Assembly (NCBI GenBank): GCA_036266715.1
Contig: DATAXS010000006.1
Coordinates: 1,757 to 65,756, forward strand
Length of the DNA: 64,000 bases
From: Minisyncoccota bacterium
GTDB lineage: Bacteria; Patescibacteriota; Minisyncoccia; UBA6257; 2-01-FULL-56-20
Direction of reading: 5' to 3'
In this document: in pieces, positions 1 to 64,000 of the stretch
Numbering within the stretch: position 1 is the stretch's first letter
Layout: every line of letters starts with the position of its first letter
Translations under genes and position numbers: made by a program
Notes under the pieces: generated by a model
What the model was told of the DNA's origin: nothing
Databases searched by the model: none
What the model saw: the letters and a program-made list of their open reading frames with translations, nothing else

Positions 1-107
1 TCGCTAATGAGGAGAATACTCTTGACTTTAGTTTCTGTCAATGTTATACAGGTGCAGTATTGCGGACAGTTCATTTAAAATTGAGAAAACCGTGAAAGGA
101 AAACGAC

Positions 108-902
108 ATGGTGCAAGAAGTATATCTCTTCAATCGGGGAGATCGCGGGATATTCATGGAATTGTATTTTCCGAAAAGGGCGATTTATCAAGGAACCATT
201 TTTACGACACTTGGGGAGGGTTACAACGAAACTAGAGTAAGAGAAACATTATTGACGAACATTCACTCCCTATTCGTCACCCTCGCTGATTATCCCTATG
301 ACCTTTTTGACCCGTACCGCTACGGAACGGTGAAGCGGCCAAGGTGGTCGGAGTCAGATATCACGAAGGCGCGGAAACGCATTAAAATGTATGTTTCGCC
401 GTTCAAGGGGTATTCCATGTATGAGGTTGATGGAGTGTTCTTTGGTAGGAGTGGCAAGGAATATGAAGAGCGCACGCAAGTCATCCGACTTATGTTCCGT
501 TTCAAGAGCGGGTATGCATCCGTCGCAAGGAAAAGGCACTGCAGTGATGTGCTTCGCTCAATTCTGTTTTTTGTCATGCACGAGCGAGGACATATCGCCG
601 GAGAAGCGCCATGGGATGCGTCTACTAAAGAGCGTTTTATGACGACTCACGAACCGTGGTCCAGTCCGGCCAAGCGCAAGTTTGCGAAGAGGTATTTTCC
701 TCGTATTGCTGCGGAAGTGCGGAAATGGATCGACGACTGCGGACTCTTCACGTTCGGCTATCTTGTCCGGGAACTTTCCGATAAGGTGCTTGAAGTGAAG
801 CGGCCAGAAGAGGAAATTTGGGTCGCTACTTTCTTTGACCTCCTCTTGAACGTGGTCAAGCATTCCAAGCCCAAGAAGCTTCAACGGGTGAAAATTAAAT
901 GA
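108..902 (+). CDS. hypothetical protein (264 aa) in low-GC flank
   Basis: Long ORF in a region of visibly lower GC (~45%) than the rest of the window. No recognisable motifs. Followed by a hairpin plus T-tract terminator. Confidence 0.4.
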   Translation: MVQEVYLFNRGDRGIFMELYFPKRAIYQGTIFTTLGEGYNETRVRETLLTNIHSLFVTLADYPYDLFDPYRYGTVKRPRWSESDITKARKRIKMYVSPFKGYSMYEVDGVFFGRSGKEYEERTQVIRLMFRFKSGYASVARKRHCSDVLRSILFFVMHERGHIAGEAPWDASTKERFMTTHEPWSSPAKRKFAKRYFPRIAAEVRKWIDDCGLFTFGYLVRELSDKVLEVKRPEEEIWVATFFDLLLNVVKHSKPKKLQRVKIK

Positions 903-934
903 GGCGAACGTTTGTTCGCCTCATATTTTTGTAA
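899..934 (+). terminator. rho-independent terminator after ORF 108..902
   Basis: gaggcgaac-gttt-gttcgcctc forms a 9-bp stem, followed by atatttttgt. Confidence 0.5.
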
Positions 935-954
935 CCGTTGCGGTCCGGTCGTTT

Positions 955-1434
955 CTAATCGATTGCACCATCCGCCTGGGTCCACGGGCCGAATTCTCCC
1001 TGCGCGCGGAATTCCGCCAGCTCTTCGGGAGTGACGTTTTTCTCCATCGGCCAATAGAGCAGGGCATAGTGGGGAAGTTCCCGGACGATGACGAATGCCA
1101 TGAAGCCCTTCCGCAATCCCGTCTCCAGGTCGTCGATGATCTTCGCAAAGTAGCCGTAACGTCCGAAGATCTCCACCGCCTTTTGGGCGGCTTCCATCGG
1201 GTTTTCAACTTCAGTGACGTCAATGGCGACGGGAAAGCCCAATCGTTCCTGTATTGCGGGTGAAGCAGTGTTGATGATGGCGCGGCTCATCGCCGGCTCG
1301 TAATACGCTCGCTTTACGCCGGGCGTGTGACCCTTGCCGACAGGAGCGACACCCGAAGTTTCTTCGAGTACCCTCATCAGTATTTTCCAGGTTTTTTCGT
1401 CGCGACAGCAGGTGATGCGATTGATGCCAGCCAT
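955..1434 (-). CDS. hypothetical protein (159 aa)
   Basis: Clean ORF convergent with the upstream gene. No confident family assignment. Confidence 0.4.
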   Translation of the reverse strand: MAGINRITCCRDEKTWKILMRVLEETSGVAPVGKGHTPGVKRAYYEPAMSRAIINTASPAIQERLGFPVAIDVTEVENPMEAAQKAVEIFGRYGYFAKIIDDLETGLRKGFMAFVIVRELPHYALLYWPMEKNVTPEELAEFRAQGEFGPWTQADGAID

Positions 1435-1532
1435 ATTTACCCCTCCTTAATCCACATTTGATGTAAATGCTTGGTATGTACCCTTGCACTGCTCATATTT
1501 TAACATTTCACTATAAAAAGTCAAGCTTCCGC

Positions 1533-2396
1533 ATGGGGAGATTGGAAAACTTGATTTATAATGAAAGAATGACCCATCCGCAGTTCCGGAAGACCATTTG
1601 GGCCCACTACCGCAAGAACGGACGTCATGATCTCGCGTGGCGCAAGACACGTGATCCCTACCGCATTTTGGTATCGGAGATCATGCTCCAGCAGACGCAG
1701 GTTGCGCGCGTCGCCGGGTTTTATCCGGAGTTCATTAAAGTATTCCCAAACTTCCGCGCGCTTGCCCGCGCGGGGACTGCGGACGTGCTCCGCGCGTGGC
1801 AGGGGATGGGTTACAACCGCCGCGCCCTCGCGCTCCAAAACTTGTCAAGAATTGTTTTAGAAACATTTAATGGAAAGTTGCCAAAAAGTCGGGAAGAGCT
1901 GGAATCGTTGCCCGGTATCGGCAAGGCGACTGCGGGTTCCCTTCGTGCGTTCGCTTGGAACGAGTATGAGGTGTTTATAGAGACGAACATTCGCCGCGTA
2001 TTCATCCATTTTTTCTTTCATGAAGAAAAAACGGTAACGGACGAAGCGATAGTGCGTTATATTACAGGAACGCTTCCCCAAAAAAATTTTCGCGAATGGT
2101 ATTGGGCGCTTATGGACTATGGCGCAATGCTTGGCGCCCAGGTCCAAAAAGCGAAAGTAAGCATAAATCCCAACAGAAAAAGCGCTCACTACAGGAAACA
2201 GGCCGTTTTTAAAGGCTCAGATAGAGAGTTGCGCGGCAAGATCCTCCGATTGTTGCTCAAAAAGAAGAAGGTTTCCCTGCCTTTGATGGCAAAAGCCATG
2301 AAAGAACCCGCCCTGCGGGTGCGAAGGGTGGCGAACGTGCTTGTGCGCGAAGGTTTTGCGGGGCATCTCGGTGCAAATGCCCTAACAATCATTTAA
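1533..2396 (+). CDS. HhH-GPD base-excision DNA glycosylase, MutY/EndoIII-like, without the FeS-cluster Cys motif
   Basis: Contains DPYRILVSEIMLQQTQV, LESLPGIGKATAGSL (HhH-GPD) and WYWALMDYGA. No Cx6Cx2Cx5C motif is present. The start was chosen at an internal Met and is uncertain. Confidence 0.65.
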   Translation: MGRLENLIYNERMTHPQFRKTIWAHYRKNGRHDLAWRKTRDPYRILVSEIMLQQTQVARVAGFYPEFIKVFPNFRALARAGTADVLRAWQGMGYNRRALALQNLSRIVLETFNGKLPKSREELESLPGIGKATAGSLRAFAWNEYEVFIETNIRRVFIHFFFHEEKTVTDEAIVRYITGTLPQKNFREWYWALMDYGAMLGAQVQKAKVSINPNRKSAHYRKQAVFKGSDRELRGKILRLLLKKKKVSLPLMAKAMKEPALRVRRVANVLVREGFAGHLGANALTII

Positions 2397-3613
2397 TGAA
2401 AAAAATATTTATAACCGCGGCGGTCTTTGTGGGGACGGCCATACCTCTTTTATTCTCACCTTCTCCGGCGAGTGCCGCTACCGCGGCCGCAAGCACGGCT
2501 GCCACGGCCTCGACCGGCAAGTTCTATTACGGCGCATGGGTGCCCTATTGGCAGCAACAGCCGGGCGAAGAGGATATTGCGGTGCACCTTGATTCGCTCA
2601 ACGAGTTGAGCCCATTTTCATATGAGGTTGCCGCGGACGGGACAATCATAGATGACCTCGGTATTGGAAGCGGCTCGTGGAGCGGATGGTTGGAAGCCGT
2701 GCACGACTTTGGTGAAAAGATAACGCCCACCATCGCGTGGTTCAACGGTAACCAGATCTACAATCTTCTTTCAAATACCAAGAAGCGGCAGGCCGAGGAG
2801 AACACGGTCACCCAGCTTGTAAAAACCCAGGGCTTTGATGGCATTGATATTGATTTTGAAGAAATGACAGCGGCGACCAAGCCGTACTTCTCGCTCTTTA
2901 TAGAGGGGCTTGCGATCCGCCTGCACCCGCTCGGCAAGACGGTGACCTGTACGCTTGAGCCGCTCACGCCGGCGGCGGACCTTGCGGGCAGTGTGGGATC
3001 AAACGCGGAATACACGGAAGACTATGCGACGCTCAACCAATATTGCGACGAGATACGCATCATGACGTATGACCAGGGGACGATAGATCTTCCGCTTGAT
3101 GCCGAGAAGGGCAACGGCACGCTCTATGCGCCGGTCGCGGATCCGGCGTGGGAGCAGGCCGTGATCCAGCAGACGCTCCAGTACATAAGCCCCAAAAAGA
3201 TCATGCTCGCAATTCCGACGTACGGATATGAATACGAGGTTTCATGGGTGAACGGCGTCACGACCTACCAGCGGGTGCGGGCGTTCGATTATATGGATGC
3301 GATGGACCGCGCGGACAGCCTGGGTATTGAGCCGACGCGGGACAACGCGGACGAGCTGAGCTTCACATATGCGTCAACGACCTATATTCCGGAACCACCC
3401 AGTCTGACCTACACCACCTTTTCTACGGAACCTGCGGCGCTTATGAATCCGAATCCGAACGCGACGACCACGTTCTTTGTGACCTTTCCGGACTCGCAAA
3501 CGATGGACGATGAGATCGCACTTGCCAAGAAGTACGACCTCCGCGGTGTAATGATATTCAAGGCGGATGGGGACATTGACCCTGCAATTTGGGGGACGAT
3601 GGCGCTCCATTAG
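2396..3613 (+). CDS. secreted glycoside hydrolase family 18 (chitinase-like)
   Basis: N-terminal signal peptide. GH18 catalytic motif FDGIDIDFEE (DxDxE). YYGAWVPYW N-terminal strand. Confidence 0.7.
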   Translation: MKKIFITAAVFVGTAIPLLFSPSPASAATAAASTAATASTGKFYYGAWVPYWQQQPGEEDIAVHLDSLNELSPFSYEVAADGTIIDDLGIGSGSWSGWLEAVHDFGEKITPTIAWFNGNQIYNLLSNTKKRQAEENTVTQLVKTQGFDGIDIDFEEMTAATKPYFSLFIEGLAIRLHPLGKTVTCTLEPLTPAADLAGSVGSNAEYTEDYATLNQYCDEIRIMTYDQGTIDLPLDAEKGNGTLYAPVADPAWEQAVIQQTLQYISPKKIMLAIPTYGYEYEVSWVNGVTTYQRVRAFDYMDAMDRADSLGIEPTRDNADELSFTYASTTYIPEPPSLTYTTFSTEPAALMNPNPNATTTFFVTFPDSQTMDDEIALAKKYDLRGVMIFKADGDIDPAIWGTMALH

Positions 3614-3772
3614 AAAAAGTATAGGCAAAACGGGCTCTTTGAGATGAAGAAAACGCGTTGAAATCCACAGCGCGGTCGTATTTGCGCCAAAAATGCATGC
3701 TACAATGAAAATAAAGAGTTATCTTTGACTCCCTGTTTTTATAATTGATGCCCACTATTCAAAACTAACGCG

Positions 3773-4975
3773 ATGCCACGGATTCGTAAGGAAACCAAGC
3801 AAAAGAAGTCCAAGGGACGAACAAAAAAAAGTCTTGCTTCCGTACGCACGCGCGCCAAAAGAGCAGTTGGTTCCCGCCGTGATGCCATCGTTAAAGCGCT
3901 CCGTGCCGCCGCCCGCACAGAGAAGGCCAAGCGGCCGCACCAGCTTGACCGGCACGAAGGCAATCCGATCATGGAGCCGCGCGAGACAAATTTTTGGGAA
4001 ATGAAGGCGACCTTCAATCCGGGCGCCATCTATGCCGACAGGCGCGTACATCTTTTATACCGCGCCATCGGCGGCGATGATATTTCCGTGCTCGGGTACG
4101 CGGCAAGCGATGACGGTTTCACTATTACCGAACGGTTGGACGATCCGGCATTCATTCCCGATGCCACAAAGAAGCCCGACCCAAACGCACCGGTGCAAAC
4201 ATTGCCCGCGTATTGTTCCGGTGGGGGATGGAACGGCGGCTGCGAAGATCCGCGCCTTACGTTGCTCGATGACCAGGTGTATCTGATGTACACCGCGTTT
4301 GATGGGTGGGGTTCCATACGCATCGCGCTCACCTCAATAGACGTGAAGGACTTTTTGAACAAACGCTGGTTTTGGAAAAAGCCGGCGCTTATTTCTCCGC
4401 CCGGCGAGATCCATAAGAACTGGATGATGTTCCCGGAGAAAATAAACGGGAAATATGCGATCCTAAACAGCATTTCGCCGCAAATATCCGTAGCATATTT
4501 TGATTACCTTGATGAGCTGGAGCGGGGCGAAAAGGTGATCCCGAGCCGCTACGACCGCATTTCACGCACCGGGAGTTGGGACAGCTGGATTCGCGGCGCG
4601 GGACCGCCGCCCATCAGGACAAAACTCGGTTGGCTGCTCTTCTATCACGCCATGGATATCCGCGATCCCGATCGCTACAAACTTGGCGCCATGATTCTGG
4701 ATGCGAACGACCCCACAAAAATACTTTACCGCTCGCGCGTGCCGGTGCTTGAGCCAGATATGTATTATGAAAATAACGGTTTCAAATCGGGCGTGGTTTA
4801 TTCCTGCGGCGCGATCGTAAAAGATGGCGAGCTCTATGTGTATTATGGCGGTGCGGATGCGGTGGTTTGCGTGGCAATGGCCAATTTGGATATGTTTTTG
4901 GAAGAACTTGCGAAATACGGCACCCCGCAGCTCACCGTGGAAAGGAAGCCCCCTACGCGCGCCACGCGGCGGTAG
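3773..4975 (+). CDS. GH130-family glycosidase/phosphorylase (DUF377-like) with Lys-rich N-terminal extension
   Basis: NPGAIY...LLYRA, GGCEDPRLT and C-terminal YVYYGGADAVVCVA are typical of the GH130 beta-propeller. The true start may be the internal Met near 3971. Confidence 0.65.
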   Translation: MPRIRKETKQKKSKGRTKKSLASVRTRAKRAVGSRRDAIVKALRAAARTEKAKRPHQLDRHEGNPIMEPRETNFWEMKATFNPGAIYADRRVHLLYRAIGGDDISVLGYAASDDGFTITERLDDPAFIPDATKKPDPNAPVQTLPAYCSGGGWNGGCEDPRLTLLDDQVYLMYTAFDGWGSIRIALTSIDVKDFLNKRWFWKKPALISPPGEIHKNWMMFPEKINGKYAILNSISPQISVAYFDYLDELERGEKVIPSRYDRISRTGSWDSWIRGAGPPPIRTKLGWLLFYHAMDIRDPDRYKLGAMILDANDPTKILYRSRVPVLEPDMYYENNGFKSGVVYSCGAIVKDGELYVYYGGADAVVCVAMANLDMFLEELAKYGTPQLTVERKPPTRATRR

Positions 4976-5000
4976 GGGCGTGTTTTCTTGTTAATATATT

Positions 5001-6929
5001 ATGCCTGTTGTTAAACGCTCCGACGAAAATCCCATACTTTTGCCCGACCCGCGGTCCCCGTGGGAGGCCATTGCGGCGCACAATCCGTGCGTCACGGAAT
5101 CAAAAGGCATGTTCCACATGCTCTACCGGGCCGTTTCCGTAAAACAGAAAGTTGAAAATGCGGAATTGGAAATTTCTTCCGTGGGATATGCCGTGAGCCG
5201 CGACGGCGTGAATTTTAAAGGACGACGGCAACTCTTTGGCCCCGAGCACGATTGGGAACGGTACGGCTGCGAAGACCCGCGCGTCACCGAATTTGAAGGG
5301 CGATTCTTTATTTTTTATACCGCCGTACGCGAATTTTCCGCAGACGGCATTAAAGTTGCGGTCGCCATTACGCGCGATTTCAAAACGATAGATGAAAAGC
5401 ACCTCGTGACTCCCTTCAACGCAAAGGCGATGACGCTTTTCCCGGAGCGCGTGAACGGGAAGATAGTCGTGGCGCTTACCGCAAACACCGACCGGCCGCC
5501 GGCAAAAATATGTCTTGCCTTTTTGGACCGCGTTGAGGATCTTTGGTCGGAGGATTACTGGAACAAGTGGTATGCTGATTGGCGCTCGCACGCGCTCGCA
5601 ATCGTGCAGAACGACGAGAAGGACCAGGTGGAGGTCGGTTCGAAGCCGCTCAAAACAAAGGAGGGGTGGCTCATATTTTACTCTTATATATACAATTATT
5701 TTTCACCGCCCGCGATATTCGGCGTGCAGGCGGCACTGCTTGATCTCCGCGATCCGCAACGGATAGTGGGCGAAGTAAGGCGTCCGTTCCTTGTGCCCGA
5801 AGAAGAATACGAATATTACGGCCGCGTGCCGCACATTGTGTTTCCCTCGGGCGCCTTGATACGAAAAAAACTTGTCTATTTGTATTATGGCGCGACGGAC
5901 ACGGTTTCGTGTGTTGCCATGATGTCGTTGGAAGAACTTTTGGAGCAGCTCGTTTTTACGCGGGAGCGCTTGCTCGTCCGGTTTGAGGGGAACCCGATCA
6001 TTTCGCCCGTTCCGGAACACGCGTGGGAATCGCAGGCAACCTTCAATCCGGCGGCGATCTACGAAGGCGGCAAGGTGCATATTCTCTACCGCGCGATGGG
6101 TGCGGACAATACGTCTGTCGTTGGGTATGCAAGTTCGCACGATGGCGTGCATATTGATGAGCGCTTGCCAGAGCCCGTGTATGTGCCGCGGGAGGACTTT
6201 GAAATGAAGAAAGTTCCCGGCGGCAATTCCGGGTGTGAGGACCCACGCGTCACGCGCATCGGGGAAACGATCTATATGCTGTATACGGCCTTCTCGGGAA
6301 GTGCCGCGCCGCGCGTGGCGCTTACCTCCATTCCCGCACCCGACTTCGCGGCGCGGCGCTGGAACTGGTCCAAACCGGTGCTCATCTCGCCGCCCGGCAT
6401 GGACGACAAAGACGCGGCGCTTTTCCCACGCAAGGTCAAGGGCAAATACGTCTTCTTGCACCGGCTTGGCTCGGACATTTGGATAGATTTTCTGGATGAC
6501 CTGAACTTTGACGGGAAAACAAAGTTTCTCGGAGGCAAGATCCTCATGCGGCCGCGGGACACGGCGTGGGATTCGCGCCGCATCGGCGGCACCTCACCGC
6601 CCATCGAGACGGAATACGGCTGGCTCATGTTTTACCACGGTATTTCCAAGCGCACCGGCCACTACAACGTGCGTGTAGCGCTCCTGGACCGCGACGATCC
6701 GAGTCTCATCCTTTATCGCACGCATGATCCGCTCCTTGAACCGGAAACGCCCTACGAAAAAAACGGCATTGTCTCCAATGTCGTCTTTCCGTGCGGCGCA
6801 GTGCTCATTAAAGATACCTTATACGTCTATTATGGCGGTGCGGACAAGTTCGTGGCGGTCGCGACGCTTGACATGGAGGTCATTGCCCGCGGTCTTGCGC
6901 GAGAGGCAGGATTTTACGGAGAAAAATAG
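5001..6929 (+). CDS. tandem-duplicated GH130-family protein (two GH130 domains in one ORF)
   Basis: Two internal copies of the pattern NP(A/C)..(Y/E)..hhYRA ... GCEDPRVT ... YYGGAD. Confidence 0.65.
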   Translation: MPVVKRSDENPILLPDPRSPWEAIAAHNPCVTESKGMFHMLYRAVSVKQKVENAELEISSVGYAVSRDGVNFKGRRQLFGPEHDWERYGCEDPRVTEFEGRFFIFYTAVREFSADGIKVAVAITRDFKTIDEKHLVTPFNAKAMTLFPERVNGKIVVALTANTDRPPAKICLAFLDRVEDLWSEDYWNKWYADWRSHALAIVQNDEKDQVEVGSKPLKTKEGWLIFYSYIYNYFSPPAIFGVQAALLDLRDPQRIVGEVRRPFLVPEEEYEYYGRVPHIVFPSGALIRKKLVYLYYGATDTVSCVAMMSLEELLEQLVFTRERLLVRFEGNPIISPVPEHAWESQATFNPAAIYEGGKVHILYRAMGADNTSVVGYASSHDGVHIDERLPEPVYVPREDFEMKKVPGGNSGCEDPRVTRIGETIYMLYTAFSGSAAPRVALTSIPAPDFAARRWNWSKPVLISPPGMDDKDAALFPRKVKGKYVFLHRLGSDIWIDFLDDLNFDGKTKFLGGKILMRPRDTAWDSRRIGGTSPPIETEYGWLMFYHGISKRTGHYNVRVALLDRDDPSLILYRTHDPLLEPETPYEKNGIVSNVVFPCGAVLIKDTLYVYYGGADKFVAVATLDMEVIARGLAREAGFYGEK

Positions 6930-7008
6930 CACAAAGCAGGCAAGGCAGTACTTTGAGGCAGAGTACGGAGCCACACTGCCTCAAAGTACTGCCTTGCCTG
7001 CTTTGTGC
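6929..7008. terminator. perfect 33-bp inverted repeat (bidirectional terminator-like) between convergent genes
   Basis: 6929-6961 gcacaaagcaggcaaggcagtactttgaggcag is the exact reverse complement of 6976-7008, with a 14-nt loop. It starts in the TAG of the GH130 gene and ends just before the stop of the 3D-domain gene. Confidence 0.5.
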
Positions 7009-7010
7009 TA

Positions 7011-7514
7011 CTATCTCTCTGAAATCTGCGAGTCGGCGAGCACGACCACAGCCACATTTTTGTGTGCGCCAAAATCAAGTGCGGCAGTCACCGAGGGCAT
7101 CCAGATGTCTACGGTGTTGTGCACCTTGGTGCTCGTGCGGTCTTCCACGGTAAATATTCTGTCGCCAAAAAGCGAAGGCAATTCGATTTTGGTGCCGAAG
7201 GGGAGGCCGTTCACGGCCACAATACCGTTGTGCACATAGGTGCCGTTTGCGGTGATAAAGGGGGTGCTGTCGGTCTCATCCGGAACGCTCGCGTAGGCCG
7301 TGATCCTCATAGTGAGGGTCTCGAGCGGTGAGGGGATGGCGAGTGTACTTGTGGTTATGGCCATATCGGGGGTGGGGGTGGGCGCAAAGGTGGCCGTGGC
7401 AATACCCGCCATGTCCGCATCGGGCGCCACGATAAAGCCTGCCTGGGTGATTATGGGGGCAACATAGACCACGAAAGAGACAACTGCCGCTATGACGACA
7501 AGGGCTTTTTTCAT
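7011..7514 (-). CDS. secreted 3D-domain protein (MltA/YuiC-like, cell-wall associated)
   Basis: Signal peptide MKKALVVIAAVV. C-terminal RITAYASVPDETDSTPFITANG...GTKIELP...VEDRTSTKVHNTVDIWM matches the 3D domain. Confidence 0.6.
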   Translation of the reverse strand: MKKALVVIAAVVSFVVYVAPIITQAGFIVAPDADMAGIATATFAPTPTPDMAITTSTLAIPSPLETLTMRITAYASVPDETDSTPFITANGTYVHNGIVAVNGLPFGTKIELPSLFGDRIFTVEDRTSTKVHNTVDIWMPSVTAALDFGAHKNVAVVVLADSQISER

Positions 7515-7571
7515 ATGGTTCTTAGGGTTTCTTGGGGGTTATTTCGAAATAGGGCCGAATACCAGATTTCC

Positions 7572-7595
7572 CAACAAAAACGCCCCTTTCGGGGC
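7572..7595 (-). terminator. rho-independent terminator (minus strand)
   Basis: gcccc-tttc-ggggc hairpin with an A-run on the plus strand, which is a U-tract on the minus strand. Confidence 0.4.
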
Positions 7596-7722
7596 ATATC
7601 ATGACTACGATTTTGTTGTAGGGATAGTTTAGCGCAGGCGGGTCCAAAAGTCAATAATTGCCAAAATGCCCATTTTCTCGTCTAAAATGCCCCCAAATCC
7701 GCTTAAGGCCGTTGATTTTTGG

Positions 7723-7760
7723 ATAAAAAAGGCCGCCTCTGCAAAATGCGCAAGGCGGCC
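7723..7760 (-). terminator. rho-independent terminator immediately after the PLP-enzyme gene (minus strand)
   Basis: ggccgcc...ggcggcc 7-bp stem. Followed on the minus strand by TTTTTTAT. Confidence 0.5.
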
Positions 7761-7796
7761 CAGCCGGGCTGAGTACCCGGGAAGGGGTGATAGAAA

Positions 7797-8819
7797 TCAA
7801 GCCGCGAGACCGAGAAGATGGTTCATTTCTTTTGCATATGGCAATGGGCCGTCTATAAAAACCGAGACGACGGTCGTCCTGCCGTTCGGACCCACAATTT
7901 CGCTCGAGCGACCCGATTTATACATTTGTGCAATGTGGTTGTTTGTCCCTTGGATGACGAGTCCTGAGGTCCACCCTGCCGGAACGAGGTCGAGATAGAG
8001 TCTGCGGCTCATGATTGCCGCTTCTCTCTTACTGACTCCGGTTATGATGCGCTCAGAAGGGATTTCTTTCGTGTAATTGAATCCCGTTTCTCCAAGTCCC
8101 AAAATCGTTCTGCTTCCCGGGACTTTTTCTTCTTCTTTGTCTGAGGCGATACCCAGAACCTGCACATCTGGCAGGACTTCTCTGAAGTATATGCTCGCGG
8201 CGACGGCCGTGGACGTGGTACCGAGCGCCACAGAAAAGAGGAATCGAAAAGGAATACCGAGGCGATTCACTTCCCGTTCGATATGCGGCAGGGTAAATTC
8301 CCATTGCGCTTCGAGGCCGCCACGGTGAAGATATTGATTCACCTCAAAGTGCCCTTCTTGGTCCGCCATGAGATGCGCATACTCAATGGGAGACTTGCCG
8401 GTCGGAGCGTAAAGAATCTTTGCTCCGGCGAGCGTGAGCTGTTCTTGTTTGCCCTGCGGGGTTGAGGCGTCGATCACGGCGATAAAACCACCACTCTTTG
8501 TTCTCGGATCGACATCGGCCTCGAAGATTCCCTGCAGGAGACCAAAGCCCACACCCGCGTTGCCTGAAGTAGCTCCGATCCACTTTCTACCCTTGAGGTT
8601 TTCGGCCTCAAGGAAGCAGATTCCTGCGGCCGGGATCGTTTTGCCGTTAAAGGACGAAAGTCCTGAAAGCGCCAAAGCGAAGTGGTCAACATTTTTTGCA
8701 ATGGCCGGATCCATTCCTGCCTTCGCCGATTCCGGTAGGCGGATGATTGGAGGGAGGCCATGCTTGAGCATGTCGTAAAGCCTTCTTTGCCTTTCCGGAA
8801 GCTTATTGCGTATGATCAT
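7797..8819 (-). CDS. PLP-dependent enzyme, tryptophan-synthase-beta / cysteine-synthase-like fold type II
   Basis: Gly-rich loop IGATSGNAGVGFG (SGNxG). Overall PALP-like layout. Confidence 0.55.
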   Translation of the reverse strand: MIIRNKLPERQRRLYDMLKHGLPPIIRLPESAKAGMDPAIAKNVDHFALALSGLSSFNGKTIPAAGICFLEAENLKGRKWIGATSGNAGVGFGLLQGIFEADVDPRTKSGGFIAVIDASTPQGKQEQLTLAGAKILYAPTGKSPIEYAHLMADQEGHFEVNQYLHRGGLEAQWEFTLPHIEREVNRLGIPFRFLFSVALGTTSTAVAASIYFREVLPDVQVLGIASDKEEEKVPGSRTILGLGETGFNYTKEIPSERIITGVSKREAAIMSRRLYLDLVPAGWTSGLVIQGTNNHIAQMYKSGRSSEIVGPNGRTTVVSVFIDGPLPYAKEMNHLLGLAA

Positions 8820-8955
8820 TTCGTTTCCTATCCGATATCCAAGTTTGAACTCCTTGCTGTGGGCATTCTATTAATAATACACCGATTCGTCAAGGGAAAA
8901 GAGTATGATTTGTAACCCTATAAAAAACTCTAACAATCATTTATCATTAATCCCA

Positions 8956-9723
8956 ATGGCAGACCAAAAAAGCGAAGTTCCACAGCCCGGCATCCAGCCC
9001 GGAAGGCCAATCGTGGTGGAGGGCGTTGAATACATGCGCTACCCCATTCGCGTGCCGCGATTGATAGAGTTCGGGGAAAGCGCGGAGAAGGTGGTGAACG
9101 AATTCGTGAAGCCGCACTTTCGGCCGGGTGATTGGATGGCGATATCGGAAAAGATAGTTTCCATTTCGCTGAATCTCGTCCAACATATTTCCACTATTAA
9201 GGTGACGTGGTTCGCGCGCTTTATTACGAAGGGTATCAGAAAGCATAAGACGATGACGGCGTGGTCGCGGCCGGAAAAGGTCCAGCTCGCGATAGACATT
9301 GCCGGTTGGTGGCGCATCGCGCCCGCCGCCGCGCTCGGCGCCGTGGGCAAGCTCGTTGGCCTGCGCGGCGTGTTTTGGGTGATTGCCGGACACCGCGTGT
9401 CGGAGATAGACGGCATGATCCCGGAAGACATGTATCCCTATACCGAATGGGCCGTGCTCCCGCCGCCGCATCCGCAAAAGGACTGCGAGGACATTGAGAA
9501 AAAAACCGGCATTCCCGCGGTCACGGCCGATGCAAATTTCATTAACGTGAAGATTTTGGGCGTGAGCAAGGGCGCAGGGCTCAGCAAAAAGCTCGCGCGG
9601 CTCGTACTCCTGGACAATCCGCTGGGGCAGGGGAATAAGATGACGCCGTTCGTGCTCGTGCGGAAGATCGGCCCTGCGCCCGCGGGCACGCCCGACACTG
9701 TGGTAAACAGAACTAAATTTTAA
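8956..9723 (+). CDS. CofE-like (F420-0:gamma-glutamyl ligase family) protein
   Basis: FRPGDWMAISEKIVSISLN resembles the CofE G-D-x-hhh-SeKvvs motif. Assignment is tentative. Confidence 0.4.
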   Translation: MADQKSEVPQPGIQPGRPIVVEGVEYMRYPIRVPRLIEFGESAEKVVNEFVKPHFRPGDWMAISEKIVSISLNLVQHISTIKVTWFARFITKGIRKHKTMTAWSRPEKVQLAIDIAGWWRIAPAAALGAVGKLVGLRGVFWVIAGHRVSEIDGMIPEDMYPYTEWAVLPPPHPQKDCEDIEKKTGIPAVTADANFINVKILGVSKGAGLSKKLARLVLLDNPLGQGNKMTPFVLVRKIGPAPAGTPDTVVNRTKF

Positions 9724-9725
9724 TA

Positions 9726-10547
9726 ATGTCGCTCCGGAGCAAAATAAAAAATCGGCTGCCGTGGTGGGCCCACTATCTTTACCGGAAAATATATTATTTG
9801 CCGCAGGACCTCCCGGCCGCGCTCGGCTTTATTTTCCACCAAACAAAGTCGCCGACCGCGATGGGCGCGCGTGCATCGCTTGTCCGCAAGTTCTATAAAA
9901 TCTCATATTATGTTGACTGTCCGCATACGGAGCATGAGCTGATCAAGATCGCGCGGCGCATTTTGGATCTGGGCACGCCCGGTGTGGGCAGTGCAGCGGG
10001 GACTGGTGGTGGTGTGCCGGGCGTGATCGTGGAAGCAGGTGCCTTCCACGGCGGGAGTACGGCCAAGCTCTCGCTCGTGGCCAAGCTCGCGGGACGTGAG
10101 TTCCACGTCTTCGATTCTTTTGAAGGGATGCCGGAAAACGGGGAAGCCGGCGGCAAGAGCATCTACGGCCGCGAGCACCATTTCCCGAAGGGGAGCCATG
10201 CGGTAGGGCTTGAGGAGGTAAAAGGCAATGTGGAAAAATATGGCGCCCCGGACCACGTGCATTTTCACAAAGGGTTTTTTAGCGCCACCATGCCGGCGTT
10301 CAAAGAGCCCGTGGCAGCTTCGTGCATCAACGTGGACCTTATGGAATCTACGCGTGACTGCCTCAAATGCCTCTATCCGCTTACTGCACGCGGTGGCGTC
10401 ATCTTTTCTCAGGACGCGCACTTCCCCTGGATAATAGCGCTTTTGAGCGACGACGCTTTCTGGCAGAAGGAAATTGGCGTGGAAAAGCCAAAAATGGAGG
10501 ACCTTGGCAGGTCAAAACTGGTAGCTATCTCCATGCCCGCTTCATGA
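9726..10547 (+). CDS. TylF/MycF-family SAM-dependent O-methyltransferase
   Basis: VIVEAGAFHGGST ... FDSFEGMPE ... DLMESTRDC are hallmark macrocin-O-methyltransferase motifs. Confidence 0.65.
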   Translation: MSLRSKIKNRLPWWAHYLYRKIYYLPQDLPAALGFIFHQTKSPTAMGARASLVRKFYKISYYVDCPHTEHELIKIARRILDLGTPGVGSAAGTGGGVPGVIVEAGAFHGGSTAKLSLVAKLAGREFHVFDSFEGMPENGEAGGKSIYGREHHFPKGSHAVGLEEVKGNVEKYGAPDHVHFHKGFFSATMPAFKEPVAASCINVDLMESTRDCLKCLYPLTARGGVIFSQDAHFPWIIALLSDDAFWQKEIGVEKPKMEDLGRSKLVAISMPAS

Positions 10548-10599
10548 AAACTTCACGAAAAAAGAGCTATCTAGATATGGAGTAAGCGCGCAAACGCGA

Positions 10600-12705
10600 T
10601 TGGCGAAAAAGACGCTCGCGTGGCACGTAAGCACCCAAAAGGACATGAAAAAACTCAAACAAATAAGCCTTTTCCTTCTTGTGCTTGCGGCGTATATCAT
10701 TTCCGGCAAACTAGGGCTCCAACTTGCGTCCATTCAGGCAAATGCCACGCCCATTTGGGCGCCCGCCGGTATTGCAACGGCGGCGCTCCTCATTCTGGGC
10801 TACCGTTTTTGGCCGGCAATATTTCTTGGTGCTTTTATTACGAATATTACGACGGGAGGAACGCCCGTGGCTGCAACGCTTGCAATCGCCATCGGCAACA
10901 CGCTGGAAGCGCTCCTTGCCGCCTACCTCGTGAACCGTTTTGCGAACGGCGTGCGTGCGCTCGATAAGACGGACAACGTGTTCCGCTTTGCGTTCCTCGC
11001 GGGCGGCGTGAGTCCCATGGTAAGCGCGACGATCGGGGTTACGAGCCTCTTCCTTGCGGGATCCCTGCATGCGGCGGACTTTACTTCCGTTTGGAGCACG
11101 TGGTGGCTGGGCGACGTGGGAGGCATGCTCATCATTGCGCCGTTCCTGCTCGCGTGGTTCACCGACCATGCGATCGAGTGGAGCACAAGAAAGATCCTTG
11201 AGGTCGTGGCGCTCGCCGCGCTGCTTTTTGCGTTTGCCCTTTTTGCGTTCAAAGGCACCCCGGGATTCATTTTTGTGTTCTACCTTTTTATTCCGGTTTT
11301 CGTATGGGTCGCGTTCCGGTTCAGCCAGCGGGAGACGGCGACCGTGCTCTTCGCCATGACCGAGATCACGCTTTATGAAACACTGCACGGCGAGGGGCCG
11401 TTCATCAATGCCGCGACGACGCTGAATGCGGCCCTGCTTCTTTTCCAGGCGGCGATGGTCACGATCGCTATCACCATGTTTGCGCTTTCCGCAGCGTCCG
11501 CCGAGGAACGGAAGCATGCGGTGGCGACCATACGGGCGAACGAACGGATGGAACAGGAAAAGGCGGTTGACGCGGCCATTATTGCGAGCGTGGGTGACGG
11601 GCTTATTGTGACCGACCAAGAAGGCAATATTGCGCTTGTAAATCCTCAAGCGGAAAAGTTTCTCGGCTGGCGGGCGGAGGAGATTGTCGGGAAAAAATAT
11701 TATGACGTGATCCAGGTGCAAAACGAGGATGGCGTGACCGTGGCGCTCTCCGAACGGCCGCTCGTGAAGACCGTCGCCGAACGGAAAAGGATTGCGAGTG
11801 GGCCGATGTTTGCCACGCGCTACTACGTGCGCAAGGACGGGGGCCGTTTCCCGGTTTCCTTCACCAAAACGCCCGTAATGCTCGGCGGCGAGGTCATCGG
11901 GACCATAGAAATTTTCCGCGACGCCACAAAGGGCGTGGAGATCGACCGCACAAAATCGGAGTTCGTATCGCTCGCGGCGCACCAGCTCCGCACGCCGCTT
12001 TCCATCATTGCCATGCACGCGGAGCTCCTCAAGAAGCAGGGCCAGCTTTTCGGCAACCACGACGAGGAGATGTGTGTGGATTATGCGACGGAGATCCACG
12101 ATGTTGCGATGCGCATGGCGGACCTCATCAACGACCTTCTGAACGTTTCCCGCATCGATACGCAGACGCTTGTCGTGACGCCGGGATCGGTCAATGTGCG
12201 GAGGCTTGTGGACGGTATCCTCCGGGAAATGGCGTTCAAGTTTTCCAGCCGGAATATTACCGTGCGCACGAACTATCCGGATCCCGCCCCGGAACTCGTG
12301 ACGGACCCACACCTTCTTGAGATCATAGTAGAGAATCTTTTGGGGAATGCGGTGAAATATACGCCTGAAGGGGGAAGGGTTTCCATTGTGGTGAGAGAAG
12401 AGGAGCTGGACATTGTGGTTACGATCACGGACACCGGCCACGGCATCCCGCATGCCCAGCACGGAGAAGTGTTCAAGAAATTTTTCCGTGCGGACAATGC
12501 GCGGCGGATGGCGAGCGAAGGCACCGGACTCGGCCTTTACATCGTGAAGTCGGTCGTGGAACGCCTGGGCGGTAGTATTTCCTTTGAGTCGCGCGAAGGC
12601 GAGGGGACGAGCTTTGTGGTGCATATTCCAAAGACGAGCGCGGAGGGACTGGGTATTCCGGAAGAAGACGATATTTCCACGCTCGCCGTGTCCTCTTCTT
12701 TATAA
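10600..12705 (+). CDS. sensor histidine kinase with MASE1 membrane domain, PAS domain, HisKA and HATPase
   Basis: N-terminal polytopic MASE1-like region (GKLGLQLA...IWAPAGIATAALL). PAS segment (VGDGLIVTDQEGNIALVN). H-box AAHQLRTPLS. N, G1 and G2 boxes (NAVKYT, DTGHGIP, GTGLGL). Confidence 0.8.
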   Translation: MAKKTLAWHVSTQKDMKKLKQISLFLLVLAAYIISGKLGLQLASIQANATPIWAPAGIATAALLILGYRFWPAIFLGAFITNITTGGTPVAATLAIAIGNTLEALLAAYLVNRFANGVRALDKTDNVFRFAFLAGGVSPMVSATIGVTSLFLAGSLHAADFTSVWSTWWLGDVGGMLIIAPFLLAWFTDHAIEWSTRKILEVVALAALLFAFALFAFKGTPGFIFVFYLFIPVFVWVAFRFSQRETATVLFAMTEITLYETLHGEGPFINAATTLNAALLLFQAAMVTIAITMFALSAASAEERKHAVATIRANERMEQEKAVDAAIIASVGDGLIVTDQEGNIALVNPQAEKFLGWRAEEIVGKKYYDVIQVQNEDGVTVALSERPLVKTVAERKRIASGPMFATRYYVRKDGGRFPVSFTKTPVMLGGEVIGTIEIFRDATKGVEIDRTKSEFVSLAAHQLRTPLSIIAMHAELLKKQGQLFGNHDEEMCVDYATEIHDVAMRMADLINDLLNVSRIDTQTLVVTPGSVNVRRLVDGILREMAFKFSSRNITVRTNYPDPAPELVTDPHLLEIIVENLLGNAVKYTPEGGRVSIVVREEELDIVVTITDTGHGIPHAQHGEVFKKFFRADNARRMASEGTGLGLYIVKSVVERLGGSISFESREGEGTSFVVHIPKTSAEGLGIPEEDDISTLAVSSSL

Positions 12706-12725
12706 TGTAAATCACCTTCACGTCC

Positions 12726-13127
12726 ATGCGTAAACCAAGGATTTTGATTGTGGAAGATGAACCGGCGATACTCCGCCTTCTTGCCAAAGTGTTTAGCGAG
12801 GAAGGGTTTGAGGTGTCCGCTGCGGAAGACGGGGAAAAAGGGCTCGCCGCGGGCCTCTTTGGCCAGCCCGACATTGTGCTCTTTGATATTGTGATGCCTA
12901 ACATGGATGGCATTACCATGCTCACCCGCATGCGGCGGGACGGCGGCAAATGGGGAAAGGGCGTGAAGGCGATCGTCTACAGCAACTTAAGCTATAACGA
13001 AACGCGCGACGAAGCGCGCGAAGCGGGCGTGGCGGATTTTCTCGTGAAGGTGAACGTGCGCGTGGATGAGGTCATCCGGCGGGTGCGCGAGGAGCTTGCC
13101 GCGTCCATGAGCGGAGAACTCAACTGA
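12726..13127 (+). CDS. stand-alone response-regulator receiver domain (CheY-like)
   Basis: ILIVEDE ... DIVLFDIVMPNMDG ... KAIVYSN. No output domain. Confidence 0.8.
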   Translation: MRKPRILIVEDEPAILRLLAKVFSEEGFEVSAAEDGEKGLAAGLFGQPDIVLFDIVMPNMDGITMLTRMRRDGGKWGKGVKAIVYSNLSYNETRDEAREAGVADFLVKVNVRVDEVIRRVREELAASMSGELN

Positions 13128-13146
13128 GCCGCGCGCCCAGCCGCGC

Positions 13147-13635
13147 CTATTTGTCCTTGTGTTTGTTGTTCAAAAGATGGAAGTGTAGAAACTTGTCTAT
13201 GCCGAAATATTCGCCCGCGTTCGCAAAAATGAGGATGAGCAAGCAGAGCATAAGGACGATCTCCCCGTTCGCGAATTCAAATGCCGAAAGGGGCGAGTAG
13301 CTGAACGTGGGAAGAAAGCTTGCAAGCGTGAGCACGATCCCTGCAAGCGCCATGAGGCGCATGACGAGCCCCAAGATAAGGCAAATGCCGATCACGAGGA
13401 ATGCCCACGCAAAGAACGTTTGGAGCGAGCCCGGCGCGCCGGCATTCGCGGCCACATTGGCCGTGAGCCACGAGTAGAGGTCGCCGAAGGACCGCGCCTG
13501 AAGCTCGTTCCCGAGCCCGTGATCAAACAGTGCCCCCCAACCGAGGTAGAAAAAGTTAATGCCGAGCGCGAGCCTCAGTAAAAAAATAATAAACCGCAGG
13601 GTGTGGGGGATCTTTGTGCCGGTGCCGTTCGTCAT
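13147..13635 (-). CDS. DoxX-family membrane protein
   Basis: Small protein with four predicted TM segments. RLALGINFFYLGWGALFD is typical of DoxX. Confidence 0.45.
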   Translation of the reverse strand: MTNGTGTKIPHTLRFIIFLLRLALGINFFYLGWGALFDHGLGNELQARSFGDLYSWLTANVAANAGAPGSLQTFFAWAFLVIGICLILGLVMRLMALAGIVLTLASFLPTFSYSPLSAFEFANGEIVLMLCLLILIFANAGEYFGIDKFLHFHLLNNKHKDK

Positions 13636-13700
13636 GCCGTGTGGATGTATAATAGTATTATAGTATATTCGGGTTACGCCCGACGGACATCAATCACCCA

Positions 13701-14225
13701 ATGGAAAACCACAAGAAGCATTCCCTCGGCCGCCGCGCATTTTTCCTTTTTCTCTCAAAACGTATCAAGTCGGTCATATTCCTGTTCATCGTGACGGCGG
13801 CGGTCTGGTGGAGCGAGAGGTGGGTTCCCGCCGGATATCTTCCCTGGGTCGCGTATGCCACCGAGCTTCTGTTTTTGATAAGCTGCGCATGGTTTGTTTT
13901 CATGCTTGTGCAGACCTATTTGGAATACCGTTATTACACCTATATGTTTACGGAAGAGGCGTTCATCATGACCTCCGGCTACATGATGCGGACCGAGGTA
14001 GCGGCGTTGTATCACCAGATCCAGAACGTGAACATTTACCGCAGTCCGGCGGACCGGCTTGCGGGCGTGAGCAAGGTGGTGATCTTTATGACCGGGAACG
14101 AAAAAGATTCGCCGCATAACAAGATCGTGCTTCCCGCGGTTGGCAGCAAAAAAGCAAAGCTGGTGCAAAAGGAATTGCTTTCCCGTGCCCGGCGCCACTT
14201 TGGGACGGTGAACGAAGCTGCGTGA
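13701..14225 (+). CDS. membrane protein with bacterial PH domain (bPH_2/YdbS-like)
   Basis: Two N-terminal TM helices followed by FTEEAFIMTSGYMMRTEVAALYHQIQNVNIYRSPADRLAGV (DUF304-like). Confidence 0.5.
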   Translation: MENHKKHSLGRRAFFLFLSKRIKSVIFLFIVTAAVWWSERWVPAGYLPWVAYATELLFLISCAWFVFMLVQTYLEYRYYTYMFTEEAFIMTSGYMMRTEVAALYHQIQNVNIYRSPADRLAGVSKVVIFMTGNEKDSPHNKIVLPAVGSKKAKLVQKELLSRARRHFGTVNEAA

Positions 14226-14249
14226 CCGCATGGGCGCTGCCGTAGGTCT

Positions 14250-15407
14250 CTACGAAATATCGGATTCCTTCGTGCGAGCAAGGAACGGGGAAATGGGTTT
14301 TACGAACCCCGCCATGGCAAGATCCAGTAGTTTAAGATATTGGTTTACGGCGGCGAGCGAAGGGGAATCGGGCGCGCTCATCTCCGTGAGCGAGCGCGTG
14401 ACGCCGTCTTTCCCCGTATAAAATACGCGGTCGTGCCAGAATTCGCGCCCTTTGAGCGCGGGATAGCGGTCCACGATCTCGCTTATCTGGCCGGCATAGC
14501 GCACGAAGAGCGATTTGCGGCTTTGTGGCATGAGGAGAATATCACTCTTCTTTTCGTCGCGGATCTCATGGACAAACTCCTGGAAGGTCCGGGCATTCGT
14601 GAGGTTGATCATGCCGCTCGGTTCTAAGCCGTGCCGGTCGCCGCCCGAAATGAGCGGGAGGCCGATGCGCTCCGCAATGACCATCACGCGCCGGTTCGTT
14701 TCCCACGATTGGAGCGCGTTCACCTCAAGCGCGTGCATCCATTTGCCGTAATGCGCAAGGAACTCATCCACCACCGGCACGGGAATCTCGCGGCCGATCC
14801 TTCCCTGGTCCGTCAAGGGGTGGTTGAGGACGATGAGCACTTCGGGGATCTTGTGGAGTCGCGCGAGGATGTCCGCCAGCACCTTGCCATCCGGTTTTGC
14901 GGTGAATGCACGCATTTCCGCAAGAAGCGAGGCACTTTTTGCGCGCGGCAGGTTGTGTACGCCTACATGGAAAATAAATTTTTTGTAAGGGACGCTCCAC
15001 TCAAGTGAGATAGGAACGTTCTTTTTGTGAATGTCTATAAGTTCCTCGTTCGCCGCGGTCTCGTCGTGGTCGGAAAGGGAAACAAGAGGGCTTAAATTTT
15101 CTTTTTCCACCTGTTTTGCCTCAAGGAGATACGCGTCCTCCGGCGATATGGGCGACGTCCAGTAAGCATAGCGGTAGTCAATGCCCTCGCCCCACTTTTT
15201 CTCGTGGCTTGCTTCGGCACGGGCGAGGAGCCGGGCAAAGGGGGATACCTTTTCGGCGAAATCGGGGAGAAATCCAAGGTTTTCCTTTGAGTGCCACGTG
15301 TGGCCGTGCAGCGACACGCCCGTCAGGAATTTTTCACGCCGTGAACTCCTCCTCCACTTGTAATGGAAATTCGTAGCCATGCGCTTCGGGGAAATGATGT
15401 GATTCAA
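14250..15407 (-). CDS. PHP-domain metal-dependent phosphoesterase-like protein
   Basis: LHGHTWHS and ISGGDRHG are PHP-type His/Asp metal-binding motifs. Confidence 0.45.
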   Translation of the reverse strand: MNHIISPKRMATNFHYKWRRSSRREKFLTGVSLHGHTWHSKENLGFLPDFAEKVSPFARLLARAEASHEKKWGEGIDYRYAYWTSPISPEDAYLLEAKQVEKENLSPLVSLSDHDETAANEELIDIHKKNVPISLEWSVPYKKFIFHVGVHNLPRAKSASLLAEMRAFTAKPDGKVLADILARLHKIPEVLIVLNHPLTDQGRIGREIPVPVVDEFLAHYGKWMHALEVNALQSWETNRRVMVIAERIGLPLISGGDRHGLEPSGMINLTNARTFQEFVHEIRDEKKSDILLMPQSRKSLFVRYAGQISEIVDRYPALKGREFWHDRVFYTGKDGVTRSLTEMSAPDSPSLAAVNQYLKLLDLAMAGFVKPISPFLARTKESDIS

Positions 15408-15647
15408 TTATATACGAACATTGCGAAAAAGAAAAACCCGACATACGAGAAGGTATGAACCGGCGTCCAAAAGCCCCGCGGGCATACATAACGGGTCATT
15501 TTCTTTATACGCGGAAATGGAGAAGCGCGAGGGAAAAAAGTTTCATGAACAACATGAAGGATTTTTCTTGACACGCGCGGTGGGTGCTCTAAAATATTCC
15601 TAACAGCAAGAAACTTTTTCCGGGTTTCCCCTGTTGCCTAAAAATAA

Positions 15648-17702
15648 ATGAAAAAAATAATTGTGTTCGTGTGCTTTGTGTTCGCAGGTTTTTTTGTTCA
15701 CCAAAATGTCATGAACACGGCGCACGCCGATTCGCCCTTCACTATGGCGGTGCAGGGGTCGGCGACTGCGGCCGTTGGCCAGGGGGACGGCCTTTCCGCA
15801 TCCGTCACGGACAGCGGCAATTCCGTTTCGAATGTGATCGTAGACGTGGAAGTGCACGACGCATCCGGCGCCAGGGTGTTCCAGCAGTTCTTCTCCGGCC
15901 AGAATTTCGGTTCGGGCCAAACGCAGAATTACAGCGCGGGATGGACGCCGACCGCGAACGGCACGTATACCGTGGATGCGGGCGTTTTTAATGCCGATTG
16001 GTCGCAGCTTCTTTCCTGGGAACAGGCCGGGCTTACGGTAACGGTGGGCGGCGCGGCGGCGCCGAGCTTCACCGCGACGGCAAGTGCGAGCCCCGCCGCG
16101 CCGACCACAGGCCAGCCCGTCAACGTGTCGTTCAACGTGCAGGACGGCAACGCGCCGGCGAACGGCATGATCGTGGATTTTGAGGTCTATGGTCCCTCCG
16201 GCGCAAAGGCATACCAGCAGTTCTTTTCCGGCCAAAACTTTTCCGCGGGTCAAACGAATTCCTACACGGCGTCGTGGACGCCGAGCGCCACGGGGAACTA
16301 TACCGTGGACGTAGGGGTCTTCACGGCAAATTGGGCAGAGACCGTTTCCTGGACAAATGTTTTGGGAACGACGGTCGCGCAATCAAATCCGCAGTTTAAT
16401 GTGGCGGCAAACGTGAACCCCACCGCTCCCACGCCCGGGCAGGCAGTGTCGCTCGGCGCGAACGTCACGGATGCCGGCGGCCCGGTGTCAAACGTCATCA
16501 CCGACCTTGAGGTGCATGATGCTTCCGGCAACAAAGTGTTCCAGCAATTCTTTACCGGCCAGAACTTTTCTGCGGGCGGGACCCAGTCCTACAACGTGAA
16601 TTGGACGCCATCCTCGGCAAGCACCTACACGTTTGACGTCGGCATATTCAATGCCGATTGGTCCCAACTTCTTTCCTGGAATGCGGCGGAAAATATCAAT
16701 GTGGCAACGGCCGCGACGGAAGATCCACCCGCGCCAACCCCAACCCCGACCCCGACCCCGGCACCAACACCGACTCCCACTCCCACGCCGGTGGCCACTC
16801 CTGTCGCGAATTCGGTGTTGAGTGCGACGGTAGCGCTTTTGAACAGCCCCTTTTACGTTGACCCGGATTCGCAAGCAGCGGTTTCCGCAAGTTCGCTTAC
16901 CTCAAGCGATCCAACGGACGCGGCATTGATCAATATTATTGCCACTGAGCCGACGGGTGTCTGGTTCGGCGGCTGGAACACGGACGTGTACCAGGATGTG
17001 AACGCGCTTGTGAGCGCCGCGCAGAATACGGGGAAGACCCCGGTGCTCGTGGCGTACAACATTCCCAATCGTGACTGCGGCGGGTATTCCGCCGGCGGCG
17101 CGCAAACTCCGGCCGCATACCAATCGTGGATACGATCTTTTGCGAGCGGCATTGGCAACCGGAGCGCGATCGTGATCCTTGAGCCGGACGGGCTCGCCAA
17201 CATGGATTGCCTTTCGGCAGCGGACCAGGTGACGCGGGAAGGACTTTTGAACTACGCGGTGGGCATCTTGAAATCGCTTGGCAATACCAAAGTCTATCTT
17301 GATGCGGGCAATCCGAACTGGATATCCGCGGGGGACATGGCTCCGCGGCTTGAGGCCGCCGGCATCGCGCAGGCGGATGGATTTTCGCTCAACGTCTCCA
17401 ACTTCTATACGACGTCGGCAAACGTGGCATTCGGCGAATCGCTCTCGGCGCTCGTAGGCGGCAAGCACTTTGTGGTGGACACAAGCCGCAACGGCAACGG
17501 TTCCTTGAACGGCGAGTGGTGCAACCCAGCGGGCATGGCGCTCGGCAACACGCCGACGTTCAAGACGGGAAATCCGTTAGTAGATGCATATCTTTGGATC
17601 AAGCCGCCCGGCGAATCGGATGGGACGTGCAACGGCGGACCTTCGGCGGGGACATGGTGGTCGCAGTATGCGGTAGGTTTGGCGCAAGCAGCGGGTTACT
17701 GA
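15648..17702 (+). CDS. secreted glycoside hydrolase family 6 (cellulase) with three N-terminal ~105-aa repeat domains and a PT-rich linker
   Basis: Signal peptide. Three repeats of V(S/T)D.G..VSNVI.D.EVHDASG..VFQQFF(S/T)GQNF..GQT..Y...WTP...G.YTVD.GVF.A(D/N)W (aa ~30-365). PT linker PPAPTPTPTPTPAPTPTPTPTP (nt ~16723-16790). C-terminal GH6 motifs YNIPNRDCGG, ILEPDGLANM and WIKPPGESDG. Confidence 0.8.
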   Translation: MKKIIVFVCFVFAGFFVHQNVMNTAHADSPFTMAVQGSATAAVGQGDGLSASVTDSGNSVSNVIVDVEVHDASGARVFQQFFSGQNFGSGQTQNYSAGWTPTANGTYTVDAGVFNADWSQLLSWEQAGLTVTVGGAAAPSFTATASASPAAPTTGQPVNVSFNVQDGNAPANGMIVDFEVYGPSGAKAYQQFFSGQNFSAGQTNSYTASWTPSATGNYTVDVGVFTANWAETVSWTNVLGTTVAQSNPQFNVAANVNPTAPTPGQAVSLGANVTDAGGPVSNVITDLEVHDASGNKVFQQFFTGQNFSAGGTQSYNVNWTPSSASTYTFDVGIFNADWSQLLSWNAAENINVATAATEDPPAPTPTPTPTPAPTPTPTPTPVATPVANSVLSATVALLNSPFYVDPDSQAAVSASSLTSSDPTDAALINIIATEPTGVWFGGWNTDVYQDVNALVSAAQNTGKTPVLVAYNIPNRDCGGYSAGGAQTPAAYQSWIRSFASGIGNRSAIVILEPDGLANMDCLSAADQVTREGLLNYAVGILKSLGNTKVYLDAGNPNWISAGDMAPRLEAAGIAQADGFSLNVSNFYTTSANVAFGESLSALVGGKHFVVDTSRNGNGSLNGEWCNPAGMALGNTPTFKTGNPLVDAYLWIKPPGESDGTCNGGPSAGTWWSQYAVGLAQAAGY

Positions 17703-19312
17703 TAATTTACTACGGATAAAGTGGCAGACGACGTGGACGACGCCTGTTCCGTGCTCGGTGTGCCCGCCGCGCCCGCACCGCCCGAAACGGCATACGAATT
17801 TACGATTGTCTGCATATCCGCGAGCGTGGTGTTGTTGTAGTTCAGCTGGTAGACGTAGAGCGTGAGGTCCGGGGAAAAGTTCTGTTCGTAGAGGCGCTGG
17901 TAATGTGTTTCAAAATACATTTGAAGATCGCTTTCATACCCCTGGTTGTAGCTCAAGATGAGATAGAGCTTTTGGTAGTTCCCGAATGTCCCCACGTTCG
18001 CCGCGAGCGTGCTTGTGGTGAACGCGGGGATGGGACCGGACACGAGCTGGTCCCAGACGGGGAGCGTGGTCAGCGTGGCGCTCCCGGTGTAGTAGTACTC
18101 AAAGGGATAGACGGTGAATGGCGCGGAAACGGCCACGATGTCCCGGCTTGATGCGTTCGCCGAAACATAGGAGGCCACTTGGGAATAATCTTCTTTGACC
18201 GACGCCTGCGGGTTCACCGTTTGTATCTGGAGCATGACGACCATAAACCCTGCGAGCGCGAACTTCCCGACCGTGGCTGCGGATTGCGGATAGAACGAGA
18301 AGAACCAGGCGACCGCGAGACAGAACGATGGGAAGAAACCGATGAAATAGCGCGAAAGATAGAACGGCTCAATGACGTGGCTTAATGCCGCTGCGAGGAC
18401 GATGGGTACGATTGCTGCCGCAGTAAAGTAAACGCCTTCCGGCGACACCTTCTGGTTTTTTTGGAGCGCAAAAAAAAGCAGTAGCGTAAGGAGTGGCCAT
18501 GCGGAAAGAATAGCAGTGTTCAAGGGGTCTGCCTGGAAACCAAAGAGGAAGTTGGAGAATGTATTAAAGACATCAACCGTGGAAGGCGCCGTGAGCTTTG
18601 GCGTGGTGTTTGCGCCGAAGCCGCCCAGCGTGTGGACGTAGTAGAGCCACGGGACAAAGAGTGCCGCAAGAATGAGCGTGATCATCACAAAATTCCTCAA
18701 AGAGTGTTTGGGGAATATTTTGTGGTAGGCGATATAGAAAAGCCCGTCCACGCCGAGCATAAGAAGGAAGAAGTAATGGGTGTAGATCCCCAAAAGACAG
18801 GAAAAGAAATAACCGAACCAATATGCCTTCCGATGCTCCGGCTTTCCCTTAAAGAGAAGGATAAAAAATATTTGGCTTGCCACGGTGACGAGCGTGAGCA
18901 GGCTGTACATCCGGATAATGCTCCCGTACCAGTTGGTAAACGGGGAAATGGTAAAAAGGATGGTGGCAAAAATGGAGAGCGATTCATTGAACGCTATTTT
19001 TCCCAAGTAATACACGAGAGGAATGGTCACAAGGTAAAAAATGAGCGAGAGCAGGCGCGCGACCGTGACCGAGCTACCGAAGAGCATCAGCCAGTAGTGG
19101 AGCATGATGTGGTAGAGCGGCACGTGCACGTCCTGGCCCACCACGTAGAATATTCCCGTAAAGGTGTGCTCCGCCTGCCAGAGGGTTTGCGATTCATCCA
19201 GCCCGATGCTCTGCGGCATCATATAAAACATTGAGAAGAGGAAGGCAAAAACGACGAGCCCGATGAGAATGTAGGGTATGTAGACGCGTTTCATTGCGCG
19301 GCGCAAAGACAA
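17696..19312 (-). CDS. GT-C fold glycosyltransferase (PMT_2 / ArnT / GT39-like), polytopic membrane protein
   Basis: More than 10 TM helices. N-terminal loop with conserved acidic residues (GLDESQTLW). Layout typical of PF13231. Confidence 0.65.
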   Translation of the reverse strand: MSLRRAMKRVYIPYILIGLVVFAFLFSMFYMMPQSIGLDESQTLWQAEHTFTGIFYVVGQDVHVPLYHIMLHYWLMLFGSSVTVARLLSLIFYLVTIPLVYYLGKIAFNESLSIFATILFTISPFTNWYGSIIRMYSLLTLVTVASQIFFILLFKGKPEHRKAYWFGYFFSCLLGIYTHYFFLLMLGVDGLFYIAYHKIFPKHSLRNFVMITLILAALFVPWLYYVHTLGGFGANTTPKLTAPSTVDVFNTFSNFLFGFQADPLNTAILSAWPLLTLLLFFALQKNQKVSPEGVYFTAAAIVPIVLAAALSHVIEPFYLSRYFIGFFPSFCLAVAWFFSFYPQSAATVGKFALAGFMVVMLQIQTVNPQASVKEDYSQVASYVSANASSRDIVAVSAPFTVYPFEYYYTGSATLTTLPVWDQLVSGPIPAFTTSTLAANVGTFGNYQKLYLILSYNQGYESDLQMYFETHYQRLYEQNFSPDLTLYVYQLNYNNTTLADMQTIVNSYAVSGGAGAAGTPSTEQASSTSSATLSVVNYQ

Positions 19313-19315
19313 TTT

Positions 19316-20863
19316 TTATATTTCGACTTCTTGGTTTTGGGTGGCTTGGAGCAATGCGGAGACCGTCATCGGTTCCTGTGTTTGCGGCGCGGCGGCGCGC
19401 ACGTATTTGGCAAAGACGACCGCATTGATGAGGCCCCACGAAAAGTTCGCGACCCAGGCGGGCGTCACGACGCCATGCGCGTGCACGACGGAATATGCCG
19501 CGCCCGCGACGACGAGCGGGATGTACGCCATTTGAGCAACCGTCAAATAAAGGAAGTTGCCGCGCTGGGCCCGTTTGGGCGTAATGGAGAATCCGGATTT
19601 CCTGCGGAAGAAAGAGGCGACCGACGAGGCAATGTGGATTTGGAATCCCGCGACCGAGAACGCGAGCGCGCGGTAAGTGAAGGAAGAATTGGAGGAGCGC
19701 TGGATGGTGTAGAGCATGAGCAGTATGTAGGGAATGAAGACGGTCGCGAGCGCCATCGTGGAGGTTTGGATGGGGAACTGTCCGGTAAAGAAGAACATAA
19801 GAGGAATAATGGCATCAATGAGCACCACCCACCCTGAAAGGAAGTAGCTCACCGAGGAGAGATATTGCATGCGCTGTTTGAACGTGATCCCGCGCGTAAA
19901 GAGCAGGTTGTGCTGGAAGATGAGGTCCAGGCTGCCGCGCGCCCAGCGTGCCTGCTGTTTTGTGTAGGCAAGGAAATCTTCCGGTGCCAAGCCGCGGGCA
20001 AGCACCTTCGGCACGTAGAGCGACTTCCAGCCGTTCTTATGGAGGAAAAATCCGGTAATGAAATCCTCGGCGATGCTGCCCTCGTACATGCCGCCGACCT
20101 CCATGAGCGCCGTGCGACGCACTACCATGTTCGTGCCGCACATGGTGACCGCATTCAGGCGGTTTTTCCCTTTGCAGATGGGGCCAAAGAAGAGCGACTG
20201 CTGTTCCCACGCGCCACCCGCCACGAAGTTGGTTTCGCTGTTCTTGTAAAATTGCGGCGTTTGCACAAAGGCGAGTTGGGAATCCGCAAAATAGGGGACG
20301 GTCTCGCGGAGAAACTCCGGCTTGGGAATATGGTCCGAATCAAAGAATGCCACGAACGGGCTCTCGGTGACGGACAGGCCGTTATTGATGTTGCCGGCTT
20401 TCGCCCCGCGCGGCTTCCGGCGCGTAATGCAATTCACGCCGAGCTGGTCCGCAAGGCGCACCACGTCGGCCCAGTTCTCTTTTTTTGCCACATAGCCATC
20501 GTTCAAAATAAACACGTAAAAGTTGGGGTAATCCATGGCGAGCGCGCCGCGCACGGTTGCTTCTATCACGTCAATCGGCTCGCCCGCCACGGTGATAAAG
20601 ACATCCACGGGCGGCGTGAATTGCGGGTCTTTCGGCACATCGTGCTCCGTGTCCCAGATGGTCCAGATAAAGGTGATGGCTTGCCAGAGGTGGAAGACCT
20701 CGCCGAAAATAAGAAGCCAGAAAAGGACCAACTCTCCTTTTTGGAAGAAGAACGCGATCATAAAGAAATAAAAGAGCGCAAGCAGGATGTTCACCGCAAG
20801 GAGAAGTTTGGGAACCTGAGTATTTTTAAGAAATTGTTCGTCGTGCATTGGATGTTGTTGCAA
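19316..20863 (-). CDS. processive family-2 glycosyltransferase, cellulose-synthase-like (BcsA/CesA-like, no PilZ domain)
   Basis: D,D,D,QxxRW signature: FILNDG...FFDSDH...TKQQARWARG. TM helices flank the GT-A core. Confidence 0.75.
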   Translation of the reverse strand: MQQHPMHDEQFLKNTQVPKLLLAVNILLALFYFFMIAFFFQKGELVLFWLLIFGEVFHLWQAITFIWTIWDTEHDVPKDPQFTPPVDVFITVAGEPIDVIEATVRGALAMDYPNFYVFILNDGYVAKKENWADVVRLADQLGVNCITRRKPRGAKAGNINNGLSVTESPFVAFFDSDHIPKPEFLRETVPYFADSQLAFVQTPQFYKNSETNFVAGGAWEQQSLFFGPICKGKNRLNAVTMCGTNMVVRRTALMEVGGMYEGSIAEDFITGFFLHKNGWKSLYVPKVLARGLAPEDFLAYTKQQARWARGSLDLIFQHNLLFTRGITFKQRMQYLSSVSYFLSGWVVLIDAIIPLMFFFTGQFPIQTSTMALATVFIPYILLMLYTIQRSSNSSFTYRALAFSVAGFQIHIASSVASFFRRKSGFSITPKRAQRGNFLYLTVAQMAYIPLVVAGAAYSVVHAHGVVTPAWVANFSWGLINAVVFAKYVRAAAPQTQEPMTVSALLQATQNQEVEI

Positions 20864-20865
20864 AG

Positions 20866-22263
20866 TTATTGTGAGAAGTTGAGGGCAAAAAGGTTGGGGA
20901 GGTCGTTATTGTAGAGCGCCATCCCGAACCATGCGATATTGGAGTCGTAGTAGCTGAGTGGCAGGCGCCACGTCTGCGTGTCGGGGTCATAAAGCGATTG
21001 GAGCTTTTCCGTATAGACCGTGTTGCTGTCTGCGGGATCTGCGACCATGAAGTATCCTATTGTGCCGCCATATACGGCAGGATCCTGGTAGAGCGGCGGG
21101 ACGGGAGTCCCGTCGTGCGCATAGACCGCGTCAAGAATCTGTTGTTTGTCCCATTGATCGGTAAGAAAGTGGAGTTTTTGGAGCACGGCTTCCGCGCGCG
21201 GGTCCTTGTTCCATTCCCAGTCAAGCGCGATGCGGAAGGGAACGCGGAGCGCATCGTAGCCGAAGTTCGTGTCTTCGCCGGAACTGGCTGCGGGAGCGGA
21301 GAGGCTGCCGGTAGTCGTGTCCATGACGACCCAGTCCGGCGGCAGGTCCGCGCTCGTCGCGCTTGTTGAAGCGTCGAGCGGAAGCGCAATACTGTTATCC
21401 AATACTTGGTATGAAGTGTTGATGAGACCGTTCCAGTCATCCGAAGGATCCACTTGGGCGAAGATGCGGTAGGCGTACGGGGCGAAGTACGAAGGGTCAA
21501 TGGGCTGCATTTCCTGCGTCTTTTCGGCGCTCGTCAGATTGTTGGGCGCGAGGTATGGTTCATTGTTTGCAATAAACACCTCGTTCGCCCAGATGCTCTT
21601 GACGATGGGGATCGCGGCCTCAAGGTACGCGGGGTTTTGCCAGCGCGCATAGGCGAAGATGAGCGAGAGGGCAATGTCCGTGTCGGCATCGCTCGCGCTG
21701 TTCTCCCCATTTTGTGCAACGATGACCCCGCCCGTTGTGTTACCGCCGCCGTTTCCCGCGGTAGTGGAAGGCCCCCAGAGCCACGAAAAGAGATTGTCGC
21801 TCCGTTGGAGGTTCGTTTGGGTCCACTTCCAGCTGGCATCGAAAGTCGGTTCGTCATCCATCCAGACCGCGCGGAGCATCGTGTATCCTTCGCCCTCGGA
21901 AGTACTGTCGTTGCTTCGCTCGGTGTCGAACGTGCGCCCGCTTGAGGGGTCGATATAAGATCCTTTGTAGTTTTCCCAGAGCGACGCGAGCATGGTCTTG
22001 TTCGAAAACACGGGTTCGGAAAGCGTTTGGGAATTCTTTTGGTAGTACCAGGTGCCGAGGAGCGTAACGCCGCCAAGCGCAAGGAAGATGACGCCAAATA
22101 TTTTTGCCAAAAAATGATTCCGCGCGGTACCAAGGATGAGAAGTAGTATTCCGGCCACGAGTACGGCGGCTGCGATCACGATGAGTGTGACGAACGTGCC
22201 GTGCGTGAGCGCGTTTGAAGGGTAGTAGTCGTAGTTAAAACTTGTGGAAACGGTGGTAGGCAT
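20866..22263 (-). CDS. glycoside hydrolase family 8 (BcsZ-like endoglucanase), membrane-anchored/secreted
   Basis: GH8 motifs TSEGEGYTML and ASDADTDIALSLIFA. Start trimmed to the internal Met to avoid a 110-nt overlap with the upstream gene. Confidence 0.7.
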   Translation of the reverse strand: MPTTVSTSFNYDYYPSNALTHGTFVTLIVIAAAVLVAGILLLILGTARNHFLAKIFGVIFLALGGVTLLGTWYYQKNSQTLSEPVFSNKTMLASLWENYKGSYIDPSSGRTFDTERSNDSTSEGEGYTMLRAVWMDDEPTFDASWKWTQTNLQRSDNLFSWLWGPSTTAGNGGGNTTGGVIVAQNGENSASDADTDIALSLIFAYARWQNPAYLEAAIPIVKSIWANEVFIANNEPYLAPNNLTSAEKTQEMQPIDPSYFAPYAYRIFAQVDPSDDWNGLINTSYQVLDNSIALPLDASTSATSADLPPDWVVMDTTTGSLSAPAASSGEDTNFGYDALRVPFRIALDWEWNKDPRAEAVLQKLHFLTDQWDKQQILDAVYAHDGTPVPPLYQDPAVYGGTIGYFMVADPADSNTVYTEKLQSLYDPDTQTWRLPLSYYDSNIAWFGMALYNNDLPNLFALNFSQ

Positions 22264-22303
22264 GTGTGTGGATTTGATACGCCGTGCGGCGGTGCGCGTT
22301 ACG

Positions 22304-24187
22304 TTAATAAAGTTTGTAAATAAATATGGTGGTGCCCACGCGATAGTCGGGTGGCGGTACGCCACCCATGCCCGGCGCGGGCGCGCGGAACGCGGTGAGC
22401 CAGGAATATTCATCGCTCGGGTCGCGCGCGTAGCCTGGCGCGGCCGGCTGGATGGCGTCCTGGAGATTGTTTATGGAAACTGCAAAATACTCTATGCCCT
22501 GCGACGCGGGATTGCCCATGGAAGAATTCCACGCCACGTATTTATTGCCCAAGTAATATGCCGGATTGGAACCGCCAAAGAAGTCCAACGCGAGCTGGTT
22601 CACTTGGGGGTTCTGGTTCATCCACGCTTGCAGGGCGAGCATGTCCTGGCCCCAATCGTAGTTGGAGTCTGTTACGTAGCGGTAGCCGTTTTCCGTCCCG
22701 TCACCGAGCTCGTTGAAGTACGAGAGGAAGTGCGGGTAAGCAAATGCTGTTTCGCCGAGCGACCATACGAGCATTGCTCCCACAAACGCGCCCTTCCACG
22801 AGAATTTGCTTCCATTGCCCGCCGCCGCGCCCGCTCGCGGCGCAAACCAGCGGCGGAGCGAGCTCGTCGCGAGAACATACATGAGCGGAATGGTGGGTAG
22901 GAGGTGCCGCACGCCGATGTTCAGCGTGCTTTCTATGCTGATGCCCCAATAGACCACCACAAAAACAAACATGGCGAATTGCGGGAATTCTTCCCGTATG
23001 TAGCTCCAGAACCGACTTTTCCGCTTCAGAATGACGGCGATGATCCTTGCAAGCGCAAGGATGGCCGCGAGCACGAGGAGGATGAGGACCGGCAATGTTT
23101 CCTTGAGCGCGTAGACGACGGGGAAGTAGAGGTGCGTGCCGTAGGAGTAGACCTTGCCGAGAAAGTAGCTTGTGTTGCCGCCCGTGAGGCGCTCAAAGTC
23201 CATGATCTCGCCAAGGAGATATTCCGCCATCGGACGCGTGAGGGGATTTCCCGCGGCCTTGATGTCAAGTTTCGCCAAGCACGTGACGGGATGGGTCGGC
23301 TCGCATGTGCCGGACGCAATCCCGCCGACGATGGATACTGTATCCGAAAGTTGGCGTGCGGGCGGATACCCGGCCGTAAAGATCGCATAGAGCGGATAGA
23401 CGATGACCGCATACCCGATGACGCCAATAAGCAGGAAGTAGCCGATATATTTTAAAAGCCGGCGGAAAAAGGAGCGCGCACGCTGTGCGGCGAACGGATC
23501 TTTTTTCCAGTCGCGTACCACGGTACCAAGAAAATCGAAAAGCAAAAGGATGGCAATCACCGGGATGAGGATGAGGTCGGAAAATTTCATGACCTGCGCG
23601 ATGCCGAGCCCGATCCCGGCGATAAACAAATTCTTTGCGCCGGGTTTTTGCATAAAGCGCACGAAACAGAATAATCCAAAGACCGCGCCGAATGCCGCAG
23701 CGATGTCCGTCGTCACGTAATGCCCGTTTGCGAGGATGACGGGCGAGAGGCCGACCATGGTCGCCGGCAGGAATGCCCATGTGTACCCAAAAAGCTTTGC
23801 GGCCCAAAAATAGGTGAGCAGGATGAGTCCGAGCGTGAGGAGCATGGGGAACAGCCGTGCCCAGCCGATGATGGCAGAGGCGCTGTTTCCCAAGCCGAAC
23901 AAAAATGCGCCGCCTACGCCCCATTCGCCGTTCACGGAGGTCGTCCAAAAGGAATTGGTATCCGGGAACTGCAGGTGCAGGAAGAGGAGCGGGACGGCGG
24001 CGAGCGCCTTAAGCAGAGGGGGATGTTCGGGATTCAGGCGGTAATCAAAACGGGTGATGTAGGCGTATCCGGCGGGAATATGCGCAAGTTCGTCCACCAC
24101 GGCGGACTCGCCCTGTGCACTTCCCCACATAAGCGCAAAACTCAGTGCACAAAGCACGAGAAGCGCGATTCGCGTTTTCTTCGTCAT
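22304..24187 (-). CDS. second GT-C fold glycosyltransferase (PMT_2/GT39-like) membrane protein
   Basis: VVDELAHIPAGYAY loop motif followed by many TM helices. Confidence 0.6.
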   Translation of the reverse strand: MTKKTRIALLVLCALSFALMWGSAQGESAVVDELAHIPAGYAYITRFDYRLNPEHPPLLKALAAVPLLFLHLQFPDTNSFWTTSVNGEWGVGGAFLFGLGNSASAIIGWARLFPMLLTLGLILLTYFWAAKLFGYTWAFLPATMVGLSPVILANGHYVTTDIAAAFGAVFGLFCFVRFMQKPGAKNLFIAGIGLGIAQVMKFSDLILIPVIAILLLFDFLGTVVRDWKKDPFAAQRARSFFRRLLKYIGYFLLIGVIGYAVIVYPLYAIFTAGYPPARQLSDTVSIVGGIASGTCEPTHPVTCLAKLDIKAAGNPLTRPMAEYLLGEIMDFERLTGGNTSYFLGKVYSYGTHLYFPVVYALKETLPVLILLVLAAILALARIIAVILKRKSRFWSYIREEFPQFAMFVFVVVYWGISIESTLNIGVRHLLPTIPLMYVLATSSLRRWFAPRAGAAAGNGSKFSWKGAFVGAMLVWSLGETAFAYPHFLSYFNELGDGTENGYRYVTDSNYDWGQDMLALQAWMNQNPQVNQLALDFFGGSNPAYYLGNKYVAWNSSMGNPASQGIEYFAVSINNLQDAIQPAAPGYARDPSDEYSWLTAFRAPAPGMGGVPPPDYRVGTTIFIYKLY

Positions 24188-24322
24188 AATGATGGCTCCA
24201 TATTCTTTTTTTAATTTTCAAGAAATAAAGATGATATCGCCATGAAGGCGCGCGCGGGCAGGTGCGCGCCGGGCGCACAAAAAACGCGCGCACCGATGAT
24301 CGCGGATCGCGCGCGGATTTTG

Positions 24323-24828
24323 CTAGCGGCTTTTCTTCGCAACGATCTTCGTCGTGGCGTCGCTCTCCATTTTGTCCAAAACGTTTTGTGCGGCGAGAAT
24401 GCGGAGCTCTTCCGCCATGTGGATGCGTTCGCGGAGCTCGGTTGTGGAGAAGCCATGGTCGCGACCGTTGAAGTGCACGCGGTACGGCAGGTCCCAGCCG
24501 GTAAATTTCTTTCCTTTCCAATCCGCGCCGATGATGCGCACGTCGTAACGGACGATTTTCAAAAGGTCATAAAGATCGGCTTCCGTGGAGTAGTACACGA
24601 TCTCGTCCACGTACTTGATGCTTTGGAGAATAATGCGCCGTTCCTCAAAGGACATGACGGGTTTGTTCTTTACCTTCTCCCGATAGCCGGGATCAAGCGT
24701 GGGATCGGTCTGCAGGGCGACAATGAGATAGTCGCAGACCTCCTTGCAGTCCTTGAACATGAGCATGTGCCCGGCGTGGCAAAGGTCGAACGCGCCGCAG
24801 GTGAAACCGACGTTGTATTTTTTCATAA
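24323..24828 (-). CDS. cytidylyltransferase (glycerol-3-phosphate cytidylyltransferase TagD-like / RfaE domain II-like)
   Basis: GFTCGAFDLCHAGHMLMF matches the (H/T)xGH nucleotidyltransferase motif. Start taken at MKKYNVGF. Confidence 0.65.
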
Positions 24829-25025
24829 TTGCAATTTTCGCATTGGGGAGATTAAAAATTTGTGAAGACCCTGCATATTTCCGGTTCATCGCCCGTTCAC
24901 TGGCCCTCCGTTTTAATAAGTATAAAAGCCGCGCACGCAGTGAGCAACCATGGCGGTTGGCGCCGCGTGCGACGCGCAATAAATAAAAAGGTCAATTGGT
25001 AAAAATAAGCAAATAAATAAAAACA

Positions 25026-26495
25026 ATGTTTATAAAAACAAAAAAGTGGAAAAAAGTGGTCTTGTCGCTCGTGCTCGGCGTGGCAGTGGTGGCGCTCGGT
25101 GCCTTTGCCGTCACGCGGGCGCAGATGGTCTCCTCGCTCTCCATCGCTTCGTCTTCGGCGAGCGACCAGAGTTCCCTGCTTTCGGTCACCTCGGTGGATG
25201 AGACCACGGATACCAGCTTGCTCACGGGGAATGCCACGAGTTCCGTTTCGGTGGGGCTCATAAGCCAGGACGGCGCGAACACGAACGGTGTTTCCGTCGC
25301 GGTCCAGCTTCTGCAGAACGGCAACGTGATCCAGCAGGCCGTCTACAGCAACCAGAACATTCTCCATGAGAGCCCGCAGACATATTGGCTTTCGTTCTCC
25401 GGCGTTCCGAACGGAACGTACACCGTTGCGGTCGTGGTCAATAACCCCGACGGCAGCGTGAACGCGTCCTTTAGCAATCTCGGCTCGGTCGTAGTGTCAG
25501 GGAGTACCGTTACCTCAACCTCCACGACTACTTCCACCGCCGCGAACGCGATCCAGATAATACCCACGAGCTTGCCCGACGCGACCGCTTCCAGTTCGTA
25601 TTCTGAGACGCTTACCGCCTCGACTACGATGAGCGGTCCCTTCACGTGGAGCCTTGCTTCCGGGACGTTGCCGGACGGCCTTTCGCTTGATACGTCGGCC
25701 ACGAGCAGCATGGCTACGCTCTCCGGCACGCCGACCACGGTAGGGTCATCCACGTTCGCGGTGAATGTGGCGAACGCCACGAGTTCCGCGTCGCAGACGT
25801 ACACGCTGAGCGTTGATGCGCCCGCGAGCGGCACGCCCACGCCAACCTATGCGGTTCAGATAGTTCCCGCGTCGCTTCCCGATGCGACGGTAAGCAGTTC
25901 GTATTCGCAAACGCTCACCGCCTCCACGTCGGCAAGCACGTCATTCGCGTGGAACGTCGCTTCCGGGACGTTGCCGTCCGGGCTTAGCCTCAATACGGGC
26001 ATAAGCAGCACGACGGCCACCATCACGGGCACGCCGACTGCAGCAGGATCGTCCACGTTTACCATCGGCGCGACCGACGGGACGAACTCGTCTACGGAGT
26101 CATATACCTTGAGCGTGGATCCGTCGTCAACGACAACCACCACCACGAGCACGGCGACATCTTCCGGCGACCTCGCCATAAATAGCGTCTATGAGCCCGC
26201 GACGAGCGTGAATGCAAGCGATACGCAAACCACCATCACCCCATATCTCGTTTCCACGAACGGTGCGAATGTGGGCAATGTGACGGTGCAAGTAGCGCTT
26301 CAGCAAAACGGTACGGTGATTGATTCGCAGTCCTATGGCAACCAGGATATTCTCCACGAATACCCGCAGGCCTATCCGCTCACCACGTCGTCCACGCTTC
26401 CCGCCGGGACCTACACGATCGCCGTCACGGTCTATAACGCCGATAATTCGGTGAATGCTTCCTTCCCAAACCTTGGGACTCTTACGGTGACATAG
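25026..26495 (+). CDS. secreted surface protein with two putative-Ig (He_PIG-like) domains
   Basis: Signal peptide. Twice GPFTWSLASGTLPDGLSLDT...TLSGTPTT. Ser/Thr-rich linkers. Confidence 0.55.
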   Translation: MFIKTKKWKKVVLSLVLGVAVVALGAFAVTRAQMVSSLSIASSSASDQSSLLSVTSVDETTDTSLLTGNATSSVSVGLISQDGANTNGVSVAVQLLQNGNVIQQAVYSNQNILHESPQTYWLSFSGVPNGTYTVAVVVNNPDGSVNASFSNLGSVVVSGSTVTSTSTTTSTAANAIQIIPTSLPDATASSSYSETLTASTTMSGPFTWSLASGTLPDGLSLDTSATSSMATLSGTPTTVGSSTFAVNVANATSSASQTYTLSVDAPASGTPTPTYAVQIVPASLPDATVSSSYSQTLTASTSASTSFAWNVASGTLPSGLSLNTGISSTTATITGTPTAAGSSTFTIGATDGTNSSTESYTLSVDPSSTTTTTTSTATSSGDLAINSVYEPATSVNASDTQTTITPYLVSTNGANVGNVTVQVALQQNGTVIDSQSYGNQDILHEYPQAYPLTTSSTLPAGTYTIAVTVYNADNSVNASFPNLGTLTVT

Positions 26496-26578
26496 CCGCG
26501 CGGCGGCATTCAAAGCGAGTCAAGTAAAAATGACACAAAACAAAACCCGGGATTTCCCGGGTTTTGTGGCATTAAGGG

Positions 26579-27871
26579 CTAGCCTGTGATCACAACCTTC
26601 GCAATGCCAAAAATGCTCTTCAGTGAGTATTGGGAGGAAAAGGGGATATCGTCGCCGTTCGCCACGTACGGGTCGCGCATGATGTAATTGCCTTTGCTGC
26701 CGCTTATGAGCACCACATAGTGCGTGCCGCCGTACGCATTCAGTCCCACGATCACCGGGTTTCCGGTCGCGAGCGTTGCGTCAATGGTCGTCGTCTTGCG
26801 CGTGACCGTTGCGCCGTCCACGTTGATCGTGGTGAGGAGGTAAGCGGGATAATATGCCGCGAAGTTGGCGGGATTGGAATTGATGGTCACGGGCGTCACG
26901 TCTTTATAACCGTAATGCGTGAGGACCATGGCAAGCGAGGTAACAAGGCACCCGTCGCTTGCGAGCGTGTATTTGGTGCCGTCAAGCGGGAGGTTGCCCC
27001 AGAGCGCGTCGCGCTGGTTGTAGTAGCAGCCCCACGCGTCACAATCCGTTTGACCGGCAAGCAGTTTGGAGCCGCCGGCGTTTTGCGTGAATGCCGAAAA
27101 GCTGTTGAGCTCGGCCTGGGCTGCGGCGAGCAACTGCTCGTACGTGGATTCTTTCTGGTCCGTTTCCGTAAGCAACTGGTTTTTGGATTGCACGGTCTGG
27201 GTGAGCGATTGTTGCTGGGAAGAAAGTGATTGCTGTTGGGTGGCAAGCGTCTGCTGTTTTTGCTGCGAGGTGGTCTTTGAGTCCGCAAGCGTGGATTCTT
27301 GCGTTTGGAGCGATTCGAGTTCGTTTTGGACGGCGCCTTCCACCTGCAGGGTGGCGTTCGTGTCGCTCCATGCGTCCGCGAGCGTGTTGGATGAAAGCAC
27401 CTGCATGAGGAGCGATTGGCCGTCATCCTTCTGGAGATTCACAAGATATTCTCCGAGCGCCTCCTGGTCGGTCTGGATCGTGGCTTCCGTATCGGAAATT
27501 TCTCCCCCGATCTGCTGGATCTGCAGCTGGGTGATGTTTATCTGATTTTGCGTCACGGAGATCTGCGCCTGCACTTTGCTCTTTTGGAGGTCAAGGGAAC
27601 TGATGGCCGCCTGGAGCGTTTTCTTGTCCGCGCCCACCTGCGTGAGCTCCGCCTGGTAGGTGGCGATCTGCTGGTTGAGCGATGTTATCTGCGCATTGTT
27701 GGCGTCTATCTGTTGCTGGAGCACGGCATCCGTGCTCGTCGCGGCGGTCGCGCTAGTCGAGGTGGTCGTTTGGGCGAGCGTCGCTGGAATGCCCACGCCT
27801 ACAATGAGCGTGAGTGCGCCGAGAAATAAGCCAACGCAGAGCGTTCCGAGTACTGCGAGATGCCTCATCAT
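26579..27871 (-). CDS. secreted coiled-coil protein with C-terminal C39-like (papain-fold) peptidase domain
   Basis: Signal peptide. Q/L-rich heptad region. C-terminal DGCLVTSLAMVLTHYG...GGTHYVVL matches Peptidase_C39_2. Confidence 0.55.
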   Translation of the reverse strand: MMRHLAVLGTLCVGLFLGALTLIVGVGIPATLAQTTTSTSATAATSTDAVLQQQIDANNAQITSLNQQIATYQAELTQVGADKKTLQAAISSLDLQKSKVQAQISVTQNQINITQLQIQQIGGEISDTEATIQTDQEALGEYLVNLQKDDGQSLLMQVLSSNTLADAWSDTNATLQVEGAVQNELESLQTQESTLADSKTTSQQKQQTLATQQQSLSSQQQSLTQTVQSKNQLLTETDQKESTYEQLLAAAQAELNSFSAFTQNAGGSKLLAGQTDCDAWGCYYNQRDALWGNLPLDGTKYTLASDGCLVTSLAMVLTHYGYKDVTPVTINSNPANFAAYYPAYLLTTINVDGATVTRKTTTIDATLATGNPVIVGLNAYGGTHYVVLISGSKGNYIMRDPYVANGDDIPFSSQYSLKSIFGIAKVVITG

Positions 27872-27917
27872 TTGATTATATAAAAATCCAAGAAAACAAG
27901 CACATTTTCATGAAGAT

Positions 27918-28472
27918 ATGCGCTATTTGTGCAATAATAATGGGATGTTCGCGCTTTTTTGGTCGTTGCTCTGTCTCATAGCACTTTTTTGCATTCTCTA
28001 CGTGCTTTTGCGCCCGATGGTGCACGGCGCAATCTATTTTCCCACCGATCCGCGTCGCGTGGAACTGATAATGGAGATATTGCGGCCGCATGCGGGGCAA
28101 AAGGTGGCAGATATCGGTTCGGGCGATGGACGGATCCTCATTGCACTTGCGGAACGGGGTGCCACGGCACACGGTTACGAAATAAATCCCATCCTCGTGT
28201 GGCGGTCCCGTCGTGCCATCCGCGCCCGCGGCCTCGCAGGCCGCGCCTTTGTCCACTGGAAGGATTTTTGGCGCGTGGACCTTGCCGGTTTCGACGCGGT
28301 CGTTGTGTACGGATTCCCGCACCTCATGCAGGGGTTGCAGGAAAAATTACAGAAGGAGCTCAGGCCGGGTGCGGCGGTAGTTTCCTGCGTGTATTCGTTT
28401 CCGAGTTGGGCGCCCGCCATGAAGCGAGACAAAATATATTTTTACGAGCGTGGACAGAAGATCGAAATATAA
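27918..28472 (+). CDS. class I SAM-dependent methyltransferase (small)
   Basis: VADIGSGDGRILIALAERG glycine-rich SAM-binding motif I. Confidence 0.55.
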   Translation: MRYLCNNNGMFALFWSLLCLIALFCILYVLLRPMVHGAIYFPTDPRRVELIMEILRPHAGQKVADIGSGDGRILIALAERGATAHGYEINPILVWRSRRAIRARGLAGRAFVHWKDFWRVDLAGFDAVVVYGFPHLMQGLQEKLQKELRPGAAVVSCVYSFPSWAPAMKRDKIYFYERGQKIEI

Positions 28473-28538
28473 ATAAAAAAATATGAAAAAGGCCCGGCTA
28501 TCATTTGATGCAGCGGGGCCTTTTGTGGAGGTCATTGT

Positions 28539-28808
28539 TTACGTCCTTACCCGGAAGGTCAGTGCCGTTCGGGGTTGTGCCCGAGAAAGCATGACGAACG
28601 GTGTCAGGAACGCGGCGATGATCGCGCAGACATACAGCATGAACATGAATTCTGCGAACATGACCACGGCCGCAGAAAATGCCCATCGGTGAGAAACGGC
28701 ATACAGCGAGGCGGCGAATGGTGACCAGGTGAGCACCAAAGCCAACACGAAAACTACGTCGAGAACCATGTCCCAAAAGGTGAATCTCGGGATTCGGGGA
28801 GCGTCCAT
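28539..28808 (-). CDS. small membrane protein (89 aa)
   Basis: Three hydrophobic segments. No known motifs. Confidence 0.3.
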   Translation of the reverse strand: MDAPRIPRFTFWDMVLDVVFVLALVLTWSPFAASLYAVSHRWAFSAAVVMFAEFMFMLYVCAIIAAFLTPFVMLSRAQPRTALTFRVRT

Positions 28809-28879
28809 GTCTTACCTCCGTTGCGTTCAGGGTTGACTACGCAGTGCTAGATTCAGTCTAATATATTTTTAATACCTTG

Positions 28880-30469
28880 TCAACTTCCGTTGAGTGCCGC
28901 GCGGGTCCTTGGGCCTACGGAGCCCCAGCCCGTGGTTCCCGGGTTCCCCGAACAAATGATCGCTTGGGCGCACTGGAATTGCTCTACCGCTTTTTGGGTC
29001 AGTGCGCCAAAATAGCCCGTGTCGTATCCTTGCCCAAGGTATCCGTCCTCAATAAGGAATATTTGCAAGTTTTTTACGGCGTTATTACTGAGGCCAAAGT
29101 AGAGTGCGGTGCTGAAATAGAATAATGGCGGCGTGGCGATCGTAGTGTTGTTTGTGGTGCCGGAATTCGGACTCGGGGTAGCTGGGGACGTCGGTGTGGG
29201 AGTGAGATAGAGGTTATTTATAGAAACGGGTGGTGGAGTGGCTGCCGGGGTTGGGGTTGTGACGGGATTTTGTGCGAGCGTGGTGGCCGAGACGGTATTG
29301 GGCGCCGAGATGTTGCCCGATGCGTCATATGCCTGGACGGTGTAGGAATATGTGGTGTCGGTGGCGAGGCCGGTATCTTGATATGAGGTCGAGGTTGCGG
29401 AGCCAAGTGCGGCGATCTCGCCCCCGTTCCGGTCAAGATAATATCCCACGACTCCCACGTTGTCCGTGGACGCCTGCCAGGTGAGATCTATTTCCGAAGC
29501 GGAAACCGGGGTGGCGTAAAAATAATGGGGGATGGAGGGCGGCGTCGTGTCCGCCGCGAGTGTAGCTGCTTGTACAAGGTAACTTTGTGCGGAGACGTTC
29601 CCTGCCGCATCAAACGCGGCGACGGTATATGCGTACGTGGTTGCCGGGGAAAGGCCGGTGCTCGCGTAGGCGGTCGGCGTGGAAGAAACGGTGGCGATCT
29701 CCGCGCTGTTCAGATATATATAGTAGCCCACGACTCCCACATTGTCCGTGGACGCCTGCCAGGTGAGATCTATTTCCGTGGGGGACTTTACCGCGAGATG
29801 CAGCAGGGAAGGCATCGAAGGAGGCGTGAGGTCGGACAGGGTGCTCGCGTGCATCGTTTGCGAGGTAGCAGTGTTCCCGGCCGCATCAAACGCCACAAGC
29901 GCATAGGTAAAAGAATTGCCCGGCAAAAGTCCCACGTCGTCATACGTGGTTCCCGAAATCGGAGTTGGGAGAGGGACTTTGTTGCCGTTTCTGTAGAGAT
30001 AATATCCCACTACGCCAATATTGTCCGTGGAAGCAGTCCATGTGAGCATCACGGAAGAGGTCGCCGGCACGAGCGAGATCCAGACGGGCGCGGTGGGCGG
30101 GGTGACATCTTTTATGATGGTGACGGGTGCGGACGCCGTCGATTGCGGTGACATTGCGCCTGCCGCGGTAAACGCGGCAACGGTATAGGTGTAGGTGCCG
30201 GGCGGAGCGGTATCAATGATATTCGCGTTCGGCGTTTCCGTGACGAATCCGCCATTACGATAAACGTAATATCCCACGACGGCGCTGTCCGTAGATGCCG
30301 CCCACGAAACACTGACTTGCTGGAGCGGCACGGTGGGACTCGCCGAAACGCTCGTTGGTGCGGCCGGCACGGCGCTCACGGACTGTGCCTGCGCAAGGCC
30401 GGCAGCGGTAAAGAGGACAAAAAGCCCCGCGAGGGAAAGGACCAAAAGCGTTTTTCTTCGGCCGCTCAT
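28880..30469 (-). CDS. secreted protein with four fibronectin-III-like repeats and C-terminal peptidoglycan-binding domain
   Basis: Signal peptide (start set at MSGRRKTLLV). Repeats ...W.ASTD..GVVGYY.YRNG.... C-terminal LQIFLIEDGYLGQGYDTGYFGALTQKAVEQFQ matches PG_binding_1. Confidence 0.6.
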   Translation of the reverse strand: MSGRRKTLLVLSLAGLFVLFTAAGLAQAQSVSAVPAAPTSVSASPTVPLQQVSVSWAASTDSAVVGYYVYRNGGFVTETPNANIIDTAPPGTYTYTVAAFTAAGAMSPQSTASAPVTIIKDVTPPTAPVWISLVPATSSVMLTWTASTDNIGVVGYYLYRNGNKVPLPTPISGTTYDDVGLLPGNSFTYALVAFDAAGNTATSQTMHASTLSDLTPPSMPSLLHLAVKSPTEIDLTWQASTDNVGVVGYYIYLNSAEIATVSSTPTAYASTGLSPATTYAYTVAAFDAAGNVSAQSYLVQAATLAADTTPPSIPHYFYATPVSASEIDLTWQASTDNVGVVGYYLDRNGGEIAALGSATSTSYQDTGLATDTTYSYTVQAYDASGNISAPNTVSATTLAQNPVTTPTPAATPPPVSINNLYLTPTPTSPATPSPNSGTTNNTTIATPPLFYFSTALYFGLSNNAVKNLQIFLIEDGYLGQGYDTGYFGALTQKAVEQFQCAQAIICSGNPGTTGWGSVGPRTRAALNGS

Positions 30470-30519
30470 TGCTTTTATTATAGCAAACACGGTTTCTGCT
30501 ATGATTAGAATAAACGACA

Positions 30520-31248
30520 ATGGATATTTTGAAGGTTGAGAACCTGACAAAGCGTTTCGGAGATGCGGTCGCGGTAAAAGGCGTTTCGCTCGCCATAGAA
30601 CGCGGCAAAGTGTATGCGCTCATTGGGCCGAACGGGTCGGGGAAGACGACGCTCGTAAAGACCGTTGCGGGACTCCTCCATCCTTCGCAGGGAAAAGTTC
30701 TCGTGAACGGTGCGGATGCGGTGCGGGATCCGGTCACGGCCAAAGCGGCAATCGGTTACATTCCGGACGAACCGTCCGTATGGGCCGGCATGACGGGAGA
30801 AGAATTTTTACATTTCATCGGTGCGCTCTTCGGCGTGGCGGAAGCCGCGCGGCGGGAACGGATCGCGGCACTCCTCGCAAAATTCCATTTGGCTGGCATA
30901 GAAAAAGGTTATTTTGAAGATTATTCGCGCGGGAACAAGCAAAAATTCACTATTATCGCGGCGTTGCTCCACGAACCGAAGTTGCTCTTGGTGGATGAGC
31001 CGATTGTGGGTCTGGATCCCGAGAGTGCGGAAATTGCGAAGCACGAATTCCGCGCATTCGCGGACCGCGGCGGAGCGGTGCTCATCGTCACCCACACGCT
31101 CACCGTTGCGCAGGAGATCGCGGATATGATCGGCGTGTTAAAGAACGGGACGCTTGTTGCCTCGGCGCCGTTTGCCGATCTCGTGCGTATGGCCAAGCTT
31201 GATACAAAGGCCGACCTCGTCGCCGTCTATCGCGCGCTTGCGGAGTAA
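30520..31248 (+). CDS. ABC transporter ATP-binding protein
   Basis: Walker A GPNGSGKTT, signature-like region, Walker B LLLVDEP, H-loop. Confidence 0.85.
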   Translation: MDILKVENLTKRFGDAVAVKGVSLAIERGKVYALIGPNGSGKTTLVKTVAGLLHPSQGKVLVNGADAVRDPVTAKAAIGYIPDEPSVWAGMTGEEFLHFIGALFGVAEAARRERIAALLAKFHLAGIEKGYFEDYSRGNKQKFTIIAALLHEPKLLLVDEPIVGLDPESAEIAKHEFRAFADRGGAVLIVTHTLTVAQEIADMIGVLKNGTLVASAPFADLVRMAKLDTKADLVAVYRALAE

Positions 31249-31255
31249 CGCACAC

Positions 31256-32956
31256 ATGCCTTCGTTCAGAAAATATCTCAAAACGCAAAAAGTTGCGAAG
31301 CTCATCACGATCGCGATCTTTCTCGGCGTGCTTTTTGCGGTGGGGTTTGGTATCTATAGTTTTTTCCGCTGGGAGTTCGGGCTCATTGCGCAGGATGCAT
31401 ACCTGCGCGTGGCGCTCCCGCTCTATTTTTATGAAGGGCTTTTCCTCATCGTTTTTGGGCTGGTCTTTGTGAGCAGTTTTATCACCGGCATGTTTGCGCT
31501 CTTCCGCGGGCGTGACGACATGCTCATCATGGCATCGCCGCGTTACGCGATGGTGTTCAGACGCGCATATTGGCGGACATTTTTACAATCGCTTTGGCCC
31601 ATCGTGGTCATTGTGCTCCCGGCGTTCCTCGGCTCGGCGGCCGTGTTCCCGGTCTCGCTGTGGGGCGGCGTACTTTTCTTTTTGGCCGTTACGTTCCTTA
31701 CGGGTATGTCCGTCGCACTCGCACTCGCATTTTTCATTGCCGTTTCCTGCGCGCTCTATCTCGTGCACCGGTTCTTTTTGAAGTATTTTGGCGTGAATGG
31801 ACTTTTTAGTTTCGGGTTCGCCGCGTTCATCGGCGTGGTGCTCATTGCGATCGCGCTCGTATGGGGTGCTCTGCACGCATGGTCGGGAGATATTGTATCT
31901 TTGTTCGCCCCGTTTGCCGGCGGTGCGGGCGTGGGCACCATTCTTTCCCGCTTCAGCATCTTCCCGTCGCACCTTGCCACGCTCACGCTTTTTGACGCGC
32001 AGGCAGGTTCCTTCGGCGCGGCCGCGCTTGCCTTGCTCGGCCTCGGCCTTATGTATGTTGTTTGCCTCGCCATGTTGTGGGTCGCGCTGCCGTCATTTCT
32101 GCCGCTTTGGCAGCTTTTCCAGGAAGGCACGTTTGAGGCAAAGAAAGTTACCGTGAGGCACGTTTCTGCAGGTGCGGGCGCGGGCACTGGCCTCGTTCCT
32201 TCCGGGTCGTTCCCGCGCGTGTGGAAGACGCCGCTCGGCGCGCTGTTTGAAAAAGAGGGGATCATGATTTTCCGCGACGGGCGCAGCGCGCTCTGGTTCT
32301 TTTTTCTGCTCGCGCTTTGGATGGTGCAGGTCGTGATGGGATTTTTTATCCGCGCAAATCTTTTGAAGTACAGCGTGAACCTCGCCATGATCGCGGCACA
32401 GGTGGAAGCGTTGGAACTCGCGACCGCGATCTATTTCGTGAGTGCGTTCATCGTGCGATTCGTTTTCCCCGCATTCAGCAGCGAGCGGCGCACGGCGTGG
32501 ATATTGGGCACCGCGCCCATCAGCATAAAGAAAGTATTTTGGGCCAAGCTTTTGTTCTATGTATCCGTGTTCCTGGTGCTTGGCGCCGCGTTTTGCGTCG
32601 TGAATCTTTCCATCATCCAGATGGCGGTCGCGCAGGCGCTCGCCTTTGCGGTCTTCGCGCTCCTTATTGTGGCGTTCCTCGTGGCGTTCGGTCTCGGCCT
32701 CGGTGCCATATTCCCGAATTTTGAAAGCGATGATCCGGAAACATTAAGCACCTCATTACCCGGCCTTGGCTTCACCTTCGGCTCGCTTCTTTATGGCGGC
32801 TGGGGCGCATATCTTTTTTACCGTTTTCTTGCCGGAGGTTCGTTCGCGCCCGTGCTCGGTTTTTATGCGCTCACCGTTGCCCTCACCGTTTTCATTGCCT
32901 TCCTTGCCCTGCGTTCGTTGGGCAAAATAGAATTTGTGAAAGAATACCGCGGGTAA
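31256..32956 (+). CDS. polytopic membrane protein, probable ABC transporter permease partner
   Basis: Start 7 nt after the ABC ATPase stop. More than 12 TM helices. Confidence 0.55.
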   Translation: MPSFRKYLKTQKVAKLITIAIFLGVLFAVGFGIYSFFRWEFGLIAQDAYLRVALPLYFYEGLFLIVFGLVFVSSFITGMFALFRGRDDMLIMASPRYAMVFRRAYWRTFLQSLWPIVVIVLPAFLGSAAVFPVSLWGGVLFFLAVTFLTGMSVALALAFFIAVSCALYLVHRFFLKYFGVNGLFSFGFAAFIGVVLIAIALVWGALHAWSGDIVSLFAPFAGGAGVGTILSRFSIFPSHLATLTLFDAQAGSFGAAALALLGLGLMYVVCLAMLWVALPSFLPLWQLFQEGTFEAKKVTVRHVSAGAGAGTGLVPSGSFPRVWKTPLGALFEKEGIMIFRDGRSALWFFFLLALWMVQVVMGFFIRANLLKYSVNLAMIAAQVEALELATAIYFVSAFIVRFVFPAFSSERRTAWILGTAPISIKKVFWAKLLFYVSVFLVLGAAFCVVNLSIIQMAVAQALAFAVFALLIVAFLVAFGLGLGAIFPNFESDDPETLSTSLPGLGFTFGSLLYGGWGAYLFYRFLAGGSFAPVLGFYALTVALTVFIAFLALRSLGKIEFVKEYRG

Positions 32957-32995
32957 CGAGATCATTGTGTTCGGTGTTGTAGTATAATAAAGACC

Positions 32996-33397
32996 ATGAG
33001 CAACAGACCGATACATTTTGAAGTTCAGGCGGACGATGCGGAGCGGGCAAAGAAATTTTATGAGAACGTCCTCGGCTGGAAAATAGAAAAAACCTCCATG
33101 CCCGGAGTGGGCATGGAATATTGGATCATGAAGACGGGCGAAGGTCCGGGGATCGACGGCGGGATGTACCGGCGCAAGGATAATTCCGGGCGCGCGATGA
33201 ACAGTTTTGATTGCACCATTTTAGTGGACGATATGGACAAGGTGATCGCGGCCATTAAGGCGAGCGGCGGGAAGATCCAGGCGTGGGAAGGAAAAGAAAA
33301 ATGGGAAATGCAGGGCCTGGGCTGGTTCTCCCGCGCGGTAGACACCGAAGGCAACGTGTTCGGCTTGCTCCAGGCCACCGAGTGGCAGCCGAAATAG
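32996..33397 (+). CDS. VOC/glyoxalase-family protein
   Basis: IHFEVQADDAERAKKFYENVLGWK is a typical glyoxalase/bleomycin-resistance N-terminus. Confidence 0.65.
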   Translation: MSNRPIHFEVQADDAERAKKFYENVLGWKIEKTSMPGVGMEYWIMKTGEGPGIDGGMYRRKDNSGRAMNSFDCTILVDDMDKVIAAIKASGGKIQAWEGKEKWEMQGLGWFSRAVDTEGNVFGLLQATEWQPK

Positions 33398-33402
33398 CTT
33401 CC

Positions 33403-34185
33403 ATGGTCACTAAGGTTCCCGAGGTGACGATCTACTTCTGGATCGTGAAGATCCTCACGACCGCAATGGGGGAGAGCACGTCGGATTATCTTGTGGCACA
33501 TCTGGATCCCGCGGTCGCGGTGGGGCTTGGATTTTTGGGATTTATGGTGGCCATGGTGATCCAGTTCTCGGTGCGGAAATATATTGCCTGGGTATATTGG
33601 TTCACGGCGCTCATGGTCGCGGTCTTTGGCACGATGGCCGCAGACGTGCTCCATGTCGGGTTCGGTGTCCCATACGCCGTATCGGCAACTTTTTTCTTGG
33701 TTGCCCTCGTCATTATTTTTATTGCGTGGTATGCGAGCGAGAAAACGTTATCTATCCACAGCATCTATACCACGAAGCGTGAGGTGTTCTACTGGCTCAC
33801 GGTGCTTGCGACCTTTGCGCTTGGCACGGCGACGGGGGATCTCACAGCCACCACGTGGGGCTTTGGGTATTTGTCGTCGGGGATCCTCTTTGCCATTCTC
33901 ATCCTATTCGTCGCCATCTTGCATTACGTTACGAAGGCCATCTTGGGCGCGGAACACCGGCATCAGTCGCGCAATGCGGTTCTCGCGTTCTGGGCCGCCT
34001 ATATCCTTACGCGCCCGCTCGGCGCTTCTTTTGCCGATTGGATGGGGAAAGCATCTAGTGCGGGAGGCCTCGGATGGGGCGACGGGCCGGTGAGCCTCGT
34101 TCTCTTCATCTTCATTCTTTGTTTCGTCGCATATCTTGCCGCAACACAAAGAGATGTACAAACAAAGGTGACCGCCCGGTCGTAG
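33403..34185 (+). CDS. membrane protein (COG4705-like)
   Basis: 6-7 TM helices. Recurring YILTRPLGASFADW-type segment. Confidence 0.45.
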   Translation: MVTKVPEVTIYFWIVKILTTAMGESTSDYLVAHLDPAVAVGLGFLGFMVAMVIQFSVRKYIAWVYWFTALMVAVFGTMAADVLHVGFGVPYAVSATFFLVALVIIFIAWYASEKTLSIHSIYTTKREVFYWLTVLATFALGTATGDLTATTWGFGYLSSGILFAILILFVAILHYVTKAILGAEHRHQSRNAVLAFWAAYILTRPLGASFADWMGKASSAGGLGWGDGPVSLVLFIFILCFVAYLAATQRDVQTKVTARS

Positions 34186-34212
34186 TACTAGCACTAGCGT
34201 TACACAAGATTC

Positions 34213-34848
34213 ATGTCATCCTACAAGGCAATTTTTACCAAAGAGCGAGTGCGGTCACTGCTCGTGGCGCTCATCTTGCTCGCGCTTGCGGTGGTATTCC
34301 AGTATTTTGCTTCGGCATACTCAAACCGCGTGTTGAGCAATTCCGTTCCCGACCTGCTTTTAAATATCTTGCCGATAGTCAACCTTAATTTCCTTATCGT
34401 GGAGGGAGCTCTTTTTGCCATTGCCGGAACCGTCATTTTGCTCTTTTTCAAACCGCGCTATCTTATCTTCGCCCTAAAAGCCGCAGCCATCTTTATTGCC
34501 ACCCGGGCGGTATTCGTATCATTGACGCATCTCGGCATCTACCCGGGACAGATCGGTCCTGACCCTACGGGATTCTTTGATCATCTCTATACCGGGCTCG
34601 GCCTGGAGGCAGGATTCTTTTTTTCGGGCCACACCGGGCTCACGTTCCTCATGGCGCTCATTTTCTGGAAAGAGAAGTTCTGGCGATACGCGTATCTTAT
34701 CCTGGCTACCGCCTTCGGCATCGCCGTCCTTCTCGCCCACGTGCATTATTCCATTGACGTTCTTGCCGCGCCGTACATCACCTACAGCATCTTCAAGATG
34801 TCACAGTACTTTTTTAAAGAAGATTACGAGCTGATAAACGCGAAATAG
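34213..34848 (+). CDS. PAP2-superfamily membrane phosphatase-like protein
   Basis: SGHTGLTF (PSGH-like) and HVHYSIDVLAAP (SRx5Hx3D-like) motifs in a 5-TM protein. Confidence 0.5.
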   Translation: MSSYKAIFTKERVRSLLVALILLALAVVFQYFASAYSNRVLSNSVPDLLLNILPIVNLNFLIVEGALFAIAGTVILLFFKPRYLIFALKAAAIFIATRAVFVSLTHLGIYPGQIGPDPTGFFDHLYTGLGLEAGFFFSGHTGLTFLMALIFWKEKFWRYAYLILATAFGIAVLLAHVHYSIDVLAAPYITYSIFKMSQYFFKEDYELINAK

Positions 34849-34947
34849 GATTTTGGGGCAAGAATTTTCGCGCCGGGCCTTCAGCGCATTTTCATGTTCA
34901 AGGGATAATAATGAGCGGATTGGGAAAAGAAACAACTATATATCGTC

Positions 34948-36708
34948 ATGTCGAATGCGCCTCAAGGAGGGTCTGCACCGTCCGCTTTTCGGAAAAAATC
35001 AATAATCATTGGGATTTTCTTCGTGACCATGTCGGGAGTGCTTATGGCGCTCGCCGTGCCATCGCCCGCGTTTGCATCCGTCGCGAACTGGCAAAAAGGA
35101 GCGAATATTTTACCCGCGAACAACACGGATTTTTCGAGCGCGTCCTTTGAGCAGTCATTGCGCGACCTTGCATCGACGGGCGCCAATTATGTGACACTCG
35201 ACATCCCGCTTTACCAAAGCAACATTAATTCGACCGATGTGGGAACGGGCTGGGACACGCCGACGGACCAATCCCTTATCGCCGGCATCCAGTATGCGCA
35301 TTCCATCGGCCTGCACGTGATGCTGAAGCTTATGGTCAGCTCAAATGACGGGCAATGGAGCGCCTACATCAATCCTTCCGATCGCACCACGTGGTTTGCA
35401 AACTACGATGCGCTCGTGCTTCATTATGCGCAGCTCGGCCAGGCGAATGGCGTGGAGGAGCTTTGCATTGGCACCGAGCTCATTAGCATGTCGAGCGCGT
35501 CGGTAAATCCGAGCAACACGGGGAATTGGGAATCACTTATCGGCCAGGTCCGCAAAGTGTTTTCCGGCGCGCTTACTTATGATTCAAATTGGGGCGGTCC
35601 TGGTTTTACGCAGGAAGAAACGCAGATCCAATTTTGGTCGGCGCTCGACTTTATCGGGATCTCCGGCTATTTCAACCTGAGCGGCGACGGGTCCGTTTCC
35701 GCGCTCATGTCGAGCTGGGACTCGTGGAACCAAAGTTTGATCGCGCCCCTGTCCGCGCAGTGGGGGAAGCCGATCCTTTTTACGGAACTGGGGTACCAGA
35801 GCATTTTTGACAGCTACACGGACCCGTGGAACTGGGGCGAAACGGGCAGCCCGAACGTTGCCCAGCAGGCAAACGACTACCAGGCATTCTTCCAATACTG
35901 GAACCAGTATTCTAATTTCGCGGGAGTGGACATTTGGAATTGGTCCAGCGATCCGAACGCGGGAGGCTCAAATGACAGCGGCTACACGCCGCAGAACAAG
36001 CCGGCACAATCCGTAATGGCCCAGTGGTTCGGCCAGTCGGCGCCCGCCGCGCCGCCCGGATTTTCGGCAACCGCATCCGTAACGCCGGGGACGCCTGTTG
36101 AGGGGCAGAATGCCGGGCTTTCCGTCAATGTTGCGAATTCCGGAGGCGCCGTTTCCGGGGCGAACGTGGACGTGGAAATCTATGATTCCGGCGGAACACA
36201 GGTATTCCAGCAGGTATTTTCGGGGCAGAACTTTGCAGGCGGCGGTTCAGGCACCTATCCCGTCGGATGGACCGCGAACGCGGCGGGGGCTTACACGGTA
36301 AAGGTCGGCGTATTCAGCGGCGATTGGTCGCAAGAGTACTACTGGGGGAACCAGGTGCTTGCGTTTTCGGTGACCGCGCCGAGCGGTGGAGGCGGTGGCA
36401 GCGGGAGTGGGAGCACAAGCACGATCCAGGTTTGGTGGCCGACCGATGGCGTGACGGTTACGGGAGTCCAGCCGTTCAAAGCGATGCTTGAGAACATGTC
36501 CGTGGACAATTACTCAATGTACTGGCAGGTTGATGGCGGTCAATTGAATGCAATGCCCTCGAATGAAACCGACTATCCGCACAAGGAAGCGTCCGTCGAT
36601 GTGTCGCCGTGGAACTGGCGGGGGAACGGCCCATACGTCGTCACTTTCGTCGCAAAGGATGCAAACGGGCAAACGATCGGAGAGACCTCGGTCAGCATAT
36701 TTAACTGA
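34948..36708 (+). CDS. secreted TIM-barrel glycoside hydrolase (GH5/GH113/GH26-like) carrying one copy of the VFQQ(V/F)FSGQNF repeat domain
   Basis: Signal peptide. (beta/alpha)8-like N-terminal region (CIGTELISM, WNW aromatic cluster). aa ~370-475 are homologous to the triple repeat in the GH6 protein. Confidence 0.55.
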   Translation: MSNAPQGGSAPSAFRKKSIIIGIFFVTMSGVLMALAVPSPAFASVANWQKGANILPANNTDFSSASFEQSLRDLASTGANYVTLDIPLYQSNINSTDVGTGWDTPTDQSLIAGIQYAHSIGLHVMLKLMVSSNDGQWSAYINPSDRTTWFANYDALVLHYAQLGQANGVEELCIGTELISMSSASVNPSNTGNWESLIGQVRKVFSGALTYDSNWGGPGFTQEETQIQFWSALDFIGISGYFNLSGDGSVSALMSSWDSWNQSLIAPLSAQWGKPILFTELGYQSIFDSYTDPWNWGETGSPNVAQQANDYQAFFQYWNQYSNFAGVDIWNWSSDPNAGGSNDSGYTPQNKPAQSVMAQWFGQSAPAAPPGFSATASVTPGTPVEGQNAGLSVNVANSGGAVSGANVDVEIYDSGGTQVFQQVFSGQNFAGGGSGTYPVGWTANAAGAYTVKVGVFSGDWSQEYYWGNQVLAFSVTAPSGGGGGSGSGSTSTIQVWWPTDGVTVTGVQPFKAMLENMSVDNYSMYWQVDGGQLNAMPSNETDYPHKEASVDVSPWNWRGNGPYVVTFVAKDANGQTIGETSVSIFN

Positions 36709-36791
36709 AGAAAATAAGCGGACGATGATCGATTCACTTCATCTTCATCATGAATGTTGGAAAGTAAAAATATTAAAAAATAAATAAAATA

Positions 36792-39425
36792 ATGATTGAC
36801 CACAAACACGGGGGTGTCGCGGGTGCTGTTTTGCGCGGTGCGGTTGTTGCGGTTTTGGTGTTCGCGGCCGGGGTGTTCGTCGCGCGGGCGGATGCCGGAG
36901 CTGGTGCTGGCGTATCGCTTGGAAATAATACCTACAGCGGGCTGGCGGGCTCCACGGTGCAGGTGTCCGGATACGGCTACATGCCGGGCGAGACGGTGAG
37001 CATTTCCCTGGGGAGCGTTTCTGCCGCGGCTGTTGCGACGACAACCGCCAATCCGGATTCAACCTTCGGGCCGGTCGCGGTCATGATTCCCGCGAATGCC
37101 ACGCAGGGGCCACTCGCGGTCATCGCAACCGGTGCATCGAGCACGATAAGCGCAAGTAACACGTTCTATGTCCAGGCGCTTGCACCTGCTATCACAGCAA
37201 CAAGCACTTCGAATACACCGGGAAGCGTGATTATGATAAGCGGTTCGGGGTTTGCGGCGAACGAGACCGTGCAGATCTCAATGGCGAGTTCGTCCGCCAC
37301 GACGACCGCCGATGCGTCGGGCGCATTCTCCGCGTTTTCGTTCGCTATTCCCTATGTGACCGCGGGCACGCAGCTGATCACTGCCACGGGCCTTTCTTCC
37401 GGCGCGAGCGCGATTGATTATTTCTATGTGGGTGGATTCTATCCGTCCGTCACGCCCTTAAACTATTTTGCGAACTTGGGCAGCGCGGTCACCTTTGACG
37501 GCACGGGTTTTGCGCCGGGCGAGCCGGTCAGCGTCTTTGAGGATGCGAACCAAAGTTCCAGTTTGCAGTTTAATGCGGATCCTTCCGGAAACTTTTTGAA
37601 CGAAGGTCCGGCCACCATCCCGTTCACGTTGACGGCCACATCAACCACGTTCAATTTTATCGGCGCCTCAAGCACTGCAACCACGTCCGTCACCATTGGG
37701 GTGGGCGCGCTCAACCCTTCCGTCGCACCATTCGCTTCCGAGTATTACGTGCTGCCGGGTGAGGTGATCTCGTTCTCCGGCAGCGGCTTTGCGGCGGGGG
37801 AGACGGTCTACGTATTTTCTTCCGCAACGACGACAGCGACCTCCTCCGCGCTTACGAGCTTTGCCGTGGATGCTTCCGGCACGTTCTCAAACGCCGGCGC
37901 GATCACTATTCCCGCGAGCCTTGCGGGCACGTCTCCCACGTTCACGTTCCGCGGAGGCACGAGCGGCGCAGTTGCGCCCGTTGGCCTTACGATCGGGGCC
38001 TATTATCCGGTCATCACGCCTTCCGCGTCTTTCCTCCAACGGGGGAACTCGTTTACCGTGGGCGCGACCGGGTTTGCACCGAATGAATCGATCAGCGTGA
38101 ATGCGTATGGCAATGCCGTCGTGAATGTGACCGCGGATGCGTCCGGCACCGCGAGCGCGGGACCGTTTGACGTGCCGCTTTCCGCCTCAAGCACGATGCT
38201 CGTGACGGCCACTGGTGCCACGAGTGGCGCCTCCTCATCAGCGTCGCTCACGATCGGCGACGTGGTGCCGCAGCAATTTTCTTCAAGTACGCTCGATGTG
38301 GCGTTGAACGTGGATAATACGGCGGGCGGCACGGCATTGCCCGCGGACTTCGCGGTAACAGTTTCCGGCGCGGACCCGAGTCCTGCATCGTTTTCGGGAA
38401 GTGCTTCCGCGATTCCGGTCACGGTGGACGGTGACACGGGCTTTGCCGTGACGGCCGCGGCATCGGACGCAACATCTTCCTTGGAATATTACGTACTTTC
38501 TTCTGCCGGCAATTGCGCGGGCGAGATCGCAAGCGCGCTCACGGACGCCTGCACGTTTACGGAAACATTTGCGATCGCTCCGCCTTCAATCACTATCGCG
38601 CCTTCCAGTTTCTCTGACGGCACGAACGGCACCGCATATTCCGCAACGCTCACTGCGTCAACCACGGTCGCGGGACCGTTCACCTGGACGGTTGCTTCCG
38701 GCACCTTGCCCACGGGTATTTCGCTCGGCACCTCAACCGCATCCACTACTTCCATTTCCGGGACGCCGACCGTGACCGGTTCATCCGACTTCACGATCAT
38801 GGTGACGAGCGGCTCTTCCACCGCCACGCAAGCGTACACGCTGAATATTGATGCCGCGCCGAGCGCGAATAGTGGCGGTGGCGGGGGAGGCGGAGGCGGG
38901 GTTGTTGTGACCAGCGGCGGTGGTGGTGGTGGCGGCGGAGGAGGCGGCGGTGATTTCTCTTACTACCCGATCATTTCTACGCCTGCAGCAACGACGACGG
39001 CAACTGTCGGCACGGGAGGAGTGGTTCTCGGCGCAAGCACTACGGAGGCCGAGTTCCTGGGTGGTGAATTGCTCGCGCTTGAACAAAATCTCGTCACTAT
39101 GCAATTCAAAGTCGCATCCTGTCCCGCTACTTTTACGACCAACCTTAGCGAAGGAATGTCGGGCGTCGCCGTGAAGGAACTTCAGGAAACATTGAACGAC
39201 AGCACGCTCACGCAGGTCGCGGCCACGGGGCCCGGCTCGCCGGGCAACGAATCGACCTATTTCGGCCCGGCAACGCGCAAAGCCGTGACCCTGTTCCAGA
39301 ATGTTTTTGCGGCGCAGATCCTCACGCCGAACGGCCTGACTGCCGGGAATGGTTTTGTGGGTGCTTCCACCCGCGCGCAATTGAACGCACTCTGCAACAG
39401 CGGCCAATCGGTGGCGCTCCAGTAA
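36792..39425 (+). CDS. large secreted surface protein (877 aa): Ig-like repeats, poly-Gly tracts, putative Ig domain, C-terminal PG-binding domain
   Basis: Signal peptide. Repeated (I/V)SGSGFA...E(T/P)V segments. GPFTWTVASGTLPTGISLG. G9-G12 tracts. C-terminal ...GVAVKELQETLN...TYFGPATRKAVTLFQ. Confidence 0.6.
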   Translation: MIDHKHGGVAGAVLRGAVVAVLVFAAGVFVARADAGAGAGVSLGNNTYSGLAGSTVQVSGYGYMPGETVSISLGSVSAAAVATTTANPDSTFGPVAVMIPANATQGPLAVIATGASSTISASNTFYVQALAPAITATSTSNTPGSVIMISGSGFAANETVQISMASSSATTTADASGAFSAFSFAIPYVTAGTQLITATGLSSGASAIDYFYVGGFYPSVTPLNYFANLGSAVTFDGTGFAPGEPVSVFEDANQSSSLQFNADPSGNFLNEGPATIPFTLTATSTTFNFIGASSTATTSVTIGVGALNPSVAPFASEYYVLPGEVISFSGSGFAAGETVYVFSSATTTATSSALTSFAVDASGTFSNAGAITIPASLAGTSPTFTFRGGTSGAVAPVGLTIGAYYPVITPSASFLQRGNSFTVGATGFAPNESISVNAYGNAVVNVTADASGTASAGPFDVPLSASSTMLVTATGATSGASSSASLTIGDVVPQQFSSSTLDVALNVDNTAGGTALPADFAVTVSGADPSPASFSGSASAIPVTVDGDTGFAVTAAASDATSSLEYYVLSSAGNCAGEIASALTDACTFTETFAIAPPSITIAPSSFSDGTNGTAYSATLTASTTVAGPFTWTVASGTLPTGISLGTSTASTTSISGTPTVTGSSDFTIMVTSGSSTATQAYTLNIDAAPSANSGGGGGGGGGVVVTSGGGGGGGGGGGGDFSYYPIISTPAATTTATVGTGGVVLGASTTEAEFLGGELLALEQNLVTMQFKVASCPATFTTNLSEGMSGVAVKELQETLNDSTLTQVAATGPGSPGNESTYFGPATRKAVTLFQNVFAAQILTPNGLTAGNGFVGASTRAQLNALCNSGQSVALQ

Positions 39426-39441
39426 AAATTGAGATAGAAAA

Positions 39442-39482
39442 AGCGGGAACCTCGGAGAGGTTCCCGCTGTGAACTTCTTAAT
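39442..39482 (+). terminator. rho-independent terminator after surface-protein gene
   Basis: gcgggaacctc-gga-gaggttcccgc forms an 11-bp stem, followed by a U-rich tail. Confidence 0.5.
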
Positions 39483-39590
39483 TGGTATGCTTGCCGCGAT
39501 TGCCACGACTTTGCCCTCCTGTCCTGGATTTACACAGTTATGGGTTCAACCCGAAAATATGATAATAAGTTGTATGCTGTTCGTCAAATA

Positions 39591-39630
39591 TTTTGCCCCG
39601 CGGGTGGAGGACGCGAGGACCTGCTTACCG
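39591..39630 (+). repeat. copy 1 of ~30-nt motif family (TTGCYCCGGCGG(G/T)TGGAGGACG(Y)(S)AG(R)AC)
   Basis: ttttgccccgcgggtggaggacgcgaggacctgc. Aligns with the copies at 39897, 40327 and 41993. Confidence 0.45.
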
Positions 39631-39896
39631 GTCGATCAGGTATTTGCTGGCGACGCTTAATGCAAATGAAGGCAATATAATAAAAACGGTCGCGAAGAGG
39701 AGTTTCATAAGCGTAGTATGTAAATCTGAACTGTTTGCATCCCCTCCGTCAGGCAGTGTCAAAATGAATAAAATTCCTATAATGCCAAAAACGATTGAAG
39801 CATAGACAAATATGCGTGTAGCAATTTTTTGCATAGCTGTAGTATATCAATTATAAAGCCAACCGGCAATTATGGGTTTGAGTCTCATTCTCGTTC

Positions 39897-39928
39897 GTTG
39901 CTCCGGCGGGTGGGGGGGGAGTGAGAAG
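39897..39928 (+). repeat. copy 2 of motif family, containing a G8 homopolymer tract next to an ATG
   Basis: gttgctccggcgggtggggggggagtgagaag then ATG. Confidence 0.4.
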
Positions 39929-39988
39929 ATGGCTAAGATAAAGAAGCGGCCCGCAAGGTTTGAACCTTGGACGGGCCGTGGACCGAAT

Positions 39989-40255
39989 TTATGTTTTCTC
40001 CCGGAAAAGGACCTTCGTCAAAGCATCCAGGAGCCGTGCGGAGATCCCGAACCTGCCGTGGATCTTTGCGCCGTTGGCAGATTTCGCCACACGCGCCATC
40101 TTTTCTTCGGAGAGCCCTTCGTGGAGAAGAGCTTTCCGAACGTCCTCATCGGGGAATGGATGTGCGTAATGCGCATGCGGATGACGTTTGCCGTACTGTC
40201 GGAGGATCTCAACGATGTTCAAAAAGTGATGAGAAGTAACTCCATGATGTGACAT
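39989..40255 (-). CDS. hypothetical His-rich small protein (88 aa)
   Basis: ORF overlaps an alternative 126-aa plus-strand ORF (39872..40252). The minus frame has a more protein-like composition. Uncertain. Confidence 0.3.
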   Translation of the reverse strand: MSHHGVTSHHFLNIVEILRQYGKRHPHAHYAHPFPDEDVRKALLHEGLSEEKMARVAKSANGAKIHGRFGISARLLDALTKVLFREKT

Positions 40256-40326
40256 TAATGACCTCCTGGGACATCATGCTGTAAATAAAATAAAACTTCA
40301 TTTCATTTTTGTCCAGTTTTGGAGCA

Positions 40327-40366
40327 TTTGCTCCGGCGGTTGGAGGACGTCAGAACTTATTTAACC
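40327..40366 (+). repeat. copy 3 of motif family, ~40 nt upstream of surface-protein gene
   Basis: tttgctccggcggttggaggacgtcagaacttatttaacc. Confidence 0.45.
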
Positions 40367-40403
40367 GTTTGAGAGGCTCACTTTGGTATCATTCATATAT
40401 ATC

Positions 40404-40679
40404 ATGGCCCGCTTTTCTCGCGCACTATTTTTTGGCATAATAGCGGTTTCCGTCGGCGCGATTTTTGTGCACGCTTCCGCGTATACCTTTAGCCACGATC
40501 TAAAATACGGTGACACGGAAGTCGATGTATCATATCTCCAGGATTTTCTTACGGATCAAGGATATTTCCACCATTCAATCACGGATTATTATGGGCCAAT
40601 CACGCTCGCCGCGGTGAAGACATGGCAAACGGCATTCCTTCCACGGGATATTTTGGGCCGATCAGCAGGGCATTCGTAG
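40404..40679 (+). CDS. N-terminal fragment (signal anchor plus start of PG-binding domain) of frameshifted surface protein
   Basis: MARFSRALFFGIIAVSVGAIFVHA signal/anchor. LQDFLTDQGYF...YYGPITLAAVKTWQ is the first half of a PG_binding_1 domain that continues in the next ORF in another frame. Confidence 0.4.
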   Translation: MARFSRALFFGIIAVSVGAIFVHASAYTFSHDLKYGDTEVDVSYLQDFLTDQGYFHHSITDYYGPITLAAVKTWQTAFLPRDILGRSAGHS

Positions 40680-41986
40680 CGGCAGGGAATGGTATGGTGT
40701 CTCTTCCGACAACCGATGATTCTCCGTCCTCAGCATCGGGACCAATACTAATGTTCAATGGCGTTCCTCTCGCCGATATCGGCCTTGGGCCCAAGTTTGT
40801 GGTGAATGGCGGCGGCAACGGGCCTTGCGGCGGGAGCTGCGGTGATCAATCGAATAACAGCAACAGCACGCCCCCCGCAATTTCTGTTTCGGTGATTCCT
40901 TCCGCTACGACGACGCTCTCGGGGGCCACAACCACTTTTACCGCAACGGTTGCGAATACTTCCGATCAAACCGTCACGTGGTCGGCAACGCTTGGCGTGA
41001 TCGACGCATCGTCGGGCGCCTATATAGCTCCTACTGCCTTTGCGACGACCACGGACACGGTAACCGCGCGCTCGAACGCGGACAATACGAAAACGGATAC
41101 TGCAACGGTGACGATTAATCCGGTCCCCGTGACCATTTCGATTTCGCCCACGTCGACCTCGGTCATGTCTGATGGATCAATCAGTTTTAATGCGACTGTC
41201 ACGAATGGTTCCACGAGCACGGTGAACTGGAGCGCAGCGCTCGGCACCATCAATGCGTCGGGTACATATACTGCGCCTACACTCAGTTCGTCCACATTTT
41301 CCGCGACGGACACGGTAACCGCCGTGAGCGTGGCTGATAATACAAAGGTTGCGACCGCAACTGTTTCGATCACGAACGCGTTGACCGATTGGTGGAAACT
41401 TGATGAGGGGACCGGGACGGTCGCGATCGACAGCATGAATAGTGCCCATAACGGCAACTGGCATGGCACAGAGGCTGGTACGGCCGGGTATTATGGCGCC
41501 GCGCGTCCATCTTCAACGCTCGCATTCTCCGGCATCTTCGATGGTACGAACGACTACATTGACCCAAGTCTGACGGTCGACTATACGACGACATTGTCCT
41601 TTACCTGGAGTATTTGGATGGACTTGAGCTCGAGCATCCAGCCCGACAACGTTATTCTTGGCGACCGGCTCAATCCGCTTTGGGTCAAGCTCACACCAAC
41701 TGCGTTTGAATATTACAATGGCGCACTCATCCACAATACTATTCCCACCGGCCAGTGGGCGTACATCGCCGTCGTAAAATCCGGCACGAGCTTCTACTAT
41801 TATCAAAACGGGACGCTGGAAGGCTCGGCATCATCGACTGATGTTCCGGGGGATCTCAATTTCTTTATCGGCACCGATCCTAATTCAAATGGAGATGGTT
41901 ATACATGGGGGTCTTTGAGCGATGTGAGGATCTATAGCACCGCACTTTCACAGGCACAAGTGCAGGCGATATACAATGGAAACTAA
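40622..41986 (+). CDS. surface protein body: rest of PG-binding domain, Big_2-like Ig repeats, C-terminal LamG/concanavalin-like domain. Apparent -1 frameshift relative to the upstream fragment.
   Basis: (M)ANGIPSTGYFGPISRAFV completes the PG-binding motif. VTWSATLGVIDASSGAYIAPT occurs three times (Big_2-like). C-terminal W.LDEGTGT...NGNWHG...FDGTNDYI...IYNGN matches LamG_3. Confidence 0.55.
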   Translation: MANGIPSTGYFGPISRAFVAAGNGMVSLPTTDDSPSSASGPILMFNGVPLADIGLGPKFVVNGGGNGPCGGSCGDQSNNSNSTPPAISVSVIPSATTTLSGATTTFTATVANTSDQTVTWSATLGVIDASSGAYIAPTAFATTTDTVTARSNADNTKTDTATVTINPVPVTISISPTSTSVMSDGSISFNATVTNGSTSTVNWSAALGTINASGTYTAPTLSSSTFSATDTVTAVSVADNTKVATATVSITNALTDWWKLDEGTGTVAIDSMNSAHNGNWHGTEAGTAGYYGAARPSSTLAFSGIFDGTNDYIDPSLTVDYTTTLSFTWSIWMDLSSSIQPDNVILGDRLNPLWVKLTPTAFEYYNGALIHNTIPTGQWAYIAVVKSGTSFYYYQNGTLEGSASSTDVPGDLNFFIGTDPNSNGDGYTWGSLSDVRIYSTALSQAQVQAIYNGN

Positions 41987-41992
41987 ACAAAA

Positions 41993-42030
41993 CCGCTAGT
42001 GGATGACGTCAGAACCTGTCTTTCTTTACA
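41993..42030 (+). repeat. copy 4 of motif family, immediately after the surface-protein stop
   Basis: ccgctagtggatgacgtcagaacctgtctttc. Contains the palindrome TGACGTCA. Confidence 0.4.
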
Positions 42031-42095
42031 GCTTTCTCGATAAACCTGGGATTCCCCGCCGCCGGTCGCAGGTACTGACCAGTTCGAGTTTTTTC

Positions 42096-42124
42096 TTGAC
42101 AAAGTTATTCTCGGTAGGTAATGT
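42096..42124 (+). promoter_or_regulatory. sigma70-type promoter upstream of sigma-factor gene
   Basis: TTGACA - 17 nt - TAATGT. Confidence 0.45.
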
Positions 42125-42205
42125 GATGTGAGCATTCAGGATTTCGTAGCACCCACGCAGTCCGTTTTACATTTTTATCTCGCCCCGCGGGGCAAGGAGG
42201 TTCAC

Positions 42206-42925
42206 ATGGTAGCATCGGCTCAAGTAATATCGTCCGACATGATGAATGACCTGCCCGATGCGGAGCTCGTCGCGCTTCTCAAGGCAGGGAACAAGGACGC
42301 AATGACCCCTCTTTTCCGCCGCTATCGACGGCTTCTCCTCGCTATCGCGGGAAGAATTCTTTGGAACTATCCCGAAGGAGAGGCAGAAGAACTTGTCCAG
42401 GAAATATTCCTCGAGTTCTGGATCAAGATCGAGCGTTTCGATCCCACACGCAGCACCACAAAGGCTTGGCTTATGAAGCTCGCGTACAGCCGTAGCTTTG
42501 ATCGCGCAAAATTTCTCAAGTGTCATTTCGGCGGGCGTCAAAAAGTGTTTTCGGAGGACACTCTCCCCGATCCTCTGCGTCCGCACGAAAAAACGCAGCA
42601 GGAAGTGGAGGACGACGAACTCGCGCGGACAGACCAGGACAAAGAGGAAGTTATCCTGATTGCGTTCGAGCAGTTGAAAGTGGCGGGAGCAAAGAGAGAC
42701 ACCTTGGATCTGCAGATACGGTGCATGAAAATGGTGTTTTTTGAGAATCTCCCGATCAGGGAAGTCGCGAAGAGGATCAACGAATCCTACGGGCAAACGA
42801 GGAATCACTACTACCGGGGGTTGAAGTTGCTGCGTTCCACGGTGGAAAAGATCCTTGAAGAGAGGGCGGGAGCTCGACTAAAGAAACGTATTGTAGCATC
42901 TATGAACAGTAATGGTGCGCAGTGA
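42206..42925 (+). CDS. sigma-70 family RNA polymerase sigma factor (ECF-like, regions 2 and 4)
   Basis: AAGGAGG RBS 6 nt upstream. Region 2 ELVQEIFLEFWIKIERFDP...AWLMKLAYSRSFD. Region 4 HTH (LPIREVAKRINESYGQTRNHYYRGLKLL). Confidence 0.75.
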   Translation: MVASAQVISSDMMNDLPDAELVALLKAGNKDAMTPLFRRYRRLLLAIAGRILWNYPEGEAEELVQEIFLEFWIKIERFDPTRSTTKAWLMKLAYSRSFDRAKFLKCHFGGRQKVFSEDTLPDPLRPHEKTQQEVEDDELARTDQDKEEVILIAFEQLKVAGAKRDTLDLQIRCMKMVFFENLPIREVAKRINESYGQTRNHYYRGLKLLRSTVEKILEERAGARLKKRIVASMNSNGAQ

Positions 42926-42941
42926 AAAATCACAATAACCC

Positions 42942-42974
42942 GGGCGGCGCGAAAATCTCGTGCCGCCCTTTTTT
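42942..42974 (+). terminator. rho-independent terminator after sigma-factor gene
   Basis: gggcggcgc / gtgccgccc 9-bp stem, followed by TTTTTT. Confidence 0.6.
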
Positions 42975-42995
42975 GGCCAGGGTGTTTATCAAGTG

Positions 42996-43067
42996 CTCCG
43001 GCGCCAGGATTCGAACCTGGAACCTTATCCTTAACAGGGATTTGCTCTACCGTTGAGCTACGCCGGA
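42996..43067 (-). tRNA. tRNA-Asn (anticodon GUU)
   Basis: Reverse complement is UCCGGCG-UA-GCUC-AACGGUA-GAGC-A-AAUCC-CUGUUAA-GGAUA-AGGUU-CCAGG-UUCGAAU-CCUGG-CGCCGGA-G. Full cloverleaf with T-loop UUCGAAU and discriminator G. CCA is not encoded. Confidence 0.8.
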
Positions 43068-43128
43068 ATTACCGAAGAACACGAAGACAGTTTACTACAG
43101 CGCGGGAAGGATTTCAAATTTAAAAAAC

Positions 43129-43809
43129 CTACCCCTGCGTGCCCGGGAGCGCCACGTCCACGCCGCCCGTGGTGCTTGTTGCGGCGGTGAAGAAGACGTT
43201 GGACGAGCCGCCGGTCGTCACAAGGAAGGGCGAGGGGATGGTGGCAGCAATCGGGAAGATGAGCGACTCGCTGTAGGTGGCTCCCGGCGTGCCCATGCAC
43301 GTGCCCGTGTCGGGGAAGCTGAAGTTCGGCCCTGCGGGAGAGCTCGGCGACTCCTGCGTTCCCGATTCATCCACGATGAGGCGCATGTTGTCCGGCACGC
43401 AGTCGGTGCTCGCGCTGCCGATCTGTACCGAGATAGTGAGCGTGAGCTCGCCTTCTGCGTAGGACGCGCCCGTGACCGCAAAGGATTCGCCGCCCTCATT
43501 CCACATGACGGGATAAGGCGCGGTGTAGCTTGTGGCGTAGGTGCCCGGTGCGGTTGCGGTCACGGTGGAGGTGGCGCTTGACGAAGACGCCGTGCCCGTG
43601 GGCAACGTGATGAACGTGGAAGAGGCGCCGCCGAGGGTGGACGTGGGGAGCGAGGCAAACGTGGTGCCGTTATCGCCCTGGACCACGACCGGCGTATAGC
43701 CACCCGTGGGGAAGAAGACCACGAGATACGCCAAGATGCCGAGCGCGAGCGCGGCTGAGGAGAGGATGATGAGCGTTTTTTTGAGCCCTTCGGCCGAAGG
43801 TGCTTTCAT
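43129..43809 (-). CDS. secreted hypothetical protein (Ser/Thr-rich)
   Basis: Signal/anchor MKAPSAEGLKKTLIILSSAALALGILAYLVVF. Low-complexity S/T-rich mature region. Confidence 0.45.
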   Translation of the reverse strand: MKAPSAEGLKKTLIILSSAALALGILAYLVVFFPTGGYTPVVVQGDNGTTFASLPTSTLGGASSTFITLPTGTASSSSATSTVTATAPGTYATSYTAPYPVMWNEGGESFAVTGASYAEGELTLTISVQIGSASTDCVPDNMRLIVDESGTQESPSSPAGPNFSFPDTGTCMGTPGATYSESLIFPIAATIPSPFLVTTGGSSNVFFTAATSTTGGVDVALPGTQG

Positions 43810-43823
43810 AGAGCGGTAAAAAC

Positions 43824-44861
43824 TTATTCCTCCGTGGCGGACTTTGCGCTTTCCTTGCCGTGCGGCTTTTGCGCGCCGCCCTTGCCCATTGCGTGCGAGT
43901 CCACTTCGTAGCTCGTGTTCTGCGCTTCAAAGAAATTGACGAGCTCAAAGACATCGGTTGCGCCGCTCATCCACTTTGCCGGGTTCTTGGCGCCATAGTG
44001 CGCCTTCATGCCGAGTTCTTCCAGGCGGCGGTCGGCCACGTACTGCACATATTGGTTTACGTAATCGGCGTTCAAGCCGAGGATGCCGCGCGGGAAAAGA
44101 TCTTTGTTGTAGGCATTCTCAAGGTCAACGCCTTCAATGATGATATTGCGGATCTCGTCGGCGAAGTCCTTCGTGAGCAGGTCGGGATTTTCTTCCAGAA
44201 TGTTCTGGATGAGGTTCATGCCGAACTTGAGGTGGAGCGATTCGTCGCGGATGACCCAGTTGATCATGGAACCGAAGTTGCGGAGCTGGTTCCGCTGGCG
44301 GAACGAGAGCACCACCATGAAGCCGCTGTAAAACCAGATGCCTTCCATGACGAGATTTGTGGCCACAAGGTTGCGGATGAAATCCTTTTTGCCTTCGGTG
44401 GAGGCAATATCAAGCGTGTCTTCCGTCATGCGCTTCATGTAGCGGTTGATGTAGTTTTCCTTCGCCTTCATGGACGGCGTTTCAAGGTGGAGATTAAACA
44501 CGTTCGTGCGGTCCAAGGGGAAGGTTTCCAAAACATATTCAAACGCCACGCAGTGGTTGGCCTCTTCCCACATCTGCTTTGCAAGATAGAGGTGGCACTC
44601 GGGGGACTTGAGGTAGGGATAAATGCCGAGCGCAATGGAGCGGTTCACGATGAGCTCGCCCGGATTAAAGAACGCCATCAGGAACTTTACGGCGTGGCGT
44701 TCGTCTTCCGTCATCTTTTCCCAGTCGTAGAGATCTTCTTTGAGCGCGATCTCGTGCGGGAACCACGTGTTGCGAACCGCCTGCTGGTAGAGGTCATACG
44801 CCCACTGATATTGAATTGGATGGAGGTTCATGTCCTCCGGGGAGGCTTTTCCTATCAACAT
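43824..44861 (-). CDS. nrdB: ribonucleotide reductase class I small subunit (R2)
   Basis: Ferritin-like diiron motifs: EEANHCVAFEY, ...DESLH..., and the C-terminal tail. Confidence 0.85.
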   Translation of the reverse strand: MLIGKASPEDMNLHPIQYQWAYDLYQQAVRNTWFPHEIALKEDLYDWEKMTEDERHAVKFLMAFFNPGELIVNRSIALGIYPYLKSPECHLYLAKQMWEEANHCVAFEYVLETFPLDRTNVFNLHLETPSMKAKENYINRYMKRMTEDTLDIASTEGKKDFIRNLVATNLVMEGIWFYSGFMVVLSFRQRNQLRNFGSMINWVIRDESLHLKFGMNLIQNILEENPDLLTKDFADEIRNIIIEGVDLENAYNKDLFPRGILGLNADYVNQYVQYVADRRLEELGMKAHYGAKNPAKWMSGATDVFELVNFFEAQNTSYEVDSHAMGKGGAQKPHGKESAKSATEE

Positions 44862-44903
44862 AGTACATCTATTATACGCGACGAAGTGGCAAGGTCAACC
44901 GCC

Positions 44904-47591
44904 TTATTGGCAACTGTCGCAGAGATTGTCCAACATAGGGTCGGACGGCGGGAGGATCTTGAACTCCGCCTGTGGTTGCGGTGTCTGAATCTTTCTTTCT
45001 ACCTGCTCCATTTGCCTCGGGGCGAGTGCGGGAGTGATGCGTAGTTCTTCGGGAAGGCTGGCCTTTGCCATGAATGGCGTAGCCGTCGCGCCGGAAGTGT
45101 CTGCTTTTGCGAATGCGGCCATAGCTTCTGATTTTGCAACGGGAGAGGATACTTCCACGCGCACCTCTTCGTTCATGGATGCCGCCATGGAGACCGGTTC
45201 GGTGACTCCTGATTCCAAGACCGCGGCAAATCCGCGCTTGCCGAGTTTTTCCGCTTTGTTCACGCGCACGGTGCTTTGCTCGGCCGTGTGGCGCGGCTTC
45301 ATGTGCAGGTAGTAGGTGCTCTTCAATCCTTTTTTCCACGCGTTCATGTAGATGTTCATCGTTTCGTCTATGTCGCGCGTTTCAAGGTACATGTTGCGGG
45401 AGAGCGCCTGGTCAACCCATTTCTGCGCGCGGGCGGCGACTTCAATGAATGCGTAGGGAGAAGTGCTGAAAGAAGTTTTGTATACCGCCTTGATGTGGTC
45501 CGGGATCTCATCAAGGTTCGCAATGTCGCCCTGCTCGGCGATTATCTTCTCGCGCACCTTTTCCCAGATACCCATGTTTTTGAGGTCGTTCACGAGATTG
45601 TGGTTGAGGTCAAGATACTTCCCGGAGATCTTGTTGCGGGAAAAGACCTGCGCGAAGCGGGGATCAATGCCGGGCGTTGTGCCCGCCACAAGGCCGATGT
45701 TTGCGTTCGGCGCCACGGCCATGAGCGTCGCGTTCCGCATCCCTTTCTTTGCCTTGGCGCGGAGACCTTCCCAATTCAATCCTTTGTAGTGGCTCGTCTT
45801 GTCGAGATCGAGCGGTTCGCGACGGTCCGCTTCCAAAACTTTTATGGTGTCCATCGGTACCATGCCCTTGGACCAGCCGGAACCGTTAAAGTTGGCGTAG
45901 CTCCCGCGTTCTTGCGCAAGGTTCGCGCTCTCGTCTATCGCCACGTAGCTCACGAATTCAAATATCCTGTCGGCGAAGTCCCATGCGTGCACGCTGTCAT
46001 ACGCCATGCCGAGCTGTTCCAAAACGTCGGCAAAGCCCATGATGCCCATGCCGATCGCGCGGTTCGCCTGGTCTGAGTGCGTCGCTTCGGGGATGGGGAG
46101 AATATTGATATCAATAAGGTTGTCCAACTGCCGGACGGCAAAGCGGACGCTTTCTTCCAGCCGTTCCCAGTTCATTTGCTTGTGATTCAGGTGCGCGGCA
46201 AGGTTCAAAGAGGCGAGGTTGCATACGGCGATATTGTCCTTGTCTTGGGGGAGCATGATCTCTGTGCAGAGGTTGGACATGTGGATGGTGCCCGTATTGT
46301 TATTGAGCGCGCGGAGGTTCGCGGAATCCTTCCAGGTGAGCCAGGGGTGCGACGTGGACTGCAATGCGGCAAGGATCTGGCGGTACTGCTCTTCCGCGGG
46401 AACCTTTTTGAAGACCCGGAGCTCGCCTGCCTCCGCCATCTTTATATATTCCGCATAGCGCTCGCTAAACTTTCTACCATAGAGCTCCACGAGGTCGGGT
46501 GTTTCCTTGGGGTCAAACATGTACCACGTCTCGTGGTTTTCCACGCGGCGCATGAACTCGTCCGTCATAAAGACCGACGTGTCGGCCGTGCGCATGCGGA
46601 GGTAATCGTCGCCCGCATTGTGCTTCCAATCAATGAACTCGGGGAAATCAATATGCCAGTTCTCCATGTAGAAACAGAGCGCGCCTTTTTTCTTTCCGCC
46701 GCGTTGGACGGCGCGGATGGCGGTATCAATTATTTTTGCAAAAGGCGTGGGGCCGCTGGACGGAGTGTTGTTGGAAGAAAGGGGAGAACCCGTGGCGCGG
46801 AGCTTGGTGACCGAGGCGCCGATGCCGCCGGACGCTTTGGAAAGCATGATCACATCCGCAACGGTCTTTGCGATGTGGGTCATGTCGTCTTCGATCTGAA
46901 TAAGAAAGCAGTTGGACAAGCTCGGACGCGTGGTGCCCGCACCGATATTGGTGGAGCCGCCCGGAACATATTCCAATCGCGACATTTTGTCGTAGAAGCG
47001 CTTCGCCCAGAGCGTAGGAGTTTTTTCGTTGTAGGAAAGTCCCATCGCGCAGCGCATGAAGAAATATTGCGGCGTCTCCGCGGCTTCCTCGCCCTTGCCC
47101 TTCAGTGAATAGCGGTGGAGGAGCGTGGAGAGTCCGCTGTAGACGAAAAGTTCGTCGCGTTCAATGTCCATGGCGGTCGCGAGTTCCTTCAAATTGAACT
47201 TTTCAAGCATCCGGGGGTCAAGCAATCCGTTTTCTACGCCGCGCTTTACCCAATTAGGGAACTCATCGCGGTGCTTCTTGCGCAAATTCTCATCGCGGTT
47301 GTTGTATTCGCCCAAAACCTTCTTATATACGGTCTTCAAAAGGAGCCGCGTGGCCACTTTATCGTACGCAATATCCTCTTTTATGTTCTGGACGGCGGCA
47401 TTGATGGTCGCCTGGTCCATTTCCTCGGTCGTAATGCCATCGTAGAGCGTGAGGCGCGTCTCCGTCGCGATCTGCGTCACCATACTGATGGGGTCCTCGA
47501 GTCCCTGGCACGCGCGTTCAATGGAGCGGTTGATGAGGTCCGCGTTAAAAGGTTCTTTGGTGCCGTCGCGCTTGGTGATGGTGAGCTCCAT
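44904..47591 (-). CDS. nrdA: ribonucleoside-diphosphate reductase class I alpha subunit with ATP-cone and ~100-aa C-terminal extension ending in a Cys pair
   Basis: N-terminal ATP-cone (MELTITKRDGTKEPFNADLINRSIERA). Catalytic NLCTEI motif and SNLCxE. C-terminal ...CDSCQ. Confidence 0.9.
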   Translation of the reverse strand: MELTITKRDGTKEPFNADLINRSIERACQGLEDPISMVTQIATETRLTLYDGITTEEMDQATINAAVQNIKEDIAYDKVATRLLLKTVYKKVLGEYNNRDENLRKKHRDEFPNWVKRGVENGLLDPRMLEKFNLKELATAMDIERDELFVYSGLSTLLHRYSLKGKGEEAAETPQYFFMRCAMGLSYNEKTPTLWAKRFYDKMSRLEYVPGGSTNIGAGTTRPSLSNCFLIQIEDDMTHIAKTVADVIMLSKASGGIGASVTKLRATGSPLSSNNTPSSGPTPFAKIIDTAIRAVQRGGKKKGALCFYMENWHIDFPEFIDWKHNAGDDYLRMRTADTSVFMTDEFMRRVENHETWYMFDPKETPDLVELYGRKFSERYAEYIKMAEAGELRVFKKVPAEEQYRQILAALQSTSHPWLTWKDSANLRALNNNTGTIHMSNLCTEIMLPQDKDNIAVCNLASLNLAAHLNHKQMNWERLEESVRFAVRQLDNLIDINILPIPEATHSDQANRAIGMGIMGFADVLEQLGMAYDSVHAWDFADRIFEFVSYVAIDESANLAQERGSYANFNGSGWSKGMVPMDTIKVLEADRREPLDLDKTSHYKGLNWEGLRAKAKKGMRNATLMAVAPNANIGLVAGTTPGIDPRFAQVFSRNKISGKYLDLNHNLVNDLKNMGIWEKVREKIIAEQGDIANLDEIPDHIKAVYKTSFSTSPYAFIEVAARAQKWVDQALSRNMYLETRDIDETMNIYMNAWKKGLKSTYYLHMKPRHTAEQSTVRVNKAEKLGKRGFAAVLESGVTEPVSMAASMNEEVRVEVSSPVAKSEAMAAFAKADTSGATATPFMAKASLPEELRITPALAPRQMEQVERKIQTPQPQAEFKILPPSDPMLDNLCDSCQ

Positions 47592-47881
47592 AGGTTTATT
47601 TTTATTTAATGTTTTCCGGGTACGTTCAGTATATCACTCGGATATATTAAAAAATCGTGAAAACTGTGCATATCTTTTATTTTTTGGGCGCATATTTGGC
47701 ACGTGCGGAAAACCCGCGATTTTGCGCAGAAAAAAGGTGCGAAACGCATTACGAGAGTGATTTTTTGTGACAAAGGCAAGGGCTTCGGGACTTGACTCCG
47801 TATTGCGCGGCGCTTTTTAAGATAGTTTTAATGGCCGATGTGCTATGGTTGCTCTGCGCGAAAAAGAAAATCGGCGCGCAC

Positions 47882-49633
47882 ATGCAGGAAAGCTTTAACA
47901 ATATGGAAAATAATTTTGATGAGGCGCCTTTGGCGCAGGAAAAATTAAAAAATAATAAAAAAACGGTCATCTACGCGCTCGTCGCGGGCATTTTTGCGGC
48001 TGCGACCGGGTATTACGTGGCATTTCCTGCCGGCGCGGACGATATTCTACAGCACAGCGCCGCAATTGCCGTGGCGTCATGGCAAAATGTGTTCGGCGGC
48101 GCACCGCCCGTCGATTCTTCGTGGGGAAACGAGCTTGCGGAGGGAGACGATGCGCCGTCGGGGACGATTGCGGACGACGGCGATGCCTCTTCCGCGGCGC
48201 AAGACGTGCTGAGCGGCACTAATTTCGGCCAGGGCGATAATGCGCCCGCAAAAAGTTCGCGCGTGACGGAAAAGAGCAGTCCCACTGCAAAGGCAACTCC
48301 CAAGGCAAGCGCCAAGACTTCGGCAAATATTTTGGCGAGCGGATCGTCTCCTGTCGGATCATTGTCGGCATCCTCACCCGCGCTATCATCATCGCCAACG
48401 CCAACGTTGCAGGCGGCCGCACCATCCCCACAACCTTCGTCACCGCCCGTGGTTGTACCCACGTGCACCGTTTCCGTTTCGGCAAATAGTTCCCACCAAA
48501 TTATTTTGAACGAGATTGCGTGGATGGGTTCGGTCGCCGCGGCGGAGGAAACCGCGAGTGCGGCGAGCGAGCGCGAATGGATGGAGCTTAAAAATATTTC
48601 CGGAAGTGCTGTGGATCTTTCCGAGTGGCAAATTTTGGATTCTTTGGGAAATATAAAATTTGTTTTTCCTTCCGGCGCGACGATCGGCGCAAACGGTTTT
48701 TATCTGCTCTCGCGCGGCGGGGATGCGGTGGCGGGCATTTCTCCGGACGCGGCCTACGTCGGCGGACTTTCTAACGGCGGCGATGTGCTGGAACTTTTTG
48801 ATGCCGCGTGCGCCGCCTCCGATCTTATTGACGCTTCGGCGGGATGGCCTGCGGGCAATAACACCACCAAGCAAACGCTCGAGCGCGATGCGGACGGCGT
48901 GGGGTGGCATACGAGCATTTCTCCCGGCGGCACGCCAAAGGCGGAAAATTCGGTTGTGATGACCCCTGCATCTTCGCCTGCGGCGAATATCGTGATAGAC
49001 CCGGTGCCGAGCGCCGCGCTTACTCCCACTCCAACGCCAACTCCTACCGATTCGCCCGTGCCCACGCCAGCGCCCGCGCCCGCAGCAGTTTCAATGTCGA
49101 CGCCCACCCCAGCGCCCATATCTACGCCCACGTCGACACCCACACCTGCTCGTACTTCTTCTGGTTCACCAAACCATCTCGTGATCGCTGCCGTCATGAT
49201 CGCTGGTGCTTCCTCAGCCAATGATTTTGTGAAGATATTCAATCCTACTGCCGCCGCGGTGGATGTGAGCGGGTGGAAGATCCATAAAAAGACGAGCACG
49301 GGAGGGGATGATTCATTGAGGGAGTTTGCGTCCGGAAGTTCGGTAGCACCCGGCGGTTATTTCACTTGGGCAAACTCGGCGGACGGATTCGGTGATGCAA
49401 CACACGCAAACGCAACGAGCACGGAAACGCTCGCGGCGGACAACAGCGTGGCGCTCTTTGATGCGAGCGGGACCCTTGTGGACGCGGTCGCGTGGGGAAC
49501 CGGCACAAACCAATATGTAGAAACGGCGGCGTATCCGACGGACCCTTTGGCAAATCAAACGCTCGCGCGAATATTTTTGAACGGCGCGATCGTGGACACC
49601 GATAATAATGCAAACGATTTTACTATCCAATAA
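47882..49633 (+). CDS. membrane-anchored protein with two lamin-tail domains (LTD) separated by a PT/PS-rich linker
   Basis: LTD 1: ILNEIAWMG...EWMELKNISGSAVDLSEWQILD. LTD 2: LVIAAVMIAG...DFVKIFNPTAAAVDVSGWKI. Start ambiguous (47792 or 47882). Confidence 0.65.
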   Translation: MQESFNNMENNFDEAPLAQEKLKNNKKTVIYALVAGIFAAATGYYVAFPAGADDILQHSAAIAVASWQNVFGGAPPVDSSWGNELAEGDDAPSGTIADDGDASSAAQDVLSGTNFGQGDNAPAKSSRVTEKSSPTAKATPKASAKTSANILASGSSPVGSLSASSPALSSSPTPTLQAAAPSPQPSSPPVVVPTCTVSVSANSSHQIILNEIAWMGSVAAAEETASAASEREWMELKNISGSAVDLSEWQILDSLGNIKFVFPSGATIGANGFYLLSRGGDAVAGISPDAAYVGGLSNGGDVLELFDAACAASDLIDASAGWPAGNNTTKQTLERDADGVGWHTSISPGGTPKAENSVVMTPASSPAANIVIDPVPSAALTPTPTPTPTDSPVPTPAPAPAAVSMSTPTPAPISTPTSTPTPARTSSGSPNHLVIAAVMIAGASSANDFVKIFNPTAAAVDVSGWKIHKKTSTGGDDSLREFASGSSVAPGGYFTWANSADGFGDATHANATSTETLAADNSVALFDASGTLVDAVAWGTGTNQYVETAAYPTDPLANQTLARIFLNGAIVDTDNNANDFTIQ

Positions 49634-49659
49634 TATGCCTGTGTGCTACGATATAAAAA

Positions 49660-50253
49660 ATGGCGCCAAAAGAGCACGGGAAGAAAAATATGCCGCTTAT
49701 ATTATTCATCGCAATCATCCTCCTCATTGTTGCGGGCATTTGGATCTACATTGTTATTTTTCACCGGGCAAATCCGCAGCTCACGCAGACGGCCGTCACG
49801 TTGCAGACAGCGGCTCCGTCCGGCGCACCATCTCCCACCGCCTCACCATCGGCGGCGGCGAGCGCTGGCGAAAATCCCACGCTTCCCGAGGAATCTCTCA
49901 GCATTGATAACGCCACATTCACCGTGGAGATCGCTTCAACGATGCTTGAACAGGCACGCGGACTTTCTTACCGTCCGAGCTTGGGCGCAAATGACGGGAT
50001 GTTGTTTGTGTTCGCAAGCGCGACGGTACAGAATTTTTGGATGCAGGGCATGAACTTTCCATTGGACATGATCTGGATCGGCGGCGGTAAAGTAGTGGGC
50101 TTCGCACAAGATGCAGTGCCCCAGCCGGGTGCGGCGCTTTGGAACCTTACTATATATAGTTCGCCCGACGGGACGGATAAGGTTTTGGAAGTAAATGCGG
50201 GGACGGTCGCCAAATACGACATAAAGGTGGGTGATACTGTAACAATAGGGTAA
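49660..50253 (+). CDS. DUF192-family protein (COG1430)
   Basis: N-terminal TM anchor. FTVEIASTMLEQARGLSYRPSLGANDGMLFVF...PLDMIW matches DUF192. Confidence 0.6.
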   Translation: MAPKEHGKKNMPLILFIAIILLIVAGIWIYIVIFHRANPQLTQTAVTLQTAAPSGAPSPTASPSAAASAGENPTLPEESLSIDNATFTVEIASTMLEQARGLSYRPSLGANDGMLFVFASATVQNFWMQGMNFPLDMIWIGGGKVVGFAQDAVPQPGAALWNLTIYSSPDGTDKVLEVNAGTVAKYDIKVGDTVTIG

Positions 50254-50303
50254 AGGGAGTTTTCCACTGGGAACGTGGGTGTGGAACCTATATAATAGAG
50301 GGA

Positions 50304-51347
50304 ATGGCAAAAGTACGAGTAGCGATCAATGGTTTTGGAAGGATTGGTCGCCTTTTCTTTAGGCAGGCATTCGACATGCCGGATGGCGGTTCAGATATTG
50401 AGATCGTGGCGATAAACGACCTCGGCGACGTGGAAAACCTTGCTTATCTCCTTAAATACGACTCGGTCTATGGCCGCTACGGCAAGGCGATCCAGGCAGA
50501 TATCGCAAATGGAAAGCTCATCGTGGGTGGCGCGGAGATCAAGTTCTTGCAGGTAAAGGACCCAACCCAGCTTCCATGGAAGGACCTCAATATAGATATA
50601 GTGGTGGAATCCACGGGTCTTTTTGATTCCTACGCGGCGTCCAAGGTGCATCTTGCGGCGGGGGCAAAGCGGGTCGTGATCACGGCGCCGGCAAAAGACG
50701 ACGACGGCGTGGATGGGCAGACGGTGCTCATGGGTGTGAACGACGACAATATGAAGACGTGCGCGATCACGTCCAACGGCTCGTGCACCACGAATTCGGC
50801 ATCACCCGTTATCCAGGTGCTTTCCGAAAATCCGGGCATCATAAAGGCGGCGCTTTCCACGGTCCACGCCTACACCGCAACCCAGGCACTGGTGGACGGT
50901 CCCATCCGCGGCGGCCATGATTTCCGCAAGGGCCGCGCGGCGGCGCGCAACACCGTTCCCGAAACCACGGGTGCGGCAATTTCCGTTGCGCGCGCGATCC
51001 CGGAGCTCAAAGGGAAATTTGATGGCGTCTCGTTCCGCGTGCCGAACATTACCGGTTCCATTTCCGACATCACGATCCTTGCAAAGCGGACGACGTCCGT
51101 AGAGGAGATAAACCAGATACTGACCGATGCCGCCGCGTCTCCGCGCTGGCAGGGGATTCTTAGAGTTACGCGCGACCAGCTCGTGTCGTCGGATATCGTG
51201 GGAGAACCGTACGGTGCCACGGTGCCGCTCGACCTTACTAAAGTAATTGATGGCGACTTTGTGAAAGTGCTTTCGTGGTACGACAACGAGGCGGGGTACG
51301 TGAGCACGCTCATTAAACATGTCCGAAAAGCCGCGAGCATGCTGTAG
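50304..51347 (+). CDS. gap: glyceraldehyde-3-phosphate dehydrogenase, type I
   Basis: NGFGRIGR Rossmann motif. Active-site SNGSCTTNS. Preceded by TATAATAGAGG 7 nt before the ATG. Confidence 0.9.
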   Translation: MAKVRVAINGFGRIGRLFFRQAFDMPDGGSDIEIVAINDLGDVENLAYLLKYDSVYGRYGKAIQADIANGKLIVGGAEIKFLQVKDPTQLPWKDLNIDIVVESTGLFDSYAASKVHLAAGAKRVVITAPAKDDDGVDGQTVLMGVNDDNMKTCAITSNGSCTTNSASPVIQVLSENPGIIKAALSTVHAYTATQALVDGPIRGGHDFRKGRAAARNTVPETTGAAISVARAIPELKGKFDGVSFRVPNITGSISDITILAKRTTSVEEINQILTDAAASPRWQGILRVTRDQLVSSDIVGEPYGATVPLDLTKVIDGDFVKVLSWYDNEAGYVSTLIKHVRKAASML

Positions 51348-51437
51348 AAATTTTCAATTATCAATTTTGCAATTTTCATTCAAAACACAATTTCCAAATG
51401 AAAATTTTCAAATGAAAAATTGTAAAATTACAAACAA
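51348..51437 (+). repeat. ~90-bp AT-rich promoter element, copy A (upstream of rpiB)
   Basis: aaattttcaattatcaattttgcaattttcattcaaaacacaatttccaaatgaaaattttcaaatgaaaaattgtaaaattacaaacaaATG. About 97% identical to copy B. Confidence 0.6.
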
Positions 51438-51890
51438 ATGACTATTTACATCGGCGCCGATCACGGCGGATTCGCTCTTAAAGAAAAATTGAAGGCTGCG
51501 CTTAAGGATGAGGCGTATGACGTGGTGGACATGGGTGCCGCGGCGCGCGTGGAAGACGACGATTATCCGGATTACGCAACGGCCGTGGCAAAAAAGATCC
51601 AGGATGATCCGTTGAATGCGCGGGGTATCGTGATCTGCCGTTCCGGGTTCGGCGTGGACATTGTGGCGAATAAATATGATGGCGTGCGTGCAGCGCTCGC
51701 GACGTCACCGGAACACGCATACCAGGGCCGCCATGACGACGACGTGAACGTGCTCGCGCTCGCGGCGGACTTTATAGACGAAGCAGTGGCGATCAAGGCG
51801 GCAAAGGTATTCCTGATCACGCCTTTTGCAAAGGAGGACAAATATTCGCGCCGATTGGAGAAGATCGTGAAGATAGAAGCGACGAACTGA
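51438..51890 (+). CDS. rpiB: ribose-5-phosphate isomerase B
   Basis: IYIGADHGGFALKEKL...GIVICRSGFGVDIVANK is characteristic of RpiB/LacAB. Confidence 0.85.
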   Translation: MTIYIGADHGGFALKEKLKAALKDEAYDVVDMGAAARVEDDDYPDYATAVAKKIQDDPLNARGIVICRSGFGVDIVANKYDGVRAALATSPEHAYQGRHDDDVNVLALAADFIDEAVAIKAAKVFLITPFAKEDKYSRRLEKIVKIEATN

Positions 51891-51896
51891 CGCGCC

Positions 51897-52538
51897 ATGG
51901 AGGTTATTCCCGTCATTAATTGTCCGGACGCCGCGTGCGCGCGGGAAAAGATAGAGACCTTGAAAAAATTTTTACCCGCTAACCGCTTTGTGCACCTTGA
52001 CGTGACGGACGGCATTTTTGCCGCGCATACGACGTGGAATGACCCGATGGGATGGAAGGGGCTTGGCGCGCCTTTTCAGCTTGAAGTGCATTTGATGGTG
52101 GAAGACCCGGGCGACGTGCTTGACGCGTGGCTCGCGGCGGGGATGAGGCGGTGCATTGTGCACGCGGAGGCCGTGCGGACGGCGGCCTGCCGCGCGCTCA
52201 TTGCGCAGTGCGCGGAAATGGGCGCGACGGTGATGCTTTCTTCCAACCCCGGCACGCCGGGCGCCGACCTCTTGCCCTATATCAAACTATTTTCCGCGTT
52301 CCAGGTCCTCTCTGTTGCGCCGGGCGCGGCGGGACAGGAATTTTTGGCATTTACGCTGGACAAAATATCGTTCATTCGCGCGAATGCGCCCGATGCTATA
52401 ATTGAAGTGGACGGGGGAATGAACCCCGATGCCGCATCTCTTGTGAAAAAGGCGGGTGCGGACGTCGTTGTTTCTTCCAATTATATTTTTAGCGCGAAGG
52501 ATCCAAAGGCGGCATACGAGGCATTGGAGCATGTCTAG
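51897..52538 (+). CDS. rpe: ribulose-phosphate 3-epimerase-like
   Basis: HLDVTDGIF...EVHLMVEDP...DGGMNPD motifs of the Rpe TIM barrel. Confidence 0.75.
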   Translation: MEVIPVINCPDAACAREKIETLKKFLPANRFVHLDVTDGIFAAHTTWNDPMGWKGLGAPFQLEVHLMVEDPGDVLDAWLAAGMRRCIVHAEAVRTAACRALIAQCAEMGATVMLSSNPGTPGADLLPYIKLFSAFQVLSVAPGAAGQEFLAFTLDKISFIRANAPDAIIEVDGGMNPDAASLVKKAGADVVVSSNYIFSAKDPKAAYEALEHV

Positions 52539-52541
52539 CAT

Positions 52542-52633
52542 CTTAATTTTCAATTATCAATTTTGCAATTTTCATTCAAGACACAATTTCCAAATGAAAA
52601 TTTTCAAATTGAAAATTGTAAAATTACAAACAA
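52542..52633 (+). repeat. ~90-bp AT-rich promoter element, copy B (upstream of the transketolase N-terminal gene)
   Basis: Near-identical to 51348-51437, with two substitutions and one indel. Confidence 0.6.
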
Positions 52634-53494
52634 ATGGAATCGCTTTCTGACAAAAAATTGCGGGAGATGGAGCTCATGGCCACGCGCTTGCGCGAGGACG
52701 TGATCAAAATGGTCTCGCACGCGGGTTCGGGGCACATTGCGGGGCCCTTGGACATGGCGGAAATTTTCACCGCGTTCTATTTTCATATTCTGAACCAGGA
52801 TCCGAAGAAACCGCTGTGGCCTGGCCGTGACCGGCTCGTGTTGTCCAACGGGCACATTGTGCCCATACAGTACGCCGCACTCGCGCATGCGGGCTATTTC
52901 CCGGTGGAAGAATTGAAAACGCTCCGGCAATTGAACACGCGTCTGCAGGGCCACCCGCACCGCGGCGCGCTTCCAGGAATTGAAACCACTTCCGGGCCGC
53001 TCGGATCGGGCATTTCGCAGGCCTTGGGCATTGCGCTCGCGGCCCGCCTTGACCAGAAAAAATGGCGCACGTATTGCCTGACCTCCGATGGCGAGCACGA
53101 AGAGGGCAACACGTGGGAAGCGGTGATGTTCGCCGGCAAAAACCGTTTGAGCAATCTCACGGTCATCGTGGACCGCAACAACATTCAGATAGACGGATTT
53201 ACGGAAAAGATAATGCCGCTTGAACCATTCCGTGCAAAGTACGAATCGTTCAACTGGCACGTGCTGGAGATAGACGGTCATAATTTTGAGGAAATCATCG
53301 CGGCCGTGGCGGAGGCGCGCGCCATCCACGAGCAGCCCACGTGCATAATTGCGCACACGATTCCGGGCAGGGGCGTGGACTTTATGGAAAACGACTATCT
53401 CTGGCACAGCAAGCCATTTAAGCCCGGCGAGGCGGAAAAGGCGCTCGGCGAGCTCCGGACGCTCCGCGGCAAGATAAAATCGGAGCACCAATAA
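52634..53494 (+). CDS. transketolase, N-terminal (TPP-binding) subunit of a split transketolase
   Basis: GSGHIAGPLDMAEIF, SNGHIVPIQYAA and TSDGEHEEGNTWEA are Tkt PP-domain motifs. Confidence 0.85.
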   Translation: MESLSDKKLREMELMATRLREDVIKMVSHAGSGHIAGPLDMAEIFTAFYFHILNQDPKKPLWPGRDRLVLSNGHIVPIQYAALAHAGYFPVEELKTLRQLNTRLQGHPHRGALPGIETTSGPLGSGISQALGIALAARLDQKKWRTYCLTSDGEHEEGNTWEAVMFAGKNRLSNLTVIVDRNNIQIDGFTEKIMPLEPFRAKYESFNWHVLEIDGHNFEEIIAAVAEARAIHEQPTCIIAHTIPGRGVDFMENDYLWHSKPFKPGEAEKALGELRTLRGKIKSEHQ

Positions 53495-53508
53495 GGTACA
53501 ATTAATAT

Positions 53509-54039
53509 ATGAAAACTGTAAATATTATCCTTGCGATCGGCACTCTCATCATCCTCGGCGCGCTCATCAGCCTGGGTATTTCCGCGTTCTATCCCGCGCC
53601 GCAGTATTCCACCATGCCGAACTATCCAATGGCGCCGGCCATTGTGCCTTGCGCCTCGGGCAACGCTCAATGCATACAAAATGACGCGAGCTCTTCGGCC
53701 GCATACCAAGCGCAAATGGACCAATATAACGCCGCGCAGGACGCTTATACCAATGCAATGAATACCTACAATACGAACGTGTTCATCATCGCGAACATCG
53801 TGGGCATTATCGTGTTCGTGATCGGCTTCTTCCTCGTGCTCTACGCGCGGCTCGCGGGGCAAGGCGTGCCAATCGGTATCATGATGGCGGGGCTGTGGAG
53901 CATCATCTACGGCTACGCGCGCGGGTGGGGGAGCGTGAACGATCCCTTGAAGTTTGTGATCGGACTCGTGGTTGCCGTGATCGTGCTTGGCGGGAGCGTG
54001 TGGCTGATGCAGAGAAAGGCGAGGAGTGCACATGGATAG
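53509..54039 (+). CDS. membrane protein (4 TM), hypothetical
   Basis: Lies between the two transketolase genes. Host-like GC. Confidence 0.45.
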   Translation: MKTVNIILAIGTLIILGALISLGISAFYPAPQYSTMPNYPMAPAIVPCASGNAQCIQNDASSSAAYQAQMDQYNAAQDAYTNAMNTYNTNVFIIANIVGIIVFVIGFFLVLYARLAGQGVPIGIMMAGLWSIIYGYARGWGSVNDPLKFVIGLVVAVIVLGGSVWLMQRKARSAHG

Positions 54040-54076
54040 AATTTTATATTTTCCCTCACTGGAATAAAGAAATGGC

Positions 54077-54110
54077 GCGATTGACTGAAATCAATTGCGC
54101 CATCGAAAGT
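54077..54110. terminator. bidirectional hairpin terminator between convergent genes
   Basis: atggcgcgattga-ctgaaa-tcaattgcgccat forms a 13-bp stem with one mismatch. U-rich on both sides. Confidence 0.45.
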
Positions 54111-54118
54111 TGTTTGGT

Positions 54119-54310
54119 TTAAGCTGTTGCGTGCTTCGATTTTTTATGTTGGATTTTAGTTTTGCGCACGCTTACTTTTGGAGGTTGTCGTGTATCGAGA
54201 TCGGGATCGATTCGCCTGAGAAGGTTTAAAATTTCCTCAGGACTGGCATTTTTGAGTCGTTCATCGCTCCGATGGAGAGCCTCTCTAATTTCTTTTCCCC
54301 TGATAGGCAT
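54119..54310 (-). CDS. small basic protein (63 aa) translationally coupled to the upstream ART gene. Candidate antitoxin, immunity or regulator.
   Basis: TAATG stop/start overlap with the ART gene. Helical N-terminal region and Lys-rich C-terminus. Lies in the low-GC block. Confidence 0.4.
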   Translation of the reverse strand: MPIRGKEIREALHRSDERLKNASPEEILNLLRRIDPDLDTRQPPKVSVRKTKIQHKKSKHATA

Positions 54311-54894
54311 TACTGTTTCCCTCCTTCAAAATGGTAAAGCTGAATGCTTTTTATTACTTCCGTGCGATAAGGACGCACGACTATCTGAACATGGGCATGG
54401 CTATAAAGCTGTGAACCGGGAACGATTGGCTTGCCTTCGATGAAGGTAGCTCGGACGGCGCTGACTCGTCTCCCTTCTGCTTCCAGTTGATCCACCACGG
54501 AGTTAATCAGCACACAATCAAAGTCGTGTTTTCCACCTTTGTTTAATGGTAACGACTTCCCAGCTTTTTGGTATCGTTCTTCTAGCACCACATATCGCCG
54601 CGCAATTATTTCTGCCGCCTCGATGTCAATAAGGTCAAGACAATCGTTGAGGTCTATCTCAGCGCAGAGTACTACGGGGTTTTCGGTACGCACAGGAGGC
54701 GAAATGCGAACTTTCGGCCACTCTCGGGCGCGAAAAGGTGCGTCTTGAAAGAAATACACGCCCCTTCCCAGCCAGTCAGTGTCTTTTTCGCTGAATAGAA
54801 ATCTTTCGGCGTTTTTCTCGCCGGGCTCCAGGATTGCTGTTGCCGATTCCTCGCTTGTACCATGATAGCCTAAAACCGTTAGGGTTTGATCCAT
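54310..54894 (-). CDS. stand-alone PARP-like (H-Y-E class) ADP-ribosyltransferase domain protein (194 aa), candidate toxin
   Basis: LGYHGTSEESATAILEPG parallels PARP LWHGSRttNfagILsqGL. GRGVYFFQDA parallels PARP GKGIYFAD. An acidic residue is present downstream (CAEIDL). Local GC is about 42%. Confidence 0.5.
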   Translation of the reverse strand: MDQTLTVLGYHGTSEESATAILEPGEKNAERFLFSEKDTDWLGRGVYFFQDAPFRAREWPKVRISPPVRTENPVVLCAEIDLNDCLDLIDIEAAEIIARRYVVLEERYQKAGKSLPLNKGGKHDFDCVLINSVVDQLEAEGRRVSAVRATFIEGKPIVPGSQLYSHAHVQIVVRPYRTEVIKSIQLYHFEGGKQ

Positions 54895-55018
54895 TGGATG
54901 GCCCTCCCTGATTGTTTAAATTTTCAAGTTCTGTTAAAATTATACAATAATTTTTGGTTAAATCAAGTAGAAGAGAATCAAAGCCCGTTTCTTGAAAGCG
55001 GTATTGTACAATATATAG

Positions 55019-56008
55019 ATGCTAAACCCCGACGCGAAACTGAATCCAAAGCTGTTTGACGAGGACGTTGAACAGCGCCCCACGCGGGACGGCTACGGCA
55101 ACGGGCTCGTGGCGGCGGGGGAGATGAACGACAACGTGGTCGCGCTCTGCGCGGACCTCACGGAATCCACGCGCACGGAGGCGTTCGCCAAGAAATTTCC
55201 GGAACGCTACTTTGAGCTCGGCGTGGCCGAGCAGAATATGGCGACGGTCGCAGCTGGCCTCGGCGTCACGGGCAAAATTCCTTTCATCGCTTCTTATGCC
55301 ACGTTTTCCCCGGGCAGAAACTGGGAGCAGATTCGGACCACGATCGCCTACAACGATTCCAACGTAAAAGTGGCTGGGCACCACGCGGGCATTTCCGTGG
55401 GACCGGACGGCGCCACGCACCAGGCAACGGAGGATATTGCGATCATGCGCGCGATGCCGAATATGAAAGTGTTCGTGCCGTGTGACGCAGTGGAAGGCGC
55501 AAAGGCCACGCTCGCCGCGGCGCACATCTGGGGCCCGGTGTACCTCCGGTTCCAACGGGAAAAAACGCCCATCATTACCACCGACCTCACGCCCTACACG
55601 CCGGGCAAAGCGGAAGTGTTCTGGCAGTCAAAAAAGTCGGAAGTGCTCATTATTGGCTGCGGAGGATTGATGTATAACGCGCTCGTGGCCGCGCGGGAAC
55701 TGGAAAAAGAAAAGATAGGCACGATCGTTTTGAACGTCCACACCATAAAACCTCTCGACGAAAAGAAAATCGTTGAATTGGCAAAGAAAACAGGCGCGGT
55801 AGTGACCGTGGAAGAGCATCAGGTGGAGGGCGGTCTTGGCGGTGCCGTTGCGGAAGCGCTCGCAAAGCACGCGCCCACGCCAGTTGAATTCATCGGTATG
55901 CAGAACACCTTCGGTGAATCCGGGCCGCCAGACGCGCTCATCAAAAAGTACGGCATGACGGCGGAAGACATTGTGGTGGCGGCGAAGAAAGCCATCAGGC
56001 GCAAATAG
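55019..56008 (+). CDS. transketolase, C-terminal (Pyr and C-terminal domain) subunit
   Basis: FELGVAEQNMATVAAGL...FIASYATFS...GPDGATHQATEDIAIMRAMPNM. Confidence 0.85.
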   Translation: MLNPDAKLNPKLFDEDVEQRPTRDGYGNGLVAAGEMNDNVVALCADLTESTRTEAFAKKFPERYFELGVAEQNMATVAAGLGVTGKIPFIASYATFSPGRNWEQIRTTIAYNDSNVKVAGHHAGISVGPDGATHQATEDIAIMRAMPNMKVFVPCDAVEGAKATLAAAHIWGPVYLRFQREKTPIITTDLTPYTPGKAEVFWQSKKSEVLIIGCGGLMYNALVAARELEKEKIGTIVLNVHTIKPLDEKKIVELAKKTGAVVTVEEHQVEGGLGGAVAEALAKHAPTPVEFIGMQNTFGESGPPDALIKKYGMTAEDIVVAAKKAIRRK

Positions 56009-56060
56009 GTCAAGTAAGATTTTAGAATAATTTAACCATCGATTATGTAATATTGCGGTG

Positions 56061-56129
56061 TGGGGGTGGCGTAGCGCTGAACCTCGACTCACCACCGGGA
56101 GTTCACGGGGTGCAAATCCCCGCACCTCC
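56061..56129 (+). ncRNA. unclassified tRNA-like element: 7-bp acceptor stem with G3:U70 plus T-arm, no canonical D or anticodon arms
   Basis: GGGGGUG(56061-67) pairs with CACCUCC(56122-28), giving G3:U70, with A as discriminator. T-arm is CGGGG-UGCAAAU-CCCCG. The 37 nt between them do not fold into D or anticodon arms. Confidence 0.4.
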
Positions 56130-56138
56130 ACGGGATCC

Positions 56139-56166
56139 CTTGACGGGAGAAGTCCATCTGCTATAA
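56139..56166 (+). promoter_or_regulatory. near-consensus sigma70 promoter
   Basis: TTGACG - 16 nt - TATAAT. Confidence 0.55.
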
Positions 56167-56172
56167 TAGAGG

Positions 56173-56242
56173 CATCGGTGGTGAGTCGGGACCAGCACTA
56201 TGATGGAATTCCCAAAAGACCCGGAAACGGGTCTTTTGTTTT
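56173..56242 (+). ncRNA. candidate ~70-nt small RNA (promoter to intrinsic terminator)
   Basis: Starts ~7 nt after the TATAAT. Ends with a gacccg-gaaa-cgggtc hairpin plus UUUUGUUUUU. Its 5' end ggtggtgagtcg is the exact reverse complement of 56084-56095. Confidence 0.4.
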
Positions 56243-56286
56243 TGTTATCATTATACTGATGATCAAAAAGGTAGGAAAAAAATATA

Positions 56287-56420
56287 TGGTCGTTTCGGAG
56301 AAAACGGGACGTTCATTTGGGACGTACACGACGAAGGCAGAGGCGGAAAAGCGGCTGAGGCAAGTGGAATACTTTAAGCACGCAAAGGGGAAGGCGGCTC
56401 CAAAAAGGAAGCGCGGCTAG
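56287..56420 (+). CDS. small basic protein (44 aa), hypothetical
   Basis: aaggtagg RBS-like sequence 8 nt upstream. MVVSEKTGRSFGTYTTKAEAEKRLRQVEYFKHAKGKAAPKRKRG. Confidence 0.35.
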
Positions 56421-56468
56421 GGCTCCATACACAGCTTGATTTTGCCGCGTGCGGTATACTGTGAATAT

Positions 56469-57464
56469 ATGAAGAAATACGACCTTGTTTCGGTGGGTGA
56501 CTGCACCATAGATGCGTTCATCGGCCTTCAGGATGCCTCGGTACACTGCAGTTTGAACGGCGAGGAATGCCAGCTCTGCATGTCCTTTGCCGACAAGATC
56601 CCGTATGACTCGCTCACGGTCGTGCCGGGCGTGGGGAACGCGGCGAATGTGGCCGTTGGCGCTTCGCGCCTGGGGTTCAACGTCGGGTTTTTGAGCGCCG
56701 TGGGCGCAGATCGGAACGGCGAGGACGTGATGGACGTCTACAAGCGGGAAGGCGTGAGCACGGAATACATCAAGGTGAACAAGCACCTGCCCACCAACTA
56801 CCATTTTGTGCTGAACTTCAAAGCCGAGCGGACCATCCTCATTAAGCACCAGCCATTTGATTATTTTGACCCGCGCGTGCTTGATACGCGGATGGATTGG
56901 ATGTATTTTTCATCCATCGGTGCGCACTCACTGCCGTTTCACCACAAAGTCGCAGAATATTTAAAGAAGCACCCGAATGTGCGGATGGGATTCAATCCCG
57001 GTACGTTCCAATTTGAATTTGGCGTGCAGAAACTTGCGCAGATATACAAACACACGCATGCGCTCTTTGTGAACCGCGAGGAGGCCGCGCGCATTTTGAA
57101 GACAAAAAAACTGGATATCCCGCCGCTTTTTGCCGGGCTCCACAAGCTTGGTCCCAAAATAGTTTTGATCACCGACGGCCCAAAGGGTGCGTATGCATCC
57201 GATGGCAACTCGCGCTACTTTATGCCGCCGTATCCGGACCCCAAGCCGCCCATCTCGCGCACGGGCGCGGGCGATGCGTTTTCCACAGGGTTTATGAGCG
57301 CGCTTATGAGCGGCCTTCCCGTGCACGATGCGTTGCGGTGGGCGCCGATAGAGTCCATGCACGTGGTGCAATTCTTTGGCGCACAGACGGGGCTGCTCAC
57401 CAAGCCGAAACTCCTCGGGTTTTTGAAAAAGGCCCCCCGCCACTATATCCCGAAGGCCATATGA
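56469..57464 (+). CDS. PfkB-family carbohydrate kinase (ribokinase-like)
   Basis: N-terminal GxGxxAN-like region (VPGVGNAANVAVGASRLG). C-terminal signature GAGDAFSTGF. Confidence 0.8.
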   Translation: MKKYDLVSVGDCTIDAFIGLQDASVHCSLNGEECQLCMSFADKIPYDSLTVVPGVGNAANVAVGASRLGFNVGFLSAVGADRNGEDVMDVYKREGVSTEYIKVNKHLPTNYHFVLNFKAERTILIKHQPFDYFDPRVLDTRMDWMYFSSIGAHSLPFHHKVAEYLKKHPNVRMGFNPGTFQFEFGVQKLAQIYKHTHALFVNREEAARILKTKKLDIPPLFAGLHKLGPKIVLITDGPKGAYASDGNSRYFMPPYPDPKPPISRTGAGDAFSTGFMSALMSGLPVHDALRWAPIESMHVVQFFGAQTGLLTKPKLLGFLKKAPRHYIPKAI

Positions 57465-58330
57465 AAACCCTCCGCGAAGTCCTTGCCGACGCCGATGCCC
57501 GCCGCGTGGCCGTAGGCCACTTTAATATTTCGGAGCTTGCGGCGCTCAAAGGCATTTTTGCGGCGGCGCAGGAACTCAATCTCCCAATCCTTATCGGCGT
57601 TTCGGAAGGCGAGCGTGAGTTTATTGGCGTGAAGCAGGCTTCGGCACTCATTAAAATCCTGCGCGAGAACTACGACTTCCCGATATTTCTGAATGCCGAC
57701 CACACGCACGTGCTTGATAAGGCAAAAGAAGCGGCGGAAGCGGGTTTTGATGAAGTGCTTTTTGACGGCTCGGCATTTCCCCTTGATGATAATATCCGCC
57801 GGACGCAGGAAGCGGTGAAGGCCATCCGCGCCATCAATCCGAGCATTGTGATAGAAGGGGAGATAGGCTACATTGGCTCGTCGTCCGAGATCGTGGATAA
57901 GCGGCCGGAGGCATCATTGCAACTTTCCACGCCGGAAGAGGCTATCCGCTTCGTGAACGAAACGGGCGTGGATGTGCTTGCGCCCGCCGTAGGGAACATG
58001 CACGGGCTTTTGGCGAACATGGTGACGGGCGCCGAACACAAGCACTTGGACATCGCGCGCATTGCGGAAATAAAGAAGGCGTGCGGCAAGTTTATGACGC
58101 TCCATGGCGGCTCGGGCACCGAGGACACCGACTTCACGGCGGCGGCAAAGAACGGCATGACCATCATCCACGTTTCAAGCGAACTCCGATTGGCGTGGCG
58201 GCGCGGCGTGGAAGCGGGACTTGCCGCAAACCCGAACGAGATCGCGCCGTACAAGCTCCTTCCGCCTGCGGTGGAAGGAATAAAAAAGATAGTGGAGGAC
58301 CGGCTGAAGCTTTTTAACGGCTTACGCTAG
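57461..58330 (+). CDS. fba: class II fructose-bisphosphate aldolase
   Basis: VAVGHFNISELAAL...NADHTHVLD...HGGSGT motifs. ATGA overlap with the PfkB stop. Confidence 0.85.
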   Translation: MKTLREVLADADARRVAVGHFNISELAALKGIFAAAQELNLPILIGVSEGEREFIGVKQASALIKILRENYDFPIFLNADHTHVLDKAKEAAEAGFDEVLFDGSAFPLDDNIRRTQEAVKAIRAINPSIVIEGEIGYIGSSSEIVDKRPEASLQLSTPEEAIRFVNETGVDVLAPAVGNMHGLLANMVTGAEHKHLDIARIAEIKKACGKFMTLHGGSGTEDTDFTAAAKNGMTIIHVSSELRLAWRRGVEAGLAANPNEIAPYKLLPPAVEGIKKIVEDRLKLFNGLR

Positions 58331-58338
58331 GCCGTCAG

Positions 58339-58722
58339 TTAGAAGTCGAAGCGTTTCCCGTATTTGCCGACGATCGGCAATTCTTTTTCCTGGCCGTTCA
58401 AGACGTTCACGATGCCAATGATGACGAGAACGAGCGATACGATCCACCAGAGCCACACAATGAGCCAGCCGAGCACCGGGATCCACCCGATCGCAAACGC
58501 AACGATCCAGCCGATGACGTCAAAGATAATGAGCGCGAGGCCCTGCTTCAGATGGAATTTTACGAATGGTTCTTTCCTTGTTTCCGTAAGGAACGGGATC
58601 ACGATGAGGATCCAGAGATAGGCGAATATCGCCATCATGTTTTTGCTGCTCACTGCGGCATGGTGCGCTTCGTGATGCGCCGCGTGCTCCGCTCCCGCCC
58701 CGTCGTTATGGTTATTAGGCAT
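58339..58722 (-). CDS. DUF4870-like small membrane protein
   Basis: His-rich N-terminus followed by HLKQGLALIIFDV and TM helices. Confidence 0.5.
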   Translation of the reverse strand: MPNNHNDGAGAEHAAHHEAHHAAVSSKNMMAIFAYLWILIVIPFLTETRKEPFVKFHLKQGLALIIFDVIGWIVAFAIGWIPVLGWLIVWLWWIVSLVLVIIGIVNVLNGQEKELPIVGKYGKRFDF

Positions 58723-58799
58723 GCCTTCATTATAGCAAATGAGGTCGGGCATACCTCAGAATGCTTGCGTTTTCGCGGGGAATTGCTACAATAGAGCCC

Positions 58800-59477
58800 A
58801 TGGATTTATCCGTTAAAACCCGCACGAAAATGGGCAAAGCGGTGAAGGCGCTCCGCAAGGAAGGCCTCATTCCCGCCGAGCTCTACGGCCACGGGCTCGC
58901 GAACGCCCACCTTTCCGTTTCGGCGAAGGAATTTTTAAAGATATTCAAGGTGGCCGGCACAAGCACCATCCTTACGCTCGTCACGGAAAAAGAAAAACGC
59001 CCGGCGATCATCCACGGCGTGGTCCGCGATGCGGTGACGGACGAGGTGGCGCACATTGATTTCTACCAGGTGCGCATGGATGAAAAGATAACGGCAAAAG
59101 TGCCACTTGAGTTCAAGGGTGAAGCGCCTGCGGTAAAGACGAAAGGCGCGATCATCAACAAGTCCATGACCGAGATAGAAGTGGAAGCGCTTCCGAACGA
59201 CTTGCCGCACAACCTCACGGTTGATATTTCTTCGCTCGACGACCTCAACAAGAGCATTTATGTGAAAGACATCAAGACCCCGCGCGGGGTGGTGATTTTG
59301 ATAGACGGAGAGACCGCCGTTGTGACAGCGACGCCGCCTGCCGCGGAAGAAGTGGTGGAAGCGCCCGCAGTGGACGTGGCGGACGTGAAGGTGGAAACGG
59401 AAGAGAAGAAGGCTGAGCGCGCGGCGGAAAAGGCGGACAAGGGCGAGAAGACCGGTGATAAACCCGCGGCAAAATAG
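58800..59477 (+). CDS. rplY: 50S ribosomal protein L25 (general stress protein Ctc form)
   Basis: RTKMGKAVKALRKEGLIPAELYG...HIDFYQV is a conserved L25 N-domain. C-terminal Ala/Lys/Glu-rich tail. Confidence 0.8.
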   Translation: MDLSVKTRTKMGKAVKALRKEGLIPAELYGHGLANAHLSVSAKEFLKIFKVAGTSTILTLVTEKEKRPAIIHGVVRDAVTDEVAHIDFYQVRMDEKITAKVPLEFKGEAPAVKTKGAIINKSMTEIEVEALPNDLPHNLTVDISSLDDLNKSIYVKDIKTPRGVVILIDGETAVVTATPPAAEEVVEAPAVDVADVKVETEEKKAERAAEKADKGEKTGDKPAAK

Positions 59478-59503
59478 CGCGGCTTTCAAAAAGAACAGCG
59501 GAA

Positions 59504-59531
59504 CGGGTACCCAACGGTGCCCGTTTTCGTT
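59504..59531 (+). terminator. rho-independent terminator after rplY
   Basis: cgggtacc-caac-ggtgcccg stem, followed by UUUUCGUU. Confidence 0.5.
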
Positions 59532-59543
59532 ATAATAGAGGTA

Positions 59544-61085
59544 ATGGAAAGGCCTTTGAAATCTCGTGTTTTGGGCGACATCGTACCCGCATCACAGGGC
59601 GACGCGCCCGGTGGACGCTGGAGCGCGTTTGACGTTCCGAACGGGAGATTGAATCTTTCCGAACGCGGGCCGCGCCTCACGATACCTTTTCTCAAAATTG
59701 TGAAGCCCCTGATCGTGACCGGCGCAGTGGCGTTTTTCGTTTTTGGATCTGCCGCCGCACCCACGGTCTTCACCCGCGCTGCGGGGCAGAGCACGAGCGG
59801 GTCAACGGACACGAGCGGCACCGGCACTTCGGGCACGGCCACCGCGAGCACCGCTTCCAGTACGGCGGACACTTCCGCTGAACGCAGTGCGCTCCAAGAT
59901 CAGCTCCAGCAACTTGAAACACAGATAGATCAGTACCAAGGGCAGATCACGAGCTACAAGCAGCAGGGCAATACGCTGAGCAGCCAGATAGATCAGCTGA
60001 ACGATAAAGTTGCGTCGCTCAATCTGCAGATCCAGGCCACTAATCTCACTATTGAACAGTTGGACAGTCAGATATCCGACACGCAGTCGCAGATCACGAC
60101 GACCCAGGGCGACATCCAGGGCAAGCAGGCCGCGATCGGCAGCTTGCTCCAGGCCATGTACGAGAACGACCAGACAAGTTTGGTGGAGGCATTCCTTGCA
60201 AACCCGCAGCTCTCCGATTTTTGGAGCGACACGCAGAATATTACGCTCATCCAGGACAACCTGCGCGTGGCGGTGCAGCAGCTCACGGATCTTCAAGGCC
60301 AGCTTACCGGCCAAGAGCAGGATTTTGAAGCGTCCAAATCGGACGCCGCAACCGCGGCGGCATACGCGCAGGCGCAGGCGGCGTCCGTCGCGAGTACCAA
60401 GAGCCAAAAATCCCAGCTCCTCACGGCCACACAAGGAGAAGAATCAAAATATCAAACGCTCCTCACGCAGACCCAGGCCTCAGCCGCGCAAATACGGAAC
60501 CAGATATTCCAACTGCTCGGCGGCGGGCAGCTCACATTCGGCGACGCGTACCAATACGCCAAGCTTGCCTCCGATGCGACGGGCATTGACCCCGCGTTTA
60601 TCCTCGCCATCCTTGATCGCGAGTCGGCGCTTGGCCAGAACGTCGGCCAATGCAGTTACAAGAGCGCCATGAGCCCGTCCAACATCCCAATCTTCCTCCA
60701 GATAACGAGTTCGCTCGGGCTTGATCCGAGTACGATGATGGTTTCCTGCGCGAACGCCGACGGCGTTTATGGCGGCGCCATGGGGCCGGCGCAGTTCGAG
60801 CCGTCCACATGGGAGCTCTATGTGAGCGGGGTATCCTCCATCACGGGCGATAATCCGCCCTCGCCGTGGAACAACGCGGATGCGTTCGTGGCGACCGCGC
60901 TCTATCTTAAGGACGCCATGACCGGCTGCCAAGCGGTTTACAGCGCGACGATAGACCAGGAGCGTTGCACGGCGGCAAAATACTATGCGGGCAGCCGTTG
61001 GAAGAGCTATCTTTGGACGTACGGCGAGGCGGTCGTGGAACAGGCCGAGACGTTTGCCGGCGACATACAGACCATTACTTCGTAA
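59544..61085 (+). CDS. secreted coiled-coil protein with C-terminal lytic-transglycosylase (SLT/lysozyme-like) domain
   Basis: TM anchor. Q/L-rich coiled coil. C-terminal FILAILDRESALGQ (E-S catalytic pair) and GAMGPAQFEPSTW. Confidence 0.6.
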   Translation: MERPLKSRVLGDIVPASQGDAPGGRWSAFDVPNGRLNLSERGPRLTIPFLKIVKPLIVTGAVAFFVFGSAAAPTVFTRAAGQSTSGSTDTSGTGTSGTATASTASSTADTSAERSALQDQLQQLETQIDQYQGQITSYKQQGNTLSSQIDQLNDKVASLNLQIQATNLTIEQLDSQISDTQSQITTTQGDIQGKQAAIGSLLQAMYENDQTSLVEAFLANPQLSDFWSDTQNITLIQDNLRVAVQQLTDLQGQLTGQEQDFEASKSDAATAAAYAQAQAASVASTKSQKSQLLTATQGEESKYQTLLTQTQASAAQIRNQIFQLLGGGQLTFGDAYQYAKLASDATGIDPAFILAILDRESALGQNVGQCSYKSAMSPSNIPIFLQITSSLGLDPSTMMVSCANADGVYGGAMGPAQFEPSTWELYVSGVSSITGDNPPSPWNNADAFVATALYLKDAMTGCQAVYSATIDQERCTAAKYYAGSRWKSYLWTYGEAVVEQAETFAGDIQTITS

Positions 61086-61116
61086 TATAAATTATAAATT
61101 TTAAAATTTCTCCAAA

Positions 61117-62388
61117 ATGAAACCTCCCAAGAAAATAACACTTAAGAACGGCCTGCGCATAATCCTTGCGCCGCAGCCGGGCGGCGTGGCCGCAAGCGTG
61201 CTCATCCTCGTCGCCGCCGGATCGGAATACGAGACAAAGGCCACGAACGGCCTTTCGCATTTTTTGGAACACATGACGTTCAAGGGAACCACCGACCGGC
61301 CGCGCCCCGGCATGATCGCGGAAGAGCTTGCGGCGCTCGGCGCGCAATCCAACGCATTCACCTCGGAGGAATTTACCGGCTATTGGGCGAAGGTGGAGGC
61401 CGGAAAAATACACAACATAGTGGAGATCGTCTCCGACCTCTACCTGCATCCGCTCTTTGCACCGGAGGAAATAGAAAAAGAGCGCGGCGTGATCATAGAA
61501 GAGCTGAATATGTACGAGGATATGCCGATGCGGAAGGTGCAGGACGTTTTTGGTGAATTGCTTTATGGCGACCAGCCCGCAGGATGGGACGTGGGCGGCA
61601 CAAAGGCCAATATAAAAAAGCTGAAGCGCGACCAGTTCGTGGCATATCGCAACGCGCGCTATGTGGCACCCGGCACCGTGGTTGCGATCGGCGGCGCGTT
61701 CAACGAGCGGAAGATCATTGCGCAGATAAAAGAGGCCTTTGGCGGCCTTGCCCGCCGCAGCGCCTATGCAAAGCCCAAAACGCACGAGCGGCAAGCGCGT
61801 CCGGCCGTCAAACTGAAGTTCAAAGAATCCGACCAGGGGCATCTTGTGCTCGGGTTTCGGGCATTCGACCTTTTTGACGAACGGCGCTACGCGCTCCAGG
61901 TGCTTGCAAGTGTGCTGGGCGGCGGGATGAGCTCGCGGCTGTGGAAGCGCGTCCGCGAGGAGATGGGCGCCGCCTATTACGTGGGTGCAGATACCGACCT
62001 TTCCCTGGACCACGGGGCGTTTTCCGTTTCCGCCGGCGTGGAACGCAGCAAGATGGAGCTTGTAATAGCGACCATCCTTGAGGAATGTCGCAAGATCGCG
62101 GAGGAGCCCGTGCCCGCCGCGGAGCTCCGCCGCGTGAAGGACCACATGATAGGCGGCCTCGTGCTCGGCCTTGAGACCTCGGACGAGCTCGCGAGCTTCT
62201 ACGGCACGCAGGAGGTTCTCACGAAGCGGCTTTTGCCACCGGAAGCGATTATCAGTAGAATAAATGGGATACGCGCGGAGGAGGTGCGGGCGGTCGCGAA
62301 GGCGATCTTTAAAAACAAAGGATTGAATCTCGCGGTCATCGGGCCGTACAAAGATGCCGCATCGTTCCGCAAGATACTTACCCTATAA
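61117..62388 (+). CDS. M16-family zinc peptidase (pitrilysin/insulinase-like)
   Basis: Inverted zinc-binding motif HFLEHMTFKGT (HxxEH) and distal Glu region. Confidence 0.8.
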   Translation: MKPPKKITLKNGLRIILAPQPGGVAASVLILVAAGSEYETKATNGLSHFLEHMTFKGTTDRPRPGMIAEELAALGAQSNAFTSEEFTGYWAKVEAGKIHNIVEIVSDLYLHPLFAPEEIEKERGVIIEELNMYEDMPMRKVQDVFGELLYGDQPAGWDVGGTKANIKKLKRDQFVAYRNARYVAPGTVVAIGGAFNERKIIAQIKEAFGGLARRSAYAKPKTHERQARPAVKLKFKESDQGHLVLGFRAFDLFDERRYALQVLASVLGGGMSSRLWKRVREEMGAAYYVGADTDLSLDHGAFSVSAGVERSKMELVIATILEECRKIAEEPVPAAELRRVKDHMIGGLVLGLETSDELASFYGTQEVLTKRLLPPEAIISRINGIRAEEVRAVAKAIFKNKGLNLAVIGPYKDAASFRKILTL

Positions 62389-62465
62389 AATTTTCAATTT
62401 ATAATTTCCAATTTTCATTCAATAGCCAATATTAAATTTTCAATTTTTAAACGCAAACAGTTAAT
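62389..62465 (+). repeat. diverged third copy of AT-rich promoter element (upstream of AI-2E transporter gene)
   Basis: aaattttcaatttataatttccaattttcattcaatagcc... shares the ttttcaatt / ttttcattcaa cores with copies A and B. Confidence 0.4.
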
Positions 62466-63479
62466 ATGGAAAAGCGCGAATACGAAATTTCCTGGGCGAC
62501 CCTTTGGCGGATACTCATCTTCGTCGTGCTTATTGCGGTCTTTTATGAAGGGCGGGAAATATTGCTGGGGCTTTTCCTCGCAATCGTGATCTCATCCGGC
62601 CTGGAGGGTCTTGTGAACCTGCTTGAACGTGCCGGGCTTCCGCGGAGTCTCAGCGTGATACTTATTTTTCTCATCATTCTCTTCGTCATTGTCTTCATTA
62701 TCTATTCGCTGACGCCGGTCGTCATCGTGGAATTGAACACAATATTCTCTGGCGCGGGGAAGGTGAGCGCCTCGGGAAGCTTAGCGGCCCTTTTGAGCTC
62801 CAAGGCGGCTGAGACCCTGAGCAACTTTGCGAGCCAGCTTTCGTCAAGCGTGCTTACGGGCAGCGCGTCGCCCCTTACCGCGTTCTCCAACGCGATCGGG
62901 AGCGTGGGTCTTGCGGTCGCGGTGATTCTCTGCTCGTTCTATCTCACGCTTACCAAAGACGGGGTGGAGCGTTTTATGAAAGTGGTGTTCCCGCCCTCAT
63001 ACGAGGAAACCGCGCTCCGCGTGTACGAACGTTCCAAAAAGCTCATCGGCACGTGGTTCAAGACGCAGATATTGATGAGTTTGATCATGGGCGTCACGGT
63101 GTGGATCGGCCTTGCCATACTCCACGTGCCATACGCGCTTTTGATCGCGTCGCTTGCGGCCATCTTTGAACTTGTCCCATTCGTGGGCCCGTTCCTTTCG
63201 GGCGCGCTTGCCGTCATTGCCGCACTTTCCGTGTCTTCCACGCTCGCCATCTACACATTGATATTCTTCATCATCGCCCAGCAGTTTGAGTCCAACGTGC
63301 TCGTGCCCATCCTTTCCCAGCAGCTCGTGGGACTGCATCCTGTGATCGTCATCGTCGCCCTGCTTATCGGCGCCGAGATCGGCGGATTTTTGGGCATCGT
63401 GATATCGGTGCCGGCAGCAGGCGTGTTTCAGGAGGTCATTCAAGAATGGTCGACCAAGCGGCGGCGGAGCGATTCGTGA
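62466..63479 (+). CDS. AI-2E family transporter (UPF0118/PerM-like)
   Basis: 8-TM layout. FELVPFVGPFLSG is typical of AI-2E. Confidence 0.7.
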   Translation: MEKREYEISWATLWRILIFVVLIAVFYEGREILLGLFLAIVISSGLEGLVNLLERAGLPRSLSVILIFLIILFVIVFIIYSLTPVVIVELNTIFSGAGKVSASGSLAALLSSKAAETLSNFASQLSSSVLTGSASPLTAFSNAIGSVGLAVAVILCSFYLTLTKDGVERFMKVVFPPSYEETALRVYERSKKLIGTWFKTQILMSLIMGVTVWIGLAILHVPYALLIASLAAIFELVPFVGPFLSGALAVIAALSVSSTLAIYTLIFFIIAQQFESNVLVPILSQQLVGLHPVIVIVALLIGAEIGGFLGIVISVPAAGVFQEVIQEWSTKRRRSDS

Positions 63480-63492
63480 TATAGTTCGTGAC

Positions 63493-64000
63493 ATGGAAAG
63501 TTCCCGTGGGCGCTTCTATATCACGTCGCCCATCTACTACATCAACGACAAGCCGCACATCGGCCACGCGTACACGACGTTTGTGGCGGACACGCTTGCC
63601 CGCTGGCGCGCCGCCCGTGGCGAGGAGGTCCTTTTTTTGACGGGCACGGACGAAAATTCCCAGAAGACGGTGGATGCGGCAAAAAAGCGTGGTGAAGAGG
63701 TGCGCGAATATACCGACCGGATGGCGGAGGAATGGGCTCGCGTGTGGAGCAAGCTTGGCATTATGAACACCGATTTTATCCGCACGACGGAAGAACGGCA
63801 TATTGAAGTGGTAAACGATTTTTGGGGACGGCTGGACGCCGCGGGCGACTTCTATAAAGACAGTTATGAGGGATTGTACTGCAAGGGGCACGAGGCGTTC
63901 TTGCGGGAAGACGAGCTTGTGGACGGGCTTTGCCCGGAGCACAAGACAAAACCGGAACTCGTGTCCGAGGAAAATTATTTTTTCCGTCTTTCAAAATACC
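63493..64000 (+). CDS. metG: methionyl-tRNA synthetase (5' part, continues beyond the window)
   Basis: FYITSPIYYINDKPHIGHAYTT (HIGH motif) and the CP zinc knuckle GLYCKGHEAFL...CPEHK. No stop before the window end. Confidence 0.85.
   Translation, partial: MESSRGRFYITSPIYYINDKPHIGHAYTTFVADTLARWRAARGEEVLFLTGTDENSQKTVDAAKKRGEEVREYTDRMAEEWARVWSKLGIMNTDFIRTTEERHIEVVNDFWGRLDAAGDFYKDSYEGLYCKGHEAFLREDELVDGLCPEHKTKPELVSEENYFFRLSKY

What the first reader, a model, noticed from the sequence alone, without database searches (positions are those of the whole stretch)
56061..56250. tRNA-like element (G3:U70 acceptor plus T-arm, no anticodon arm) followed by a consensus promoter and terminated sRNA complementary to it
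Positions 56061-56129 form a 7-bp acceptor stem (GGGGGUG/CACCUCC) with the G3:U70 pair, which is the alanine and tmRNA identity element. A good T-arm (CGGGG-UGCAAAU-CCCCG) and a discriminator A follow. The 37 nt in between cannot form D or anticodon arms, so this is not a normal tRNA. It resembles the tRNA-like domain of tmRNA or another tRNA mimic, but there is no room for a tag reading frame or pseudoknots. Ten nucleotides downstream lies a near-perfect sigma70 promoter (TTGACG-N16-TATAAT). It drives a ~70-nt transcript that ends in a canonical intrinsic terminator (56217-56242). The first 12 nt of that transcript (GGUGGUGAGUCG, 56176-87) are perfectly complementary to 56084-95 inside the tRNA-like element, extendable to ~17 bp with wobbles. 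Such a long complement, in the same orientation and 80 nt away, is unlikely to be chance. It suggests either one larger structured RNA of ~190 nt or a cis-encoded pair of interacting RNAs.
Basis: seen in the sequence. Interest (0 to 1): 0.7.

Follow-up and report, generated by a model that had tools for sequence, protein, structure and literature searches.

The report
tRNA-shaped RNA with private antisense partner
The window holds one copy of an apparently undescribed two-gene RNA module of ultra-small (CPR/Patescibacteria) bacteria: a 69-nt alanine-tRNA-shaped RNA next to a separately transcribed ~70-nt RNA whose 5' end base-pairs with the tRNA-like RNA's anticodon-like loop, and the two co-evolve in about 80 metagenomic loci.

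Summary
P1 (56062-56130) has a 7-bp acceptor stem with G3:U70, A73 and a T-arm. A promoter (56140-56167), a ~70-nt RNA (P2) and a terminator (stem 56213-56238) follow.

One claim is wrong: the middle of P1 does fold, into a 3-bp mini D-hairpin and a 9-bp anticodon-like stem.

A metagenome scan hit its 120-locus limit and returned one family of about 97 distinct P1 sequences, mostly from groundwater. No Rfam 15 family reaches threshold, ARAGORN does not call it, and no paper turned up.

- All P1 helices covary, and the D-loop and T-loop covary like a tRNA elbow.
- In 78 loci P2 pairs with P1's loop, 5' stem arm and D-hairpin: cognate pairs average -42 kcal/mol, non-cognate pairs -21.
- G-U pairs outnumber A-C mismatches 213 to 21.
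- In one relative the two genes lie on opposite strands and still match, so the pairing is in trans.

It is neither a tmRNA nor a decoding tRNA. The pairing geometry resembles loop-to-5'-end antisense systems. Function is unknown. Patchy locations and in-frame insertions inside genes hint at a selfish, possibly toxin-antitoxin-like module.

The parts
56043..56048 (+). Putative -10 box (TTATGT) of the P1 promoter, with a predicted transcription start near 56055 (G of GCGG)
   Evidence: Inferred from the family register. The last T of a -10-like hexamer sits 12 nt before G1 in 68 of 77 homologues, and the window has a 2-nt longer leader. The consensus scan did not call it, so this is weak.
56055..56061 (+). 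P1 leader (GCGGUGU)
   Evidence: In homologues a 5-nt leader GCGGU/GCCGU pairs with the trailer ACCGC/ACGGC and covaries: GC 40 and CG 27 at one pair, and six standard pair types at the outermost pair. In the window only about 3 of these pairs can form.
56062..56068 (+). P1 acceptor stem, 5' strand GGGGGUG (G3 at 56064)
   Evidence: It pairs with 56123-56129. Pairs 4-6 covary in the family.
56069..56077 (+). P1 mini D-hairpin GCG-UAG-CGC
   Evidence: fold. All 3 pairs covary. The loop A at 56073 co-varies with T-loop G at 56112: G with U in 39 sequences, A with G in 29, 4 exceptions.
56078..56105 (+). P1 anticodon-like arm: 5' arm 56078-56086, 9-nt loop ACUCACCAC 56087-56095, 3' arm 56096-56105 with a bulged A
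   Evidence: fold. All 9 pairs covary in the family. The window's loop is larger and more divergent than the family consensus N-U-Y-R-U-C-A-N.
56106..56122 (+). P1 T-arm CGGGG-UGCAAAU-CCCCG
56123..56130 (+). P1 acceptor stem, 3' strand CACCUCC (U70 at 56127) and discriminator A73 (56130)
56140..56167 (+). P2 sigma70-type promoter TTGACG-16-TATAAT
   Evidence: 11 of 12 consensus positions, TG before the -10. A promoter-like TTGAC hexamer lies about 30-36 nt before the start of the pairing region in most of the 78 homologous loci, usually followed by a TATAAT/TATACT-like -10.
56175..56248 (+). P2 RNA (~72 nt; ends predicted, not measured)
   Evidence: The start is inferred 7-9 nt after the -10 box. 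The end is at the terminator T-tract. It aligns along its whole length with 60 homologous P2 sequences.
56177..56190 (+). P2 segment 1, GGUGGUGAGUCGGG: pairs with P1 56083-56096 (loop plus part of the 5' arm), 14 bp
   Evidence: Trans covariation at the corresponding alignment columns 29-43.
56193..56202 (+). P2 segment 2, CCAGCACUAUG core: pairs with P1 56070-56079 (D-hairpin region), 10 bp with one A-C mismatch and one G-U
   Evidence: Trans covariation at alignment columns 13-26.
56204..56213 (+). P2 segment 3, UGGAAUUCCC: resembles the P1 5' arm; it can pair with P2 segment 1 or with the freed P1 3' arm
   Evidence: Sequence inspection and the P2 alignment. In typical members it is a perfect 7-nt complement of the P1 3' arm, for example L283 UAGACUC with GAGUCUA. 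Which pairing is used is not resolved.
56213..56248 (+). P2 intrinsic terminator (stem 56213-56238, T-tract to about 56248)
   Evidence: A terminator is present in most homologous P2 sequences.

Best explanation
The locus is one copy of a conserved two-RNA module of CPR/Patescibacteria.

P1 is a stable, L-shaped derivative of tRNA-Ala.
- Its top half (acceptor stem with G3:U70, A73, T-arm) is almost identical to genuine CPR tRNA-Ala.
- Its D-arm is reduced to a 3-bp hairpin that keeps the D-loop/T-loop contact.
- Its D-stem and anticodon stem are replaced by one 9-bp helix, capped by a U-turn (YUNR-type) loop of free sequence.

P2 is a ~70-nt RNA made from its own near-consensus promoter and ended by an intrinsic terminator.

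How it most likely works:
1. P2's 5' terminus seeds on the P1 loop.
2. Pairing then runs down the 5' arm and through the D-hairpin, about 27-30 bp in typical members and 14 + 10 bp in the window.
3. This must unfold the lower half of P1, leaving only the acceptor/T minihelix.

The geometry is the same as IS10 RNA-IN/RNA-OUT and other loop-seeded antisense pairs. P2 is therefore a private switch, or antidote, for the tRNA-like RNA (or the two titrate each other).

What is shown: both folds, the trans pairing and its co-evolution, the promoter and terminator signals, low copy number and patchy location.

What is inferred: transcript ends, the order of pairing, and any effect on stability or activity.

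What is speculative: that P1 is alanylated and acts on the translation apparatus, and that the module is a selfish RNA-only toxin-antitoxin-like cassette.

The confidence given (0.8) is for the core claim: a conserved, co-evolving, trans-pairing tRNA-shaped RNA and partner RNA. The biological role is far less certain.
For: Family:
- It returned about 97 distinct 67-69-nt sequences, nearly all with one architecture.

P1 structure:
- 93.4% of cells are paired, against 77.8% in shuffles.
- The covariation score is 0.456 against 0.165, reached by 0 of 500 shuffles.
- 18 of 29 pairs show changes on both sides, including the leader-trailer pairs.

tRNA elbow:
- The D-loop and T-loop positions co-vary: G/U in 39 sequences, A/G in 29, 4 exceptions.

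Origin from tRNA-Ala:
- The acceptor and T-arm match genuine CPR tRNA-Ala in L335, which scores 42 bits on the P1 model.

Trans pairing:
- 78 loci have a P1-P2 duplex of -30 kcal/mol or better.
- Cognate pairs average -42.4 kcal/mol and 5994 non-cognate pairs average -21.2.
- The cognate partner is the best of all in 59 of 78 loci.
- There are 213 G-U/U-G pairs against 21 A-C/C-A single mismatches.
- Three to six pair types occur per column across P1 alignment columns 13-43.

Separate transcription:
- A promoter-like -35 hexamer precedes P2 in most loci, and most aligned P2 sequences end in a terminator.
- L004 has P1 on the minus strand and P2 on the plus strand with its own promoter, and they still share 16 complementary bases with changes relative to the window.
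- Paralogous tandem modules have private loop/partner sequences in L272, L316 and L282.

Loop:
- The loop consensus N-U-Y-R-U-C-A-N is a U-turn motif.

Window copy:
- 66.3 bits on the family model, E = 7e-11.
- Predicted dimerisation gain is -21 kcal/mol.

Selfish or mobile behaviour:
- The module is absent from the same intergenic spot in close relatives.
- It sits at other spots of the same gene cluster in L004 and L016.
- It is embedded antisense and in frame in ORFs with several unrelated host sequences.
Against: - No expression data exist. All transcript ends are predictions.
- The metagenome pattern itself required G1-3, G7, U70-C74, the GGGG/CCCC T-stem and the flanking GT...C[CG]G. Invariance of these positions in the scan set therefore proves nothing. 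Only six copies found independently of that pattern (window, L004, L016, and the second copies in L272, L316 and L282) show G3:U70.
- The covarying 5-bp leader-trailer helix starts at the predicted transcription start. This suggests the mature RNA may keep a closed 12-bp stem with no free CCA end, which argues against aminoacylation.
- The window copy is atypical: a degenerate leader-trailer helix, a 9-nt loop, no DnaA-box, a 16-nt promoter spacer, and the lowest model score among full members.
- Which RNA is regulator and which is target cannot be told from sequence.
- The toxin-antitoxin idea has no direct support.
Confidence: 0.8

Rival explanations
1. A reduced, two-piece tmRNA-like ribosome-rescue RNA. 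P1 would be the alanine-charged tRNA-like domain, and P2 would be a separately transcribed remnant of the mRNA-like domain, held on by a P2-helix-like duplex.
For: - G3:U70, A73 and a T-arm, as in tmRNA.
- A weak hit to the Rfam tmRNA_permuted model, 16.9 bits.
- tRNA-like-domain-only tmRNAs exist in jakobid mitochondria (my own knowledge).
- Many roughly 80-nt tRNA-like-domain-only elements turned up in viral contigs.
Against: - No reading frame with a stop is conserved among the window, L004 and L016 P2 sequences (sequence inspection). P2 is about 70 nt, half of it a terminator.
- The D region is a hairpin, not the tmRNA GGxUUCGAC loop. There is no GGAC junction before the T-arm.
- The connectivity (acceptor-D-strand-T-arm in one piece) is not a permutation of tmRNA.
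- The score is far below the gathering score of 47, and ARAGORN is silent apart from a spurious call spanning two P1 copies.
- Paralogous private pairs occur in one genome.
- CPR genomes are reported to carry ordinary tmRNA (my own knowledge, not tested here).
Confidence: 0.05
2. P1 is a working minimal tRNA that decodes, inserting alanine at codons matching its loop (deliberate mistranslation or frameshift suppression), and P2 masks its anticodon.
For: - The stacked 4+5 or 7+2 bp stem has about the length of a D-stem plus anticodon stem.
- One subfamily has a canonical 7-nt loop, and the aligned loop positions that would correspond to U33 and A38 are nearly invariant.
- The elbow contact is conserved.
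- ARAGORN calls a few members 'tRNA-???' with 4-base anticodons.
Against: - The 'anticodon' changes freely between relatives and paralogues and is constrained only by P2.
- Position 37 is a pyrimidine (C in 64 of 72), which is very unusual for decoders.
- Most loops are 8 nt; the window's is 9 nt and L004's is 13 nt.
- The leader-trailer helix argues against a free CCA end.
Confidence: 0.1
3. The functional unit is DNA, not RNA. The inverted repeat formed by the P1 5' half and the P2 5' region would be the end pair or recombination site of a small non-autonomous mobile element (REPIN/MITE-like, moved by IS200/RAYT-type transposases). On this view the RNA folds are incidental.
For: - Patchy, non-syntenic distribution.
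- In-frame insertions in ORFs with several unrelated host sequences.
- An IS200/RAYT-like gene lies nearby in 9 loci.
- The arrangement is an inverted repeat in nearly all loci.
Against: - G-U exceeds A-C tenfold on the transcribed strand.
- In L004 the two segments are direct repeats at the DNA level but remain complementary as RNAs.
- Conserved promoter signals and terminators flank P2.
- The parts of P1 outside the repeat (acceptor, T-arm, elbow contact, leader-trailer helix) covary as RNA helices.
- Mobility and RNA function are not mutually exclusive.
Confidence: 0.1
4. One long structured RNA of about 190-230 nt (P1 read-through into P2), in which the long-range helix forms in cis. It would act as a processing signal or a cis-regulatory leader.
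For: - P1 has no terminator of its own, so read-through into P2 is likely.
- The minimum-free-energy fold of 56055-56250 uses the long helix, z = -5.1.
Against: - L004 has the two parts on opposite strands.
- P2 lies upstream of its cognate P1 in L272 and L316.
- A near-consensus internal promoter is conserved.
- Downstream genes differ and are often convergent.
Confidence: 0.1

Closest known systems
tRNA-Ala (genuine CPR tRNA-Ala, e.g. L335)
   Same: Nearly the same acceptor stem (G3:U70, A73) and T-arm. The D-loop/T-loop elbow contact is kept, as are a U-turn loop and the overall arm lengths.
   Different: - The D-arm is reduced to a 3-bp hairpin and there is no variable loop.
- A single 9-bp stem with a bulge replaces the D-stem and anticodon stem.
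- The loop sequence is free, with a pyrimidine at position 37.
- A covarying leader-trailer helix is present, which the window's ordinary tRNA-Asn lacks.
- It fails ARAGORN and the Rfam tRNA model.
tmRNA tRNA-like domain, including two-piece (permuted) tmRNAs and the domain-only tmRNAs of jakobid mitochondria
   Same: Alanine identity elements on a non-decoding tRNA mimic. The functional unit consists of two RNAs held together by a helix where the anticodon stem would be.
   Different: - No tag reading frame and no pseudoknots.
- A different D region and junction, and a connectivity that is not a tmRNA permutation.
- The partner has its own promoter.
- Model scores are far below threshold.
mascRNA/menRNA (Rfam RF01684; tRNA-like small RNAs cut from MALAT1/NEAT1 in vertebrates)
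   Same: The same reduced cloverleaf: 7-bp acceptor, 3-bp mini D-hairpin, one stem-loop, T-arm, no variable loop. This is the best Rfam hit, at 25-30 bits.
   Different: It is eukaryotic, the score is below the gathering score of 42.5, and it has no partner RNA. The similarity is one of shape only.
IS10 RNA-OUT/RNA-IN, CopA/CopT, hok/sok: loop-seeded antisense RNA pairs
   Same: A stable stem-loop with a YUNR-type U-turn loop is met by a single-stranded partner (for IS10, the partner's 5' end). Pairing spreads down one side of the stem. The antisense promoter is strong (the comparison itself rests on my own knowledge of these systems).
   Different: - Those pairs are encoded on overlapping opposite strands and regulate an mRNA.
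- Here the genes do not overlap, complementarity is maintained by co-evolution, neither RNA is an mRNA, and the stem-loop sits in a tRNA-shaped body.
RNA-only (type VIII) toxin-antitoxin pairs such as SdsR/RyeA or CreT/CreA
   Same: A small cassette of two non-coding RNAs, one able to neutralise the other. Distribution is patchy and paralogues have private specificity.
   Different: Toxicity of P1 is untested. There is no Cas or other protein partner. The resemblance is by analogy only.

Membership tests
tRNA (Rfam RF00005 / ARAGORN) | Cloverleaf recognised by standard tRNA detectors | tested here: not met
   ARAGORN finds only tRNA-Asn in the window. Rfam tRNA gives no hit at the gathering score or at E <= 10 on 55950-56350. 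No tRNA hit falls at P1 coordinates in 15 family loci.
tRNA (Rfam RF00005 / ARAGORN) | 4-bp D-stem with 7-11-nt loop, 5-bp anticodon stem with 7-nt loop, variable loop | tested here: not met
   There is a 3-bp D-hairpin with a 3-4-nt loop, a 9-bp bulged stem, a loop mostly of 8 nt (9 in the window), and no variable loop.
tRNA-Ala identity set | G3:U70 and A73 in a 7-bp acceptor stem | tested here: met
   Present in the window and in six copies found independently of the biased search pattern. Actual charging by AlaRS was not tested.
tmRNA (one-piece or permuted) | Match to the tmRNA covariance models or an ARAGORN tmRNA call | tested here: not met
   The best hit is tmRNA_permuted at 16.9 bits against a gathering score of 47. 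ARAGORN makes no call in the window. The ARAGORN 'tmRNA' in L272 merely spans two adjacent P1 copies.
tmRNA (one-piece or permuted) | mRNA-like domain with a resume codon, tag reading frame and in-frame stop | tested here: not met
   No frame with a stop is shared by the P2 sequences of the window, L004 and L016 (read). The P2 alignment shows no conserved stop position.
tmRNA (one-piece or permuted) | SmpB binding and ribosome rescue | not testable with these tools
   This needs biochemistry. The co-occurrence of smpB or ssrA in the same genomes could not be checked from a 64-kb window.
mascRNA-menRNA (RF01684) | Score at or above the Rfam gathering threshold | tested here: not met
   25.4 bits in the window and 29-30 bits in L272, against 42.5.
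Loop-seeded antisense RNA pairs (IS10 RNA-IN/OUT type) | Recognition loop with a YUNR U-turn motif, and extended complementarity starting at the partner's 5' end | tested here: met
   The loop consensus is N-U-Y-R-U-C-A-N. Complementarity begins 1-3 nt from the predicted P2 start and runs 27-30 nt.
Loop-seeded antisense RNA pairs (IS10 RNA-IN/OUT type) | Genes overlap on opposite strands (cis-encoded), and the target is an mRNA | tested here: not met
   The genes are adjacent and do not overlap. They are on the same strand in most loci and on opposite strands without overlap in L004. P2 has no conserved ORF.
Toxin-antitoxin module (RNA-RNA) | One component is toxic and is neutralised by the other | not testable with these tools
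   Only circumstantial evidence exists: patchy distribution, paralogues with private specificity, and a strong partner promoter.

The most novel reading that the evidence does not exclude
A protein-free, ~250-bp selfish cassette made of two RNAs. One is an alanine-tRNA mimic that can engage the translation machinery (charging, EF-Tu or the ribosome) and is harmful when free. The other is a short-lived private antisense RNA that unfolds it. This would be an RNA-only addiction or regulatory module, spread through the genomes of ultra-small CPR bacteria and even tolerated inside their protein-coding genes.
Probability: 0.2. Interest if true: 0.9.

Novelty: categorically new. Interest (0 to 1): 0.82.

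Why it matters
CPR/Patescibacteria make up a large share of bacterial diversity, are almost uncultured, and have very few known regulatory RNAs.

- **A new RNA family.** This is an abundant, strongly covarying family, with about 97 distinct sequences from a scan that stopped at its limit. It is absent from Rfam 15 and invisible to tRNA and tmRNA finders. Genome annotations of these organisms therefore miss it, or mislabel it as a pseudo-tRNA or tmRNA.
- **An unusual natural design.** A tRNA body carries an antisense recognition loop for a dedicated partner RNA, and the pairing specificity is private and co-evolving. This resembles the artificial 'tRNA scaffold' used to stabilise RNAs.
- **Possible links to translation and replication.** If P1 is charged with alanine or enters the ribosome, the module ties translation to RNA-RNA control. 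The DnaA-box seen at many P2 promoters may also tie it to replication status.
- **Possible selfish element.** If the module is selfish, it would be among the smallest addiction-type elements known.
- **Practical uses.** The orthogonal loop/partner pairs are ready-made parts for RNA engineering. The covariance model can be used directly for annotation.

Tried and rejected
1. Synteny. I expected the element downstream of tkt-C in relatives. In 28 close loci it is not there. nhmmer found it at other positions in only two loci.
2. A first covariance model built from two sequences found no further members in 615 kb of CPR loci.
3. A loose acceptor/T-arm pattern was swamped in viral contigs by tRNA-Ala, tmRNA and mini tRNA-like-domain elements. 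Two over-specific patterns found nothing useful. The productive pattern added the leader GT and trailer C[CG]G, which biases the set.
4. Viral elements L190 and L173 look like P1 but have no nearby partner. I set them aside.
5. Tag peptide or micro-ORF in P2. Frames and stops are not conserved. The apparent 'AG-NUG-AYR' start of P2 is explained by complementarity to the conserved loop. Rejected.
6. P2 as an attenuator for downstream genes. These genes differ and are often convergent. Rejected.
7. A conserved protein neighbour. Clustering ORFs within 3 kb of 108 loci gave no partner protein, only the host ORFs noted below.
8. RNAalifold on a MAFFT alignment of P2 returned no consensus structure, because the alignment is too gappy. 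P2's own fold therefore rests on single-sequence folds.
9. Five of the ten allowed literature searches, combining tmRNA, tRNA-like, CPR, Patescibacteria, Parcubacteria and RNA-motif terms, found no description.
I also could not test whether genomes with the module carry a canonical tmRNA and SmpB.
Full report
**What is in the window**

- The acceptor stem GGGGGUG (56062-68) pairs with CACCUCC (56123-29) and has a G3:U70 pair. The discriminator A is at 56130.
- The T-arm is CGGGG-UGCAAAU-CCCCG (56106-22).
- A promoter TTGACG-16-TATAAT lies at 56140-67, matching 11 of 12 consensus positions.
- A terminator follows, with its stem at 56213-38 and then a T-tract.
- ARAGORN and Rfam at gathering thresholds find only an ordinary tRNA-Asn elsewhere in the window.
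- A permissive Rfam scan gives only sub-threshold hits: mascRNA at 25 bits and tmRNA_permuted at 17 bits.

They form a 3-bp mini D-hairpin and a 9-bp stem with a bulged A and a 9-nt loop.

The complementarity to the downstream transcript is real and longer than reported. It runs 14 bp (P1 56083-96 with P2 56177-90) and then a further 10 bp (P1 56070-79 with P2 56193-202). The P2 site is the best non-self partner of the P1 core in the whole window. I call the tRNA-like RNA P1 and the downstream RNA P2.

**Organism and context**

The flanking genes are:
- split transketolase: N-terminal part at 52634-53491, C-terminal part (tkt-C) at 55019-56008;
- a 53-aa ORF at 56259-56420;
- a PfkB-family kinase and a class II fructose-bisphosphate aldolase.

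The closest tkt-C relatives, up to 84% identical, are all CPR/Patescibacteria genomes assembled from metagenomes (Paceibacteria/Parcubacteria).

In 28 of these relatives the P1-P2 module is absent from the tkt-C/small-ORF junction. nhmmer found it elsewhere in two of them:
- In L004 it lies just after the aldolase gene.
- In L016 it lies about 4 kb downstream on the other strand, cut by the locus end.

In L004, P1 is on the minus strand. P2 is on the plus strand behind its own TTGACA-16-TACACT promoter. The P1 loop there reads UUGACUCGACACCC and P2 starts GGGUGUCGAGUCA. The pairing is thus kept by compensatory change between two separately transcribed genes.

**The family**

Pattern design took several rounds. 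One metagenome scan then stopped at its 120-locus limit. It gave about 97 distinct 67-69-nt sequences, many from 0.1-0.2 um groundwater fractions, and nearly all share one architecture.

No Rfam 15 family reaches its gathering score at P1 in any locus scanned, and the best sub-threshold hit is mascRNA at 25-30 bits. ARAGORN is mostly silent, or calls 'tRNA-???' with 4-base anticodons. Its one 'tmRNA' call merely spans two adjacent P1 copies.

Structure counts on a 72-sequence alignment:
- 93.4% of cells are paired, against 77.8% in shuffles.
- The covariation score is 0.456 against 0.165, reached by 0 of 500 shuffles, and about 0.05-0.12 when partners are slid by 1-3 columns.
- Changes on both sides occur in acceptor pairs 4-6, all 3 D-hairpin pairs, all 9 stem pairs and the outer T-stem pair.

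A 5-bp helix between the 5-nt leader and the trailer (GCGGU/ACCGC or GCCGU/ACGGC) also covaries. It extends the acceptor stem to 12 bp. By promoter spacing it begins at the predicted transcription start. The window's ordinary tRNA-Asn has no such leader-trailer pairing.

The D-loop and T-loop co-vary exactly as a tRNA elbow contact would: G with U in 39 sequences, A with G in 29, and 4 exceptions.

The acceptor and T-arm are nearly the same as in genuine CPR tRNA-Ala (L335). P1 therefore looks like a remodelled tRNA-Ala.

One caveat applies. The search pattern fixed G1-3, G7, U70-C74, the T-stem and the flanking GT...C[CG]G. G3:U70 is therefore independently attested only in six copies: the window, L004, L016 and the second copies in L272, L316 and L282.

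**The partner**

In nearly all loci the layout is the same.
- P2's pairing region starts about 45-75 nt after P1 (most often about 60-65 nt), behind a promoter of TTGACA / TATAAT-TATACT type.
- P2's first 27-30 nt are complementary to the P1 D-hairpin, 5' stem arm and loop.
- An intrinsic terminator follows.

The evidence that this pairing is selected as RNA:
- 78 loci have a duplex of -30 kcal/mol or better.
- Cognate pairs average -42.4 kcal/mol, against -21.2 for 5994 non-cognate combinations.
- The cognate partner is the best of all in 59 of 78 loci; the rest lose only to near-identical relatives.
- G-U pairs outnumber A-C single mismatches 213 to 21, the signature of RNA-level rather than DNA-level selection on this strand.
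- Column by column, P1 positions 13-43 pair with P2 in 60-72 of 72 loci, using three to six pair types each.

The loop consensus N-U-Y-R-U-C-A-N is a U-turn (YUNR) motif, the classic nucleation loop of antisense RNAs. P2's complementarity starts 1-3 nt from its predicted 5' end.

Predicted dimers are more stable than the two monomers by 6-21 kcal/mol. The window pair is the strongest of eleven tested.

Tandem paralogues in one contig have different, private loop/partner sequences. In L316, two P2 genes serve one P1, one of them upstream of it.

**Mechanism**

The best-supported reading is a dedicated loop-to-5'-end antisense pair built on a tRNA chassis.
1. P2's 5' end seeds on the P1 loop.
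2. The helix propagates through the 5' arm and the D-hairpin.
3. The L-shape collapses to an acceptor/T minihelix attached to a long duplex.

The geometry matches IS10 RNA-IN/RNA-OUT (my own knowledge). Here, however, the genes do not overlap and specificity is kept by co-evolution.

The structures, the trans pairing, and the promoter and terminator signals are shown. Transcript ends, kinetics and consequences (sequestration, RNase III cleavage, change of activity) are inferred.

Whether P1 is charged with alanine is open. The identity elements and the tRNA-Ala-like top half argue for charging. The covarying closed leader-trailer stem argues against a free CCA end.

**What it is not**

- Not a tmRNA: there is no conserved tag frame, the D region and junction are wrong, the connectivity is not a permutation of tmRNA, and model scores are far below threshold.
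- Not a decoder tRNA: the 'anticodon' is unconstrained apart from P2, and position 37 is a pyrimidine.
- Not one long RNA: L004, L272 and L316 rule that out as a requirement.
- Not merely a DNA inverted repeat: the G-U/A-C asymmetry, L004, and the covariation outside the repeat all argue against it.

**Behaviour in genomes**

A family covariance model finds one copy in the 64-kb window (66 bits). Apart from tandem duplicates, it finds no further copies in 560 kb of flanking metagenomic sequence. The module is therefore low-copy.

Its position is nonetheless not conserved among relatives.

In a subset of loci the whole module lies antisense and in frame inside ORFs with several unrelated host sequences. 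Two examples are a giant protein whose N-terminus looks like a helix-turn-helix domain, and what reads as the linker of a GyrA intein. These host identities are read from the sequences and were not checked with Pfam. The pattern suggests insertion events that survive only where the host reading frame is preserved.

A DnaA-box-like 9-mer (TTATCCACA or a close variant) sits about 29-55 nt upstream of where P2's pairing region begins, next to the -35 hexamer, in 23 of 78 loci. By a rough count (60 positions, 4 allowed variants, 4^9 possible 9-mers), about 0.07 such matches would be expected by chance. The window copy lacks it.

These traits, together with paralogues of private specificity and a strong partner promoter, are compatible with a selfish RNA-only toxin-antitoxin-like cassette. 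That reading has no direct support.

**Verdict**

The tmRNA analogy and the 'no arms' statement are not supported. The window copy is a somewhat divergent member: larger loop, weak leader-trailer helix, no DnaA box. No paper describing the family was found.

Noticed in passing
Viral contigs, e.g. L090 7633-7712 (-), L119 4745-4824 (-), L146 2218-2297 (+), L179 3544-3623 (+), L092, L102, L117, L133, L186: Many roughly 80-nt 'tRNA-like-domain-only' tmRNA mimics occur in IMG/VR contigs. They have a G3:U70 acceptor, a tmRNA-type GAUGGUUUCGAC D-loop, a closed helix-2 hairpin, a GGAC junction and a T-arm, but no mRNA-like domain. ARAGORN does not call them. They form a class distinct from the window element.
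   Followed up: partly
L009 8601-8672 (-) and L015 7657-7727 (-); partner-like site at L009 8760-8770: These are odd full-size tRNA-like genes with G3:U70 and a normal D-arm. Their anticodon loop is of the same N-U-U-R-N-C-A type as P1 (UUUGACA). In L009, an upstream same-strand 11-mer (CCCGATTGTCA) just before a terminator is complementary to the loop plus 3' arm. This may be a related variant or an intermediate form.
   Followed up: partly
L290 6614-12616 (+), L327, L347, L348, L337, L370, L301, L254; L262 8084-11224 (+): The whole P1-P2 module lies antisense and in frame inside long ORFs with several unrelated host sequences. Examples include a protein of more than 2000 aa whose N-terminus looks like a helix-turn-helix domain, and what reads as the linker of a GyrA intein; these identities are read from the sequence and were not checked with Pfam. 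The inserted stretch translates as ...GPAGNRTPE... or ...VEVRGIEPL....
   Followed up: partly
P2 promoters of 23 of 78 family loci, e.g. L256, L262, L274, L277, L299, L315, L341, L357, L368 (about 29-55 nt upstream of the P2 pairing region, mostly 42-55); absent in the window: An exact or near-exact DnaA-box 9-mer (TTATCCACA / TTTTCCACA) sits close to the -35 hexamer of the partner RNA's promoter.
   Followed up: partly
L316 480-1192 (+); L272 660-1005 (-); L282 7200-7820 (-): These loci carry tandem arrays of modules. L316 has two P1 genes and at least three P2 genes with repeated promoters. L272 has P1-P2-P1. In L282 two modules flank what looks like a small gatC-like gene. Each P1 has its own matching P2.
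   Followed up: partly
window 56259-56420 (+); L001, L004, L011 just after tkt-C: A conserved 44-53-aa basic ORF (MIKK.GKKY.VLSEKTGRSFGTYKTKAEAEKRLRQ.E.FKH...) lies between tkt-C and the PfkB kinase in several relatives. It has no Pfam match.
   Followed up: partly
about 9 family loci, e.g. L322 (about 0.5-1.2 kb upstream of P1, opposite strand): IS200/RAYT-like Y1 transposase genes, GIY-YIG-like small ORFs and 23S-IVS-type four-helix-bundle protein genes recur near the module. These identities were judged by eye from representative sequences. The association was not tested statistically.
   Followed up: no
L170 569-634 (+) (IMG/VR) and L266 1069-1134 (+): A divergent module occurs in a contig classed as viral. 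P1 is GGGCCCG...CGGGUCC. A downstream segment is complementary to two separate stretches of the P1 core (UGGUAAAGAGG and CCAACUUU).
   Followed up: partly
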